This document shows positions 1-64,000 of a DNA stretch of 64,000 nt, piece after piece. Numbering within the stretch: the first letter of the stretch is position 1; every line of letters begins with the position of its first letter. Made by a program: the position numbers and the translations under genes. This DNA comes from Planctomycetota bacterium (GTDB lineage: Bacteria; Planctomycetota; GCA-002687715; CAIWVZ01). The stretch is from NCBI GenBank assembly GCA_044222185.1, contig JBGANV010000001.1, positions 2,192,975 through 2,256,974 of the forward strand. The letters run 5' to 3'. The notes below the pieces were generated by a model, which worked only from the letters and a program-made list of their open reading frames with translations, did not search any database and was not told the origin of the DNA.

Positions 1-848
1 CGTTCTGCCTCTCGGAGAAGACTGCCGGATCCGACGCTGGCAGCCTGAAGGTACGGGCCGTGCCGCAGGGATCGAGCTGGCGCATCCACGGCGAGAAGAA
101 GTGGACGACGAACGGCGGTGCCGCGAACCTCTACAGCGTGTTCGCCGTGACGGAGAAGGACCGCGGCTCGCGCGGCATGTCGGCGTTCCTCGTGGAGAAG
201 GGCGATCCCGGGTTCACCATCGGGAAGGTCGAGGACAAGATGGGCATCCGCTGCGTGCCCGTCGTCGAGACCGTGTTCGATGGCGTCGAGGTCGGACCTG
301 AGCGGCTCCTCGGCGGGAAGCCCGGGTTGGGGTTCAAGCACGCCATGCAGACGCTCGACCGCGCTCGCCCGGGCGTGGCGGCACAAGGCGTCGGATGTGC
401 CCAGGGCGCGCTCGAACTCGCGACGCGATACACCATGCGCCGTCACCAGTTCGGCCAGTCGGTCTCCTCGTTCCAGATGGTCCAGCAGATGCTCGCCGAC
501 ATGGCGATGCAGACCGAAGCCGCCCGCCAGCTCGTCTACGCCTCCGCACGCGTGATCGACGCCGGCGACGGCAATGGCACGAAGATCGCCGCCATGGCCA
601 AGTGCTTCGCGACCGACGTCGCCATGAAGGTCACGACGGATGCCGTCCAGCTCTTCGGTGGCTACGGCTTCATGCGCGACTACCCCATCGAGAAGTACAT
701 GCGTGACGCCAAGATCACGCAGATCTACGAAGGCACGAACCAGGTTCAGCGCCTCGTCGTCGCGCGCAACGTGCTGAACGAGGCGAACGAGCTGTCGTTC
801 CTCGACACGTACATCCCGACCGAGGCACAGAACATCTTCGACGGCTGA
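1..848 (+). CDS. Acyl-CoA dehydrogenase (5' truncated by the window edge)
   Basis: Frame is open from base 3 (FCLSEKTAGSDAGSL). Motifs GEKKWTTNG, KMGIR, QLFGGYGFMRDYPIEKYMRDAKITQIYEGTNQVQR are typical of ACAD. Confidence 0.95.
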   Translation, partial: FCLSEKTAGSDAGSLKVRAVPQGSSWRIHGEKKWTTNGGAANLYSVFAVTEKDRGSRGMSAFLVEKGDPGFTIGKVEDKMGIRCVPVVETVFDGVEVGPERLLGGKPGLGFKHAMQTLDRARPGVAAQGVGCAQGALELATRYTMRRHQFGQSVSSFQMVQQMLADMAMQTEAARQLVYASARVIDAGDGNGTKIAAMAKCFATDVAMKVTTDAVQLFGGYGFMRDYPIEKYMRDAKITQIYEGTNQVQRLVVARNVLNEANELSFLDTYIPTEAQNIFDG

Positions 849-1131
849 GCGGGTCGTCCTTGCGCGGGCCGTCGCCCGCGCCGACGCGCCGCACCACCGA
901 CCGAGGCACACGGCGCGATGGGCCTGCGGCGTCAGGCGACGCTGGCCCGGTATCCGCACCGACAGGCCGCTCCCGAAGCGCGGCGACGACGCCCGCGTCG
1001 CGCCACGCACCGGATCGATCCGATCGAGCCCGGTGCGAGCGTCGAGTTTCCGCGGCCTCGCGCTGAGGTGACGTCGGTCGGAGCGCCTCGCAGACTGGTG
1101 CCGGAGGTGGTGCCGAAGGCCAGTGCCGCCC

Positions 1132-2544
1132 TCAGAACTGGAAATACAGGAACGGGCTGTATTCCTGGAAGAGCATGTGCGCGACCGCCGCCATGAACGA
1201 GAGACTCAATGCGAACGCGATGATCGGCTCGCGGATGGTGCCGCGGATCTCGACCAACTTGTCCGATTGAATGCCGACGTAGACGAGCACGAGCGCGATC
1301 GTCGAGAGTCCGAGGTACAGCGGGTTGATGAGCATCACCTGGGAGAGGCCCGCATCCCAGCCCGACAAGCCGGCCATTCCCTTCAGCATGACGCCAGCCT
1401 TCCCGAACGTCTCGGCACGGAAAAAGACCCAGCCGATCATCACGAGCACGAGGGTGAACGCCGTCTGCAGCGGGCCAGGCAGGAACGACCACGGCGCCTT
1501 CTTGCCGATGGCGCGCTCGATCGCAAGCCACAGCCCGTGGAATGCACCCCACGCGAGGAACGTCCATTGGGCCCCGTGCCACAGGCCGCCGAGGAGCATC
1601 GTGAGCGCCAGGTTCACGTAGGTGCGGACCGGCCCCTTCCGGTTGCCGCCGAGCGGCACGTAGAGGTAGTCACGAAGCCAGTTGCTCAACGAGATGTGCC
1701 AGCGGCGCCAGAACTCCGTGATGGACTTGGACCGATAGGGCGACGCGAAATTGATGATGAACTCGAACCCGAACATCTTGCCGAGGCCGATGGCGATGTC
1801 GGAGTACCCGCTGAAGTCGAAGTAGATCTGGAGCGTGTAGCCGATAATGCCGAGCCACGCGGCCGCAGCGCCTGGAGCGGCCTGCCCGAAGACTTCGTCG
1901 GCGAGGCGCGCGGCCGAATCGGCGAGGAGGATCTTCTTCGAGAAGCCACACATGACGAGAAGCACGCCGCGACCGAACTTCTCGATCGTGTGCGTTCTTT
2001 CGTCCAACTGCTTCGCGATGTCGTGGTAGCGGACGATCGGGCCAGCCACGAGGCGTGGGAAGAACGCGACGAAGCCACTCATCTCCAGGAGACTCTTCGC
2101 CGGCGTGGCCTCCCGACGGTAGATGTCGATGGAGTAACTCATCGTCTCGAACGTGTAGAACGAGATGCCGGCGGGCAGCGCGACACGCGCGAACTCGATG
2201 GCATGGCCGCCGAACACCCCGATGAGCGAGTTCGTCGTGTCCATCGCCAGGTTGAAGTACTTGAAGTACAGCAACAGGCCCATGTTCACGCAGATGGAGA
2301 TGGCGAGCGCCACCTTGCGCTTTGAGCCTTCGCGAGTCGAGATGAACTTCCCGCACCAGTAGTCCATGATCGTGCTGATCACGAGGAGCGCCGCGAAGTC
2401 GACGCGCGCCCAGCCGTAAAAGACGAGCGTCATCCCCGTGAGCCACACCGTGCGGGCGGTGCGGCTGACGGAGTTCAGCACGTAATAGACCGCGAGCACG
2501 ACGGGCAAGAACAGGAACAGGAAGTGGTAGGTCGTGAAAACCAT
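1132..2544 (-). CDS. MBOAT family O-acyltransferase (AlgI/PatA/DltB-like)
   Basis: LPAGISFYTFETMSYSIDIYR, FFPRLVAGPIVR, QIYFDFSGYSDIAIG, FWRRWHISLSNWLRDYLY, GLWHGA and C-terminal PFLYFQF. Start taken at ATG 2544 (MVFTT). Confidence 0.93.
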   Translation of the reverse strand: MVFTTYHFLFLFLPVVLAVYYVLNSVSRTARTVWLTGMTLVFYGWARVDFAALLVISTIMDYWCGKFISTREGSKRKVALAISICVNMGLLLYFKYFNLAMDTTNSLIGVFGGHAIEFARVALPAGISFYTFETMSYSIDIYRREATPAKSLLEMSGFVAFFPRLVAGPIVRYHDIAKQLDERTHTIEKFGRGVLLVMCGFSKKILLADSAARLADEVFGQAAPGAAAAWLGIIGYTLQIYFDFSGYSDIAIGLGKMFGFEFIINFASPYRSKSITEFWRRWHISLSNWLRDYLYVPLGGNRKGPVRTYVNLALTMLLGGLWHGAQWTFLAWGAFHGLWLAIERAIGKKAPWSFLPGPLQTAFTLVLVMIGWVFFRAETFGKAGVMLKGMAGLSGWDAGLSQVMLINPLYLGLSTIALVLVYVGIQSDKLVEIRGTIREPIIAFALSLSFMAAVAHMLFQEYSPFLYFQF

Positions 2545-2764
2545 GCGGCGTGCCGGACGTTCCCGTGGCGAACCCACGCGTGCACGGGCGCTGCGAGCGC
2601 TGGCCCCGGGAATGAGCCGGGATCCTACTGACGACCGTGCCGGCTTGACAGGCCGAGGCGACGGCCGCGCCGGCCCGGGCGAACGGACCGCGCGTCCCCG
2701 GATCCCTCCGGGGCATTATCGGCCGGGAGGAAGCTCGAACCGCAGCGTCGCGCGATCCCCCGCG

Positions 2765-3778
2765 TCACGGCCCGGTGAACCAGGGCGGCCACTCGTCGTA
2801 GTGGGGCCGATTGAGGTCGAACCAAGCCACGAGGGCGCGCCAGCGGCCCCAGCGCGCGTAGTAACGCTGGAGGCCCTTCATCGTCGCGGCCCGTCCCGGA
2901 ACGCGATTCGTCCGAGCCTGGGCGATGGCCCAGGAGTCGATCACCGGGTCGGCCTCCCGTGCCATGACGTGAAGCATGGACCGCACGGCGTAAGGCCCGA
3001 AACCGTACCAGCCGCGAATCGCATCGCGCAGCACGGCCGTCTCCGTCGCGTCGATGTCCCGCAGCTCCCCGGCGATGGCCCGCTCCGCCAGTTCGATCGC
3101 GCCTCGGGCCCGATAGCCGACGCGGATGTCGTCCACGAGGACGCGAATCCCCGCGTCGCGCACGGCCTCCGGCGTCGGAAATGCGCGCTCGCCCGTGACG
3201 CGCTCCACCTCGCCCAACGTCTCGACGAGACGTCCGACCATGCCGATGGTCTGCGTCCAGGTGCAATTCGTCGTGAGGAGCGTCTTCAGCGCGTCTTCGA
3301 AGAAAGTCGGTGCGCGAAGGACGCGCCCGAGACGGCGATCGGCGATCCAGGTGAGCTCCGGCGCCTCTCGGCAAAGCGCGTGGAACGGCGCGATCTCGAC
3401 GTCGAGTGCGAGCATCCGGCGGACACGTGCCTCGATGCATGCGCGCGCAGCGCGTGACAACCGGCGCGATGGACGACAGAGCAGATGGCCCCGCTCGGCC
3501 TCCCGAATCGTGACCGCAACCGGAGAGGCGTCGTCGTCAGGGACGACGCAACCGAGAGCGCGGTGCGCGTCGTCGTAGCGGAACGGCGGAAGCTGGTACC
3601 AGCCGTGAGAGGCCACCACCGCGAGGAGGGAGAAGTCCTCCGGTACATCAACGAAAAACGCCGCGGGGGCGCCGCGGCGTGTTCCGGATCGGACCTTCCG
3701 GAGATCAGAAGTCGTCGTCGGATTCGAAGAGATCTTGCGCGTCGTCCTCGGGGACCTCGGCTTCCGCTTCGTCATCAT
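2765..3778 (-). CDS. HhH-GPD DNA glycosylase (AlkA/OGG1-like)
   Basis: SHGWYQLPPF N-terminal motif, GRVLRAPTFFEDALKTLLTTNCTW, AFPTPE, VGYRA, HhH motif GWYGFGPYA, PVIDSW. Start is uncertain: the in-frame ATGs (3778, 3775) overlap the upstream gene, and family-like sequence begins near 3650. Confidence 0.8.
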   Translation of the reverse strand: MMTKRKPRSPRTTRKISSNPTTTSDLRKVRSGTRRGAPAAFFVDVPEDFSLLAVVASHGWYQLPPFRYDDAHRALGCVVPDDDASPVAVTIREAERGHLLCRPSRRLSRAARACIEARVRRMLALDVEIAPFHALCREAPELTWIADRRLGRVLRAPTFFEDALKTLLTTNCTWTQTIGMVGRLVETLGEVERVTGERAFPTPEAVRDAGIRVLVDDIRVGYRARGAIELAERAIAGELRDIDATETAVLRDAIRGWYGFGPYAVRSMLHVMAREADPVIDSWAIAQARTNRVPGRAATMKGLQRYYARWGRWRALVAWFDLNRPHYDEWPPWFTGP

Positions 3779-4424
3779 CGTCCTCGTCGGCGCGGGCCGG
3801 CTCTTCGTGCGGTGCGGTGAACGCGTTGTCTTCCTCGAAGTCAGCGCCGCCGCCGATGCGATCCTCTTCCTCTTCGACGACCATGGGCTTGGGCTTGCGC
3901 GGTGCCGGCGAGGTCGTCGCGCCCGCAGCTGCCGCCTTCTTCCGCCCCTTCTTCGGCTCGCTACTGGCAGACTCCGACCCGGCGGCTTCTGCAGCGGCCG
4001 CGACGGCGACGAGCGGTGCCGCGGCTGGCGCCGCAGCGGGCGCTGCGGCCGGCGCGGCCTTGACGGCGACCTGCTTGGCGGGAGCAGGCTTGGCGGGAGC
4101 AGGCTTCACCGCTGCGGGTTTGGCGGGTGCGGCCTTCACCGGTGCAGGCTTCGCAGCCATGGGCTTCGCGGGCATCGGCTTCACCGCAGCGGGCTTGGCG
4201 GCCTTCATGGCCTTGGCAGGTGCGGCCTTCTTCGGGGCGGCCTTCATCGCCGGCTTGGCTGCGGGCTTGGCCTTCTTCGCAGGCGCGGCCTTCGCGACCT
4301 TCTTGGCCTTGGCCGGAGCGGCCATCTTCTTCTTCGCAGACTTGGGCGCTGACTTCGCCGCCTTGACCTTTGCCGCGGGTTTGGCTTTGGCCTTCGCCTT
4401 GCCCGCCTTCTTTGCGCTCGCCAT
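3705..4424 (-). CDS. Histone H1-like Lys/Ala/Pro-rich protein with acidic C-terminal tail
   Basis: About 180 aa of K/A/P repeats (AKPAA, KPAPA) followed by a D/E-rich tail (EEEED, DEDDDDE, ESDDDF). RBS-like GAGGAG lies upstream of ATG 4424. Confidence 0.75.
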   Translation of the reverse strand: MASAKKAGKAKAKAKPAAKVKAAKSAPKSAKKKMAAPAKAKKVAKAAPAKKAKPAAKPAMKAAPKKAAPAKAMKAAKPAAVKPMPAKPMAAKPAPVKAAPAKPAAVKPAPAKPAPAKQVAVKAAPAAAPAAAPAAAPLVAVAAAAEAAGSESASSEPKKGRKKAAAAGATTSPAPRKPKPMVVEEEEDRIGGGADFEEDNAFTAPHEEPARADEDDDDEAEAEVPEDDAQDLFESDDDF

Positions 4425-4463
4425 GGATGCTCTCCTCTTGGGTCCGATGCGTTGACGGCGCAG

Positions 4464-4491
4464 AGCGTACGACGTTTCGCAAGGTCGTCAA
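4464..4491 (-). promoter_or_regulatory. Candidate sigma70 promoter of the H1-like gene
   Basis: Minus strand TTGACG-16 nt-TACGCT, about 40 nt upstream of the ATG. Confidence 0.55.
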
Positions 4492-4534
4492 CGAACTTTC
4501 ACCGGCTGAAAAGCCGGGTTTTCCGCGCGTTGCG

Positions 4535-4960
4535 TCACAGCTCCAGAAAGTCGGAGAACGCGTCGCGCAGGTCCCTCGGGATCGGCAACTTCGTGAACCG
4601 ATCCATGTCGACGCACACGACCGTCGTCCGGGCCTCGGCACGGGGCTCATCCTCCCCGACTGCGCGGACCTGGTAGCGAAGCGACAGACTCGTCGTCCCG
4701 ACCGCCCGCACGCTGAGGCCGATCGAAAGTCGAAGGCCGTAGGGCATCGGATCGTGGTAGTCGGCCTCGGTGTGGACGGTCGGGAAGCCGAGTTTCCTTT
4801 CGCTCAGCACCTTGGCGTAGGGCATCCCGACGACCGAGTCGAAGAACCCCTCCATCACCACGTGGCAGTAATGGAACAGCCTCGGGTAGTAGAGGATGCG
4901 CGCGTAGTCGACGTCGCCGAAGGAAACCTGGATCTCATGGACGTAGATGCGGCCGGGCAT
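4535..4960 (-). CDS. Acyl-CoA thioesterase (4HBT/YbgC hot-dog family)
   Basis: VSFGDVDYARILYYPRLFHY motif, VGTTSL, terminal PIPRDLR, 141 aa. Confidence 0.88.
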   Translation of the reverse strand: MPGRIYVHEIQVSFGDVDYARILYYPRLFHYCHVVMEGFFDSVVGMPYAKVLSERKLGFPTVHTEADYHDPMPYGLRLSIGLSVRAVGTTSLSLRYQVRAVGEDEPRAEARTTVVCVDMDRFTKLPIPRDLRDAFSDFLEL

Positions 4961-5046
4961 GTGGGCACCCTACTGGCGCAAGCGAGCCCTGGGAAGCCAG
5001 CCGTGCGCGACGCTCAATTCCTCGTGGACCGCCCGCACCCCGGGAC

Positions 5047-5607
5047 CTACTTGAGCAGCCCCTGGACCTGCCGGAAGGCGTCCGACCCCGCGGCCTCGAG
5101 CCACTCGAACAGCACGGATTCAGCGCAGGTCACCTGAACTCCGGCCCGTGCGAGCCTGGCGAGCGCCGCCGCCCGGTTCATGGGGCTGCGCGAGGACACC
5201 GCGTCGGCCACCACGTGGACGCTGAACCCGCGGGCCTGGAAGTCGAGCGCCGTCTGGAGGACGCAGATGTGGGCCTCGATCCCTGCGATCACCAACGTGT
5301 CGCGGTCGAAGCGGCGAACGGCCTCGACGATGGCGGGATCGCCGCCGCAGGAGAACGCCGTCTTTTCGAGCACCGTCGCGCTCCTCGCAGCATCGCGAAT
5401 CGGCGCGATCGTCATCCCAAGTCCTTTGGGGTACTGCTCCGAGACGAGGACCGGCACGTCGAGGATCCGCGCACCTCCCAGGAGTCGGAGGACGTTCGCC
5501 TGCACGGCCTCCCGTTCGTGGATCACGGGAAAGAGTCGCTCCTGCATGTCGATCACGACGAGTAAGCTCTGCGCGCGCCGCGCCAGCGCCGGATGTCTCG
5601 AGTCCAT
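5047..5607 (-). CDS. Isochorismatase/YcaC family hydrolase
   Basis: LLVVIDMQERL, SEQYPKGLG, EKTAFSC, AGIEAHICVLQTALD, ADAVSSR. Start at 5607 or 5616. Confidence 0.92.
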   Translation of the reverse strand: MDSRHPALARRAQSLLVVIDMQERLFPVIHEREAVQANVLRLLGGARILDVPVLVSEQYPKGLGMTIAPIRDAARSATVLEKTAFSCGGDPAIVEAVRRFDRDTLVIAGIEAHICVLQTALDFQARGFSVHVVADAVSSRSPMNRAAALARLARAGVQVTCAESVLFEWLEAAGSDAFRQVQGLLK

Positions 5608-5636
5608 GGCGTGCATCCTACGAGCCCAAACGACCC

Positions 5637-6590
5637 ATGGCGATCCTCAAGAACGAGCTCTCGTGGTCACGCACGCGCGCGACCACGTTCAACGAATGTC
5701 GTCGGCGCTACTTCTTCCAGTACTACCTCAAGTGGAACGGCTGGGACTCGGACGCTCCTGCGGAACGACGCATCGCGTATCGCCTCTCCCAGATGACCTG
5801 CCTGCCCCTGCTGGCCGGGCTCGCAGCTCACGAGGCGATCCGGCTGCTCCTGGAAACGGTCCGCGGCCGCGCGACCCTGGAGGGGCCGCCCGAAGAGTAC
5901 GCCGCGAACTACATGCGCAGGGTCTGGACGGACGCGCGAGCCCAGCGCTGGCTCACCCGGCCCAAGCAGTACCCGCCCGTCTTCGAGCTCTACTACCAGG
6001 ATGGCGTCGCCCGGGAGGAACTGGTGCGGTTCGGCGAGATTTCGCGCCGCGCCGTCCGCAACTTCGCCGCCTCGCCGCTCTTTGCCGAGTTGCGCGAGAG
6101 CGACACGAAGGCCTGGCTCGCGGTCGACGACCCCATCGACTTCAACTCGCCGGACGTGTTCACGATCGACGGCTGCCGCGTCTGGGCGAGGCCGGATTTC
6201 GCGCGCCAGGCCGGGGACCGCTGCGTGATCTTCGACTGGAAGACCGGCTCGCAGAAACCGGAAGACCGTACCCAGATCCTCTCCTACGCGCTCCACGCCC
6301 GTGATCGCTGGAAGTTCCCTGCCGACCGGATCGACGCGGTCGCGGTCTACCTGGGCGACGGCGTCGAGCAGGTGCGCTTCGACGTCGACGACGAAGCTCT
6401 CGCCGAGGTCACGGACCTCATCCGATCCGATCTCGGGCACCTCAAGACACTCGAGGCCCGAAGCAACGATGAGACGGCGTTCCCCACGGTCGACGATCCC
6501 CGGGCCTGCGCGCAGTGCTTCTTCCAGGAGATCTGCCCGGCCGTCAAGGCTGTGCCCATGCACCTCCGAGGGTCGACGACATCCTCATAG
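5637..6590 (+). CDS. PD-(D/E)XK nuclease, RecB/AddB/Cas4-like, with Fe-S staple cysteines
   Basis: SWSR...FNECRRRYF, GLAAHEAI, RPDFAR...IFDWKTG, QILSYA, C-terminal CAQCFFQEIC. Confidence 0.85.
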   Translation: MAILKNELSWSRTRATTFNECRRRYFFQYYLKWNGWDSDAPAERRIAYRLSQMTCLPLLAGLAAHEAIRLLLETVRGRATLEGPPEEYAANYMRRVWTDARAQRWLTRPKQYPPVFELYYQDGVAREELVRFGEISRRAVRNFAASPLFAELRESDTKAWLAVDDPIDFNSPDVFTIDGCRVWARPDFARQAGDRCVIFDWKTGSQKPEDRTQILSYALHARDRWKFPADRIDAVAVYLGDGVEQVRFDVDDEALAEVTDLIRSDLGHLKTLEARSNDETAFPTVDDPRACAQCFFQEICPAVKAVPMHLRGSTTSS

Positions 6591-6643
6591 ACGTTGGCTC
6601 GCCCTACGGCCGACGTCACAATCGCCCGCCGAGGATTCATGCC

Positions 6644-6940
6644 GTGAAACTGAAGGACTTCGTCACACCTGAGAACATCACCCTGAACGTGAAGGGCCGC
6701 GAGCACCTCGCGGTCTGGGAGTCGGAACTCTCCGAGGACGACCTGGCGAAGCTTCGCGACCCGGCCTACATCGCGAAGATCCAGCACGAGCACAAGGAGA
6801 TCCAGGCCTATCACCTGGCCCGGTACGCCAACGCGAAGTACGAACCGGCAGCGCTGGCGAAGCGGATGAAGGTCCCCGAGTCGCACATCTGGGCGTTCTG
6901 GGCCCTCCATGGCTCCCGGGGCACCGGGCTCTATTCCTGA
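6644..6940 (+). CDS. Hypothetical protein (98 aa)
   Basis: GTG start with GAGGA RBS at 6631-6635. Protein-like composition and host-like codon usage. No family recognised. Confidence 0.6.
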   Translation: MKLKDFVTPENITLNVKGREHLAVWESELSEDDLAKLRDPAYIAKIQHEHKEIQAYHLARYANAKYEPAALAKRMKVPESHIWAFWALHGSRGTGLYS

Positions 6941-6968
6941 ATCGGCGCCGCGTCGACCGCGCGCGGCT

Positions 6969-7655
6969 TCAGGGTTTTTGTTGCGGCTGCGAACGGCGCG
7001 CCAGTGACGGGTGCCGGATGATCTGGCCATCGACGGTGTAGACCACGTCCTCGGCGATGTTCGTGGCCAGGTCGGCGCAGCGCTCGAGGTTCTTCAAGAC
7101 GGCGACCATGTCCAGTCCGGCGGACACGTCCTGCGGGCTCGCCTGGATGTGCTTCTCGATCCGCTCGCACGCGCTCCGATAGAGCGCATCGACCTCGGCA
7201 TCCGACCGACACACCTCCAACGCCCGCTCCTTGTCCATGGCGATGAGGGCGTCGAGGGACTTCTGCACCATGGCGACCGCGCGCTCACCGACCTCGTGGA
7301 GTCCTACGCGAATCCCCGGGCTCGACCGGTTCAGGAGGCGCACGGCACGCTCGGCGATGTTCACCGCCTGATCGGCGATGCGCTCCAGATCGTTGTTGAT
7401 CTTGAGCACGGCGGTCACGAAGCGGAGATCGAGCGCCACGGGCTGATGAAGAGCGAGTGCCTTCAGGCACTCCTCCTCGGTTTCGACCTCGTAGGCGTCG
7501 ATCGTGGCGTCGCGCGCGATGACCCACTTCGCCGCGTCACCATCTCCGTTTTCGACGGATCGGACGGCTTCCCGAAGCATCTCCTCCACCATGTCTCCGG
7601 TGGCGAGGATCCGCTGCTTCAACGCCGCCATCTCACGCTCGAAGTGTCGACTCAT
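6969..7655 (-). CDS. phoU: Phosphate signalling complex protein PhoU
   Basis: LALHQPVALDLR, DLERIADQAVNIAE, LERCADLATNIAEDVVY, in pho context. Confidence 0.96.
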   Translation of the reverse strand: MSRHFEREMAALKQRILATGDMVEEMLREAVRSVENGDGDAAKWVIARDATIDAYEVETEEECLKALALHQPVALDLRFVTAVLKINNDLERIADQAVNIAERAVRLLNRSSPGIRVGLHEVGERAVAMVQKSLDALIAMDKERALEVCRSDAEVDALYRSACERIEKHIQASPQDVSAGLDMVAVLKNLERCADLATNIAEDVVYTVDGQIIRHPSLARRSQPQQKP

Positions 7656-7742
7656 CGGGCCCTCGGTCTGGTCGAATCGGGAAGAGCCATGCCGCTCGCG
7701 ACGTACGGCCTGTCGCTCCTCGATCCCGTCGATGGGATCGGA

Positions 7743-9158
7743 TCAGAATATCAGCTGAAGTTGCAGACGCAGGCGCCACTCGTCGAAGTCGGACGACGAC
7801 GTCGCTCGGTCGAAGCGGTGATCCTCGACGCGGCCGAAGTCGAGTTGGAGCTTGTCGGCGTGTCCGTGCCAGTAGTAGCCGACGACGAGGAGGTACTCGC
7901 GGAGAGCCGTCGGGAGATTGGACGTGTTGCTGCCCGCGGCCGAAAGCGCCGCCAGTCCCGCCGTCTCGTAGTCCCAGTCGGCGACGCTGTAGCGAATGCC
8001 GACGTCGAGTTTCTCGGGGATCACGCAGTAGCCGAGCTGCGAGAACCAACCCGTCGTCTCGCGCTCCGTGACGTCGTGGTCGCGGCGATAGTGGAATTCG
8101 GTCTGTGAGTAGAAGCCCTCCCAGATCATCGTGAGGTCGAGTCCCAGGCGATAGTTGTCCTCGTAGGTCGACAGGCCAGCGTCGGGCGCCGGGAACGACG
8201 TGTTGTTCTCCTGGTCGTAGAGCGCATTCAGGGCGAACGTCGCCTTGAAGTCGTGGCGCTCCTCTGCCGGACGGAGATCAGCCTCCGAGTACGGGACCAT
8301 GCCCCACGGGCTGATGGCGACGCGTCCCATGTACTCCAGACCGTCGTCGTTGTTGAAGGTGTTCTGCGGCTCGCCGTCGTAGACGCCGAGGCCGTACTCG
8401 ATGAAGTCCGACTTCTCGCCGCCAAACTTGCCGAAGATGTACAGCCCCGTCTCGTAGGCCGGCTCGAACACCCCGGCGATGATCGAGCGATCGACGAATT
8501 CGAGGACGCCCGACCCGGTCATCTCCGATGAACGACCGTACGGCGCCTTGAGCTGACCGGCGCCGACGTTGAAGGCGGGATCGAAGTCGTACTCGATGAA
8601 CGCCGTCCGCAGGTTCGTGAAGCGGTTCGACGAGGTCGAGCTCCCGGCCGTCACGGGGTCGCCGGCGGCGTCGATTTGAAGCTCGTACTTCAGCTTCGGG
8701 TCGAATGCGAACCCGCGGAGCATGAAGCGGGCCCGCTGGACGGCGAAGTTCTGGAGATCCTGCCCCTGCGGATTGTTGGGCGTCTCCCGCTCGCGGAACT
8801 CGTACGTGAAGCGCGTCTGGATTCGTCCCGTGACGTTGAGGGAGAAGTTCCCGTCTGCCGTCGCGAACGTGAACCCGTTGCCCGGCTTGTACGACGTCTT
8901 GGGCGCGTCCTGCACGAGCCGCGACACCATGGAGTCGACCTGTCCCTCCACACGCGTCTCGAGGTCGGACTGGGCGCGGATCTCGGCGAAGTCCTTCTTC
9001 AGATCCGCGTACTCGGCGTCGGTGATGATCCCGCGCCGCTTGAGTATGTCGAGCAGTTTGCCGTCCGCGTCCGCGGGCTCGCCCTGGGCGACGGCCCAGG
9101 ACGTCACTCCCACGAACGATGCCACCAAGGCCAGGACGGCGATCCGAGTCTTGAACAT
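7743..9158 (-). CDS. Phosphate-selective outer-membrane porin (OprO/OprP-like)
   Basis: Signal peptide, N-terminal LLDILKRRGIITDAEY helical segment, GRIQTRF, RARFMLRG, GQLKAPYG, EFVDRS, and C-terminal beta-signal RLQLQLIF. AGGAG RBS before ATG 9158. Lies between phoR and phoU. Confidence 0.85.
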   Translation of the reverse strand: MFKTRIAVLALVASFVGVTSWAVAQGEPADADGKLLDILKRRGIITDAEYADLKKDFAEIRAQSDLETRVEGQVDSMVSRLVQDAPKTSYKPGNGFTFATADGNFSLNVTGRIQTRFTYEFRERETPNNPQGQDLQNFAVQRARFMLRGFAFDPKLKYELQIDAAGDPVTAGSSTSSNRFTNLRTAFIEYDFDPAFNVGAGQLKAPYGRSSEMTGSGVLEFVDRSIIAGVFEPAYETGLYIFGKFGGEKSDFIEYGLGVYDGEPQNTFNNDDGLEYMGRVAISPWGMVPYSEADLRPAEERHDFKATFALNALYDQENNTSFPAPDAGLSTYEDNYRLGLDLTMIWEGFYSQTEFHYRRDHDVTERETTGWFSQLGYCVIPEKLDVGIRYSVADWDYETAGLAALSAAGSNTSNLPTALREYLLVVGYYWHGHADKLQLDFGRVEDHRFDRATSSSDFDEWRLRLQLQLIF

Positions 9159-9229
9159 GAAGCGTCTCCTCGTGACCAACGACGACCGATTCTTCAGTCA
9201 CCCCCCACGGGCGCGAACCGGCGAGAAGC

Positions 9230-9295
9230 AGACTAGAGGGCGCCGATGAAGATCCGGTAAACGTCCCGTGAACCCGGCGGCAGTTCGCGCGTGAA
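9230..9295 (-). promoter_or_regulatory. Pho-box array plus -10 element upstream of the porin gene
   Basis: Minus-strand TTCAC/TTTAC/TTCAT at exact 11-bp spacing (9268-72, 9257-61, 9246-50), an extra TTCAC at 9291-95, and TAGTCT (9230-35) 10 nt downstream of the last unit. Confidence 0.75.
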
Positions 9296-9307
9296 GATCC
9301 GGGGTGG

Positions 9308-11071
9308 TCAGGCGGCGGCCGTCGTCGCGACGGGGAGCGAGAGCGTGAACGTCGACCCGACGGCCTCCTGGCTCACGACTCTGATGGATCCGCCATGGCG
9401 CTCCGCGACGTGCTTCACGATGGCGAGGCCGAGCCCGGTACCGCCGAGGGCACGCGAGCGCGCCTTGTCGACGCGGTAGAAGCGCTCGAATACGCGCTCG
9501 AGTTCCAGGGCGGGAATGCCGATCCCCGTGTCCTTCACCGAGATCTCGACCCGACCCGCGGCGAGCGCGCAGTCCACCGATATCGATCCGCCCGGCTTCG
9601 TGTAATGGATGGCGTTCTCGAGGAGGTTCACGAGCGCGCGGACCAACAGGTCGTGGTCCCCACGCACGAGCCACTCCCGCGGCGGAACGTCCACGCGAAC
9701 GTGCAGCCCCTTCTCGCGCGCCTTGTCACCGCAGACGGCACCGGCCTCGCCGATGACGGCTGCGACGGGGAACGGCTCGGCATCGACCTGGATCCCGCCG
9801 GCTTCCACGCGAGAGAGCACGAGCAGATCCGTGACGAGGTGGCCGAGGTTCCGGGCGTTGCGCTCGATTTTCGCCAGGAATTCCTGGGCAACCTCGGCGT
9901 CCCCGATGGCACCCGCCTGGAGAGTCTCGACGTACCCCTGGATGCTGGTCAGCGGCGTCTTCATCTCGTGGGAGACGTTGGCGACGAAGTCTCGGCGGAT
10001 GCCCTCGAGTTTGTGGAGCCGCGTCACGTCGCGGAACGACATCACGGTTCCGGCGTAGCCGCCGTCTGCCCCCCGAATGGGTGTGAGGCGGATCTCGAGG
10101 TCTCGGCTCGGAGGCGGGTGACTCAACGACAGGCTGCCTTCGATCGCGCGCATGTCACGCCGCACCTGCGCCACGAGGTCGGGCACGCTCGCATCGCGCA
10201 CCACTTCCCAGAACGGCCTGCCGACGGCACGGCGGTCCGCGTCGAACAGGCGCGCGGCCTCCGTGTTCAGGTGCGTGATCGAGTCGTCGGGCTTGACCGC
10301 GATGATGGCGTCCGCCACGGCGTCCAGAACGCTCGAGAGCTCGCGGCTGCCCGCGTGAAGATCGTCGATCTGTGTTCGAAGTCGTTCAGCCATGCGGTTC
10401 ATCGCGCGGCCGAGCCGCGCCATCTCGTCCGAGCCTGTCGCGTCGATCCGCGCCGAGAAGTCTCCGTCCGCGATCCGATCCGCGATCGCCAGCTGTGCAT
10501 CTACGCGTCGAGTGAGCCGTGACGCAACGAAATATCCCAGGACGAGCGCCAGGATGAGCTCGGCGCCCAGGCCGCCGGCGAAGAGACGGTCGAGCATGTC
10601 GACCTTGCGCGCGACGCCATCGGCCCGCGCCGCGGCTCGAACCCACCCATCCCCCGTGCGCGAAACGACGGCGACGTAGAGCAAGTCGTCGCCGACGGAC
10701 CCCGAATGCCGGAGGCTCCAGCCCGGTGCGCCGGCGCGCGCCTCCTGGATCTCGGGGCGGTTCGCATGATTCTCGAGGAGGCTCGGATCGCGCTCCGTGT
10801 CCGCGATGACGGTGCCATCCGCCGTGAGGATCGTGATGCGACACTGGGCGACACGACCGAGCTCGCCGACGCGTGCCTGGAGCGAGGCGCGAGACTCGAG
10901 GCCTCGGGCGCCGCCTGTGAACGCGTCGACGCTCTCCGCCGTCGCCGCCAACCGGTCGCGCTGCGAATCCAGCTCGACACGGCGCACCGCCGGCACGAGG
11001 ACGAACCAGTTGGCCAGCGTGAACACCAGCACGAGACCCAGATAGGTGATGAGTAGGCGGGTGCGCAGCAC
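9308..11071 (-). CDS. phoR: Sensor histidine kinase PhoR (TM-HAMP-PAS-HisKA-HATPase)
   Basis: ENHANRPEI, RRDFVANVSHEMKTPLTSIQGYVETL, NLLENAIHY, DTGIGI, FERFYRVDKARSRALGGTGLGLAIVKH. Confidence 0.93.
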   Translation of the reverse strand: MLRTRLLITYLGLVLVFTLANWFVLVPAVRRVELDSQRDRLAATAESVDAFTGGARGLESRASLQARVGELGRVAQCRITILTADGTVIADTERDPSLLENHANRPEIQEARAGAPGWSLRHSGSVGDDLLYVAVVSRTGDGWVRAAARADGVARKVDMLDRLFAGGLGAELILALVLGYFVASRLTRRVDAQLAIADRIADGDFSARIDATGSDEMARLGRAMNRMAERLRTQIDDLHAGSRELSSVLDAVADAIIAVKPDDSITHLNTEAARLFDADRRAVGRPFWEVVRDASVPDLVAQVRRDMRAIEGSLSLSHPPPSRDLEIRLTPIRGADGGYAGTVMSFRDVTRLHKLEGIRRDFVANVSHEMKTPLTSIQGYVETLQAGAIGDAEVAQEFLAKIERNARNLGHLVTDLLVLSRVEAGGIQVDAEPFPVAAVIGEAGAVCGDKAREKGLHVRVDVPPREWLVRGDHDLLVRALVNLLENAIHYTKPGGSISVDCALAAGRVEISVKDTGIGIPALELERVFERFYRVDKARSRALGGTGLGLAIVKHVAERHGGSIRVVSQEAVGSTFTLSLPVATTAAA

Positions 11072-11136
11072 GAGTCCGAGCTCACGACGGCGTCCATGCG
11101 GTGAGTGCGCGCGCGGCCGTCACGCCGCGACACGCG

Positions 11137-11838
11137 TCAGAGCGAAGACTCGAACTTATATCCGACGCCGCGGACGGTGACGAGATGTTCCGCGCGACGT
11201 TCGCCGAGCTTCTTGCGCACGTTCCTCACGTGGACGTCGATGTTGCGGTCGACGACGATGACGCCGTCTCCGACGACGTGCGGCAGCAATTCCGTTCGAG
11301 TGAAGACGCGCCCTTCGTTGCGCATGAGGAAGTGGAGCAGGCGGAACTCCGCCAACGTGAACTGGACGGACTCGCCATCGACGTTCACGACGTGGCGAAC
11401 GGGATCCACTTCGATGCCGCCGCGGGCCACCGGCCGGCGGTCGCTGCGCGCCCCACCGTCAGGGCGCGACCTCCGGAGCACGACCTTCACGCGTGCGAGC
11501 AGCTCCTTCACCGAGAACGGCTTCGTGACGTAGTCGTCGGCCCCCATCCCGAGACCGACGAGCACGTCGGACTCCTCGCCCTTGCTCGTGACCATGATGA
11601 CGGGGAGATGCTCCGTCCGGGATTCCGTCCGCAAGCGGCGGCAGACGTCGAGACCATCGATGCCCGGGAGCATCAGGTCGAGGAGCACGAGGTCGTAGGC
11701 CTTGGATCGCGCCAGATCCAACCCTCTCTCGCCGTCGGATGCCACGTCGACGTCGTAGCCGTCCTTCTTGAGGTTGTAGCGGACGAGATCGGAGATGTCC
11801 GTCTCGTCTTCGATGACGAGGATCCGCTCGCGCTTCAT
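11137..11838 (-). CDS. phoB: OmpR-family response regulator PhoB
   Basis: ILVIEDE, LLDLMLPGIDG, GADDYVTKPFS, winged-helix RNIDVHVRNVRKKL..VTVRGVGY. GGAAAGG RBS before ATG 11838. Upstream of phoR. Confidence 0.9.
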   Translation of the reverse strand: MKRERILVIEDETDISDLVRYNLKKDGYDVDVASDGERGLDLARSKAYDLVLLDLMLPGIDGLDVCRRLRTESRTEHLPVIMVTSKGEESDVLVGLGMGADDYVTKPFSVKELLARVKVVLRRSRPDGGARSDRRPVARGGIEVDPVRHVVNVDGESVQFTLAEFRLLHFLMRNEGRVFTRTELLPHVVGDGVIVVDRNIDVHVRNVRKKLGERRAEHLVTVRGVGYKFESSL

Positions 11839-11979
11839 CGTTCGCCTTTCCACCGGGTGCGCGGGTCCGTGGGACGATGGCGAGATCGGCGACGGCCGGT
11901 GGACCACACCGATGGGCGCATCCGCACGTCTGCCGGAGTCATCACGCTGGCTGCTCGTTCGAGGGTTCATCCGGAGGCG

Positions 11980-12011
11980 AGACTAGCCCCCGCAAATCAA
12001 GGAATGGTAAA
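11980..12011 (-). promoter_or_regulatory. Pho box plus -10 element upstream of phoB (autoregulation)
   Basis: Minus-strand TTTAC(12007-11)-6 nt-TTGAT(11996-12000), then TAGTCT (11980-85) at the same 10-nt spacing as the porin promoter. Confidence 0.65.
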
Positions 12012-12146
12012 GACGAGTTCGGTCGCGCATCAAACGTCGGGCTGAAAACGGAGCAGCCTGCGCGGCATTCCGAGAACCGCTGGCAGGCGCGCTGCCACCG
12101 TGCGCCGCGGCGCGCAGGGCTCGCACGCCGACGTGGTGAGTCCGAA

Positions 12147-12896
12147 TCACGGACTTCGGCGGCTCGCCGCACCCCGCGAATCCGGGGCCGCAGAGTGAGC
12201 CCACGCGAGGTCGGACTCGAAGCCCGCCGGAAGCTCGCCCCGCGCCGCCAGGTCGTCGAGAACGGTGCGTGCCGTGCCGGGCGACTTCAGCAGGCGCCAG
12301 CTCAGGACGAGGGCGTGAAGCACGTCGGCCGACCCGGGCGCCTCCTCCCATGCCCGCTCGAGCATGGGCTCTGCGATCTCGGGCTGGGCCGCCACGAGGT
12401 GCGCCAGGCCCTGGTGGTAGGTGAGGCGTGGCAGGCTCGGGTCGAGTCGCCGGGCCCGGTTGAACATGGATGCGGCGACGAGCGCCTGTCCGCGTCCCTT
12501 GCGTCCGAGCGCCTGCGCCAGCATCAGCGCCGTCCGGCCGAGGAGGTCGGCGGAGGCCCCGGATCCGAAGTCGTAGCGCAGCGCCTGGGACATGGCCGCC
12601 TCCGCAGTCTCCAGGTCCCCGAGAGCGATGGATGCGCGCGCCACGCCGATCCAGGCGAGGAACGGCCGCTCCTCCCCCCGCATCGCCTCGTAGAAGAGGG
12701 CCCGGGCCTCGTCGGCTCGGCCTTCGTTCAGCGATCGCTCGCCGTTGGCTGCGAGGCCGGACGGGTCGGGCAAGCCCTTGGGTGCCGACGCGCACCCGCA
12801 ACAGAGGAAGATCGCGACCGCCGCCAACAGGCGCACCGGCCCGGGAATGCCCCTCCGTTCCGGCGAGGGGTCGTCAAGGACGGTCGGAGGATTCAT
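12147..12896 (-). CDS. TPR-repeat putative lipoprotein
   Basis: Lipobox-like LLAAVAIFLCCGC followed by TPR-like helices (ARALFYEAM, AWIGVARA, YHQGLAHL). Alternative GTG start at 12836. Confidence 0.65.
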   Translation of the reverse strand: MNPPTVLDDPSPERRGIPGPVRLLAAVAIFLCCGCASAPKGLPDPSGLAANGERSLNEGRADEARALFYEAMRGEERPFLAWIGVARASIALGDLETAEAAMSQALRYDFGSGASADLLGRTALMLAQALGRKGRGQALVAASMFNRARRLDPSLPRLTYHQGLAHLVAAQPEIAEPMLERAWEEAPGSADVLHALVLSWRLLKSPGTARTVLDDLAARGELPAGFESDLAWAHSAAPDSRGAASRRSP

Positions 12897-12941
12897 CGAG
12901 AGATCGTTAGACTCCCCGACCTCGACGAAAGATGGAGCGGC

Positions 12942-15575
12942 ATGGAGACTCATGATCACGGCTGCGCTCGCCATTGGCAAGCGCGCGGACCCTTCGCACT
13001 CAATGGAACGACCCAACGTCACGCGCGCAGCCGCGTGCTCGACGTCACGCACATCCGGCTCGAAATTGCAGTCGACCTGGAGGAGCGGACGATCTCGGGT
13101 TCCGTCGAGCACACCGCGGAGGTCCTGCCCGATCAGCTCGAGGCATTCTCCCTCGACGCCGTCGGACTGACGATCGAGGACGTCACCATCGACGGGAAGA
13201 CCACCGCGTTCGCCCATGACGGAGAGAACGTGCTGATCCGGCTCGCGTCAACGCTGACGCGCGGAACGAAGACGAAGATCGGGATTCGGTATCGCGGCTC
13301 ACCGCAGCGCGGTCTCTACTTCGTGGGCCCCGACGAGGCCTACCCCTCGAAACCCAAGCAGGCCTGGACCCAGGGCCAGGACGAGGACGCCCGATACTGG
13401 TTCCCCTGCTACGACTACCCGAACCAGAAGTCGACGTCGGAGCTGCGGGTCACGGTGGCGCGTGGCCTGGACGCCGTCTCGAACGGGAAGCTGCTCGAGC
13501 GCGCCGAAGGCCCATCGACGATCACGTTCCACTGGCTGCAGGAGGTGCCGCACGTCACGTACCTCGTGTCGTTGGTGGTCGGCCGCTTCGACGTGGTCGA
13601 AGACGCCTCTGGGCCAGTCCCCCTGCGCTATCTCGTGCCAGAAGGTCGGCGCGGCGATGCCGTCCGGACGTTCGGTCGAACGGCCGCGATGATGCGCCGT
13701 TTCGCCGAGCTGGTCGGGCACCCGTACCCGTTCGTGAAGTACGACCAGACCGTCGTCAGCGACTTCATCTTCGGAGGGATGGAGAACAGCTCGGCGACGA
13801 CGCTCTTCGAGTACACGATGCTCGATGCGAGCGTCGAGGGCATCATCGACCGCGACGACCTCGTCGCACACGAGCTCGCACACCAGTGGTTCGGCGACCT
13901 GGTCACGTGCCGTGACTGGTCCGAGGCGTGGCTCAACGAAGGCTTCGCGACGTATTTCGAGTGCCTCTGGTACGAACACGGCGACTCGCCTGAGCGCGGG
14001 CGCTACCACCTCTTAGAGGCGGCGCGCCGTTACTTCCAGGAGGACACCCAGGACTACCGCCGGCCCATCGTCTGCCGGACCTACGACGCGCCCACGGACC
14101 TCTTCGATCGCCATCTCTACGAGAAGGGCGCCTGCGTCCTTCACCATCTCCGACTCGAGCTCGGAAACGACGTCTTCTTCCGCGCTCTGCGCCGGTACGT
14201 GGCGTCTCACGCGCGCGGTCACGCACAGACCGTGGACCTGCGACGCGCGATCGAGCAGGAGACCGGCCGGAACCTCGACGCGTTCTTCGACCAGTGGGTC
14301 CAGAAGGGCGGCCATCCCGACTTGGAGATCACGTCCGAATACGAACCGGCGTCGCGGCGGCTGACGCTCCGCGTGAAACAGCGACAGAAGGTCGACGCCG
14401 AGACCCCCCTGTTCGAATTCGACCTGCCGTGCCGCGTCTGGCACGCGGGTGGCCGCGGAAAGTTCGTCGATCGCACGTTCCGGGTCACGGGCGCCGAGCA
14501 CAAATTCGACTGGGAGCTACCGGGCGATCCGCGCGGGGTCCGGGTCAATCACGGCGGAGGTCCCCTCGTCCGAACGGATTTCGATCGGACGGACGGGTGG
14601 CTCACCACGCAGCTCAACGAGGACGACGATCTGGTGGGGCGGATCGAGGCGGCAGATGCGCTTGCACGGTCGGCCTCGACGACCGCCGTGACGGCGCTCA
14701 CACGAGCGCTGGCGAAGGAATCGCTCTGGATGGTCCGCTGCGAGATCGCCCGGGCTCTCGGCGTCATCGGGTCGCCGGCGGCGCGCGATGCGCTGATCGC
14801 CGCACTCACGCAACGTGACGCACGCGTACGTAGCGCGGTCGCGCACGCGCTCGGGATCCGCCACGACGCGGACGCAGCGCAGGCGCTCCGTCGCCAACTT
14901 CAGTCCGAGAAGACGACCTGGGTACGCGCCGCCGCCTACCGCGCACTGGGGCGGACACGCGCGGCGTTCGCGCGCGAGTTCCTCGCACAGGGGCTCGACG
15001 AGCGTGGGACCTGGAACGACATCGTTCCGAGGGCCGCGCTCGACGGCATGGTCGCGCTGCGCGACCCGGCGCTGGAATCCGTTTTCAGGGCCGAGGCTCG
15101 CCATGGCGTTCACGAGCTTCGTCGCACGGCAGCGATCGCCGGTCTCGGCGAGCTCGGCGCGCGGACTCAGACGCGCGGAGCGCTGCGCGAGACGCTCACG
15201 GACCTCCTGAACGACAAGAGCTTTCGGGCGGTCGTCTCTGCGATCCAGGCGCTGCGGACCCTCGGGGACCCGGACGCCGCGGGAGCCCTGGACGCCCTCG
15301 CCCACCGCAAGCACGTCGACGGGCGGATCCGCCGTCAGGCGCGAATCGTAGCCTCGGCGCTTCGGGCGGATTCGGGGCCGAAGGAGGCCATCAAGTCGCT
15401 CAACGACCGGGTGGACAAGCTGGACGAGGAGCGCCGCAAGCTGTTGGCGCGCATCGAGAAGCTCGAAGGCAGGTCAGGATCGCCCGTGCGGTCGGGCGCG
15501 GCATCGAAGCGATCGAAGGCCGGGCCGAAGCGGCGGACGGGCGGAGATCGGCGGCGAGGAAAGAAGCGCAGGTAA
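12942..15575 (+). CDS. pepN: M1 family aminopeptidase with C-terminal HEAT repeats
   Basis: WTQGQDEDARYWFPC, GGMEN, HELAHQWFGD...WLNEGFATY, YEKGA, then HEAT-like repeats, a coiled coil and a basic tail. Confidence 0.92.
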   Translation: METHDHGCARHWQARGPFALNGTTQRHARSRVLDVTHIRLEIAVDLEERTISGSVEHTAEVLPDQLEAFSLDAVGLTIEDVTIDGKTTAFAHDGENVLIRLASTLTRGTKTKIGIRYRGSPQRGLYFVGPDEAYPSKPKQAWTQGQDEDARYWFPCYDYPNQKSTSELRVTVARGLDAVSNGKLLERAEGPSTITFHWLQEVPHVTYLVSLVVGRFDVVEDASGPVPLRYLVPEGRRGDAVRTFGRTAAMMRRFAELVGHPYPFVKYDQTVVSDFIFGGMENSSATTLFEYTMLDASVEGIIDRDDLVAHELAHQWFGDLVTCRDWSEAWLNEGFATYFECLWYEHGDSPERGRYHLLEAARRYFQEDTQDYRRPIVCRTYDAPTDLFDRHLYEKGACVLHHLRLELGNDVFFRALRRYVASHARGHAQTVDLRRAIEQETGRNLDAFFDQWVQKGGHPDLEITSEYEPASRRLTLRVKQRQKVDAETPLFEFDLPCRVWHAGGRGKFVDRTFRVTGAEHKFDWELPGDPRGVRVNHGGGPLVRTDFDRTDGWLTTQLNEDDDLVGRIEAADALARSASTTAVTALTRALAKESLWMVRCEIARALGVIGSPAARDALIAALTQRDARVRSAVAHALGIRHDADAAQALRRQLQSEKTTWVRAAAYRALGRTRAAFAREFLAQGLDERGTWNDIVPRAALDGMVALRDPALESVFRAEARHGVHELRRTAAIAGLGELGARTQTRGALRETLTDLLNDKSFRAVVSAIQALRTLGDPDAAGALDALAHRKHVDGRIRRQARIVASALRADSGPKEAIKSLNDRVDKLDEERRKLLARIEKLEGRSGSPVRSGAASKRSKAGPKRRTGGDRRRGKKRR

Positions 15576-15639
15576 TATCGCGGCGACCCCGACGAATGGC
15601 GCGGGCACCACACCCGCGCCGCGACCGAGGAGCGAAGCC

Positions 15640-15879
15640 ATGATCACGCGCCTGCTGAGCTACGAGATCCCGTTCTGGAATGCCGTCGTCCTCATCGTCG
15701 CGACGGCCATCGCCGGCTGGACCGTGGTCTCCATCGTGGGCGCGATCGTCGGGGCCCGGACACGCCAGGCCGAGGCGCGACTCGAACTCGAGCGCGACTA
15801 CCTCCGCCACGTGCTGACGAAGCTCGACGAGATCAATGCCGCGCTCGGCGCCCGCCGCGACGAGTACTCCGCGCGCTGA
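15640..15879 (+). CDS. Small hypothetical membrane protein
   Basis: AGGAG RBS, one hydrophobic segment, then an amphipathic helix. 79 aa. Confidence 0.6.
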   Translation: MITRLLSYEIPFWNAVVLIVATAIAGWTVVSIVGAIVGARTRQAEARLELERDYLRHVLTKLDEINAALGARRDEYSAR

Positions 15880-15918
15880 GCGACGCCCGCGCCCGTGACC
15901 GCGGCTATCATGGCCGCC

Positions 15919-17028
15919 ATGATGACTCCGTTACGCGTCCCGCCGCGCACGCTCTTGGGCCCCGGTCCGAGCCCCTGTCCGCCCGAGGTACTGCGGGCCA
16001 TGGCCACACCGCTCCTCGGCCACCTCGACCCGGCGTTCCTGTCCATCATGGACGAGACCATGCGGCGGCTGCGCGCGGTCTTCCGCACGACGAACAAGCT
16101 CACGGTCCCGCTTCCCGGCACGGGCTCGGCGGGAATGGAAGCCGTGATCGTCAACATGCTCGAGCCGGGCGATCGGGCGATCATCGGCGTGAACGGCGTC
16201 TTCGGCGCGCGGTTGAAGGATCAGGCCGAGCGAATCGGCGTCCGCGTCGAGGCACTGGATGCGCCATTTGGCGAGATCATCGATCCTTCGCGAGTCGAGG
16301 CCGCATTGAAACGCGAGCCCGCCCAGGCAGTGGTGATGGTCCACGCGGAGACGTCGACGGGCGCGCTCCAACCCGTCGAGGAGATCGGCGCGACCTGTCG
16401 ACGCCACGGCGCGCTGTTCATCCTCGACTGCGTGACGTCACTCGGAGGAACGGACGTGCGCCTCGACGACTGGGGCGTCGACGCGTGCTACTCCGGTTCG
16501 CAGAAATGCCTTTCCGTTCCGCCCGGGCTCTCGCCCGTCTCGTTGAGCGAGAACGCGCTCTCACGCCTGAAGAATCGGCGCACGAAGGTCCCGTCCTGGT
16601 ACCTGGACCTGGGGATGATCGCCTCGTACTGGGGGACCGATCGCGTCTATCACCACACGGCGCCGATCTCGATGATCTACGCGTTGCACGAGGGCCTCGG
16701 CCTCGTGCTCGACGAGGGGCTCGAAGCGGCGTTCGCACGCCACCGACGGGTCCAGGACTTCCTGCTCGCCGGACTCGAGCGCCTGGGACTCACGCCCTTC
16801 GTGCCCGCGCCTCGCCGGTTGCCGATGCTGACGGCGATCCACGTGCCCGACGGGATCGACGAGGCGAACGTGCGGCGCCAGCTCTACTCGCGGTTCAACA
16901 TCGAGATCGGAGGCGGTCTCGGCCCGCTCAGGGGCAAGGTCTGGCGCATCGGTCACATGGGCTTCGGAGCCCGGGAGGACACGATCGCGACCCTCCTCGC
17001 CGCGTTCGACACGCTGCTTTCGCGCTGA
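15919..17028 (+). CDS. Alanine-glyoxylate/serine-pyruvate aminotransferase (class V, PLP)
   Basis: LLGPGPS, GHLDP, GTGSAGMEA, VHAETSTG, DCVTSLGG, SGSQKCLSVPPG, YHHTAP, WRIGHMG. Start lies between 15895 and 15922. Confidence 0.93.
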   Translation: MMTPLRVPPRTLLGPGPSPCPPEVLRAMATPLLGHLDPAFLSIMDETMRRLRAVFRTTNKLTVPLPGTGSAGMEAVIVNMLEPGDRAIIGVNGVFGARLKDQAERIGVRVEALDAPFGEIIDPSRVEAALKREPAQAVVMVHAETSTGALQPVEEIGATCRRHGALFILDCVTSLGGTDVRLDDWGVDACYSGSQKCLSVPPGLSPVSLSENALSRLKNRRTKVPSWYLDLGMIASYWGTDRVYHHTAPISMIYALHEGLGLVLDEGLEAAFARHRRVQDFLLAGLERLGLTPFVPAPRRLPMLTAIHVPDGIDEANVRRQLYSRFNIEIGGGLGPLRGKVWRIGHMGFGAREDTIATLLAAFDTLLSR

Positions 17029-17043
17029 TCAGGACGTCGAATC

Positions 17044-17991
17044 TCACCCGAACCGGCCCGAGAGGTAATCCTCCGTCTCCTTGCGATGCGGGGTGAGGAA
17101 CATGTCGTTCGTCGGGCCGTACTCGACGAGGCGCCCGAGGTACATGAACGCCGTGTAGTCGCTGCTGCGGGCCGCCTGCTGCATGTTGTGGGTGACGATG
17201 AGGATCGTGTACTCCCCCTTCAGGTCCGCGATCAGATCTTCGATGCGCGACGTGGCGATCGGATCGAGAGCGGAGCACGGCTCGTCCATCAGGAGCACTT
17301 CCGGCTCGGCCGCGATGGCGCGCGCGATGCACAGTCGCTGCTGCTGTCCGCCTGAGAGGCTCAGGCCGCTCGTCTCGAGCCGGTCTTTCACTTCGTCCCA
17401 CAACGCGGCGCCGCGCAGGCTGCGCTCGCAGACTTCGTCGAGAGCGCGTCGGTCCTTCACGCCGTCGATGCGCAGCGGATAGACGACGTTTTCGTAGATG
17501 CTCATGGGGAAAGGGTTCGACTTCTGGAACACCATGCCCATGCGCTTGCGCAGCTCGATGACGTCGATCGATCGCGTGTAGATCGGGTCGCCGTTGAGTC
17601 GCATGTCGCCCTGGTGCTGAATGCCGTCCACCAGGTCGTTCAGGCGGTTCACGGACCGCAGCAGCGTGGACTTGCCGCACCCCGACGGCCCGATGAGCGC
17701 CGTGACCTTGCCCTTGGGGATGCGCATGGAGATGTCCCAGAGCGCACGTGTCTTCCCGTACCAGAGGCTGAAGCGTTCGATTTCGAGAACAGCTGGCTCG
17801 GCCGCGACGCCGGCATGGGTCTCGGTCTCCACGGGCTCACCGCGGGCGATGGCCTCCAGTGCTGGGATCTGCCGGCGCTCGGTGGCCGGACCTGCCGGCG
17901 GCACCGGTGCCGCGCCGGATCGCTCGTCTTCCTTCGACATGAGGTTTCGTGCCGTCTTCATGGGTGTCTTGATCTGTGTGGCGAGTCGCAT
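17044..17991 (-). CDS. pstB: Phosphate ABC transporter ATP-binding protein PstB
   Basis: [61 protein letters not shown]. Start at 17991, 17961 or 17940. Confidence 0.96.
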
Positions 17992-17996
17992 CGGTA

Positions 17997-19760
17997 TCAG
18001 AAGTGCCCCGTCAGGAATCTCCGGCGCAATCGCGTCCGCACCGCGACCGCCGCCACGTTCAGCGTCACGATGATCGCGATCAACAGGAGCGTCGTCGTGT
18101 AGACCATGGGCTTTGCTGCCTCGCTGTTCTGGCTCTGGAAACCCAGGTCGAAGATGTGGAAGCCGAGGTGCATGAACCCGCGCTGCAGGTGGATGAACGG
18201 GGCAGTCCCGTCGATCGGCAGATCGGGCGCGAGCTTCGCGGCGCCGACGAGCATCAGCGGGGCCACTTCTCCAGCACCCCGAGCCATCGCGAGAACGAAC
18301 CCCGTCATGATGCCCGGCATCGCGCGCGGCAGGACGATTCGGCGGATGGTCTGCCACTTGCTCGCACCGCAGGCGTATGAGCCCTCGCGCATCGACCTGG
18401 GAACGGCGGCCAGAGCTTCCTCCGTGGCGACGACCACCACCGGGAGCGTGAGCAAGGCCAGCGTCAACGCCGACCACAACACGCCGCCCGTTCCGAAGGT
18501 CGGGCTCGGGAGTTTCTCGGCGAAGAAGATCCGATCGACGCCGCCACCGAGCGTGTAGCAGAAGAAACCGAGGCCGAAGACCCCGAAGACGATGCTGGGT
18601 ACGCCCGCGAGGTTGTTCACGGCGATGCGCACGGCGCTGACGATCGGCCCGGCCTTGGCGTACTCGCGCAGGTAGAGCGCCGCGAGCACACCGAGCGGGA
18701 CGACCGCGAGCGACATCAGGAGCGTCATGACGACGGTCCCGAAGATCGCGGGGAAGACTCCCCCTTCGCTGTTGGCTTCGCGAGGTTCGGCCGTGAGGAA
18801 CTCCCACCAGCGCGCGCCGTAGATCCGGAGCTTCTCGCTGAACGAGAGGCGGTTCGCCGGGTATGCGCGCACGACGTCGGCCACGGTGAGAGAAACATCC
18901 GGCCCCGTCGCCGTCTCCAGCACGAGCTTGAAGCGCTCGTTCTCCGCGCGGATCGCACGAATCTTCGCCTGGATCGTCTCGCCCTTCGCCGTCAAGCGCG
19001 CCTGGGCATCGGCGACGGCACGCTCCCGAGCCGCGAATTCCGGCGAACCGCGCCCGTGCTGGAGCTCGAACCGGCGAAGCGAGAGGCGTTCCATTTCCAG
19101 TTCGTGATTCACGACCCCGAGCTCGTCCGACCCGAGTCTCGATGCCGTTTCGGCACGCGCGCGCGACGGTGCGTGGTGTTCGTTGAAGAGGCGCCAGGCC
19201 TCGTCGGGCGTCGCCGCCGCCGGCTTGCCGTCTACTGTGAAACCCTCGAGTTTCCCGTAGAAGCGTCCCCAGGTCATGCGCTCGATCACGAGCGCCCACT
19301 CGGGCTCGAACTCGGCCTGCACTTCGTATTGGGGCACCCAGTGGTAATGCTCGCCAGTGATCTCGAAGTTGCCGACGCGAAACTGCCGCCGGGTTTGCGG
19401 AGCTCCTGCTGCGGCCGTCGATGCGGCCCGCGAATCGGCGGCGCTCCCGGAGGTCACGGTTCCCGGTGACGGGCGGAACTCTTCGTCGTGAGTGACCTCC
19501 CCCAGGAATGTCCCCGACGCCGTCTTCACCTCCACGGCAGGAACGGGCCAGAACGTGCCGGCTCCCTGACGGATCACGAGGGCCAGAAGGCCCACGATCA
19601 TCGCGATGCAAATGACGAGCGCCCCGCCCGTGAGCCAGACCCACGGTTCGCCCTCGGCCGCGAGCGACGACCCGCGCTTGCGCGGCTGGCGGGCGCGCGC
19701 ACCTCGTGCCGCCGAGGTCGCTGCATGAGCCGCCTCGGCTCCTCGTGTGGCAGTCGTCAC
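17997..19760 (-). CDS. pstA: Phosphate ABC transporter permease PstA (long periplasmic insertion)
   Basis: [39 protein letters not shown] loop ([14 protein letters not shown]), [13 protein letters not shown] start overlaps the pstC stop (GTGA). Confidence 0.92.
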
Positions 19761-22366
19761 AGTTGATAAGCCCTCTTCCTGAAACGAAGGCGCACGACCT
19801 CGGCGATCGTGTTGAACACGAACGTGATGACGAACAACGCGAGGGCGGCAAGGAACAGCAGCCGGTAGTGCGTGCTCTCGCGGACGGCCTCGGGCAGCTC
19901 GACGGCGATGTTCGCCGACAGCGTCCTGAAGCCGTTGAACATGCTGAAGTCGAGCACGGCGGTGTTGCCCGCGGCCATCACGACGACCATCGTCTCTCCG
20001 ACCGCACGCCCGAGCCCCACCATGATCGCCGAGAAGACGCCGCTGAGCGCCGTCGGCAGGACGACGCGCGTCGCCGTCTGCCAGGCCGTCGCGCCACAGC
20101 CCAGCGACGCCGACCGCAGGTGGGCGGGCACACTGGCGAGCGCATCCTCCGCGAGCGTGTAGATGATCGGGATGACCGCAAACCCCATGACGAATCCGAC
20201 GATGAGAGCGTTGCGTTGCACGTACGTTCCGAGGAAGCAGTCCCTGGGATCGATCCGCGATGCGCAGAGGATCAGTCCGAGGAGCCACGCGACGGCGACC
20301 GTCGCCACCGCAGCCAGGAGGAACTTCGCGAGGAACGCCACTCCGGCACGCGTGCGTGAGACGCCCGACAACCGCCGCGTGAGCCACGGCGTGACGATTC
20401 GCGTCATGGCGAGCCCGACCAGGACGGCGGCGACCGGAAGCAGGAGAAAGACCCAACCTCCGACTCCGGAACCCGTCCGCGTGTTCAACCACGACCGGAT
20501 GTCGCCCGCGAACAGCAGACGCTCGATCCAAGGCGACGCCGCGCAGGCAACCAGAACACCCAGGGGAAGCGTGAGCGCCATCGCGGCCCGGCGCGGCGCT
20601 CCGTCGAGGCGGATCGCCACAGGCCGTGGCAGGAGCTGCCAGAGGGTGGCGCCGAAGAGCAGCGAGGTCGGCACCGCGACGAGCACGGTCAGGACCGTGG
20701 CGATACTCCGCTCGACGAAGGGGGCGATCACGAGGGCGGCGAGGAACCCGAGCACGACGCTCGGCAGGCTCGCCATCATCTCGATCATCGGTTTGACACG
20801 GGCACGGGTCTTCGGATGCATGAACTCACTCGTGAAGATCGCCGCGAGCAACGCGATCGGCACCGAGAACAGCATCGAGTAGAAGGTCGCCTTGATCGTC
20901 CCGAAGATCAGCGGGATGAGACCGAGCTTGGGCTCGAAGTCGTCGGTACCGCTGGACGACTGCCAGACGTGGCACGGGCGTTCGTACGTTTCGTACCAGA
21001 CCGGCGTGAATATGGATCGGAACGAGGCCTCGGCGTGGGCCAGGTCGAGGGAGAACCGGGAGAACTGACCTTCGGACCACGCTCCGACCGCGTCGTTCTT
21101 CGCGGCCATCGTGATCGCGTCGATCGATCCGGTGGGCAGCCTCGACTCGGCGATCACGTCGGCCGTCGTGACGTGGAGCACGCGAACGAGGCCATCGGCG
21201 TATCCGGCCGTCGCCATGCGCGACCGCTGCGACGACGCAAAGCACGTGACGGCCGCGCTTGCCGACGGGAAGACGTGCGCCTGCGTGAGCAGCGCCCCGT
21301 CGATCGTGCCCGCATCCGCGGGCTTGGTGCGGAACCAGGCCGACGCGCGACCGGTGGAGTCGCCCACGAGGAGCGTCGACGTTCCGAGCATGAACTCGAA
21401 AGCGGTGAGGCGTGCGAGCGGGTCGGGCACCACGTCCACGACCTCGACCCGGCGTGCCCTGGCCAGGTCGAACGTGTCGAACCGCGTGACGGTTCCATCG
21501 CGCAATGCGAGGAACACGGCGTCGCCCTGCTCGGAAAGGCGCAAGGCGATGGCAGGCGATTCACTGCGCCCCGGCGTCGGTAGGACGAACTCCGCGACGG
21601 TGGAGGTCGTCTCCCCCGTCATCATGTTCTCCTTCCTCGTGACTTCCCCGGCCGCGAGCCCTCCGTCGGCGTGGAGGGCCACGACGACGGTGCGCGCGTC
21701 GCTCACCGATGCATCCACGAGAACGACGGGCGAGCCGTTGGCGCCGGCAACGGGCGGTTGCACCGCGACGACGAAGAGCTGACGGCGCAGCGATCCGTCA
21801 GGAAGAACGGTCACCACTCCACCATCCAGGACCCGCTGCGATCCCGGTGGCAGGGCGCGAATCTCGGCTGGCGCGGTCGCGGCGTCGAGTTCCGACGCCT
21901 CGAAGCGAATCGTCGCAAGTTGAATGGTGCCGTCGTCGAAACCGAACGCGGCGCGATGGCCGGAGACGGAGAAGGCACGCGCCGTCGGTTTGCGATCCCC
22001 GAACGGGCGCACGACGGAGAACACCTCGCCCGTGGAGATCAACGCCGCGCGAAATGCCCCGTCTTCGTGCAATCCCCAGACGACGGCGCTGTAGTCGTCC
22101 AGACCGAGCGCGATCGCGCGCGAGATGTCGCCGGCCGTTCGCGGCATGGCGCGCGGCGAATCCAGGTGCGCGTCCCGCAGCAGGGGGACGACGACCCAGA
22201 CGAGGAACACGCAGATCGTCGCCACGGCGACCACGGTCCCGATCCCTCCGATGGTGATGACCCACCGCCAGAAGCGATCGAAGAAGCGCACGCTCCAGGT
22301 CGTCGCGCGCTTGCGCGCGTACCCGGTGAACGAGGCGTTCCTGTCCGTGTCGTCGTGTCGTGTCAC
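19757..22366 (-). CDS. pstC: Phosphate ABC transporter permease PstC (long form with beta-propeller-like periplasmic domain)
   Basis: [59 protein letters not shown] start at 22366. Confidence 0.9.
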
Positions 22367-22400
22367 GTCAGGCGGCTCGCCGTGTTCGCAAGCCTCGGGA

Positions 22401-23462
22401 TCACCGCGCGGCGGCCGCCGTCGTCGTCGAGCTCCGGACCCCGGGGGCCGGCTTCGCAGCGCCCGTCTCCTTGCCGTCACCCAATCCGACCGCCTTCAAG
22501 GACTTGTCCACGACGGCCTTCATCAGCGGGAAGTAGCCGTCCTTCACGACGGCTTCCTGGCCCTGCTTGCTCAACACGTACTTGATGAACTCGGCTCGGA
22601 TCGGATCGAGCGGCGTCCCCACCTTGTGGTTCACGTAGAGGAGCAGGAAGCGGGACAGCGGGTAGGTCCCGGCGTAGGCGTTGTCGATCGTGGCTTCGAC
22701 GGCGGCCGCGCCAGCCTTCGACGAGAGCGGTACCGCGCGAACGTCCGCCGTCTTGTAGCCGATGCCGCCGTAGCCGATTCCATGGAGGTCGCTGGCGACG
22801 GCCTGCACGACCGACGACGTGCCAGGCTGCTCCTTCACCGTGTCCTTGAAGTCGCCTTTGTAGAGGGCGTGCTCCTTGAAGTACCCGTAGGTGCCCGACG
22901 CCGAGTTGCGGCCGTAGAGGCTGATCGGCTTCGTCGCCCACTCGCCGGTGAGTCCCAGGTCACCCCAGGTGGTCAGATCCTTCTCGAAGCCGCCCTTGCG
23001 CGACTTGGAGAAGATGGCGTCGATCTGCTGGAGCGAGAGCGTCTTGAGCGGGTTGTCCTTGTGGACGTAGACCGCCAGCATGTCGATGCTGGTGGGGATT
23101 CCCGTGGGCTTGTAGCCGTACTTCTTCTCGAACGCGTCGATCTCCTCGGATTTCATCGAGCGGCTCATGGGCGCGAAGTGCGACGTGCCCTGGATGAGCG
23201 CGGGCGGCGCGGTGGCCGACCCCTTGCCTTCGATCTCGATCTTCACGTTGGGATAGAAGCCGCGGAACCCTTCCGCCCACAGCGTCATCTCGTTGTTCAT
23301 CGTGTCGGAGCCGATGCTCTTGAGATTCCCGCTGACTCCCTGCACCGGGGCGTATGCCGGGATCGTCGCGTCGACTTTCACCGCCTGCGCGGAAACGGGA
23401 GCCGACACGAGCGACAGAAGCATGACGGCGGACGCTGAGACTGCGGCGCGGATGGATTTCAC
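22401..23462 (-). CDS. pstS: Phosphate ABC transporter substrate-binding protein PstS
   Basis: Signal peptide, [39 protein letters not shown] start with GGAGG RBS. Confidence 0.95.
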
Positions 23463-23524
23463 GGGTTGCCTCCTGCGGAGAACGTGGACTCTCGGTTGCT
23501 CCGCACGAGTTCTCCCACCCGATC

Positions 23525-23562
23525 GTGAATCGCTCCGCACGGAATGATGAAGATCCCGTAAA
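23525..23562 (-). promoter_or_regulatory. Pho-box array upstream of pstS
   Basis: GATGAAGATCCCGTAAA (23546-62) matches 16/17 nt of 9245-61. A third unit, GTGAA, lies at 23525-29, exactly 22 bp away. Confidence 0.75.
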
Positions 23563-23656
23563 GCCGACCTCGCCCTTCGCGGCCTTGCCAACGCGGAATC
23601 AGCGCCTTAACCTCCGCCCAACCATTTCTTTGCCGGGCTTTGATGCGAGGTGACCG

Positions 23657-24283
23657 GTGTTTGGATTGATGCCCAAGGACGATGCGTTCTTCGATTTCTT
23701 CGAGCGAGCGGCTTCCAACCTGCTTGAGTGCGCCAAGCTCGTCGACGACTTCATGACGAATTACACGGAGCTCGAGGATCGGGCCAACCAGATCCACAAC
23801 CTCGAGCACAACGGCGACCACCTCACGCGTGAGGCGATCGAGAAACTCAATCGGACGTTCATCACGCCGTTCGACCGCGAGGAGATCCACGAGCTCGTCT
23901 GCCGTCTCGACGACGTCATCGATCGCATGGACGAAGCCGTCGACCGCATGGTCGTCTACCGGATCAAGGCGCCGACGGAGGACGCGAAGAAACTCGCGAA
24001 AGTGCTCGTGAAGGCGACGACCACCATCTGCGAGATGATGCCGCTGATGCGGACGCTCGCGCGCCAGCCGCAGGTGATCCTGAACAAGTGCCTGGAGATG
24101 CACGCCCACGAGTCCGAGGGTGACCGCATCGAACGCCACGGCCTCGCGGCGTTGTTCAACGGCGGTCACGACCCGGTGGACATCATCAAGTGGAAGGACG
24201 TGTACACGGACCTGGAAGAGGCGACCGATCGCTGCGCCGACGTGGCGAACGTCGTCGAGTCCATCGTGCTCCAGCACTCGTGA
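23657..24283 (+). CDS. DUF47 (PhoU-like) Pit accessory protein
   Basis: FFDFFE, LEHNGD, TFITPFDREEI, LDDVID, IIKWKDVY..LEEATD. Directly precedes pit. Confidence 0.92.
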   Translation: MFGLMPKDDAFFDFFERAASNLLECAKLVDDFMTNYTELEDRANQIHNLEHNGDHLTREAIEKLNRTFITPFDREEIHELVCRLDDVIDRMDEAVDRMVVYRIKAPTEDAKKLAKVLVKATTTICEMMPLMRTLARQPQVILNKCLEMHAHESEGDRIERHGLAALFNGGHDPVDIIKWKDVYTDLEEATDRCADVANVVESIVLQHS

Positions 24284-24323
24284 CGCTGGCCCGAACCGTC
24301 ATCCCGCTTCGGGGCGAATCCTC

Positions 24324-25325
24324 ATGACATCCATGGTCCTGGTCTGCGCCGTCGTCGCGCTCGCGCTCATATTCGACTTCGTCAACGGCATGCACGACGC
24401 CGCGAACTCCGTCGCGACGATCGTCTCGACGCGCGTCATGCGTCCGATGTGGGCCGTCATCTGGGCGGCGTTCTTCAACTTCGTCGCCTTCATGCTGTTC
24501 GAGACGCACGTGGCGGCGACGATCGGCAAGGGCGTCGTCAACACCGACGCCATCACGCTTCCCGTCGTCACGGCAGGGTTGGTGGGCGCGATCGCGTGGA
24601 ACCTGATCACCTGGTACTACGGCATCCCCTCCAGCTCGTCGCACGCGCTCGTCGGGGGTTACGCCGGAGCCGCGTTCGCGCACGCCGGGATCGGCGCGCT
24701 GGTCCTGCCGGGGCTGGGGAAGATCGGCATCTTCATCATCCTCGCCCCCGTGCTCGGCATGGCCATAGGCTTCGTGTTCATGCTGATCACGTACTGGGTC
24801 TTCCGGAACGCGGTTCTGAGTCGCGTGACAGGACTGTTCCGCAAGCTCCAATTCGTGTCAGCCGCGGCCTACAGCCTGGGACACGGCGGCAACGACGCCC
24901 AGAAGACCATGGGCATCATCCTCGCGATCCTGATCGCCTCCGGGAAGATCGAGAAGTCGGCGGCGGTCCCCCTCTGGGTCGTGCTCTCGTGCCACCTCGC
25001 CATGGGGTTGGGGACGCTCGCCGGCGGATGGCGCATCGTGAAGACCATGGGCCAGAAGCTCTGCGCCCTGCAGCCGGTCCAGGGTTTTGCCGCGGAGACC
25101 GCCGGCGCCCTCTGTCTCTACGGCGCGACGTGGCTCGGGATCCCCGTGAGTACGACTCACACGATCACGGGCGCCATCGTCGGTGTGGGCTCGACTCGCG
25201 GGAAGCAAGCGGTCCGCTGGGGCATTGCTGGCCGCGTCGTCTGGGCGTGGATCCTCACGATCCCCGCTTCGGCGGGCATCGCCGCCGCGTTCCTGTGGGC
25301 GTTTCACATGGTCGGCTGGTACTGA
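24324..25325 (+). CDS. pit: PiT family inorganic phosphate transporter
   Basis: FDFVNGMHDAANSVAT, GIPSSSSHAL, HGGNDAQKTMG, GGWRIVKTMG, PVSTTHTITG. Confidence 0.95.
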   Translation: MTSMVLVCAVVALALIFDFVNGMHDAANSVATIVSTRVMRPMWAVIWAAFFNFVAFMLFETHVAATIGKGVVNTDAITLPVVTAGLVGAIAWNLITWYYGIPSSSSHALVGGYAGAAFAHAGIGALVLPGLGKIGIFIILAPVLGMAIGFVFMLITYWVFRNAVLSRVTGLFRKLQFVSAAAYSLGHGGNDAQKTMGIILAILIASGKIEKSAAVPLWVVLSCHLAMGLGTLAGGWRIVKTMGQKLCALQPVQGFAAETAGALCLYGATWLGIPVSTTHTITGAIVGVGSTRGKQAVRWGIAGRVVWAWILTIPASAGIAAAFLWAFHMVGWY

Positions 25326-25500
25326 GGCCCGTCGCCGGAGCTCGGATCAAAGCCCCATCTCGACGGGGCTCGGATTCAGCCCATCTGCGTAGACGGCTGA
25401 CGCTTGCGCCGACCTGACGACGCCGCGACGACCCACACTGTTTTCGGATTCACGGCCCGGTACGATCGAGGCCGTTCAGCTGACCCACGGAGAGCCCACC

Positions 25501-25890
25501 ATGTCGTTTGAACACCACGCACCACCGGTTCCACCGCGCATGCCGCCCGAAATGGAACTCGAAGTCCGCAAGGAGGCCTACGCCCTCTACGTCGCGCGTA
25601 ACGGCGCGCCCGGCGACCCCGAGCAGGATTGGCACGACGCCGAGCGACGCGTGCGGGCACGTCACGCCGCGGACCCCGAGGGGATCCCCGCGTCACCGAA
25701 GGCGTTCGAGACCGCCGTCGCCGTCCTTCACCGCAAGGAGCTCGAAGCGACGGCCGTTCCGCCGACGCCCGCGGCCGTGAAAGCCGCGCAGGCCGTGAAG
25801 AAGGCGAAGACGGATGCCGCCATCGCTGCCGCGCTCGAAGGCAACGGGGCCAAGGGCGACCAGAACGGCAAGGGCAAGAAGAAGAAATGA
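25501..25890 (+). CDS. DUF2934-domain protein with Lys-rich tail
   Basis: VRKEAYALYVARNGAPGDPEQDWHDAER matches the DUF2934 pattern (IR.RAY.LW..G...G....DW..AE). GGAG RBS. Confidence 0.75.
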   Translation: MSFEHHAPPVPPRMPPEMELEVRKEAYALYVARNGAPGDPEQDWHDAERRVRARHAADPEGIPASPKAFETAVAVLHRKELEATAVPPTPAAVKAAQAVKKAKTDAAIAAALEGNGAKGDQNGKGKKKK

Positions 25891-25942
25891 TCGGTCCCGG
25901 GCGCGGAGTCGATCCGCGCCCGCGAGCCCGCCGCGCCCTCGG

Positions 25943-27313
25943 TCAGGGCAGGAACTCGGACGGGCGCTTGAGCTTCTCGGGCAGGTAGACCTCGTGGACG
26001 TAGTTCAGCCCGTGCTTCGCGAACGCCTGCTGCTCGGCGCGAACGCCCATGGAGAGGAGCTTCTCCATCGCCTTCATCCACACCTTGTGTGACTGGAAGA
26101 AGGGGTCGTTCCTCATGGCGTCCTTCGCGCGTTGGATGTCCACGTCCTTCAGCGGGTGCGTCGGAAGCTTGTACTTCACGATGTCGTCCGGCGTCACGCC
26201 GAGCATCCGCGCCTCCGGTACGCAGAAGAACCGGTTGACGTGGGCGGCATTGCCCGAGCCCACCTTCAGCGACCGGTAGATGTTTGCGATGCCGTAAGGG
26301 TCGCAGTCGACGAAGGCATAGACGGGAATGTGCGCTTCCTCGGACAGGCGTCGGATGAAGCGGCGGCAGGCCCGCGTAGGAACGCCACCCATGGAGATGA
26401 TGATGCACTTCGCCTTCGTGGGATAGGCGTGGCCTTGGAGCCGCTGGAACATGCCCTGCGTTTCGATGGCCAGGATGAACTTGGCGTCCGTCTTGAACTT
26501 CAGGTGTTCGACGGACGACGGGATCGTGTATGCGCCCGATCCGAACTTCGTGCAGTCGACTTCGATCGTCCCGCCCGTGATTGGATTGTGGTCGACGACG
26601 ATCAACTCGCCGGCGACGGCGCCGCCGTGCTCGTCCGGGACGAAGCGAAGCTGCTCGCGCGTCACTCCTTCCGTGGAGAACATCGCTTCGATGTCGTCCA
26701 TCACGGCGTCCGACTCGGGCTGATCGTCGAAGCGCGCCTCCTCCCAGTTCTTGCTCTGATAGTAGGCGTCTCGCTTCGTGGCGAAGTCGTCCGTCGCGAC
26801 CATCTCCTTCGAGAGACTCATCATGCGCAGCGTCTGGGCGAACGTCTTCACCGTGTTGACGGTGAGCGTGCGCACCTTCTTCTGACGCCCGAGCTCGAAG
26901 TAACCGACGCTCTCCTTGTACTTCACGTTCGAGAGCGCGCGCAGAGGCATCTTCAGGTCCGGCTTCTGCTCGGCGAGGATCGTCTCGTAGACGCCCCGCG
27001 CGGTCGAGTCGATGCAGGAGAGCGTCTTCTGATCACGCGCCGTGAGCTTCTTCTGCCCGGGCTGCCGCTCGCGATCACCCTTCTTCTTCTTCTTGGGGTC
27101 GATTCCCGGCGGTGGCCCCTCGTCCATCGGCAGTTCGGGCGTCGCCGCCACCTCGTCCTTCTCGAACGCGCGCTGGCGGTAGGAGAACGATGGCTCGCCG
27201 GACTTGGGGGCCTCGGGCTTTCCCTTGCGACCCTTCTTGCCCTTGCCGCCGTCGTCGTCCCCGCCCGCGTCACCGTCGACGAAGTCGTCCGAGTTCTTTC
27301 CCTTGCTGCTCAT
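25943..27313 (-). CDS. top6A: DNA topoisomerase VI subunit A (Spo11-like)
   Basis: Catalytic-Tyr motif [31 protein letters not shown] and VDCDPYG, KVGSG, RAEQQA. ATGA overlap with top6B. Confidence 0.93.
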
Positions 27314-28956
27314 GGCTTGCGGCTCTTCTCGAGAACGACGCGCAGACTGGCGACGGCCTCGTCACGTTTCTGATCGTTGAGTTCCAGGATCTCCTGCAGG
27401 GCGATGCCGATCTGCGGGATGTAGGTGTCGATGTAGTTGCGCTTCTTCAGCTCGTCGGCCTCGCGACGGCGCCGATTCAGGAACGTGCCGAGCTTGCGCC
27501 CGCATTCCATGAGCCCCAGCCGGATCTCGTTGATGATCTCGTCGTACCCGGCGATGGCCTCCTTGCTCTCGGAGGTGAACGGCACCCAGACCGACGCGAT
27601 GTGCACGAGGATCACCAGCGGAGCCGTGGGCAGCGCGCCCTTGCTCTGCGAGATGCCGTAGTTCTTCCAGTCGACGCTGACGACGGCCTTGTTGATCGCG
27701 CAGGCGCCAGCCTGGTACTGGAGCGGCACGCGGTTGGCGAAACGCATCACGCGGGCCAGCTCGTCCGCAGGCAGGTTGCCGCCCAGCGCCAGCCCCACCT
27801 CCATCAGGAACGGATTGCCGCGGTACACCTTGGGCGGTCGGGTGATCGACACGAAGAAGTCGGCGTCGACCTCCTTCTTCATGCCCTCGAGGATCAGTTC
27901 CTGGCCGATGGGCGCCAGGCAGTCCGTCGGCGGAGCCATGATCTTCACGCTCTGCATCGCCTTGTAGAGCGAGTCCGCCTCGCGGTTGGCGATCTGCGCC
28001 GGACGCGCGTTGGGATTCAGCTTCGCGGCGTCGCAGATGTCTTCCGCGACCTTGTCGGAGACACGCGAGAAGCTGTCCTTCAGGGCGCCCTTCAGCGTGC
28101 GCTGTTCGGCGACCTTCAGGATCTTCATCAACACGCCCAGCTCGACGCCGTGCGGGTGCGGCTTGATCTCCTTCGGCAGCTCGGGGAGCCTCGTCGTCGC
28201 TCGCTTGAAGACGACGACGTCCTCGCCCGGCGCCTTGAACGCGATCTCCACGTGCGGGTTGGCGACGGCCGTGAGCGACAGGTACTCGTCGACGGACTGG
28301 CGTCCCTTGAAGTACTTGCCGACGAGTTCGATCTCGACCCGCGTGCCGTGGTCCTTCTCCCAGTCGATCTCCTGCTCCTTGTGGACCTCGGGCTGGTTCT
28401 TCGTCGTGTCGATGCGCATCTCCATCCAGTGGGCTGGCTGCTTCTTGCCCACCCTGGAGGTGATGGTCATCGGCTTGCCCGTCGTGAGCTGGCCGTACAT
28501 GCCGGCGGCCGAGATGCCGATGCCCTGCTGGCCGCGTGACTGCCGCAGGCTGTGGAACTTCGACCCGTAGAGCAGCTTGCCGAAGATCTTCCCGATCTGC
28601 GCCTTCACGATGCCCGGACCGTTGTCCTCGATGATGACGCGGAAGCGCTCCTCCTCGTCCTTCACCGGCGCGATCTCGACGTAGATGTCCGGAAGGATGC
28701 CGGCCTCCTCGCAGGCGTCGAGCGAATTGTCGACGGCTTCCTTGACCGTCGTGAGCAGCGCCTTGCGGGGGTTGTCGAACCCGAGAAGGTGCCGGTTCTT
28801 CGCGAAGAACTCCGAGACGGAGATCTCGCGCTGCTTCGTCGCCATCTGCTCGGCGGTCGCGCGACGCGCCGCCTTCGCCGTGCCCTTCTGGTCCACGGCG
28901 TCTTCGTCGGGCGGCGCGACCGCAGCCGCACCGTCTCCCGGATTCATCTGACTCAT
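27310..28956 (-). CDS. top6B: DNA topoisomerase VI subunit B (GHKL ATPase)
   Basis: [77 protein letters not shown]. Confidence 0.96.
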
Positions 28957-29062
28957 GTTGTTCACCGCCGGTCCGCACCGGCGTCCGCAGGACCGGCGAC
29001 ACGCGCCAGCCCGCTCCCCTGTCGAAATGGTGCTTCCAACCGCCCCCGGCGGAAGCGTGCGG

Positions 29063-29068
29063 ATTATA
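29063..29068 (-). promoter_or_regulatory. Candidate -10 element for top6BA
   Basis: Perfect TATAAT on the minus strand in a GC-rich intergenic gap, about 107 nt upstream of top6B. No convincing -35. Confidence 0.35.
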
Positions 29069-29122
29069 TGAGGCCGCACCCCGGACGCACGGACGAGGGT
29101 GACCGGTTCTTGGCGTCGCCCG

Positions 29123-31660
29123 TCACTCGTAGCCGATCGCATCGAGCACGTTCACCCCGGCCGCCCGCCGGGCGGGGATCACGGCAGCCGTGGCGGCGAT
29201 GAGGACGGCGGCGACGAACGCCCCGAGGAGATGCCACCAGGGAATCACGATGGGCGTCAGGTATCCGGTCATCGCGAACGTGAACATCCGCAGCGGTCCC
29301 AGCCCGCCGGATAGCCCCGTCACGATCCCGATGGCGCCGCCGATGACCCCCACGATGACGGCCTCGATCAGCACTGCCCGCGCGACCTGCCGGCGGAGCA
29401 TCCCCACGGCCCGCAGCAACCCGATCTCCCGGCTTCGCTGGAGGACGCTGATCAGCAGCGTGTTGACGATCCCCAGAAAGCCGATGGTGATCGCGATGAG
29501 GACCTGCACGTTGGCGAACACCATCACGGAGCTCAACGCGTCCTCCGCTCCACGCTTCAGCATGGCAACCGTGAAGACGAACAGCTGCCGGCTGCCGGCG
29601 GACGTCTCCGCGATCCGCGCCCTGACGGCTTCCGGGTCGGCGCCTGGAAGGAGTTTCAGATCCACGTAGTTGATCGAATCGTCGTGGAACGCCGCCCGGT
29701 AGACGGACAGGTCCAGATAGATGACGCCCTGAGGCCACGAGTAGTCCTCGAGTTGGGCGAGCACTCGCATGCGGCGGGTGCCGTCCGGCGTGTCGACGGG
29801 GATCTCATCTCCGACCCTCACGCCGAACCTGAACGCGAAGTTCTCCGAGACCGCGACCCCGCGCCCGGCGCGGAAATCGGCGGCGAACGCGGCGTTCGTC
29901 AGGAGCCCGAGCCACGGGCCGTCCCGCCGCGACTGCTGCGCGCGCAGGAACGGGTCGAACTCGACGGCGATCGCCAGGATGTCCTTGTCCCGGAAGGTCA
30001 GGAACGCGGCCCGCACACCGTAGGCGAAGTCCACGCCCTCGACGGCGGCGACCTGGCCCTCGACGGACGCGTCGAACGAGTCCTGGCTGTAGACGGTCGC
30101 GCTCAGATCCGTGGCGTTCACCGACAGGTCGAATGGGAACGCCGCGTCCATCCACCGCTTCGTCGCGAGACCGAACCCCTCGACGAGCGTCGCCGTGGCC
30201 ACGAACATGGCCAGCGTGCCCGCCAGCGCGGTCGCGGTCAACGCCGTGCGCTCGGGAAACTTCGCGACGGCGTCGGCGCCCAGGTATCCCTCGATTCGCA
30301 GCCACTTGCGGAGGTGGGGCCGAAGCCACTCGGAGACGACGCGCGTCAGAAGCGGGAGAGCCAACGCGACTCCGACGAACAGAAGCCCCGTGCAGGCGAG
30401 GCCCGTCACGGAGTAGGACTCGAGCAGCCAGAACGCCAGGATGCCGGTGACGATGATGGCGACGCCGACGACGAACGCCTTCCGCCCTCCCCGCGTGAGG
30501 CGATAGGTGTAGGGGCGCAGGATTCGGATCGGAGCGAAGCTCATGGCTTCACGCGCCGGCCACCACGCGGCCACCACGGCCACGGAGACCCCGAGAACCA
30601 TCGCGGCCGCCGCGGTGCGCGCGGGAAGCGCGACCTCACGCACGTCGACGGAAAGCATGAGCGTGTTGATCGTCCCAGCCGCGAACTGGACGAGGATGCG
30701 CGCGAGAATCCACCCGAGCGCAACGCCCGCGGCAGCGCCGAGGGCGCCGAGAACCAACCACTCCAGGAGGAGGACGTTGCGGATCTGCGCCTTCGTTGCG
30801 CCGAGTGCGCGCAGCGTCCCGATGGTCTTCACCCGCTCGACGACCGAGACGGCGACGGTGTTGTAGATGATGAACACGCCCACGAGCAGCGCGACGACGG
30901 CGACGGCCACCAGGGATTCGAGCCGCGCCACGGCATCCTGAATGAACGAGGACACTCGCTGAACGGGGCGCACGTTCGAACCGGGGCACGCGGCGAGGAT
31001 CGCCTCGCGGGAGGCGTGCGCGACCTCGATGCGGTCGACGAGCCCCTTGCGGCCGAAGATCCGTTGCGCCGCCCGCAGGTCGAGCACGGCGAAGTTTCCG
31101 TCGAAGACCCGGGCCGGCCCCTCGTCCTCGATGATCCCCGTCACGCGGAGGATCTTGAGTCCCTGCGGGGTACTCACTTTCACCGCGCTCCCGACGCGCA
31201 TCCCGTGCCGCTCCGTGAACCTTCGGGTCAGCATCACGCCGTCCGGGACGAGCATGGTGGCGACGATCGTCTTCGGATCCGCGGCGCCTTGGGTCTTGTA
31301 CATCCGCAGCATCGCGTCGCTGAGGAAGTCCACTCCGAGGACGATCAGACTGCCGGCGCGTGGTTCGACGAGCGTGGCGGTGACCTGCACGAGCGGTGCC
31401 GCGACGGCACCCGGGATCTTGCGGATCGCGTCGGCCAGCGCCGGATCTATGCCCGTACCGCCAGGCCCGACCACCTGCCATTCCGCGGCTCCGCCCAGAT
31501 CGCGGACGGTCCGTTCCGCCGACGCGACGATCGCCTGGTTGGCCGTATCCGCGGAGACGAAGAGGGCCACTCCGAGCGCGATCGAGACGAAGCCGAGGAA
31601 CGTCCGGACCTTGTGGCGGTGGATGAACCGCCAGCTCAGCATGCGCAGGAGCTCGATCAC
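29123..31660 (-). CDS. ABC transporter permease, MacB/FtsX family (duplicated halves)
   Basis: [59 protein letters not shown]. Start overlaps the ATPase stop. Confidence 0.9.
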
Positions 31661-32313
31661 TGAAGCCGCCCGTCGCGGAGTCGGATCTGGCGCGGCGCCG
31701 AGGCGGCGGCGACCGGGTCATGCGTCACCATGACGATGGTCCGCCGGCCCGCGAGCCGGTGGAGGATCGCCAGGATCTCCCGGCCGGTCTCACTGTCCAG
31801 GTTTCCCGTGGGCTCGTCGGCCAGCAGGACCTCGGGCTCGCTGATGAGAGCGCGCGCGATCGCCACGCGTTGCATCTCGCCGCCGGAGAGCTCTTCGGGC
31901 CGGTGGTCCGCACGGTGGGCAACGCCGACATCGGTGAGCAACTCGTCCACGCGCGCACGCACGTCCCGCAGCCGCCGTCCCGCGATTAGCCGTGGCAGCG
32001 CGACGTTCTCGACGACGCTCAAGGTGGGCACCAGGTTGAAGAACTGGAACACGAACCCAATGCGATCGCGTCGCAGACGCGTGAGCGCATCATCGTCCAT
32101 GCCGGACGTCGACACCCCGTCGATCGCGACCTCGCCCTCGGACGGGAGGTCCAGCCCCCCGGCGAGGTGGAGGAACGTCGACTTGCCCGACCCGCTGGGG
32201 CCGGTCACGGAGACGAACTGTCCCCGCTCGACCATGACCGTGAGGTCGGACAGCGCCGCAACGTCCCGAGTGCCCTGGCGGTAGTGCTTGCTGACGTTGC
32301 GGAACTGGATCAT
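31657..32313 (-). CDS. ABC transporter ATP-binding protein (LolD/MacB type)
   Basis: [48 protein letters not shown]. Confidence 0.95.
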
Positions 32314-32773
32314 GAAGGTGGACTCGCGGGGATGAGCGCCGCGCTCACTCTCCGCCGCGCAGGGTCGAATTCCAGGCCTTGGTGGTCCCCGTGGCGACCG
32401 TCAAACTCTGCGTTCCGCCCGCGGCAGACTCGCCGCCGGCCGGGTGCGACCGGGGCCTCCACCTGACCAGGCTCCCAGCCTCGGGGCGATGCCGTCCCAG
32501 CGCCGCGAAACGCCGCAGCACAACTCACAGGGAGTTGCCGGGACGCGTCAACGCGGCAAACCCGTTCGCACTCGTGCGAAGAGAGTTCCGCACGGCGATC
32601 CCGCGAGTTGTCGACAAACCACGACCACGCTGACCTTTACGAACGCCGGCTGCCGGCGGAGGTGCAAGGCCGTTTTCACGGAATTCGACGCTCCGGTGTG
32701 AATGGCCCGGCCCTTCCGCGCCGATGGGATCTCCGCACGCGTTTGTTCGGAAGTGACTCATGGGGAGGGGCGC

Positions 32774-34144
32774 ATGCCACAGCTGACAGAACAGTTCAGG
32801 ATCACCGAAGCCAACCTGGCACTTCGGCGGACGTTCATCCGGATCGGCAACGACGACAAGCGGATCCTCGCGAAGCTCGCGCCATGGGCCCGAAAGGTCG
32901 CGCCGGCCATCGCGCGGGAGTTCTACGACTTCCAGTTCGCGTTCCCGCCGACGCGCCGCTTCTTCGACAAGTATGCCGCGATGAAGGGGCTCGGGATCGG
33001 CACCCTCCGCGACGCCCTCGAACGGGCGCAGGCCGGCTACTTCATCCAGATCTTCGAGGAATCCGAGCAGGGCGGCGAGTACGGCACCGCGTACTTCGAG
33101 AAACGACTCCACGTCGGGTCGGTCCACAACATCATCGACCTGCCGATGAAGTGGTACATCGGGAGCTACTCCCTCTACACGGAGCTCGCTCGCAAGCACC
33201 TGCGTCGCAGCTTCCGGTTCCGCGCGCGATTCCGCGCCGCTGCGGAGGCGTCCATCGCCAAGATCATGAACCTGGACACCCAGGCGGTCGCCGATGCGTT
33301 TTTCCTCCAGCTTCTGAGCAGCCTCGGCTTCGACCTTTCCTCGGTGGAGCTCGAAGATCCGTCCATGGACATCTCCGAGTCCTTCCGCATGTTCAAGAAG
33401 GCCGCCGGCGACGCCCTCCGCGGGATGATCGTCGCGAGCGAAGAGCTGACGGGAGTCGGACAACAGATCGCCGCTGCGTCGCAGCACGTGTCGACCAACG
33501 TGCAGCACCAGGCCGCGTCCCTCGAGGAGACGGCCGCGAGCCTCGGGACGATCACGGCATCGGTCAAGCAGAACGCCGCCGACGCCCGTCGCGCCAACGA
33601 CCTCGCCAGCAGCGCGAGCACCGAATCCGGCTCCAAGGTCCAGAGCGTCGCCGTGCAGATGAAGGAGATCTCGGCGTCCTCGCGCCAGATCGAGTCGATC
33701 ATCACGTTGATCAACGAGATCGCGTTCCAGACGAACCTCCTCGCCCTGAACGCCGCCGTCGAAGCCGCGCGAGCTGGAGAACACGGGCGCGGATTCGCCG
33801 TCGTCGCTTCGGAAGTCGGCAACCTCGCCAAGCGCTCGGCATCTGCGGCCAAGGAGATCTCGACGCTCATCAAGGACTCCGCGCAGAAGGTCGACGCCGG
33901 GGCGAAGTCCGTCGCCGCCGTGACGGAACTGATCAAGAACATCAGCTCGTCGACGGTCGAGCAGTCGAAGCAGATCGACCAGGTGTCCGCCGTCGTCAGC
34001 CAGATGGACCAGGGGACGCAGTCGAACGCCGCGCAGGCGGAACAGCTGAATGCCACCGCTGAACAGCTGGCGAGCCGCGCATCCGAACTGCGCGACCTGA
34101 TGCGGTACTTCAAACTCGACGTCGGAAGCGGCTTCGGCGGCTGA
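32774..34144 (+). CDS. Globin-coupled sensor methyl-accepting chemotaxis protein (HemAT-like, soluble)
   Basis: N-terminal protoglobin-like domain (REFYD; [13 protein letters not shown] with the proximal His). C-terminal MCP signature [33 protein letters not shown]. No TM segment. GGGAGG RBS. Confidence 0.9.
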
Positions 34145-34164
34145 TCCGCTGGCGTCCGATCCGT

Positions 34165-34186
34165 GGGCGGGCCCCTCGGCCCGCCC
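34165..34186 (+). terminator. GC stem-loop after the MCP gene
   Basis: GGGCGGGCC-CCTC-GGCCCGCCC 20 nt after the stop. No U-tract. Confidence 0.3.
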
Positions 34187-34523
34187 CTCATTCCTCCACC
34201 GGGGCGGGCAGAGGGATCGCCGTCGCGATCGGCAGCCCGTGACGCCGACGCCGCCAGGCGCTCGCCGAGATCCACGAAAGGCGACTCCCGTCTCACCCGA
34301 GGCCGCGAGGTCGCGCCCGCACCGCTTCCCCGACCGCGCGTCGCCTCGACGGATCCGCAGTCGACACGATCGCCTTCGACGGCGCCGCGCCCCAAATCAC
34401 TGGACCGGCCTCGACTCGATCTGTACTCTCGCCTCCGAACTCCCCGACCCGAGGCCTCGATGCGGTGATCACTCCTCCCAGGCCTCGCCGTAACCCACGA
34501 AGCCGTAGGCGACCCTCTCAACG

Positions 34524-35756
34524 ATGAATTCCATCCGAACCACTCTGTGTCTCTGTCTTGCCGCCGCCCTCACGATGGCGCAGGCCCCGTCGAACGACGA
34601 ATGCGTCTCGGCGATTCCCGTCACCAATGGGCAGACGATCGCCACGAACGTCGGCGCGACGAACTCGGTCGGATTCGCTGGGAGTTGCATCCCAGGCGAG
34701 TCGGACGTCTTCTTCAGCTATCTGGCGACGGCTCCCGGCCTCGTCCACGCATCGCTGTGCCAGACTCCAGGCAACCCGTCGGACATCAACGACAGCGTCA
34801 TCAACGTGTACTCGGGAGGCTGCGCCGGCGCCGAGGTCTCCTGCAACGACGACAACTGCGGGCTGCTCTCGAGTACGAGCTTCAATGCCGTCGCGGGCAC
34901 CACGTACATCATCCGCGTCGCCGGCTATTCGTTCTTCGACACGGGCACGTTCATCCTGGACGTTCAGCCCGCCGGACCGCCGCCCGCCAACGACACCTGC
35001 CTGAACGCGACGATCGTCGGCGACGGCACCGTGAACGGCGACAACACGAACGCGACGACCGAGCCGGGACTTCCGCTCGAACAGTGCGGCTTCAATCCGA
35101 CGAACGACGTCTGGTACCAGTACTACAACACGAGCAACTGCTACTGGAACGTCACGGCGAGCCTGTGCCCGACCACCGCGCCCGCGATCGACAGCATGCT
35201 GCGGGTGTTCACGGGCACCTGTGGCAACTTCACCGAAATCGCCTGTAACGACGACTTCTGTGGGCTCATCTCCGAAACTTCGTTCATCCTGGGCCCGGGC
35301 CAGAGCGCGTTCATCGCCGTGGCGATCTACAACGACTCGGGCGGTGGCCCGTTCGGCCTCACGCTCTCCCATGGGACGGCCGTGGCGCAACCGGTCGGCG
35401 CGTCTTGCCCCATCGGCGGGCCGTCGCTGTCGTCGGACGCACCGATCCTCGGTGGGACCGTGACGATCACCGTCGCGAACGGGACACCGGGCGCAGCGGG
35501 AACGATGTTCTACGGAGTCGGCGCGCCCTCGCCGTTCGTGTTCCTCGGTTGCTCGGTCTACATCGACCTCGCGACGCTCCAGCCGCTCCTGAACTACGTC
35601 ACCGATGCCGGCGGCGGTTTCCAGCTCGTCGCTCCGCTGCCGAACATCCCGGCGCTCGACTGCGTCCGCGTGATGCTGCAGTCGGCCCACTTCGGGACGC
35701 TCACGCCGAACGGGTTCGAACTCACCAACGGCCTCGACGCTCAGCTCGGATACTGA
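34524..35756 (+). CDS. Secreted Cys-rich protein: two tandem 'NDxC' beta-domains plus conserved C-terminal domain
   Basis: Signal peptide. Two ~125-aa repeats (PSNDECVSAIPV...SCNDDNCGLLS and PANDTCLNATIV...ACNDDFCGLIS). C-terminal domain ending LPNIPAL...LQSA...LTNGLDAQLGY. Confidence 0.8.
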   Translation: MNSIRTTLCLCLAAALTMAQAPSNDECVSAIPVTNGQTIATNVGATNSVGFAGSCIPGESDVFFSYLATAPGLVHASLCQTPGNPSDINDSVINVYSGGCAGAEVSCNDDNCGLLSSTSFNAVAGTTYIIRVAGYSFFDTGTFILDVQPAGPPPANDTCLNATIVGDGTVNGDNTNATTEPGLPLEQCGFNPTNDVWYQYYNTSNCYWNVTASLCPTTAPAIDSMLRVFTGTCGNFTEIACNDDFCGLISETSFILGPGQSAFIAVAIYNDSGGGPFGLTLSHGTAVAQPVGASCPIGGPSLSSDAPILGGTVTITVANGTPGAAGTMFYGVGAPSPFVFLGCSVYIDLATLQPLLNYVTDAGGGFQLVAPLPNIPALDCVRVMLQSAHFGTLTPNGFELTNGLDAQLGY

Positions 35757-35840
35757 CGGTCCCGCCGCCGGTCCCTCGGGCGACGGCGGCTCTCCGACCG
35801 AGCTTGTCTGGGGGCTCGGAGCGAATTACGCTCCCGCCCC

Positions 35841-37499
35841 ATGAGGGCCGATCAGACGACCTCGCAGCCGACGGCGGAAGCGCACCTGCGCAAGGTCGTC
35901 ATCCTGGTCGTCGCCGCACTCGCGGTGACCTCGAGCGTCCGCAACTTCGTCCCGCGGCTCATCCACCCCTGGGACTTCGAGGACGACGCCGCCCAGCACG
36001 TCTGGTGGACCTATCGCTTCGCGGACGCCTCCCTCTTCCCGAGCGACATCGCGGCGGACTACTTCTCGCTGCCGACGTTCGCACCGGTCGGATACCAGGC
36101 GGTCTACCGCACGCTGGTCCCGCTCGCCGACGCACAACGCGTCTCCGAAGTGATCCCGATCGTGCTCACGGCGATCACAGCCGTCCTCGGGGTTCTGCTT
36201 GGCCGAGCCGTCGGCCGGGGCTCCTGGGTGGGCGGGCTCGTGGGTGGGGTCATGGCCACCTCGGCGTTGATCGTCAACAAGATCGACGGCGGTCTACCCC
36301 GGGCGTTCGCGGAGCCGCTCCTCTTGTTCGCGCTTTGGGCACTGGTTCAGCGACGGATCGTGTTCCTCGGCGTCGCCTTCGTCCTGACCGCGCTGTTCTA
36401 CCCCCCGTTGATCGTCAACCTCGGGCTCGTGACCGTGTTCGTCCTCGGGATCGACTGGTGGCGGAGCCGCCGATTGCCGAAGGGCTGGATCGCTCTGCTC
36501 GTTGGAATCGCGATCGCAGCCGGCGTCGTTGCATACGCCTACGCGCGACCGATGCGTCCCGATTTCGCACCGAAGATCACCGCGGCAGACGCGCGCGCCA
36601 TGCCGGAGTTCTGGCAGGGCGGTCGATCCGCATTCTTCTCGAAGGACCTCGTGCGCTTCTATTTCGAGGGCCCACGCCCGGGGATGGGGCTGTCGCCCGC
36701 GTCGCTCGCGCTGTCGATCGTGGGCCTGATCCTGCTCGCGCGTTCGTTCCGAGGCGCGATCGGCATGGAGATCACCGGCCTGTTCGTCACGTCGCTCGGC
36801 GCATTCATCGTCGCTCACGCAGTGCTCTTCGCCCTCCATCTCCCGAGCCGATACACCCGATACACGTTCCCGGTCTGCGCCCTCATGGTGATCTCGTCCG
36901 TCGTCCCGCGGTTGGCCGAGATCCGTCCCCTGGCGCGATTCGCCAGACGCTTGCATGAACCGCGCATCCTGGCTGTGATCGGCGCGGTGATCGCGCTCTG
37001 CGCGGCGACCGACGCCATCGTCAAGGTCAGGAGAGACCTCGGCAGGTCTCCCGAGCCGGGGCTCATGGAAGTCCTGGAATTCGTGAGTCAGCTCCCCAAG
37101 GAATCCGTGATCGCCGCCCATCCGTCGGACGCGAGCGTCATCCCGCTGCTCACCCGTCGCAGCACGGTCGCGAACGAGGAGATCTCGCTGGCGTACCACA
37201 TGGGTTACTATCGCCAGGTGAAGGCTCGTCTCACGGATGAGTTGCGCGCCTGCTTCGCGCACGACTGGTCCGACGTCGACGCGCTGTGGTCGCGCTACGG
37301 CGCCCGCGCCTTCGTCGTGAACACGGGACGCTACGCGGACGTGTCACGACCCATCTACCGCCAACCGTTCGAGTCGGACCTCCGTCCCGAGATCGAGGCC
37401 CATGCGAAGGTCGGGTTCGTACTCGCCCGTCCTCCCGCCGACCGCATCCTGTTCGCAGCCGGGAACTACGTCGTCGTTCGCGTCGGCCCGGACGTCTGA
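35841..37499 (+). CDS. Multi-pass membrane protein, putative GT-C glycosyltransferase
   Basis: About 10 hydrophobic segments, acidic EDD motif in the first loop after TM1, PSRY motif, soluble C-terminal domain. Adjacent to a GT2 and a flippase-like gene. Confidence 0.6.
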   Translation: MRADQTTSQPTAEAHLRKVVILVVAALAVTSSVRNFVPRLIHPWDFEDDAAQHVWWTYRFADASLFPSDIAADYFSLPTFAPVGYQAVYRTLVPLADAQRVSEVIPIVLTAITAVLGVLLGRAVGRGSWVGGLVGGVMATSALIVNKIDGGLPRAFAEPLLLFALWALVQRRIVFLGVAFVLTALFYPPLIVNLGLVTVFVLGIDWWRSRRLPKGWIALLVGIAIAAGVVAYAYARPMRPDFAPKITAADARAMPEFWQGGRSAFFSKDLVRFYFEGPRPGMGLSPASLALSIVGLILLARSFRGAIGMEITGLFVTSLGAFIVAHAVLFALHLPSRYTRYTFPVCALMVISSVVPRLAEIRPLARFARRLHEPRILAVIGAVIALCAATDAIVKVRRDLGRSPEPGLMEVLEFVSQLPKESVIAAHPSDASVIPLLTRRSTVANEEISLAYHMGYYRQVKARLTDELRACFAHDWSDVDALWSRYGARAFVVNTGRYADVSRPIYRQPFESDLRPEIEAHAKVGFVLARPPADRILFAAGNYVVVRVGPDV

Positions 37500-37502
37500 A
37501 AC

Positions 37503-38399
37503 ATGCCGGAAAACTACGGATCTGATTCGAGCCTCGACCTGACCGTGCTGCTCCCCGCCTACAACGAGGAGGAGGCGATCGAACCGGTCGTCGCCGAGGT
37601 GCGTGCGGCCCTGGCCGCGTGGCCGGGAAGCTACGAGATCCTCGTCGTCGACGACGCATCGGTGGATTCAACGGCGGCGCGGGCCGAGAAGGCCGGCGTC
37701 CGCGTCGTTCGTCGCGTGGAGAACGGCGGATCGGGAGCCTCGCGCAAGACGGGCACCCGCGAGGCACGCGGCCGGCTGATCGCCATGCTGGACGCCGACG
37801 GGACGTACGTCGCATCGCACCTGCCCGAGCTTCTCTCGTACTTCCCCGCCTGGGACCAGGTCAACGGCGCACGCACGACGGAGCAGGGCACCATGCGCCC
37901 GCTTCGCGTTCCGGCGAAGTGGGCGATCCGCAAGCTCGCGGAGTGGATCAGCCGTCGCAAGATCCCGGACCTGAACACGGGAATGAAGATCTACAAACGC
38001 GACGTGATGCTCCGCTACCTGTGGGTGATGCCCGAGGGATTCTCCTGCGTCACGTCCATGACGCTGGCGTTCCTCTGCAACGGTCACCCCGTGAAGTACG
38101 TCCCCGTGGGATACCGCAAGCGCATCGGTCACTCGAAGTTTCACCCCGTGAAGGACACGGCGCGTTACGCCATGACCGTCCTGCGGATGATCATGTATTT
38201 CCGCCCGCTCCGCGTGTTCCTCCCGCTCGCGATCCTCATCGCCGGCTTTGCCGGCGCGAAGATGTCCTACGACTTCTTCATCTCGCCCAAGCACACGCTG
38301 CAGGAATCGGACATCATCGTCGCCGTCGCCGGGATCATGACGCTGGTCATCGGATTGCTCGCCGACCTCGTCGTCGCCCAGCGGAGGGAAGCGCGTTGA
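37503..38399 (+). CDS. GT2 family glycosyltransferase (DPM1/polyprenol-phosphate sugar synthase-like)
   Basis: VLLPAYNEE, VVDDASVD, MLDADGTY, PDLNTG, RIGHSKF, two C-terminal TM helices. Confidence 0.92.
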   Translation: MPENYGSDSSLDLTVLLPAYNEEEAIEPVVAEVRAALAAWPGSYEILVVDDASVDSTAARAEKAGVRVVRRVENGGSGASRKTGTREARGRLIAMLDADGTYVASHLPELLSYFPAWDQVNGARTTEQGTMRPLRVPAKWAIRKLAEWISRRKIPDLNTGMKIYKRDVMLRYLWVMPEGFSCVTSMTLAFLCNGHPVKYVPVGYRKRIGHSKFHPVKDTARYAMTVLRMIMYFRPLRVFLPLAILIAGFAGAKMSYDFFISPKHTLQESDIIVAVAGIMTLVIGLLADLVVAQRREAR

Positions 38400-40027
38400 A
38401 CGACGGACGCGCCGGAGACGATGTCGACGCCGCACGGTGGTACCTCGACGAGGTGCTCGCGCAGATCCCGCGAATCCTCACGCTGATCGATCGCGATCCG
38501 ACGTCGCCGACGTACGGCTGCTTCGACCGGAACTACTGGCATTACCGCACGCAGGATTTTCCGAGCGGGATGTATCAGGAGCTCGCGCTGCCGCTCGCGC
38601 AGGTCTGGGCGCTGGACGTTCCTGGGAATCCGTGGCGCGGCGAGGCGCGCATCCGCGAACTCGCACTCGCTGCCATTCGGTACGCCGCCAGGTCTGCCCA
38701 TCCGGACGCCTCCTGCGACGACTACTACCCCTTCGAACGCGCGCTGGGAGCGACCGCATTCGTCGCGAACGCGAGCGCGGAGGCCATGCGTGTCCTCGAC
38801 GCTACGGATGCCGACATCCTGGCGTTCGCCAGAAAACGCTGCACGTGGTTGGTGAATCGACACGAGACGGGCCGGCTGTCGAACCACCAGGCACTGGTCG
38901 CGCTGGCCGCCGCGCGGACGGCGCGGCTCTGCAACGACGAATCTCTACTCGCAGCCGCCCGATCCCGGTTGGACGCGTGCCTCGATTGGCAGCACGCCGA
39001 AGGGTGGTTCCCCGAATACGAAGGCGCCGATCCGGGGTATCAGACGCTCACGATCGCGTTCCTCTCGGCGCTACGGCCGTACCTCCCGTCGCCGCGGCTG
39101 GACGATGCCCTGCGACGCGCCGCCGATTTCGCCGCGCATTTCCTCCATCCCGATGGATCCTTCGCCGGTGAAACCGGGAGTCGGAACACCTGCCAGGTTC
39201 TCCCCTCCGGCTTCGAGCGTCTGGCGGCGAACGTCCCCGCGGCCGCGTGGCTCGCAGATGGCTGGCTTCGCGGGGCGCGGGCCCGGCTCCGCGGCTTTCC
39301 GGACGACGATCGCATCGTGTGCCACTGGCTCGGGGACTACCTCCAGGCCTGGGAGGCCCGTCGGAGTCGCTCGATGGCCGTCGCCCCTTGGTCTCCGCCC
39401 AGCGGAACGACGGCGTTTCCGGCCGCGCACCTCGTCGTCGTCCGCGAGGCGCCGCTCCATCTCGTGGTCGCCACGAGCAAGGGCGGAGTGTTCCGCGCCT
39501 ATTCGGGGCCGCGTCTCCTCGCGAACGACACGGGACTCGTCGGCGTGACGACCGACGGGCGACGCGTCGTCTCGCACCTCGTCGACCCGACGCCAACCGT
39601 TTCCGCCGACCGCCGTTCCATCACGGTCCGCGGCCGGATGCACGTGGCGTCCCGCAAGCTCGCGGCGCCCATGAAGCAGGTGGTCTTCCGCATCATCAAT
39701 GCCACGATCGGTCGAGTCGCTCCCAATCTCTTGCGCCTGCTGCTCCAAAAAGTCCTCATCACCGGGCGCAAGTCCGCGCCCTATTCCTTCGAGCGCACGC
39801 TCACCTGGAACGACGCCGGAGAGCTCACGGTCCGCGACCGCGTCGAGGCCGACTCCGGAGCCCCGCCGCTCGAGCGCGTGCTCGCCTCGACGGACGCCAC
39901 GTCGATCTACGTCGCCACGTCGAATCTCTGGCAGAACGCCTCGCTCCTGCCGTGGTCCGCGCTGCCGTCGCTGGCGAGCGGACTGCGCGAGACGGGTGCT
40001 GGCGAGTCGCTGCGGAGCTTTCGGTGA
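38396..40027 (+). CDS. Conserved hypothetical protein, predicted alpha/alpha-toroid plus beta-domain (heparinase II/III-like architecture)
   Basis: TTG start overlaps the GT2 stop. Motifs PTYGCFDRNYWHY, SCDDYYPFE, LSNHQAL, QHAEGWFPEYEGADPGY, HPDGSFAGETGSRNT. The fold call is inference. Confidence 0.65.
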   Translation: MNDGRAGDDVDAARWYLDEVLAQIPRILTLIDRDPTSPTYGCFDRNYWHYRTQDFPSGMYQELALPLAQVWALDVPGNPWRGEARIRELALAAIRYAARSAHPDASCDDYYPFERALGATAFVANASAEAMRVLDATDADILAFARKRCTWLVNRHETGRLSNHQALVALAAARTARLCNDESLLAAARSRLDACLDWQHAEGWFPEYEGADPGYQTLTIAFLSALRPYLPSPRLDDALRRAADFAAHFLHPDGSFAGETGSRNTCQVLPSGFERLAANVPAAAWLADGWLRGARARLRGFPDDDRIVCHWLGDYLQAWEARRSRSMAVAPWSPPSGTTAFPAAHLVVVREAPLHLVVATSKGGVFRAYSGPRLLANDTGLVGVTTDGRRVVSHLVDPTPTVSADRRSITVRGRMHVASRKLAAPMKQVVFRIINATIGRVAPNLLRLLLQKVLITGRKSAPYSFERTLTWNDAGELTVRDRVEADSGAPPLERVLASTDATSIYVATSNLWQNASLLPWSALPSLASGLRETGAGESLRSFR

Positions 40028-40998
40028 CGAAACGTCTGCTCCTGCTGCTGCTTTCCCTCGTTGCGCTGGGAATCCTCTGGTGGAAGACGGGCTGGGCCGA
40101 CCTCGTCGACGCCGTGAAATCGCTCGACGGGGCCTGGTTCGTCGCGGCGCTCCTCATGTTCGTCCCGCAAACCTGGCTCAGCGGCGTTCGGTGGTCGTGG
40201 ATCGTGGGCGCCTACCAGCCGCTTGGGGCCTGGAAGGCCACGGAACTCGTGCTCGCGTCCTCGACGCTGAACATCGTCCTTCCTTCCAAGATGGGTGACG
40301 TGGCCAAGGGCGCGTTCCTCGCGCGCGGCCAGGCGGGAGGCGACCTCGCGACGGGCCTCACGCTGGGGCTCTTCGAGAAGGGGCTGGACACCGCCGCGCT
40401 CGCCGCGGTCATGCTCGTCGCCACCGCGTTCGCCCCGCCGGTCAACCCCCTCGAGTGGTTCCTCGTCGCCAGTGCGCTCGCAGGCACCCTCGCGTTCCTC
40501 GCGATTCTGACGCGGCCGGTGGCGGCGAGACTCGCACCGTGGGCGACCACCGAGGGTCGCGGCTTGCGGCGCAAGCTCACGAGGATCCTCGGAGTGATCG
40601 GCGCCGTCGTCCTGAAGCTGCGCGCCGAACCGGCCCGCTTCGCGACGATCCTGGTGAGTGCCGTCGTGCTGTGGACGCTCCACCTGATCCAGTTCTCCTT
40701 CGCCCTTCGCGCCGCCGGCGGCGATACGTCGACGGTGATGCTCTGGAGCCGCGTCCCCATGGCGATCTTCCTGGGACTCCTGCCGTTCACGTTCGCGGGC
40801 GTCGGCACGCGCGACGCCGCCATGCGTTACCTCCTCGCGCCGACGATCGGCGTGGGTCCCGCGCTCGCATTGGGCCTCTTCGCGACGCTTCGCTACGTGA
40901 TCGTCGCCGTTGCAGGCGCGCCTTTCGTCGTGCGTCTCCCCGTCGACCGGGCGGCGCTGCTGCGCGGACGCTCACCGGCGAAGACCTCCGATCCGTGA
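40024..40998 (+). CDS. UPF0104 / LPG-synthase TM-domain protein (putative flippase)
   Basis: RW motif, LNIVLPSKMGDVAK, FEKGLD, LPFTFAGVGTRD, multiple TMs. GTGA overlap with the upstream gene. Confidence 0.85.
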   Translation: MTKRLLLLLLSLVALGILWWKTGWADLVDAVKSLDGAWFVAALLMFVPQTWLSGVRWSWIVGAYQPLGAWKATELVLASSTLNIVLPSKMGDVAKGAFLARGQAGGDLATGLTLGLFEKGLDTAALAAVMLVATAFAPPVNPLEWFLVASALAGTLAFLAILTRPVAARLAPWATTEGRGLRRKLTRILGVIGAVVLKLRAEPARFATILVSAVVLWTLHLIQFSFALRAAGGDTSTVMLWSRVPMAIFLGLLPFTFAGVGTRDAAMRYLLAPTIGVGPALALGLFATLRYVIVAVAGAPFVVRLPVDRAALLRGRSPAKTSDP

Positions 40999-41087
40999 AC
41001 GTCGCGCTTGCCGGATCCGAGCTTCGCCCGGAAGATCCGCGCTCTCGCCGACGTCAGGCCGTTGACGCTCGTCGTCGCAAGGAAGCC

Positions 41088-43235
41088 ATGCGCCATCGAA
41101 TCCTCCCCGGCATCTGCCTTCTCGCCGTCCTCGCCTGCAGCGGCGCGGAGACCACGTCCCCCACGTCTCGACCGGAGAGCCGCACGTCCGCCGCCGCCTC
41201 GCGACCGTCCGGCTCGCCGACGTCGATGCGCGTCCTGGATCGCGCGGCAGGGTTCATCGAACGTACGATCTCGACCGACGCCATCTCGGAGAACCTGAAG
41301 CAGCTCGTGGCGAAACCGCACGTCGCCGGATCACCGGCCAACCGGCAGACGGCGGAGCTGGTCGCGTCGGCCTTCCGCGCCGCCGGCCTGGATGTCCGGA
41401 TCGACGAGTACGACGTGCTCCTCCCCTATCCCGCGGAGATGACGGTCGAACTGGTGAAGCCCGTCGCCTACCGCTGCCCCATGATGGAGGAGCCCGTCGA
41501 CGCCGACTACGACACGCACACGACCGCAGCGATCCCGCCCTTCCTCGCCTACGCGGCCGACGGCGACGTCACCGGACGCCTCGTCTACGTGAATCACGGT
41601 ACGGTGGCTGATTATCAGCGCCTGGCATCACTGGGCGTCGACCTGCGCGGTGCGATCGGCATCGCACGCTACGGAAAGATCTACCGCGGGACGAAGGTCG
41701 TCGAGGCGCGCAAGCGCGGCCTGGCGGCGCTCCTCATCTACTCCGATCCCGCCGACGATGGCTTCGTGCGCGGGCCGGTGTACCCGCAGGGCCCCTGGCG
41801 TCCGAAGTCAGCGGTCCAGCGCGGCTCGATCCTCGACATCGCGCAGCGGCCGGGCGACCCACTCACACCCGACGGCGCCGCGAAGCCGGACGCCATGCGC
41901 CTCGCCGGCGAAGCCGTCGAGAACCTGCCCGGACTTCCCGCGGCCGCGTTGTCGTGGGGCGACGCCGAGCCCATGTTGAAGCTGCTCGAAGGCCCGGCCG
42001 TCCCAGACGGCTGGCAGGGAGGGTTGCCGTTCACGTACCGGGTCGGCGCCACGAACGCCGTGATCGCGCACGTGCGTACGCAATCGGATTGGTCCTCACG
42101 CCGGATCGCGAACGTGATCGGCACGCTCCGAGGTGCCGTCGCACCCGATGACTGGGTGATGATGGGCAGCCATCGAGACGCGTGGGTCCACGGAGCCGTC
42201 GACCCCGGCTCGGGGACGGCGATCATGATGGACGTCGCGCGGACGCTCGGCGCCATGTCCAAGGACGGCCTGGCGCCCGACCGATCGATCGTGCTGTGCT
42301 CCTGGGATGCGGAGGAGTTCGGGCTCATCGGCTCGACGGAGTTCATCGACGAGTTCGGGCAGGATGTGGCCGACCGATGCGTCCTCTACCTCAACTGCGA
42401 CGCTCCGATCACCGGCAGCGAGCTGTCCGCCGAAGGCTCACCCGCCCTCGGTGAGATCTTCCGCGAAGCGCTCGGCCGCGTACGAGACGATCGCCTGAGC
42501 GGGCCCACGCTTCTCGACGACCTCACGGCGCGCAAGGCGCTCGAGCTGACTCCGCCCGGTGGCGGAAGCGACTTCGTCGGCTTCCTCGCCAAGGCCGCCG
42601 TACCGTGCGGCTCCATCTCCTCCGGTGGCCCTTACGGCGTCTACCACTCCCTCTTCGACACCTACGGATGGATGAAGAAGTACGGCGATCCTTCGTTCCG
42701 TGCCCACGCGCGAGTGGGTCGGGCCGCCGCGATGGTGCTCTTCGTGGCGGCCACGTCCGCCTTGCTCCCGCTGGACGAGGCCGCGGAGATCCGGTGGGTT
42801 CGCAAGGCGGTCGAGTCGCTGGCGCTCAAGCACCCCGCTGTCGATCCGACGAGACTCCAAACCTCGCTCGCACAGGCCGCGATCGCCGCCGCCGAGTGTG
42901 ACGCCGCCCGCGACGCACTCCTCGCGACCGATCCGGATCCGTCGAGGCTCGTGGCGATCAATCACGCCACGCTGCTGGCGCCCCGGGCGTTCGTGTCGGA
43001 CGGCCCCGCAGTCGCCGATCGGCCGTTCTATCGGAACCTGCTCGTGGCGACGGACCCCGGCAACGGTTACGGCGCCATCCCATTGCCCGGCCTCGCGCAG
43101 GCCTCGGATGCGGGCGCGTCCGGCGAGATCACGCGTCAATCCGAGCGCCTGCGGTCCGCGATCGACGACTACGCCGCGCGCCTCACACGGATCGCACGCC
43201 TCATGCAGGCGGCGGCTCAGCCGGCGGCACGGTGA
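41088..43235 (+). CDS. M28 peptidase, glutamate carboxypeptidase II/transferrin-receptor-like (probable lipoprotein)
   Basis: LAVLAC lipobox, PHVAGS, PA domain (YVNHG, RYGKIYRG, YSDPADDG), GSHRDAWVHGAVDPGSG, SWDAEEFGLIGSTE, GSDF, YHSLFD. Confidence 0.92.
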   Translation: MRHRILPGICLLAVLACSGAETTSPTSRPESRTSAAASRPSGSPTSMRVLDRAAGFIERTISTDAISENLKQLVAKPHVAGSPANRQTAELVASAFRAAGLDVRIDEYDVLLPYPAEMTVELVKPVAYRCPMMEEPVDADYDTHTTAAIPPFLAYAADGDVTGRLVYVNHGTVADYQRLASLGVDLRGAIGIARYGKIYRGTKVVEARKRGLAALLIYSDPADDGFVRGPVYPQGPWRPKSAVQRGSILDIAQRPGDPLTPDGAAKPDAMRLAGEAVENLPGLPAAALSWGDAEPMLKLLEGPAVPDGWQGGLPFTYRVGATNAVIAHVRTQSDWSSRRIANVIGTLRGAVAPDDWVMMGSHRDAWVHGAVDPGSGTAIMMDVARTLGAMSKDGLAPDRSIVLCSWDAEEFGLIGSTEFIDEFGQDVADRCVLYLNCDAPITGSELSAEGSPALGEIFREALGRVRDDRLSGPTLLDDLTARKALELTPPGGGSDFVGFLAKAAVPCGSISSGGPYGVYHSLFDTYGWMKKYGDPSFRAHARVGRAAAMVLFVAATSALLPLDEAAEIRWVRKAVESLALKHPAVDPTRLQTSLAQAAIAAAECDAARDALLATDPDPSRLVAINHATLLAPRAFVSDGPAVADRPFYRNLLVATDPGNGYGAIPLPGLAQASDAGASGEITRQSERLRSAIDDYAARLTRIARLMQAAAQPAAR

Positions 43236-44565
43236 CGAGTCCGACGACGTCGCGCTCGGCGTCGTAGACGAGAAGTTCGGCCCACTGTCCCCACCGGACG
43301 ATCGTTTCGAGGAGGGGGCGCGGTGGCTCCGTCGGCAACACGAGCGCGAAGTCGTCCTCGAGCAGCTCGCCCTTGGCCGTCCGCTCTTCCTGTTTCTCGA
43401 GCAGGGCCACGACGCGCTTGAACGTCGTGATGCTCATGAGGCGGTTCTTGAATCGCCGCTTGCGGGCATTCATGTCCTCGGCGACGAACGAACGTCCCTC
43501 GGCCGACAGCATCACGGAGTCACCGGGAGTCTCCACGAACCCGAGGAGTTCAGCGGCCTTGACGACGCCGATCGTGTGGCCGAAGTCCTCCTGCGTGACT
43601 TCGTTCACCTCGAACAGGTCCATCCGGTCGCCCTGATCGTGGACGACCTCCAGGAGACCGACGATCTCCGACACGCCGATGCGCGGCAGTGGGATCGGTC
43701 GCGTGGCTGCCACCTTCTTCTCGTGTGCCGTGAGGTCCGGCAGGTGGATGCCCGTGAGGATCCCGTGCAGGTGATCGACCATCTCGATGAACTGGCGCGT
43801 CCGGGCCTCGCGCGGATGGCGGACGGTGTTCGCGACGACTTCGCGCACGCGCCCCGGGTTCTGCGCGAGGATGACGATGCGGTCGCCGAAGTTCACGGCC
43901 TCGTCGATCTGGTGCGTGACGAGGACGATGGATTTGAGGCCCGTCTCCTGGTCTCGCCACAAGCGGTAGAGCTCGGAGCGCATGGCCTCGGCGGTGAGGA
44001 CGTCCAGCCCGGCGAACGGCTCATCCAGGAACAGGATCTCGGGCCGGCCCACGAGCGCGCGGGCCAGCGAGACGCGCTGCTTCATCCCGCGGGACAGTTC
44101 GCGAGGCCGGCTCTGCTCGTAGCCTTCGAGGCCAACGAGGTCGAGAACGCGCCGGACGCGTCCGATCTCTTCCTCCGCGGACATGCGGCGGCCGTTCAGC
44201 CCGACGCGGATGTTGTCGAACACCGTGAGCCACGGAAACAGCGCGAAGTTCTGGAACACGACGGCAGCATTCGGGCACAGCCCCGACAGTGGCCGGCCGC
44301 GATATCGCACCTCGCCGAGCGTTGGCGAATCGAGTCCGAGCAGCGTCCGCAGCAGCGTCGACTTGCCGCATCCCGACGGGCCGAGGACGCAAACGGCCTC
44401 GCCGGCCATCACGGGAAACGAAACGTCCTGGAGCGCCAGCCGCTCGGTTCCACGCTCGTCGCGAAACGACTTGTTGATCCCGACCGCCTCGATGAGCGGC
44501 TCCCGAACGCTCGTCGCCGGGCCAGGCGGAACCTCGTTCGGGGTCGTTGCGGGATCGGTCGGCAT
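43201..44565 (-). CDS. NitT/TauT family ABC ATP-binding protein with C-terminal AAA-associated domain
   Basis: [22 protein letters not shown], variant signature LSRGMKQR, LDEPFAGLD, C-terminal extension ending IVRWGQWAEL. Confidence 0.9.
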   Translation of the reverse strand: MPTDPATTPNEVPPGPATSVREPLIEAVGINKSFRDERGTERLALQDVSFPVMAGEAVCVLGPSGCGKSTLLRTLLGLDSPTLGEVRYRGRPLSGLCPNAAVVFQNFALFPWLTVFDNIRVGLNGRRMSAEEEIGRVRRVLDLVGLEGYEQSRPRELSRGMKQRVSLARALVGRPEILFLDEPFAGLDVLTAEAMRSELYRLWRDQETGLKSIVLVTHQIDEAVNFGDRIVILAQNPGRVREVVANTVRHPREARTRQFIEMVDHLHGILTGIHLPDLTAHEKKVAATRPIPLPRIGVSEIVGLLEVVHDQGDRMDLFEVNEVTQEDFGHTIGVVKAAELLGFVETPGDSVMLSAEGRSFVAEDMNARKRRFKNRLMSITTFKRVVALLEKQEERTAKGELLEDDFALVLPTEPPRPLLETIVRWGQWAELLVYDAERDVVGLVTVPPAEPPPA

Positions 44566-44624
44566 GCGGGTCGACGACGATCCCGGAGGCCTTCCACCGT
44601 TTCAAGTGGACGGTTCGCGGGCCG

Positions 44625-46391
44625 TCAGACTTGCAGCGAGTACCGCTCCTCCGCGATGCGGAAGAGGCGCTTCCACACGCTTCGGTTCAGGACGATCAAG
44701 ACGGCCGAGATCACGGCGATACCTGCGGCGAGCTTGGGGAAATCCGCTCCGATCGTCGCGTCGTTCAGGAGCTTGCCGACACCCTCGGCCGTGAGGGTGC
44801 GTCCCTGGTATCGCTGGTACTCGGTCACGATGCACGCATTCCATGCACCGCCGACTGCCGTGATGAGTCCGGTGACCAGGTTCGGGAAGATCGCGGGCAA
44901 CTCGAGCTTCGTCCAGCGGCGCCAGCCCTTCAGCCCGTAGGCCGTCGCAATCTGATCCAGGTCGTTGGGTATGGCGGAAGCCCCGGCGATCACGTTGAAC
45001 AAGAGGTACCACTGTGCACCGAGCACCATCAGCAGCGTGCAGCCGAGGGAGAAATTCACGCCGGATGCGAGCACGAGCCCGGTCACGAGCGGAAACACCA
45101 TCGGTGCGGGGAACGACGCGACGATCTGCACGAGGGGGCTGAGCACGCGGGCGAGCCCGGGCTTGCGCCCGATCCAGATGCCGGCCGGCAACGTCCACGC
45201 CGCCGAGATCACGACCGCCAGCAGGATCCGCAGGAACGTCAGCCCGAGCGACGCCCACACGTGGAGCCAGCCGGCCAGGTCCACGCGGGACAACAGCTCG
45301 ACCATGCCGAACGCGCCCCACGCGAGAACTCCAACCGAGATCGCGCTCACGAGTCGGACGAGCCACGTGCGCAAGTGCCCGCTGAACGCCGAGGTTCCGG
45401 CCGTTTCCGCGGGGGCCGGAGTGAGCGGTCGCGGCAGTGGCGTCGCGAGTGCCGTGGTCGGGTCCGGCCTGCGTCGCATGCGCTCCTCGCGGCGCTTGCG
45501 AAGCCACCCGGCGAAGACGGAGTGATCGAACAGGTCGAGCACCCAGGAGCGCGGAACGTCCCCCGAATCGCCTTCCTCGAGTTTGAAGCGGGCCGACCAT
45601 GCCAGGAGCGGGCGCCAGATGAGCTGATCCGTGGCGACGATCATCGCGATCATGGCGACGATGGCCCAGGTCACGGCCTGCATGTCCCCCAGGTCGAACG
45701 CCACGCTCATGTACGCGCCGATGCCCGGCAATCGGAAGTCGCGGCCTCCGAGGGTGAACGCCTCGTTCACCATCAGGAAGAACCAGCCCCCTGCCATGGA
45801 GATCATCGAATTCCACACGAGCGGGATCATCGCCGAGCTCAGCTCGACGCGGCCGAACCACTGAGGCGCGGAGAAGCGGTGGACGCGGGCGACGTCACGC
45901 AGCTCCATGGAAACGCTTCGCAGGGATCCGAAGTAGGCGAACACCATGTTCCACGCCTGCCCCGTGAAGATCATGAGGATGCACGCGAGCTCGAGCCCCA
46001 GGTTGCTGTCGGGGAACAGGCTCACCATTCCCAGGACGAGACCGGGGAGGAACGCGAGCACGGGGAGCCCCTGCAGCACGTCGATCACGGGCAGGAGCAG
46101 TCGCTCAGCGCGTCGGCTGCGGGCCGTCACCGTGCCGACGACCAGCGTGAAGATCAGAGACACCGCGTACGACGCGACACCGCGCCCGAAGGAGCGGAAC
46201 GCGTATCCCGGGAGTGCGAACGGCGAGAGGTCGATCTCGACGCGGTCCCGAAACGGCGCCGTCCACTCACGCGCCTGTGCGATCACGATCCCCGCGAGCC
46301 CGACGATGAACGCGAACAGCAGCATGTCGACGACGATCGACGAGCGGGGCTCGGATTTCGTCGTCTGCGTGCGTGCAGGTGCATCGGCCAT
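44625..46391 (-). CDS. NitT/TauT family ABC permease (two fused TM modules)
   Basis: PVIDVLQGLPVLAFLP, FTGQAWNM, VWNSMISMAGGWFFL, ASFPAP, GAQWYLLFNVIAGA, GGAWNA. Confidence 0.9.
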   Translation of the reverse strand: MADAPARTQTTKSEPRSSIVVDMLLFAFIVGLAGIVIAQAREWTAPFRDRVEIDLSPFALPGYAFRSFGRGVASYAVSLIFTLVVGTVTARSRRAERLLLPVIDVLQGLPVLAFLPGLVLGMVSLFPDSNLGLELACILMIFTGQAWNMVFAYFGSLRSVSMELRDVARVHRFSAPQWFGRVELSSAMIPLVWNSMISMAGGWFFLMVNEAFTLGGRDFRLPGIGAYMSVAFDLGDMQAVTWAIVAMIAMIVATDQLIWRPLLAWSARFKLEEGDSGDVPRSWVLDLFDHSVFAGWLRKRREERMRRRPDPTTALATPLPRPLTPAPAETAGTSAFSGHLRTWLVRLVSAISVGVLAWGAFGMVELLSRVDLAGWLHVWASLGLTFLRILLAVVISAAWTLPAGIWIGRKPGLARVLSPLVQIVASFPAPMVFPLVTGLVLASGVNFSLGCTLLMVLGAQWYLLFNVIAGASAIPNDLDQIATAYGLKGWRRWTKLELPAIFPNLVTGLITAVGGAWNACIVTEYQRYQGRTLTAEGVGKLLNDATIGADFPKLAAGIAVISAVLIVLNRSVWKRLFRIAEERYSLQV

Positions 46392-46521
46392 GGCGCGCGG
46401 CGAGGATAACCGCGCTGCGCATCACGGGAAGCCATTCACACGTCGCGCCGCAACGCGCGATTGCCGCTGGGTCCGCCCACGTCGCCGCGCAGTCGCGGGG
46501 CGCGCTGACCGCGGACCACGC

Positions 46522-49485
46522 TCATTGTGCGGAGACGATCAGGGCCGCCGTCATCGCGCCGAGGGCGCCGCTCGGGTTCTGGATGAACGCCTGGACTCCC
46601 ACGGCAAAGCCGTAGAGGTTCGGATCGATTGGAATGGGCACGGGAAGCACTGCGGTTCCGACACCGCCGGCACCGGCATGCGTCGCGGACGGCACGAGCA
46701 GGTCCGGCGAGATGATCAGTTGACATCCGCTCAGGCCGTAGACACCGAGATCGAGCGGCAAGGACGAGCCTTGCCAGTTCGTCGTCGATGTACCGAGCAG
46801 CCACGCCATCGGCTGGCCGGCCACCGCCGAGCCGACGACGAGCCCGAACCGTGGGTTCCCCGACAGCACGGATGGCGGCCCCCCGATCGTGAGGAGTCGT
46901 GGAACGCGACCGTTCACGGCGGGGCAACCGGTGCCGAACTCCGCCGTACCCGAAGCGAACCCCGGGGCCGACAGCAGGACGACACGTCCGGCGCTCGATG
47001 GGAATCCCGTTCCGGCTGGGATCACGAGGCCTGGGGCGCCGACGGCCACTTCGACGAATCCGTCTGAATCGACGTCCCCCGCCGATGCGACGGCGAATCC
47101 CATGTCGGCGGCGGAGCCCGTCGGCACGAACGCGTCGATCAGAAGGCCGGTTGCACCCGAGTAGGCATGAACGCTGGACTGCTGCGGGGTGCCGAGGAAC
47201 CCTGGATTCCCGGCGACGACGTCGCCCACGCCATCTCCATTCCAGTCCCCGACGGCCGCGTGGGAGGCGCCGAACCCCAGCGGTCCCACGATCTGTCGGA
47301 GGATCGCTCCCGTGGCTCCCGAGAAGAACACCAGGGCACCCTGGGACGGCGACGTCGACGCCAGGCCCGCTGCGAGGTCCGTGATCCCGTCGCCGTCGAC
47401 GTCACCGGGCGCCGCCAACGCGATGCCGAGGATCGAAGACTGCGCCGACGGAGGCGCGATCAGCGTGCGGATGAGGGAACCACCGTTCGATGAGTAGAGC
47501 CGGATGACCGTCCCCGTCGTCGTGGGCGAAGGCGCGCCCAGGCTCACGGCGATGTCCTCCTTCCCATCGCCGTCCACGTCGCCGGCCGACGCCAACGTCA
47601 TCACGTCGAAAAGAGGCACGGACGCCGCAGCGACGTTGATCGTGAACAGCAACACCCCCGTGAGTCCGGAGTGGACCTCGGTACGAGCGGGCAGGGTGGT
47701 GCGCGCGACGGCGCCCGCGACACCGATCACGAGTTCGCGATGCCCGTCGCCGTCGAGGTCCGAGATCGTCGCCAGGGCAGCGCCGAATCCGTCGCCGCTC
47801 GTCGATCCCAAGATGGAGTACACGAGGGCTCGCGTCGCGCCGTCGAAAACACTCACGGCGCCCGGCCCGTCGATGGGAGCGCCGGCACGCGGCGCACTCG
47901 CCGCGAATTCAGGAATGCCGTCGCCCGTCACGTCGCCGATAGACGTCAGAGCGAAACCGAAGGTCTCCGATGCGGTGGTCCCTGCGATCTCGGCGGCGAT
48001 TGCGCCGTTTGCGCCGGAGAGGATGGAAACGCGGCCCGCGTTCCCGAGTTCGGAGGGGTTTCGGAATGGACTGCCGATCAAGAGGTCCGGAATGCCGTCA
48101 CCTGTCAGATCGCCGCCGAGTGCGACGGTGTGGCCGAACGCGTCCTGGCCCTGGTCCGCCGAGAGGTCGAAGCGAACGACGGGGCTCGGCCCGCCACGAA
48201 CACAAACGAGTCGCCCATCGTTCAGGCCGGTCTGTGTTCCGATTCCCGCGACGACGAATTCACCGATCCCGTCGCCCGTGAGATCCGTGGTGCCGAGCGC
48301 CGTGACGCCGACGGCCGCGGCCCCCGGCACGACGATCGACCGGATCCGAGCACCGGATGCGCCCGAGTGCACGTGGATCGTCTGCGTCGTTGGCGCCGTC
48401 GCGATCCAATCGGGCACGAGGTCGCCATTCTGGTCGCCGACGGCCGCGAGCCCGAGGCCGAATCCATCACCAGGTGTCGGGTTGACGATGGACTGGATCA
48501 GCGTTCCGGTACGGCCGCTGATCACGTCGACGGAAGTCGTCGGTGTGGCACCGACCACGTTCACGCGCAGCGCGATGAAGTCGCGTGCGCCATCGGAGTT
48601 CCGGTCGTCGATGGCGGCGAACGACGGAGGCACGAACGGCGCCGCGATGGCGGAGAGCGACGCGGTGTGGAGCAACGCCCCCGTCGCACCCGAGATCGCG
48701 TCGATCCGCTGATCGACGCCGTAGAGGATGTCCGGGAAGCCATCGGTGTTGACGTCGCCGGGACACTGGAGCGAGACCGTGAAATTCGGCCCCGCAACGG
48801 ATCCCAGAAACTGCCGGATCAACGCACCGCTGGTGCCCGACAGCAAGTAGGCTCGCGGGGTGATCGGGGTCGGCGCGTTCGGAACGCCGCCGCTCCCACT
48901 CAGCGTGAAGTACCGGCCGGGATCCGCAACGACGAAATCGTCCTTCCCGTCGGCATTGACGTCGCCCACGTTGCGAACGACCGCACCAAACGCGGTCGTC
49001 GCGGTGGCGACGGTGGGTTGGCTCAAGACGGCGCCGGTTGCGCTCGAGTGGATCGTGCAGCGACCGAAGCCGGCGCCGGTCGGTTGCGGTGCCCCCACGA
49101 CGATGTCGCGCTTGCCGTCGCCGTCGAGGTCCGAGATCACGGCTACGGACGCACCAAAGCACGCGCCGGCGAGCGTAGCGGGTGGGAGAAGCGATCGAAT
49201 CAAGTGCCCATCGAGACCTGAACGGATCTGCACGCGCGACGGCACGGCCGACGCAATGAAGTCCGGTGCCGGGCAGCCGATGACGAGGTCGGCGACGCCA
49301 TCGCCGTCAAGGTCGGGGATCGACGCCACGTCGGCACCGATGTCCGTGAGGACGGACCCCGCCGGATTCACGTCGCGAATGACCGACAGTTGGGAGATGC
49401 CGAACGTCGAGTGGGCGATTGCGACGAGGAGGGTCGCAAGGGCCTTGGCTCCTGGACCGGCCGCCGAGCGTCGTTGGGGTTTCAT
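46522..49485 (-). CDS. Large secreted FG-GAP (integrin-alpha-like) repeat protein with conserved C-terminal domain
   Basis: Signal peptide and more than ten repeats of FG..(V/L)...GDxxGDGxxDxxxGAP. C-terminal GCP...LPLDL...GC...PIPIDPNLYG..VQAF...MTAAL. Start uncertain (49485, or up to 49629). Confidence 0.88.
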   Translation of the reverse strand: MKPQRRSAAGPGAKALATLLVAIAHSTFGISQLSVIRDVNPAGSVLTDIGADVASIPDLDGDGVADLVIGCPAPDFIASAVPSRVQIRSGLDGHLIRSLLPPATLAGACFGASVAVISDLDGDGKRDIVVGAPQPTGAGFGRCTIHSSATGAVLSQPTVATATTAFGAVVRNVGDVNADGKDDFVVADPGRYFTLSGSGGVPNAPTPITPRAYLLSGTSGALIRQFLGSVAGPNFTVSLQCPGDVNTDGFPDILYGVDQRIDAISGATGALLHTASLSAIAAPFVPPSFAAIDDRNSDGARDFIALRVNVVGATPTTSVDVISGRTGTLIQSIVNPTPGDGFGLGLAAVGDQNGDLVPDWIATAPTTQTIHVHSGASGARIRSIVVPGAAAVGVTALGTTDLTGDGIGEFVVAGIGTQTGLNDGRLVCVRGGPSPVVRFDLSADQGQDAFGHTVALGGDLTGDGIPDLLIGSPFRNPSELGNAGRVSILSGANGAIAAEIAGTTASETFGFALTSIGDVTGDGIPEFAASAPRAGAPIDGPGAVSVFDGATRALVYSILGSTSGDGFGAALATISDLDGDGHRELVIGVAGAVARTTLPARTEVHSGLTGVLLFTINVAAASVPLFDVMTLASAGDVDGDGKEDIAVSLGAPSPTTTGTVIRLYSSNGGSLIRTLIAPPSAQSSILGIALAAPGDVDGDGITDLAAGLASTSPSQGALVFFSGATGAILRQIVGPLGFGASHAAVGDWNGDGVGDVVAGNPGFLGTPQQSSVHAYSGATGLLIDAFVPTGSAADMGFAVASAGDVDSDGFVEVAVGAPGLVIPAGTGFPSSAGRVVLLSAPGFASGTAEFGTGCPAVNGRVPRLLTIGGPPSVLSGNPRFGLVVGSAVAGQPMAWLLGTSTTNWQGSSLPLDLGVYGLSGCQLIISPDLLVPSATHAGAGGVGTAVLPVPIPIDPNLYGFAVGVQAFIQNPSGALGAMTAALIVSAQ

Positions 49486-49934
49486 CCCATCCGCCCTTGC
49501 GATCATCGCGCCGGCGTTGCGGACCAGTCGGTTCACCCCCGCGCCGCCGCGATCGTGTGCCGCCGCTCGCGGCGACCGTGCCAAATCGAGCCATTCCCCG
49601 GGCGGATTCGCTCCTTCGCACGGTGCCACGAGTCAGCCACGGTCGGCCCTCTGCCCCGGCCCCGCGTTCATCGAGAGCGGGGTCGGCCGCCAGAATTGGA
49701 CGACGCGCCACGAGTCGGAGACCCGGTCGCGATCGTCCTCGAATCCTGCGAGTGCCGTTCGATGGCGCGGCGCCGAGGCCTCCGCGGCCCGCGTCCAGGC
49801 TGGACGGAGCGGCTCCCGGACGCGCCCCCTCCGCCCACGCGCCGCGTGCACGCGTCAAGCGGCGCAGTGTGCAGGCTCAGGCGACGCACGCTCCGGTGAG
49901 GTTCGCGTCGCCAGCGGCCGCCGGCATTCGCGAA

Positions 49935-52895
49935 CTACTGCGCGATCACCGTCATCCCGCCCGTCATCGCGCCCACGGGTCCCGTCGAGTTGGCTACGAA
50001 TGCCTGCGCAAGCACCGCGAACCCATAGAGCTGGGGATCGAGGGGAATCGGAATGGGGAACGCAGCGATGCCAACTCCCCCGGCGCCACTTCGCGTCGTC
50101 GTCTCGACCACGATGTCGGGAGAGACGAGGAGCTGGCACGACCCCATCCCGTACGCACCGAGGTCGAGCGGAAGTGCGAGCCCCTGCCAGCTGGTGAAGG
50201 ACGCGCCCAGCAACAACGCCGCAGGTCGATTCGCCTCGGCGGCACCGATGACGAGACCGAACGCCGGGTTGCCCGTGAGCACGGATGGCTCGCCGCCGAT
50301 GGCGCGGAGCGTCGGCACGCGACCGTTGGAGGCAACGCACCCGGCGCCAAACGGCGGGGTCCCCACGCCGTTCCCGGCGGACGACAGGACTACGACCCGG
50401 CCCGCAGTCGGGCTCAGCGCGCCACTCAAACCCAGGACGATCCACGGTGCCCCCACGGCGAGTTCCGGGAAGCCGTCACGATCCAGGTCGCCGCAGGGCG
50501 CGAGCGTCAGGCCCAGATCGGAGAGGCCCACGGCGCCGTGGAATCCGCTGAGCGCGCTTCCATCCGCGCCGGAGAAGACGGTGACTCCAGGATTGACCAT
50601 CGTGTTCGTGATCGCGATCGTCCCGACGCCGACGTCGGTCACGCCGTCGCCGTTCCAGTCGCCGACGGCCGCGACCGCAGCACCGAAGCCTGCCGGGCCC
50701 GACAGCGTGCGGATCAGCGCGCCCGTCGCGATGGAGATGAGCGCAACGGTGCCGGGAGCGCTCGTGATGTACCCCGAGAGGCCGACGGCGAGGTCCGCGA
50801 GCCCGTCCCCGTCGACGTCGCCCACGTTGGCGAGCGGCACGCCGAGCGCCGCCCAAACTCCCTGGTTCGAGGCGCTGAGGGTGCGGATCAGGCCTCCGCT
50901 GATGGGCGATCGAACGTCGATCGTGGCCGACGTGCCGGGGGATGCGACGCCACCGCACACGGCGATGTCCTCCTTGGCGTCACCGTCCTGATCTCCGACG
51001 ACGGCGAGCGTCAGCGCTTGGGCCGATCCCGGGCCAGTCGTCACGGTGAACGGCGGCGACAAGACGGCGCCCGTGGACCCGGAACGGACCTCGACGAGGG
51101 CGGCACCTCCAGACGTCGCTGGAACGGAGCGGCTTCCGATCACGAGATCCTGGAGACCGTCGCCGTCGACGTCACCGATGGCCGCGAGCGTCGCACCGAA
51201 TCCGCCGCCCGCGTTCGAACCGACGACCGTGTAACGGGGCACCCGCGTCCCGCCGTCGAAGACGATGACCTCTCCAACCGGCCCTGCGGCCGTTCGGAAG
51301 TTCGGGGCGCCCGCGGCGAACTCCGGAATGCCGTCGCCGCTGACGTCGCCGATCGACACGACCGAGTGGCCCAGGTTCCCACCGACCTGTGTTCCGGTCA
51401 CTTCCGCGACGACGAGTCCGGTTGCGCCCGAGACGAGAGCCACGGCCCCGGCATCGGCGCGCTCGGAGGGGTTCGCGCCCGGGCTTCCCGCGAGAAGGTC
51501 CGGGATCCCATCGCCCGTGAGATCGCCCGCGCTCGCAAGCGAACGCGCGAACGCATCCTGGCCGCGGTTCGATGCGACGTCGAATCGGACGGCCGGCGCG
51601 GAGCCGCCACGAATGGCGACGAAACGCGGCTCGACGACGCCGCTCGCGATGCCGTATCCACCGACGGCGAAGTCGGCAACGCCGTCGCCGCTCAGATCAC
51701 CGGTTCCCAGCGCCACGACGCCCGCGACGCCGGCGCCCGGCACCTGGATCGTGCGGATCCGCGAGCTGGTCGCTCCCGAGTACACGTGAATGGATCCGGT
51801 GCCGGGCGCCGTCGCGATCCAGTCGGGAATCCCGTCACCGTTCTGGTCGCCCACTGCGGCGAGCCCGAAGCCTGCCTCGTCTCCGGGCGTCACGTTCGCA
51901 ATCGAGTTGAGCACGACGCCCGTGCGACCACTCAGGATGTCGATGACTTCGATGGAACCCGTGGGCGTCGACGTGGACCTTCGCCGCACGAACTCACGCG
52001 CGCCGTCGCCGTTCCGGTCGTCGATGACGGCGAAGGACGAATAAGAGAATGGAGCGTACACGCTGGTGGCCTGCGTCGAGTACAGGTTCGCGCCCGTGGC
52101 TCCCGAGATGGCGTCGATCCTGTGGTCGATCGCATAGAGGATGTCCGGGAACCCATCGCCGTCGAGGTCGCCGGGGCACTGCAGCGCCGACGTGAAATTC
52201 GATCCCGGCACGGTCTGCACCTGACGCAGAAGTCCTCCCGTGAAGCCCGATGCGAGAAAGGCGCGCGGCGTGATCGGCGCGGAGTAACCGGGCGTTCCAC
52301 CACCGCCGGACAGAGTGAAGTAGCGGCCCGGATCTGCGATCACGATGTCCAGGCGACCGTCGCCGTTCACGTCACCGATCGTGCGCACGACGGCGCCAAA
52401 CGCCGAGGTCGCGCCTGGGAACGCCAGAGTGAAGAGGACGGACCCGGTGGCGCTCGAGTGCATCGTGCAATGTCCGGCGACGGATCCGTTCGGGCGCGGG
52501 CTCCCGACGGCGATGTCAGGCTTGCCGTCGAAGTCGATGTCGGAGATGACGCTGACGGAGGCCCCGAAGCACGCACCGTTCAGATTCGCGGGCGGGAGGA
52601 TCGTCCGAATGAGCGCACCGGTCGCGCCCGATCGAAGCTGGACCTGGCTCACGCCCAGGATTGGAGTCGTCGCGAGGTCGGGGCAACCAAGAACGAGATC
52701 GGCCACACCGTCGCCATCGAGGTCGGAGATGACGGCCGCGTCGGCGCCCACGTTGGGCGTCAGCGCGACGGTGCGGACGAGGTCATGAACCACGGTGGCT
52801 TGGGAGCGACAGAGCGTCGACACGATGGCACACGCGAGCAGCGCGCCGACACGACGGCCGAACGACCGAGACACCGACGTTGGGGTTGGATTCAT
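49935..52895 (-). CDS. Large secreted FG-GAP repeat protein, tandem paralog of 46522..49485
   Basis: Collinear shared motifs (DGVADLVxGCP, GACFGASV, DPGRYFTLSG, LQCPGD, GDLTGDGIPDLL, NGRVP, LPLDLG) and the same C-terminal domain. Confidence 0.88.
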   Translation of the reverse strand: MNPTPTSVSRSFGRRVGALLACAIVSTLCRSQATVVHDLVRTVALTPNVGADAAVISDLDGDGVADLVLGCPDLATTPILGVSQVQLRSGATGALIRTILPPANLNGACFGASVSVISDIDFDGKPDIAVGSPRPNGSVAGHCTMHSSATGSVLFTLAFPGATSAFGAVVRTIGDVNGDGRLDIVIADPGRYFTLSGGGGTPGYSAPITPRAFLASGFTGGLLRQVQTVPGSNFTSALQCPGDLDGDGFPDILYAIDHRIDAISGATGANLYSTQATSVYAPFSYSSFAVIDDRNGDGAREFVRRRSTSTPTGSIEVIDILSGRTGVVLNSIANVTPGDEAGFGLAAVGDQNGDGIPDWIATAPGTGSIHVYSGATSSRIRTIQVPGAGVAGVVALGTGDLSGDGVADFAVGGYGIASGVVEPRFVAIRGGSAPAVRFDVASNRGQDAFARSLASAGDLTGDGIPDLLAGSPGANPSERADAGAVALVSGATGLVVAEVTGTQVGGNLGHSVVSIGDVSGDGIPEFAAGAPNFRTAAGPVGEVIVFDGGTRVPRYTVVGSNAGGGFGATLAAIGDVDGDGLQDLVIGSRSVPATSGGAALVEVRSGSTGAVLSPPFTVTTGPGSAQALTLAVVGDQDGDAKEDIAVCGGVASPGTSATIDVRSPISGGLIRTLSASNQGVWAALGVPLANVGDVDGDGLADLAVGLSGYITSAPGTVALISIATGALIRTLSGPAGFGAAVAAVGDWNGDGVTDVGVGTIAITNTMVNPGVTVFSGADGSALSGFHGAVGLSDLGLTLAPCGDLDRDGFPELAVGAPWIVLGLSGALSPTAGRVVVLSSAGNGVGTPPFGAGCVASNGRVPTLRAIGGEPSVLTGNPAFGLVIGAAEANRPAALLLGASFTSWQGLALPLDLGAYGMGSCQLLVSPDIVVETTTRSGAGGVGIAAFPIPIPLDPQLYGFAVLAQAFVANSTGPVGAMTGGMTVIAQ

Positions 52896-52908
52896 GGCGT
52901 GCCGGGTT

Positions 52909-52924
52909 TGCAACGCCCGTGCCG
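52909..52924 (-). promoter_or_regulatory. Candidate sigma54 (-24/-12) promoter
   Basis: Minus strand CGGCACG-GGCG-TTGCA immediately upstream of the FG-GAP ATG at 52895. Confidence 0.4.
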
Positions 52925-53151
52925 TGCCGTGTCGGCGGAGGACTCAACCATTGGGCCCGTGGCGAGTTCCGCACGGGCGGGTTGCCCGATCGCGTCGCCC
53001 TGCGGATCGCCAACGCGCAAGGCCCGAGTCGGCGGTGTGCGATCCAGCACGATCACGGACGCGGAGTCGCCTGCCGGCGCTACGCGAACGCACCGCGCGC
53101 GACGACGGTCACCACGAGAATCTTCCCGCCGCCTGGCGTACTTCGCGCGTC

Positions 53152-54705
53152 TCAGTTCGCGAGGACGACGGTCTGCGCATTCGAGATCGTCGCGATCCCG
53201 AGCGACGCTCCTGGCGAGAGCGTCACTCCGGCGAATGCGATCGACAGGCCGACGATCGAGGGGAGGTTGGGCACGTTGACGGTCGCGGTCGCACGGCCCT
53301 GATTCGACAGCAGCCCCTGGAACCCGGAGAAGACCCCGAGCCCGCCCGGCGTCGTCGAGATGGTGAACACCGGATCGACCACTCCGGGAGCGACCTCGAT
53401 CACCAACGGAATCACGCGCGCATCCGGAAGCGTCGTGCCCGGCGTCGCGGACGACGCCGCCGCGAGCACAAACCCAAGCGTCGCGTCGGCGGGAACGTCG
53501 AACATGAGGGTGAAGGTCGTCCCGATCCGTGGCAATCCCTGTCGCGCGAGCGTCGCCGTCGTGAGTGCGATGCCGAACCGTGAACCGGCGGCGTCGATCG
53601 CGACGACGTCGTGATCGAGGTCGGCGTCCGCATCCACCGCGAGCAGACGATCGGTGGCGAACCCCACGGGAATCACGACCTGCTGGGGTGCGAGCCCGGC
53701 GGGCGCACCGAGGAACACCTCGAACTGGTTCGCGCCACCCGTGCCGAGGACCAGATCCTGCGACCCGTCGCGATCGACGTCGATCACGGCGACGCTCTTG
53801 AGCGCACCGCCTGGCGTGCCGCTGTAGAGTCCGACCCCGGTCGGCGTGAACGTGCCGGCGCCGTCGCCGGAATAGAGCAGCATGGCGCTTGGACTGAACG
53901 TGGAACTGGCGAGGACGACCACGATGTCGGGGTTGGGATCGCCGTCGACGTATCCGACGCGGACGTCCTCGAACGCGGCTCCCGTCAGAGCGAGCGTCGC
54001 CGGCGCGGAGAACCCCCCGATGTGATCGTTGGCGTGAAGGAAGAGTCCCTGGCCATTTCGACCCACGAGGATGTCGAGCCAGCCGTCGCCGTCGAGGTCC
54101 GCCACCGCGATCTGGCCCGGGACGTTGATGGCATTGGCGGCGGTCCAAAGTACGGTCGTCGCGTAGCTGCCTGCCGGGCTCGCCATCGAGACACGCACGC
54201 TTCCTCCGGTCGGCGTCACGCTCGCGAGGGCGAGGTCGGGCCGACCATCCTGGTCGAAATCGGCGGTGACCATGCGCCGGACGGACACACCCACCGCAAT
54301 CGCCGTGGCCGCCGTCCAGACTCCCGGAGCGAGGGACACGAAGGGTTGGATCAGGCCGGTCGTCGCACCGACGAACACGTCGGGAATGGGATCGGCGTTG
54401 ACGTAGTCGATGGCGATGCAGGTGGCGGCGGGTGTCCCCGCGAGCACGACGTAGGGCACGAACCCGCCATTTCCGTTCCCGATCCGCAGATCCACGTTCC
54501 CCGACTGCGCGAGGAGGATCGCCACGTCGGCGATTCCGTCCTGGTTGAAATCCGCGCTTGCGACGTCGATCGGTTGACCTGCCGTTGCGCTCGTGCCGTT
54601 GACCGACAGGAGTGGTGACTGGGCCGACGCGTCGGCGTGTCCCAAGGCCAAGCTCAGAAGAACGACCAGCCCCCGCGCACCGCACACCGCAAGACTCCGG
54701 ATCAT
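53152..54705 (-). CDS. Secreted FG-GAP/VCBS repeat protein with related C-terminal domain
   Basis: Signal peptide (HADASAQ), about seven ADFNQDGIAD / ADLDGDGWLD type repeats, C-terminal PRIG...VPNLPSIVG...ISNAQTVVLAN. Confidence 0.85.
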   Translation of the reverse strand: MIRSLAVCGARGLVVLLSLALGHADASAQSPLLSVNGTSATAGQPIDVASADFNQDGIADVAILLAQSGNVDLRIGNGNGGFVPYVVLAGTPAATCIAIDYVNADPIPDVFVGATTGLIQPFVSLAPGVWTAATAIAVGVSVRRMVTADFDQDGRPDLALASVTPTGGSVRVSMASPAGSYATTVLWTAANAINVPGQIAVADLDGDGWLDILVGRNGQGLFLHANDHIGGFSAPATLALTGAAFEDVRVGYVDGDPNPDIVVVLASSTFSPSAMLLYSGDGAGTFTPTGVGLYSGTPGGALKSVAVIDVDRDGSQDLVLGTGGANQFEVFLGAPAGLAPQQVVIPVGFATDRLLAVDADADLDHDVVAIDAAGSRFGIALTTATLARQGLPRIGTTFTLMFDVPADATLGFVLAAASSATPGTTLPDARVIPLVIEVAPGVVDPVFTISTTPGGLGVFSGFQGLLSNQGRATATVNVPNLPSIVGLSIAFAGVTLSPGASLGIATISNAQTVVLAN

Positions 54706-54940
54706 GAAGCGCCTCCGTGCGCGAGTGTATCCGAGGCCGATGGCTCTGCCGGCGAGTCGGCCTCCGATCGGACATGCTCGGCCGCTCTGTCGGACAGGTC
54801 GCGCGGCGGCCGGTCGGCGGAGGCCGGCCGCGTTGATGCAAGCGGAGTGGTGGGGTGCGCGGCGGCGAACGACTTGCAGCTCGGTTGGAGCTGGACGCTG
54901 TGGGAGGCCCCGTGTGGAATGCAGCGCAGGAGTCGCGAGC

Positions 54941-54975
54941 AAAAAAAGAGAGGGATGCCTTTCGACATCCCTCTC
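54941..54975 (-). terminator. Rho-independent terminator
   Basis: Minus strand GAGAGGGATGTC-GAAA-GGCATCCCTCTC followed by TTTTTTT, downstream of the 158-aa gene. Confidence 0.88.
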
Positions 54976-55117
54976 ACCCCCATTCGTCGGCAGCGCGAGT
55001 GCTGCCGGCGTCTTGTCTGATCGCGATGCGCCGCCGTGAAGTTGGTTGGAAGCGGCGCCTGTGAAAGTCAGCCGGCACGCGGGGATGTGCCGGCCGAGCC
55101 GTCCTTGGAGCGAAGGT

Positions 55118-55594
55118 TCAGCGGATCGTTCCGACGAGCGCGCTGGTGAAGTTGTGCGTCGTTCGGGTCGCGTTCGTCACGTAGGCCTGGACGACGAACT
55201 GCACACCGAGGAGCGACGGGTCATTCGGGAAGGTGTATTGCATCACCACCGACTGTCCCGGGAAGAGCCCACCCGTCAGCGGGCCGCCCTCGGAGAAGAT
55301 CTGGAACGACCGGTTCTGGTTGATCAGCAGCGTGCCGCCGATCCCCGCCATGGTGTGGGGAACGTTGTCCCACGGCGCGTACTCCTGCCACACGGTGCAG
55401 AAGTAGCCTTCCACACCCACGGCTCCGGCCTGGATCTGGAAGATCGAGGTGGTCCCAAGCGAGAAGCTGTCGGTCGGCGTCAGGTCGACCAGCCGGCAGT
55501 TCTGGACTCCACCCATCTCCACGCTCTGGGCGACGGCGGGCAGGGTGACGAGGACGAGCAGGGCGGACACGACGATCAGGGGGTTGCGACGCAT
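55118..55594 (-). CDS. Small secreted protein made up of a signal peptide plus the conserved C-terminal domain only
   Basis: AAGGAG RBS, signal peptide ending AVA-Q, ends FPNDPSLLGVQFVVQAY...FTSALVGTIR, with its own terminator. Confidence 0.8.
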   Translation of the reverse strand: MRRNPLIVVSALLVLVTLPAVAQSVEMGGVQNCRLVDLTPTDSFSLGTTSIFQIQAGAVGVEGYFCTVWQEYAPWDNVPHTMAGIGGTLLINQNRSFQIFSEGGPLTGGLFPGQSVVMQYTFPNDPSLLGVQFVVQAYVTNATRTTHNFTSALVGTIR

Positions 55595-55807
55595 GGCTCT
55601 TCTCCTTGTTTCATCGAGGCGCTCGCGACATTCGCGGTCGTCTCACACGAACACCGTGTGGCGGAGAGGAGGTCCATTACCGGGCGGGAAAAAAAATCCG
55701 GGAGAGCGAGGATCGGCCGGTAGAACGCCCCCGGGGAACGGGCGCAACCTCGGGTCCAGGCGAGCCGGAGGTCTCGCCGGCCGGCCAGCCGCAGGCTGGC
55801 GCTCCGG

Positions 55808-56854
55808 TTACAGGCGGGCCGCCTGGTCGGGTCGGGACATGGCGATCAGGAACGGATCTTCGGCCTGAAGTGCGGCGAAATCCGCTTTCGACCGCATCCC
55901 CCGCCAGGATTCGCGGATCAGGACCTGCGCCGTGGCGCCCCCGAGGGTGTCCCCCGGCCCGAGCAGCACGAGGTGGTCCGGGGCGAACTCTCGAAGGGCC
56001 ACGCGCACGGCCGCCGAGTAGTCGAACGTCTCCACGATCTGGGTGCCGAGCGTGTAGTCGAAGATCGCGCCGCCGGAGGCGATCCGCGGACGCCAGATGA
56101 CCCCGCGACCGTCGATCAGGGGGACGGCGGGCGCACCCCACGGCAGGGACGACAGCTCGGCCTGGGCGCGCGTCGCCACGCTCTCGAGCAACGGCGAATG
56201 GAACGCCGCGTGCCCCTGGAGCTGGAACGGGTACTCGCGCTCGCCCAGTTTCACCTTGGGGAGGCGCGCCAGGAGGAACCGCACGCCCTCGGCGTCGCCC
56301 CACAGCACGGCGAGTCCCCCGAGCCGGATCGACCAGCCCGCGCGATGCCCCGCCGCGTTCGCGGCGGCGAGGGTCGACTCCACGTCGGTGAGGCGCGCGG
56401 CATCGTGGCGCCAGTCGCCATCGACGATGGGGTGAATGACCTGCCCGCCGATGGGCCCCCCGCGCTGCATGCCCCCCATGGTGTCCGCGATCCGGAACCC
56501 CGCCTCGAAGTCGAACACGCCACCCACGTGGAGCGCCGTGTACCAGCCCATGCTGTTGCCGATCACGGCGACGACGTCGACCTTCGAGCGGTCGAGCCTC
56601 GCGGCGTCGGCGGCCGTGCACGTGAAGATCAACGCGCCCGCGTTCTCGCCGATCATGTGGCGCGCGCCGAATTGCGGGGCGTCGTCCAGCTCGCGCAGCG
56701 AGACGTCGCCGTTCTGGCTGCGCACGCCGTCGGCATACGCCACCATCTCGTCGATGCGACGCATCACGTCGGCGGATGCGGGCCGCCGGAGATATCCCAG
56801 CTCGGTCTTCGTGTAGGTGCCGCGGCCGGGGCATATGAGGACGACTCGTTTCAC
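55808..56854 (-). CDS. FabD-like acyltransferase (ACP S-malonyltransferase family, divergent)
   Basis: ICPGRGTY (instead of FPGQG), nucleophile motif GNSMGWY, HAAFHSPLL, LGPG. GTGA overlap with the E1 gene. Confidence 0.8.
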   Translation of the reverse strand: MKRVVLICPGRGTYTKTELGYLRRPASADVMRRIDEMVAYADGVRSQNGDVSLRELDDAPQFGARHMIGENAGALIFTCTAADAARLDRSKVDVVAVIGNSMGWYTALHVGGVFDFEAGFRIADTMGGMQRGGPIGGQVIHPIVDGDWRHDAARLTDVESTLAAANAAGHRAGWSIRLGGLAVLWGDAEGVRFLLARLPKVKLGEREYPFQLQGHAAFHSPLLESVATRAQAELSSLPWGAPAVPLIDGRGVIWRPRIASGGAIFDYTLGTQIVETFDYSAAVRVALREFAPDHLVLLGPGDTLGGATAQVLIRESWRGMRSKADFAALQAEDPFLIAMSRPDQAARL

Positions 56855-59127
56855 CGCGCGCCTCCGCTGGGCTCACCCTCGCGCATGAGCGCGAGGCTCG
56901 CCTCGACGATGCCCGACTCGGAGGGCAGCACGTGCGTCCACGCCGTACCGAGCGGGACGTAGGTGTCCTCGCCCGCATAGCGCGCGATGCGCGGCAGGTC
57001 CGGTGAGAGGCGCTCGACGAGCGCCGTGATCACGCCCTCGGAGAGTCCACCGGTGCGCCGTCCCTCGTCCACCACGAGCACGGAGCCGGCGGCCCGAGCC
57101 TCGGCGCAGATCGTCCCCTCGTCGAGCGGGTTGAGCCAGCGCAGGTCGACGACGCGCACCCGCAGCCCGTGCTTCTGCTCGAGCGTGCGCGCCGCCCGCA
57201 GCGACAGCCACACGCCGTTGCCGAACGTGATGATCGCCAGATCGGCCTTCGTCGCATCCCCGAGGACTCGCGCCTTCCCGAAGGGGACGGCCCAGCCCGG
57301 AGCCGGGAACCGCGACATCCACAGACCGTCGTCCTGGTCGTAGAGGTCCTTCGTCATGAACAGGGCGATGGGCTCGAGGAAGAGGACGACGCGGCCGTCG
57401 ACCTTCGCGAGCGCCATGGCGGTCCGCATCATGCCCACGGCTTCGTCGCCGCGGCACGGAGCGCAGATCACCACGCCAGGCACGTCGCGCAGGGCGGCAA
57501 TGCTGTTGTCGTTGTGGAAGTGTCCGCCAAAGCCCTTCTGGTATCCGAAGGCGTTGATGCGGACGACCATCGGGTTCCGGTACTGCCCGTTCGAGAAGTA
57601 CTGGAGCGACGCCGCTTCGCCGCGGATCTGATCCTCGGCGTTGTGGTAGTAGGCGAGGTATTGGATCTCGGGCACGGGCAACATGCCGAGGTGCGCCGCG
57701 CCGATGGCGATCCCGAGGATCGACTGCTCGTCGAGGAGCGTGTCGAACACCCGCTCGGCGCCGGCGGACGCCTGCAGCCCGTCGGTCGCGTGGTAGACGC
57801 CGCCCTTCTTCGCCACGTCCTCGCCGAAGACGATCATCTCGGGGTACTTGGCGAGCATGTCGCGCATCCCGAGGCTCGTCATCACGGCGAAGTGGCGCGG
57901 GCGAGTGGAGGCTTCCGGGAGCTTGGTGGCATCGCCGCCGAAGAGGGGCAGACGCGCGTCGTCGTAGTCGGCGCGCTCGGCCTCAGCCTTCACGCGCTCC
58001 GGCGAATGGGGCGCGAGCGGGGCCATGACTTGCGCCGCCGACGTCAGCATGGGACGCCGCACGACCTCGCGCGCCGCCGCCGCCACGCGGGCGCGAACGC
58101 TCTCGTAGGTGTTCAAGAGATCGGCACGCGTCGCGATGCCGGCCTCCAGTGCGAGCCGGCAGGATTGGATCAGGGGATCGCGGGCCTCGACGACCTCGAT
58201 CTCCTCGCGCGAGTGGTACTCCGTCTCCACGTCGCTTCCCGCGTGCCCGAGCATGCGCACCGTGCGCACGTGGAGGAACGTCGGCTGCCGCTTCTCGCGG
58301 CACCATCGCACGGCGTCCAGCGACGCGTCGTAGGCGTCCGAGAGATCGAGACCGTCCGCTTGCACGTAGGCGAGCCCGTTGCGGTCGCCGTACGCATGCT
58401 CGATCCAGCCGGGAGGTGTGTCGACGGAGATTCCGATGCCGTTGTCTTCGCACACGAAGAGGATCGGCACGGGCGTTCCCTGGAACCACCACCACAACGC
58501 CATGTTGATCGCGCCCACGGCGGTCGAGTGATTGGCGCTCGCGTCGCCGAACGAGCACACGATGACGGAGTCGTCGGGAATCGGCAGCGGGAGCCCGAGC
58601 CGCGCGGCCTTCTCGAGGGCGAGGGCAGCGCCCACGGCTTTCGGCACCTGGGACGCGATCGTGCTCGTCTGCGGCGGGATCCACAGCGGGACGCTTCCGA
58701 ACACCTTGTGACGACCGCCCGCGATCGGGTCGTCGGCGGACGCCACGAGGCCGAGGAGCACGTCGAAGATCGGCGTCTGTCCCGGCACCTGCTTGGCGCG
58801 CTCGCAGAAGAACGCGCCCGAGCGGTAGTGCAGGAACGCCATGTCGGTCGGGCGGAGCGCCGCGGCGACGGCAGCGTTCCCCTCGTGGCCCGTGCTGCCG
58901 ATCGTGTACCAGCCCTCGTTGCGCGCTTTGAGGTTTCGGGCCTCGAAGTCCAGGTGCCGCGACTGGAACTGCGAATCGATGAGGTCGAGGAGGCGGCGTC
59001 CCGTGAGGTGGGTCGAGCCTCCCACGGGCTCGTCCAGGTCTCCGTCGCGCGCATCGCGACCGGTCCATTCCTCGATGAATTTGGCGAGATTCCGGTCGAC
59101 GATCGTGGCGCGGTTGACGGCGGACAT
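56851..59127 (-). CDS. Fused E1 alpha/beta TPP-dependent 2-oxoacid dehydrogenase (BCKDH-like)
   Basis: YTIGSTGHEG, HYRS, GGRHKVFG, FGDASANH...EDNGIGIS, GHAGSD, FGEDVAKKGGVY, DTLLDEQ, EIQYLAY, GGHFHN, DLRWLNPL. Confidence 0.9.
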   Translation of the reverse strand: MSAVNRATIVDRNLAKFIEEWTGRDARDGDLDEPVGGSTHLTGRRLLDLIDSQFQSRHLDFEARNLKARNEGWYTIGSTGHEGNAAVAAALRPTDMAFLHYRSGAFFCERAKQVPGQTPIFDVLLGLVASADDPIAGGRHKVFGSVPLWIPPQTSTIASQVPKAVGAALALEKAARLGLPLPIPDDSVIVCSFGDASANHSTAVGAINMALWWWFQGTPVPILFVCEDNGIGISVDTPPGWIEHAYGDRNGLAYVQADGLDLSDAYDASLDAVRWCREKRQPTFLHVRTVRMLGHAGSDVETEYHSREEIEVVEARDPLIQSCRLALEAGIATRADLLNTYESVRARVAAAAREVVRRPMLTSAAQVMAPLAPHSPERVKAEAERADYDDARLPLFGGDATKLPEASTRPRHFAVMTSLGMRDMLAKYPEMIVFGEDVAKKGGVYHATDGLQASAGAERVFDTLLDEQSILGIAIGAAHLGMLPVPEIQYLAYYHNAEDQIRGEAASLQYFSNGQYRNPMVVRINAFGYQKGFGGHFHNDNSIAALRDVPGVVICAPCRGDEAVGMMRTAMALAKVDGRVVLFLEPIALFMTKDLYDQDDGLWMSRFPAPGWAVPFGKARVLGDATKADLAIITFGNGVWLSLRAARTLEQKHGLRVRVVDLRWLNPLDEGTICAEARAAGSVLVVDEGRRTGGLSEGVITALVERLSPDLPRIARYAGEDTYVPLGTAWTHVLPSESGIVEASLALMREGEPSGGAR

Positions 59128-59275
59128 GGGCGGAAGTGTACGTGCGCAAATCTCGGTTTCCGAGCCGCGCTCGGCGGACGGACAGCCCTTACGCCCCGCG
59201 GCTGTCGCCGAAACGCGGCCGAGCGTGTAAAACGGGCGCCGCGATTGGCGGACGCCGCTTCGCACGACGCTCCTT

Positions 59276-59806
59276 ATGACACATGAGGCCACGACCGACG
59301 GTTCGCCCGCGAGCGCTGCCACACCGCGCACTCTGTTCCTGGTTCGCCACGCGGATGCCGCCGCCATCACGGGCGGCGGGTCCGATTTCGACCGCACGCT
59401 GACCGACGTCGGGGAGCGGCAGGCCGTGGCCATCGCCAGCCTCCTCGGATCGCGCCCCATCGACTACGTCGTCTGTTCCTCGTCCAATCGCACACGCGGG
59501 ACCGTGGCCCCGCTTCTCGCGCGCCTCTCTGCCCCGCTCCCGACGATCGCCTACGACAAGCGTGTCTACGACGCCGCCCTGAGTTCGCTGCTGCGCGTGA
59601 TCGAGTCCATTCCCCCGTCGTCGAAGATGGCCGTTCTCGTGGGCCACAACCCCGGCATGCTCGAAGTCCTCGCAACGCTCGTCGGCGACCCCTCGCCCCG
59701 CAACGGTTTCCCCAAGGCCGCCGTCGCCGAGCTCTCGGTGCCCGGGGATTGGTCGGCGATCCAGACGTTCCGCTGCCAGCTCGTGAAGTTCACCGAGCCA
59801 GCGTAG
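59276..59806 (+). CDS. sixA: Phosphohistidine phosphatase SixA family
   Basis: LFLVRHA, DFDRTLT..G, SSSNRTRGT, LVGHNPG, FPKAAVA. Confidence 0.85.
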   Translation: MTHEATTDGSPASAATPRTLFLVRHADAAAITGGGSDFDRTLTDVGERQAVAIASLLGSRPIDYVVCSSSNRTRGTVAPLLARLSAPLPTIAYDKRVYDAALSSLLRVIESIPPSSKMAVLVGHNPGMLEVLATLVGDPSPRNGFPKAAVAELSVPGDWSAIQTFRCQLVKFTEPA

Positions 59807-60211
59807 GAGCGCAAGGCGCCGCCTGGCCGGAAGGGCGAGGTTCTACCTCGCCCTGAACGTCGACGGGCGTCGATGACTCCCGCCGCTCTGCGCGGCTGCT
59901 CTCCCAACGCAACGCGCGCAAGGCTCGCACTCCGACATCGGTCCATCTGACCGTGCCGATCGCGGGTCGGTAGCGAAATTCATCGTCAGCCACGTTCCAG
60001 GCAGGGCTGGTGCCCTGCCGTCCAGCCGCGTGAAACGCGGCGCTCCGACGCAAGCGGCGATGCCGAATCCGGAGCGCCGGGCTCCAGCCTGGCCGGTCGG
60101 CGAGGTTCCACCTCGCCTGGACCTCCAACGGCCTCATCCTCGTTGAACGTGACCCACGTTCCAGGCAGGGCCGGTGCCCTGCCGTCCAGCCGCGTGAAAC
60201 GCGGCGCTCCG
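59803..60211. repeat. REP/BIME-like composite palindromic repeat, copy 1
   Basis: Modules in order A (59806-59853), B (59991-60047), A' (60071-60118), B' (60155-60211). Hairpins GGCGAGG-TTC(C/T)A-CCTCGCC, GGCAGGGC-NGGT-GCCCTGCC and GCCGCG-TGAAA-CGCGGC. 59849-60211 recurs inverted at 63621-64000. Confidence 0.85.
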
Positions 60212-60232
60212 GGCGAGTACCATCGAGCCGCC

Positions 60233-61753
60233 GTGCCGGAGATCGTCCTCGCAACGCTGAACGCGCGCTTCGCCCACGCCTCGCTCGGGCTGCGGTATCT
60301 GCACGCGAACCTCGGAGAGCTGGCGGCGAGGGCCGAGATCGTCGAGATGGACATCGGCCGCGAGCCGCTCGCCGCGGCGGAGATCATCCTCGGGCGCAAC
60401 CCGACGATCGTCGCGTTCGGCGTGTACATCTGGAACGTGGCGGAGACGACGGCCGTCATCGCGCTCCTCCGCCGCCTGCGCCCGGACATCCGCGTGATCG
60501 TCGGCGGACCGGAGGTCAGCTACGAGGTCGAAGAGCAGGAGATCTGCCGCCTCGCCGATCACGTCGTCACGGGCGAGGCCGACCTGACGTTCGCCGCGCT
60601 CTGCCGGACGTTGCTCGGCGGCGGCGAGGCGCCGCACCTGATCCAGTCGCCCGTGCCGGATCTCGCACAGATCGCCCTCCCCTACGACCGCTACGACGCG
60701 CGTGACATCGCCCACCGCATCCTCTACGTCGAAGCGTCGCGCGGATGCCCATACGAATGCGAGTTCTGCCTGTCGGCGCTCGACATCCCCGTGCGACAGT
60801 TCCCCCTCGATCGCTTCCTCGCCGGCATGCAGTCGCTCCTCGACCGCGGCGCGCGCAAGTTCAAGTTCGTCGACCGCACGTTCAACCTGAACATCCGCGT
60901 CGCGGAAGCCATCCTGCGCTTCTTCCGCGAACGCTGGTCACCCGACCTCTTCCTCCATTTCGAGCTGATCCCCGACCGGCTGCCCGAGCCTCTCCGCGAA
61001 CTCGTCGCGTCGTTTCCGCCGGGCGCGCTCCAGTTCGAGATCGGCATCCAGACGTTCGACCCGACCGTCGGGCGACTGATCAGCCGCCGTCAGGACGATG
61101 GGGCCGTGACCGAGAACTTCCGGTTCCTGCGCGACGACACGGGCGTCCACATCCACGCCGATCTCATCTTCGGGCTGCCGGGGCAGACGCTGGCGATGAT
61201 CGAAGCGGACTTCGATCACCTGCTCGCACTCCGCCCCCAGGAGATCCAGGTGGGCATCCTGAAACGCCTGCGCGGGACGCCGATCATCCGCCACGACGAA
61301 GCGTGCGGCATGGTCTACAGCCCTCACCCGCCTTACGAGATCCTGCAGACGAAGCTCATCGACTTCGCACTGATGCAGCGGCTGAAACGGTTCGCCAAGG
61401 CCTGGGACCTCGTCGCCAACAGCGGCAACTTCGTCGAGACGACGCCGCGGATCCTCGAAGGCGCGTCGGCGTTCCGTCGCTTCCTCGATTTCGCCGACGA
61501 CCTTTTCGCGCGCGAGGGCCGGACGTTCGGGATCACGCTGACGCGGCTGGCGGAGATCGTGTTCGATCACTCGACCACGCGGCGGGGCGGCGATCCGAAG
61601 ACGACCGCGCAGATCCTCTGGCGTGATTACCAGCGCGGCGGGCGCAGCGATCGCCCGCCGTTCCTGCGTCCGTGGATCACCACGGACGCGCCGCACACGC
61701 GACCCGGCCATGCGGCAGGCCTCGAACGACAGGCGCGGCATCGCCAGGAGTGA
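60233..61753 (+). CDS. B12-binding radical SAM protein (DUF4080 type)
   Basis: LNARFAHASLGLRYL, GVYIWN, GGPEVS, GEAD, YVEASRGCPYECEFCLS (CxxxCxxC), FVDRTFN, HADLIFGLP, LKRLRGT. GTG start. Confidence 0.92.
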   Translation: MPEIVLATLNARFAHASLGLRYLHANLGELAARAEIVEMDIGREPLAAAEIILGRNPTIVAFGVYIWNVAETTAVIALLRRLRPDIRVIVGGPEVSYEVEEQEICRLADHVVTGEADLTFAALCRTLLGGGEAPHLIQSPVPDLAQIALPYDRYDARDIAHRILYVEASRGCPYECEFCLSALDIPVRQFPLDRFLAGMQSLLDRGARKFKFVDRTFNLNIRVAEAILRFFRERWSPDLFLHFELIPDRLPEPLRELVASFPPGALQFEIGIQTFDPTVGRLISRRQDDGAVTENFRFLRDDTGVHIHADLIFGLPGQTLAMIEADFDHLLALRPQEIQVGILKRLRGTPIIRHDEACGMVYSPHPPYEILQTKLIDFALMQRLKRFAKAWDLVANSGNFVETTPRILEGASAFRRFLDFADDLFAREGRTFGITLTRLAEIVFDHSTTRRGGDPKTTAQILWRDYQRGGRSDRPPFLRPWITTDAPHTRPGHAAGLERQARHRQE

Positions 61754-61768
61754 CGCCGCGGCCTCGAG

Positions 61769-63472
61769 TCACTCCAGGCCGACGACGTTGCCGTCGGCGT
61801 CGATGTCGATGTGCTCGCCGGCCGGAACCGAACCCAGGCCCGGCATGAGGCGCATCTCGCCGAGCACGGCCGTCACGAAACCCGCGCCCGCGAGCAACCG
61901 CGCCTCGCGCACCGGCACGCGGAACCCGCGCGGACGGCCGCGCAACGCCGGATCGTGACTCAGCGACAACTGCGTCTTCGCCATGCACACGGGCAGCTTG
62001 CCGTATCCCCGCTTCTCGAATTCGGCGAGCTGCTTCTTCGCCTCGGCGGAGAAGTCGACGCCGTCCGCGCCGTAGATGCGCGTCGCGATCGTCTCGATCT
62101 TCGCCGCGAGCGGCATCTCGTCCGAATAGAGCGGCGCGAAACGCGAGGCCGACGACGTCCACGCGGCGCGCACGGCGCGAGCCACGTCCTCCGCGCCAGC
62201 GCCGCCGTTGGCGAAGTGCGTCGCGGGCACGCAAGCCTGGGCGCCCGCACGCAGGGCGACCTCGCGCACGGCGGCGATCTCGGCGGGAGTGTCCTGCGGG
62301 AAGCCGTTGATCGCGACGACGCACGGCACGCCGAACTGCACCATGTTCTCCACGTGCTTCGCCAGATTCTCGGCGCCGCGTTGAACGGCCGGCACGTTCT
62401 CCGTCGTCAACGCCGGATCGAGCGCCTTGCCGATGGCGACCTTGCCCACGCCCCCGTGCATCTTGAGCGCGCGAATCGTCGCCACGAGGACGACGACGTC
62501 GGGGCGCAGCTCACCCTGGCGGCACTTGATGTCGAAGAACTTCTCCGCGCCCATGTCGGCACCGAATCCGCCTTCGGTCAAGACCACGTCGGCGAGCTTG
62601 AGCGCGATGCGATCGCCGATGACGGAGCTGTTGCCGTGCGCGATGTTGGCGAACGGTCCCGCGTGGAGGAACGCCGGTCCGCCCTCCATCGTCTGCACGA
62701 GGTTGGGCTTGATGGACTCGCGCATGATGGCCGCCATGGCGCCGGCGACCTTCAGGTCCTCGAGCGTCACGGGCGTGCCGTCGTGTTTCGCGCCGATGAT
62801 GATGCGGCCGAGGCGGTGACGGAGGTCGCGGAGATCCGTCGCCAGCGCGAGGATCGCCATCACTTCGGAGGCGGCCGTGATCTGCCACTGCTCCTCGCGA
62901 GGCACGCCGTTCTCGTCGCCGCCGAGCCCGACGACGGCGTGGCGCAACGCGCGGTCGTTCGTATCGACGACGCGGGGCCAGCTGATCGAATGGGGGTCGA
63001 TGCCCAGCTTGTTGCCGTGGTGGAGATGGTTGTCGATGAACGCCGACGCGAGGTTGTGCGCGGCGGTGATGGCGTGAAGGTCGCCCGTCAGTCCGAGGTT
63101 GATGAGGTCGATGGGAAGGAGCTGGCTCTTGCCTCCGCCCGAGCCGCCGCCCTTCACGCCGAAGACGGGGCCGAGCGACGGCTGGCGGAGCGCCGCCACG
63201 CACTTGACGCCGAGGCGGCAGAACGCTTGCGCGAGCCCGATCGACGTGGTGGTCTTGCCTTCGCCGAGCGGCGTCGGCGTCACCGCCGTCACGAGGACGT
63301 GCTTGCCGTTGGGGCGATCGGCGAGGCGCGAGAGGACGTCGAGGCGGACCTTCGCGGCCCACGGTCCATAGGTCTCGATCTCATCGGGAAGGAGACCCAG
63401 TTCGCGCGCCACGTCGACGATGGGGCGCATGGGTGATTTTCCTGGCGAACGTGACGACGGGGACTCTGCCAT
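61769..63472 (-). CDS. fhs: Formate--tetrahydrofolate ligase
   Basis: VTAVTPTPLGEGKTTT, RQPSLGPVFGVKGG, TGDLHAITAAHNL, HAGPFANIAHGNSS, GFGADMGAEKFFDIKCR, CMAKTQLSLS, MPGL. GGAGG RBS. Confidence 0.97.
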   Translation of the reverse strand: MAESPSSRSPGKSPMRPIVDVARELGLLPDEIETYGPWAAKVRLDVLSRLADRPNGKHVLVTAVTPTPLGEGKTTTSIGLAQAFCRLGVKCVAALRQPSLGPVFGVKGGGSGGGKSQLLPIDLINLGLTGDLHAITAAHNLASAFIDNHLHHGNKLGIDPHSISWPRVVDTNDRALRHAVVGLGGDENGVPREEQWQITAASEVMAILALATDLRDLRHRLGRIIIGAKHDGTPVTLEDLKVAGAMAAIMRESIKPNLVQTMEGGPAFLHAGPFANIAHGNSSVIGDRIALKLADVVLTEGGFGADMGAEKFFDIKCRQGELRPDVVVLVATIRALKMHGGVGKVAIGKALDPALTTENVPAVQRGAENLAKHVENMVQFGVPCVVAINGFPQDTPAEIAAVREVALRAGAQACVPATHFANGGAGAEDVARAVRAAWTSSASRFAPLYSDEMPLAAKIETIATRIYGADGVDFSAEAKKQLAEFEKRGYGKLPVCMAKTQLSLSHDPALRGRPRGFRVPVREARLLAGAGFVTAVLGEMRLMPGLGSVPAGEHIDIDADGNVVGLE

Positions 63473-63620
63473 GACCTGACCTCCGCGCGGCTGGGTGAGG
63501 CATTCTCAACGGCTCCGCGCTCGCCACAAGCGCGCCATTCGGCGGGTTGGAGGTACGGAGCTGTGCGCAGACCGTGAAACGCAGCGCCCGCTGGCCGCCA
63601 GATGACGGCACGGCGATCAT

Positions 63621-64000
63621 CGGAACGCCGCGCTTCGCGCGGCTGGACGGCAGGGCACCAACCCTGCCTGGAACGTGGGTCACGTTCAACGAGGATGAGG
63701 CAGTTGGAGGTCCAGGCGAGGTGGAACCTCGCCGACCGGCCAGGCTGGAGCCCGGCGCTCCGGATTCGGCATCGCCGCTTGCGTCGGAACGCCGCGCTTC
63801 GCGCGGCTGGACGGCAGGGCACCAGCCCTGCCTGGAACGTGGCTGACGATGGTTTTCGCGACCGACCCGCGATCGGCATTCGAGGTTTCATCCGGCGGTC
63901 AGATGGACCGATGTCGGAGTGCGAGCCTTGCGCGCGTTGCGTTGGGAGAGCAGCCGCGCAGAGCGGCGGGAGTCATCGACGCCCGTCGACGTTCAGGGCG
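63621..64000. repeat. REP/BIME-like composite palindromic repeat, copy 2 (inverted, runs off the window end)
   Basis: Reverse complement of 59849-60211 with scattered substitutions and an ~17-nt insertion near 63879-63895. Confidence 0.85.

Follow-up and report, generated by a model that had tools for sequence, protein, structure and literature searches.

In this study, the gene of a 158-aa protein, P0001, was examined together with its surroundings in the window, by which we mean the whole stretch of 64,000 nucleotides of planctomycete DNA that was analysed (Table 1). The open reading frame looks coding from its GC contents of 0.61/0.45/0.91 at codon positions 1/2/3, its translation ends in ...FPNDPSLLGVQFVVQAYVTNATRTTHNFTSALVGTIR, and a word-indexed search found an identical protein in a public collection. 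At the N-terminus, an n-region, an h-region and an AxA-type c-region, as in a Sec signal peptide, were read by eye from the sequence; the AF2 model places a helix of low pLDDT at residues 5-20, and the glutamine at the predicted cleavage site is invariant across six stand-alone proteins of the same kind. An AAGGAG or AGGAG motif was observed at the equivalent position in all four stand-alone paralogs of the genome. The protein is followed downstream by three FG-GAP genes on the same strand.

Table 1. Features at the P0001 locus and at the loci of two paralogs. Positions are those of the window unless a locus is named.
Feature	Position	Strand	Remarks
P0001 CDS, 158 aa	55118..55594	(-)	Stop codon included; stand-alone S-type end-domain protein
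Signal peptide, residues 1-22	55529..55594	(-)	MRRNPLIVVSALLVLVTLPAVA, then QS; predicted cleavage before Q23
Mature domain, residues 23-158	55121..55528	(-)	Predicted beta-sandwich; S-type end-domain
RBS	55602..55607	(-)	AAGGAG, 7 nt 5' of ATG
GC-rich hairpin	55071..55094	(-)	Weak T tract; 24 nt past the P0001 stop
Intrinsic terminator	54941..54975	(-)	12-bp stem (54975-54948), 4-nt loop, T7
Leader block	55620..55681	(-)	GGTAATG ... CACACGGTGTnnGTG ... second GC hairpin; common to 3/4 paralogs
Leader block, second paralog	L002 1410-1500	(+)	
Leader block, third paralog	L003 1975-2065	(-)	
FG-GAP/VCBS protein, 517 aa	53152..54705	(-)	Likely start MIRSL; ORF open to 54942; divergent tail domain in the last ~158 aa
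FG-GAP protein, 992 aa	49935..52913	(-)	Tail domain in the last ~140 aa, 49938-50372
FG-GAP protein, 1035-aa ORF	46522..49629	(-)	Likely start 49485; tail domain in the last ~140 aa, 46525-46959

The intrinsic terminator lies about 143 nt past the P0001 stop, between the P0001 gene and the FG-GAP genes. It was the sole minus-strand site detected in a scan of 54600-56000, which gave two sites over both strands against a mean of 0.6 for both strands of shuffled sequence. Since the longer frame of the first FG-GAP gene, open to 54942, would begin inside the T tract of this terminator, the start at 54705 is the most likely one, and because of the terminator and this likely downstream start the P0001 gene forms a transcription unit of its own by its signals. 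An earlier note on this DNA had described a 158-aa protein made of a signal peptide and one domain, with an AAGGAG RBS and a strong terminator, and all of these points were confirmed. In the gap between P0001 and the FG-GAP gene, a terminator-like hairpin was also noticed on the plus strand (54985-55010); it lies at the end of no plus-strand gene and may just add to the minus-strand 3' structure. Upstream of the P0001 gene, a 348-aa ORF (55808-56854, minus strand) is without a Pfam family and has a GC3 of 0.91, a strong sign of coding. Its 4-nt overlap with the stop of a fused E1 alpha/beta 2-oxo-acid dehydrogenase gene (56851-59460) makes co-transcription of the two probable.

The leader block upstream of the gene begins about 85 nt before the ATG and ends about 25-30 nt before the RBS, with about 16 nt between GGTAATG and CACACGGTGTnnGTG. 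The pattern GTAATG-N(10-22)-CACGGTGT was found in three places only in the 7.08-Mb genome, all at these paralogs, and the same three paralogs have both the leader block and high codon adaptation. RNAalifold on the three leaders gave two hairpins with 0 compensatory pairs; covariation in leader hairpin 1 was considered and rejected as a register shift. An Rfam search around the P0001 gene gave no credible family, its one row standing at E 0.96. The GGTAATG...CACACGGTGT block could be a promoter, an operator or a transcribed leader.

With reference to the tail domain, a profile was seeded with the tail of the 1035-aa protein and iterated over all 61,510 six-frame ORFs of the genome, where it converged on 212 ORFs with a median length of 621 aa. 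The domain lies at most 5 aa from the stop in 175 of the 212 ORFs and more than 60 aa before it in 29. A fifth tail-domain ORF of the window, of about 410 aa (34509-35756, plus strand), carries a generic tail matched by the genome profile at i-E 5e-24. The C-termini of the three genes at 53152-54942, 49935-52913 and 46522-49629 were matched at E 4.6e-8, 4.8e-10 and 3.8e-11, respectively, and the same genome-derived profile matched P0001 at E 4.8e-9. The statement of the earlier note that P0001 lies upstream of three genes with the same domain stands insofar as all three match the tail profile, and the sameness holds at the superfamily level only. P0001 itself is not the last domain of a longer protein, as it consists of the 22-aa signal peptide and the domain, and carries no cargo.

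Comparatively, the iteration-4 profile was built from 122 tails and no stand-alone copy; its positions 19-126 matched P0001 at i-E 1e-7, and the segment order is kept. The signature PxDPxLxG...Q(A) near the C-terminus is present in P0001 as FPNDPSLLGVQFVVQAY; P110, P113, G117 and Q123 show no or almost no variation in the generic-tail alignment (A2), while G130 and Q136 are invariant in the alignment with the stand-alone and fused S-type proteins (A1). An hhalign comparison of the S-type alignment with the 122 tails gave E 6.5e-5 and a probability of 64% over 103 columns, and a profile-profile comparison of small alignments gave E 8.4e-5 and 60% over the last 51 columns only, so that the profile-profile support appears moderate. 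The near-invariant cysteine pair of the generic tails (GxGC near the start and GC-x-L in the middle) falls off-column in P0001, whose cysteines are Cys33 and Cys66 and whose mid position reads IGGTLL; Cys33 may match the first generic-tail cysteine, and the profile alignment begins after it. Pfam and NCBIfam scans of P0001, its relatives and the tail regions of the neighbours were empty at E <= 1, and PDB sequence profiles returned chance rows only (E 0.22 and 0.25). Judged from these comparisons, the tail superfamily, with about 212 ORFs in the genome, is absent from the family catalogues, and the S-type is a divergent member of it.

The AF2 model of P0001 is an all-beta sandwich (pLDDT 79, pTM 0.71), and so is that of the FG-GAP tail of the 1035-aa protein (pLDDT 92, pTM 0.85). 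The best-50 VIA-align lists of the two models have 12 entries in common. As the earlier note would lead one to expect, the predicted structure falls in the same generic Ig-like class as the tails of the neighbours, a likeness of class and not of direct superposition. Neither model found a PDB entry at E <= 0.001 with Foldseek, whose weak rows include chitin-binding and CBM-like sandwiches. It might be argued that P0001 is an unrelated small beta-sandwich with a short convergent C-terminal motif, given that BLASTP aligned only its last 40 and 32 residues with two neighbours (E 4e-4 and 0.004) and gave no alignment with the third FG-GAP neighbour, that the hhalign probability is 60-64%, and that the cysteine positions differ. 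This account is nevertheless very doubtful, since the whole domain matches the P0001-free profile with the strand order kept, both models fall in the same fold class, and the 162-aa protein P0012, which the P0001 query retrieved, groups with the generic tails in the domain tree. P0001 is probably homologous to the tail domain, in a divergent branch.

For the S-type branch, to which P0001 belongs, 1.84 billion representatives were searched exhaustively, and no more than 7 proteins reached E <= 0.001. Besides P0001, these were a 90-aa fragment, two small proteins (163 and 162 aa) and three of 310-373 aa that end in the domain. The word-indexed search retained six of 331 candidates. Each is 157-158 aa long; four belong to this genome, and the two others are metagenomic orthologues of 158 aa with identities of 75% and 72%. 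The four stand-alone copies of the genome are 100, 82, 78 and 65% identical to P0001 (itself counted as 100), and these paralogs of 157-158 aa sit in open frames of 174-216 aa. Two longer ORFs of the same genome (404 and 428 aa) bear the S-type domain at their tail. An S-type match was found in four of the five genomes of the family, this genome included, and in the three sister-genus genomes it is the tail of a 356-411-aa open frame. The same four genomes account for all matches among the 23 genomes of the class and the 401 sampled from the phylum, the phylum search having scored only five candidates per genome. The stand-alone S-type form was detected in none of the 22 other class genomes and none of the 400 other sampled phylum genomes. 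The generic tail profile, on the other hand, matches 38 of 201 sampled genomes. Since the stand-alone S-type protein was not found in the other class and phylum genomes sampled, a general role in the tail-domain system is one that the relatives do not need.

In a tree of 26 domain sequences, which took nine of the 22 generic tails of A2 and left the rest out, the S-type branch received support of 100/98. Its other members are the tails of 310-411-aa proteins and one 163-aa protein, P0008; a 97/99 clade unites the fused forms with P0008 and leaves the six stand-alone proteins outside. In A1, the segment AQ-SVEMG of P0001 aligns with GN-SWEMG, which in the fused proteins immediately precedes the tail; the mature part of these fused proteins itself starts with AQSFEC. 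The SVEMG/SWEMG junction would be what an in-frame loss of cargo leaves, as far as the alignment can tell. The stand-alone form probably arose by such a loss, because its nearest sister-genus relatives are tails of longer proteins. The possibility of a truncated remnant, mentioned in the earlier note, is partly upheld in that P0001 is probably a truncation derivative of the kind that the longer sister-genus relatives suggest; the derivative is, however, a conserved and amplified one.

Among the fused S-type relatives, one was located in this genome (G000 C16:97123-98325; L014 9124-10326, plus strand), and further ones at L015-L017 and in P0007, P0010 and P0011 (310-411 aa). The N-terminal cargo of about 230 aa was scanned in four proteins against Pfam and NCBIfam with no hit at E <= 1, and in the ESM Atlas it came nearest to choice-of-anchor L clusters with a score of 0.79, which is a lead only. 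If this likeness holds, the S-type domain would occupy the position that a sorting or anchor signal takes in other phyla. The likeness to the choice-of-anchor L (PF26766) architecture is seen in the Atlas only and concerns the fused form, whereas P0001 is without such cargo.

To assess whether the short form is maintained, pairwise Nei-Gojobori estimates were obtained for the four paralogs, and these gave dN/dS of 0.175-0.289 for the mature part with dS of 0.51-1.26. The signal-peptide part is less constrained, with dN/dS above 1 in the three closest pairs. The six stand-alone proteins keep their length and signal peptide and have 75 invariant columns. Codon adaptation (CAI), computed with 22 ribosomal-cluster genes as reference (median 0.67) and ranked among 4321 crude gene calls, was 0.71, 0.75 and 0.80 for three paralogs, corresponding to percentiles 93.8, 98.1 and 99.9, and 0.53 (8th percentile) for the most divergent one. 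CAI correlates with GC3 (r 0.43), and ranked among genes of similar GC3 the paralogs stand at percentiles 71, 80, 95 and, for the fourth, 18, so that part of the codon-adaptation signal reflects GC3.

Among the matches listed, the stretch is present in 20 runs, which belong to 13 studies on activated sludge, bioreactors and wastewater. RNA-labelled contigs from four runs of three studies on 53000-58000 fall mainly on 55033-55602. Run X18 gave two 151-nt contigs over P0001 with 1 difference each, runs X9 and X10, for which the RNA label is only guessed, gave two contigs each with 0 differences, and run X20 gave 240 nt with 17 differences, probably from a related strain. Elsewhere in these 5 kb the cover consists of loose-ended short fragments and of two pieces of 151 nt, each with 5 differences, at 56729-56965; 53152-54942 and most of 55672-56500 have no RNA-contig cover, which is no sign that those genes are silent. 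The RNA-labelled contigs are a hint of P0001 transcription, coming from runs that were picked for holding this stretch and showing neither transcript level nor strand.

These data show that the P0001 gene is intact, monocistronic by its signals and under purifying selection. A non-functional remnant of a longer gene, for which the longer proteins of the closest sister-genus relatives might speak, is scarcely credible in view of dN/dS of 0.18-0.29 across four copies with dS up to 1.26, six proteins of the same length (157-158 aa) with an intact signal peptide, a separate RBS and terminator, and RNA-labelled contigs over the gene. The suggestion of the earlier note that the cargo-free domain has a role of its own gains support from the purifying selection on four paralogs, the codon adaptation of three of them and the RNA-labelled cover.

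Regarding genomic linkage, the distances from the four paralogs to the nearest generic tail-domain ORF are 0, 6.4, 9.2 and 73 kb, against a median of 12.2 kb for random places of the genome, 8% of which lie within 200 bp; these distances use the generic-tail profile, with the second tail family of the genome outside its reach. A related-locus search with alignment A3 found one metagenome locus and none among genome contigs. The metagenomic orthologue, the only one with gene context, lies 12 nt after a molybdopterin oxidoreductase gene and before an unrelated ORF. From the paralog distances and this metagenomic context, the position upstream of three FG-GAP genes is not a conserved feature. The specific tie to FG-GAP adhesins that had been proposed earlier was not sustained, as only one of the four paralogs adjoins a tail-domain gene and the metagenomic orthologue lies elsewhere; the fibre displaying adhesins is likewise left without support, because the paralogs do not keep a linkage to FG-GAP genes or others with the tail domain.

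The proposal behind that fibre, in which a fibre, pilus or S-layer-like assembly would have the domain as its major subunit and tail-bearing proteins such as the FG-GAP adhesins as its minor ones, appears improbable: the terminator splits the P0001 gene from the FG-GAP genes, three of the four paralogs and the metagenomic orthologue lie away from tail-domain genes, and relatives rich in tail-domain proteins are without a stand-alone S-type gene. The P0001 model, as read from its strand list, also appears to be a closed sandwich with its last strands in place (E147-149 and E152-156, with short N-terminal strands E25-27 and E34-37), and no missing-strand signature like that of donor-strand-exchange (chaperone-usher) pilins is evident in that list. 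A homodimer prediction with two copies of residues 24-158 scored 0.00 against a mark of 0.42, which speaks neither for nor against binding.

Other cargo-free or differently tailed proteins were also noticed. P0013 (G000 C1:2105946-2106413, minus strand, outside the window) is a 156-aa protein with a signal peptide and a generic-type domain, and represents a second kind of cargo-free tail protein, with 10 cysteines and a CAI at the 42nd percentile. The word-indexed search with A2 returned three short proteins, P0013 among them, and that with the FG-GAP tail returned none among proteins of 77-245 aa; a few short open frames (137-230 aa) with a generic tail were seen in other genomes. Several proteins of 860-960 aa end in a different tail (e.g. 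...LQAVVLDP...LTW...) that lies outside the tail profile, at G000 C16:98566-106990 (L014) and C6:756309-759194 (L013), and on C16 a tandem of three such genes immediately follows the fused S-type gene. The LQAVVLDP-type tail is probably a second end-domain family.

With regard to known systems, P0001 has profile-level homology with the generic tail family over the whole domain, including the C-terminal signature and the predicted Ig-like sandwich; the generic tail ends proteins of 350-1500 aa, whereas P0001 stands alone behind a signal peptide, in a separate branch and with loops of its own. The C-terminal domains of the T9SS of Bacteroidota (Por_Secre_tail, PF18962 / TIGR04183) may be regarded as the nearest described analogue of the tail family, P0001 itself seeming to work most nearly as a liberated tail or anchor module; they have no sequence match to P0001 or the tails. 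Genome searches with SprA_N (PF14349) and Por_Secre_tail were silent, and so were the control genomes (14 of them for PF14349). T9SS tails are cleaved by PorU after export and are not known to function as free proteins; the free copy of P0001 is conserved, in contrast to those cleaved tails. Small secreted Ig/FnIII-like matrix proteins such as RbmA of Vibrio cholerae and BslA of Bacillus subtilis have no sequence relation to P0001, and their fold matches to it are generic only; the macroglobulin (MG) domains of complement C3/C4/C5 are listed among the closest systems as well. No description of this tail domain was found in the full-text literature, and PMC7783341, which concerns PEP-CTERM, has no bearing on it.

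Two further accounts of the function have to be considered. In the first, the free domain would act as a decoy, regulator or chaperone that occupies or tunes a machinery or receptor recognising the tails. The superfamily signature is kept in P0001 without cargo, and the leader common to three paralogs may mean common regulation. High codon adaptation and four copies, on the other hand, accord better with a bulk protein than with a regulator, other genomes with the tail system yielded no such form, and no machinery of this sort is known or lies beside any copy, which makes this role quite improbable. In the second, the S-type would stand outside the tail system as a neofunctionalised soluble binder, periplasmic or extracellular, of a lectin/CBM-like or small-ligand kind, and the role of P0001 would be unrelated to that of the generic tails. 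The loops WQEYAPWDN and SEGGPLTGG (also SEGxLTGG) are strictly conserved, aromatic-rich and specific to the S-type, the generic tails being without both. Moreover, the S-type is confined to one family and 4 of 401 phylum genomes against 38 of 201 for the generic tail, its linkage to tail-domain genes is not conserved, and the weak Foldseek rows were of chitin-binding and CBM-like kinds. We consider this binder unlikely, though it is an account with several points in its favour.

The reading that we prefer, with a rough probability of 0.45, is that P0001 is an abundant, putative free module of the envelope or matrix that acts through binding by its own domain, and that the tail is more than an export tag. 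The protein would be exported by Sec as a cargo-free Ig-like beta-sandwich of about 14.6 kDa after cleavage of the signal peptide. It most likely came from an S-type tailed protein by in-frame loss of the cargo with the signal peptide and the linker ...S-(V/W)-E-M-G kept, after which the stand-alone form would have been amplified to four dispersed copies. A putative binding surface would be made of the PxDPxLxG...Q motif and the WQEYAPWDN and SEGxLTGG loops, with an envelope or matrix component as the putative target, so that P0001 would serve as a free structural or coating module and not as an export tag. On the roughly 200 cargo proteins, the tail would then probably be a retained binding or anchoring module instead of a signal that is cleaved off. 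A bolder version, in which the stand-alone S-type protein is the bulk block of a surface or floc-matrix assembly into which the homologous tails plug, is a long shot.

A tail domain that recurs on hundreds of exported proteins is commonly taken for a secretion or sorting tag. What is new here is the stand-alone form of the tail domain and its properties, and a conserved, amplified and apparently well-expressed copy without cargo is the simplest natural test of the tag reading. Because the stand-alone S-type protein is found in one genus-level lineage only, its effect on the wider question is limited. The cargo-free copy nevertheless indicates that the tail domain has an activity of its own after export, and in an uncultured organism that recurs in activated sludge and bioreactor metagenomes, it provides an easily expressed single-domain handle of about 136 aa for finding what the planctomycete tail family binds. 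If the bolder version is true, the tail family of about 200 members would be a non-covalent 'plug' system, and the P0001 gene would encode the matrix that receives the plugs.
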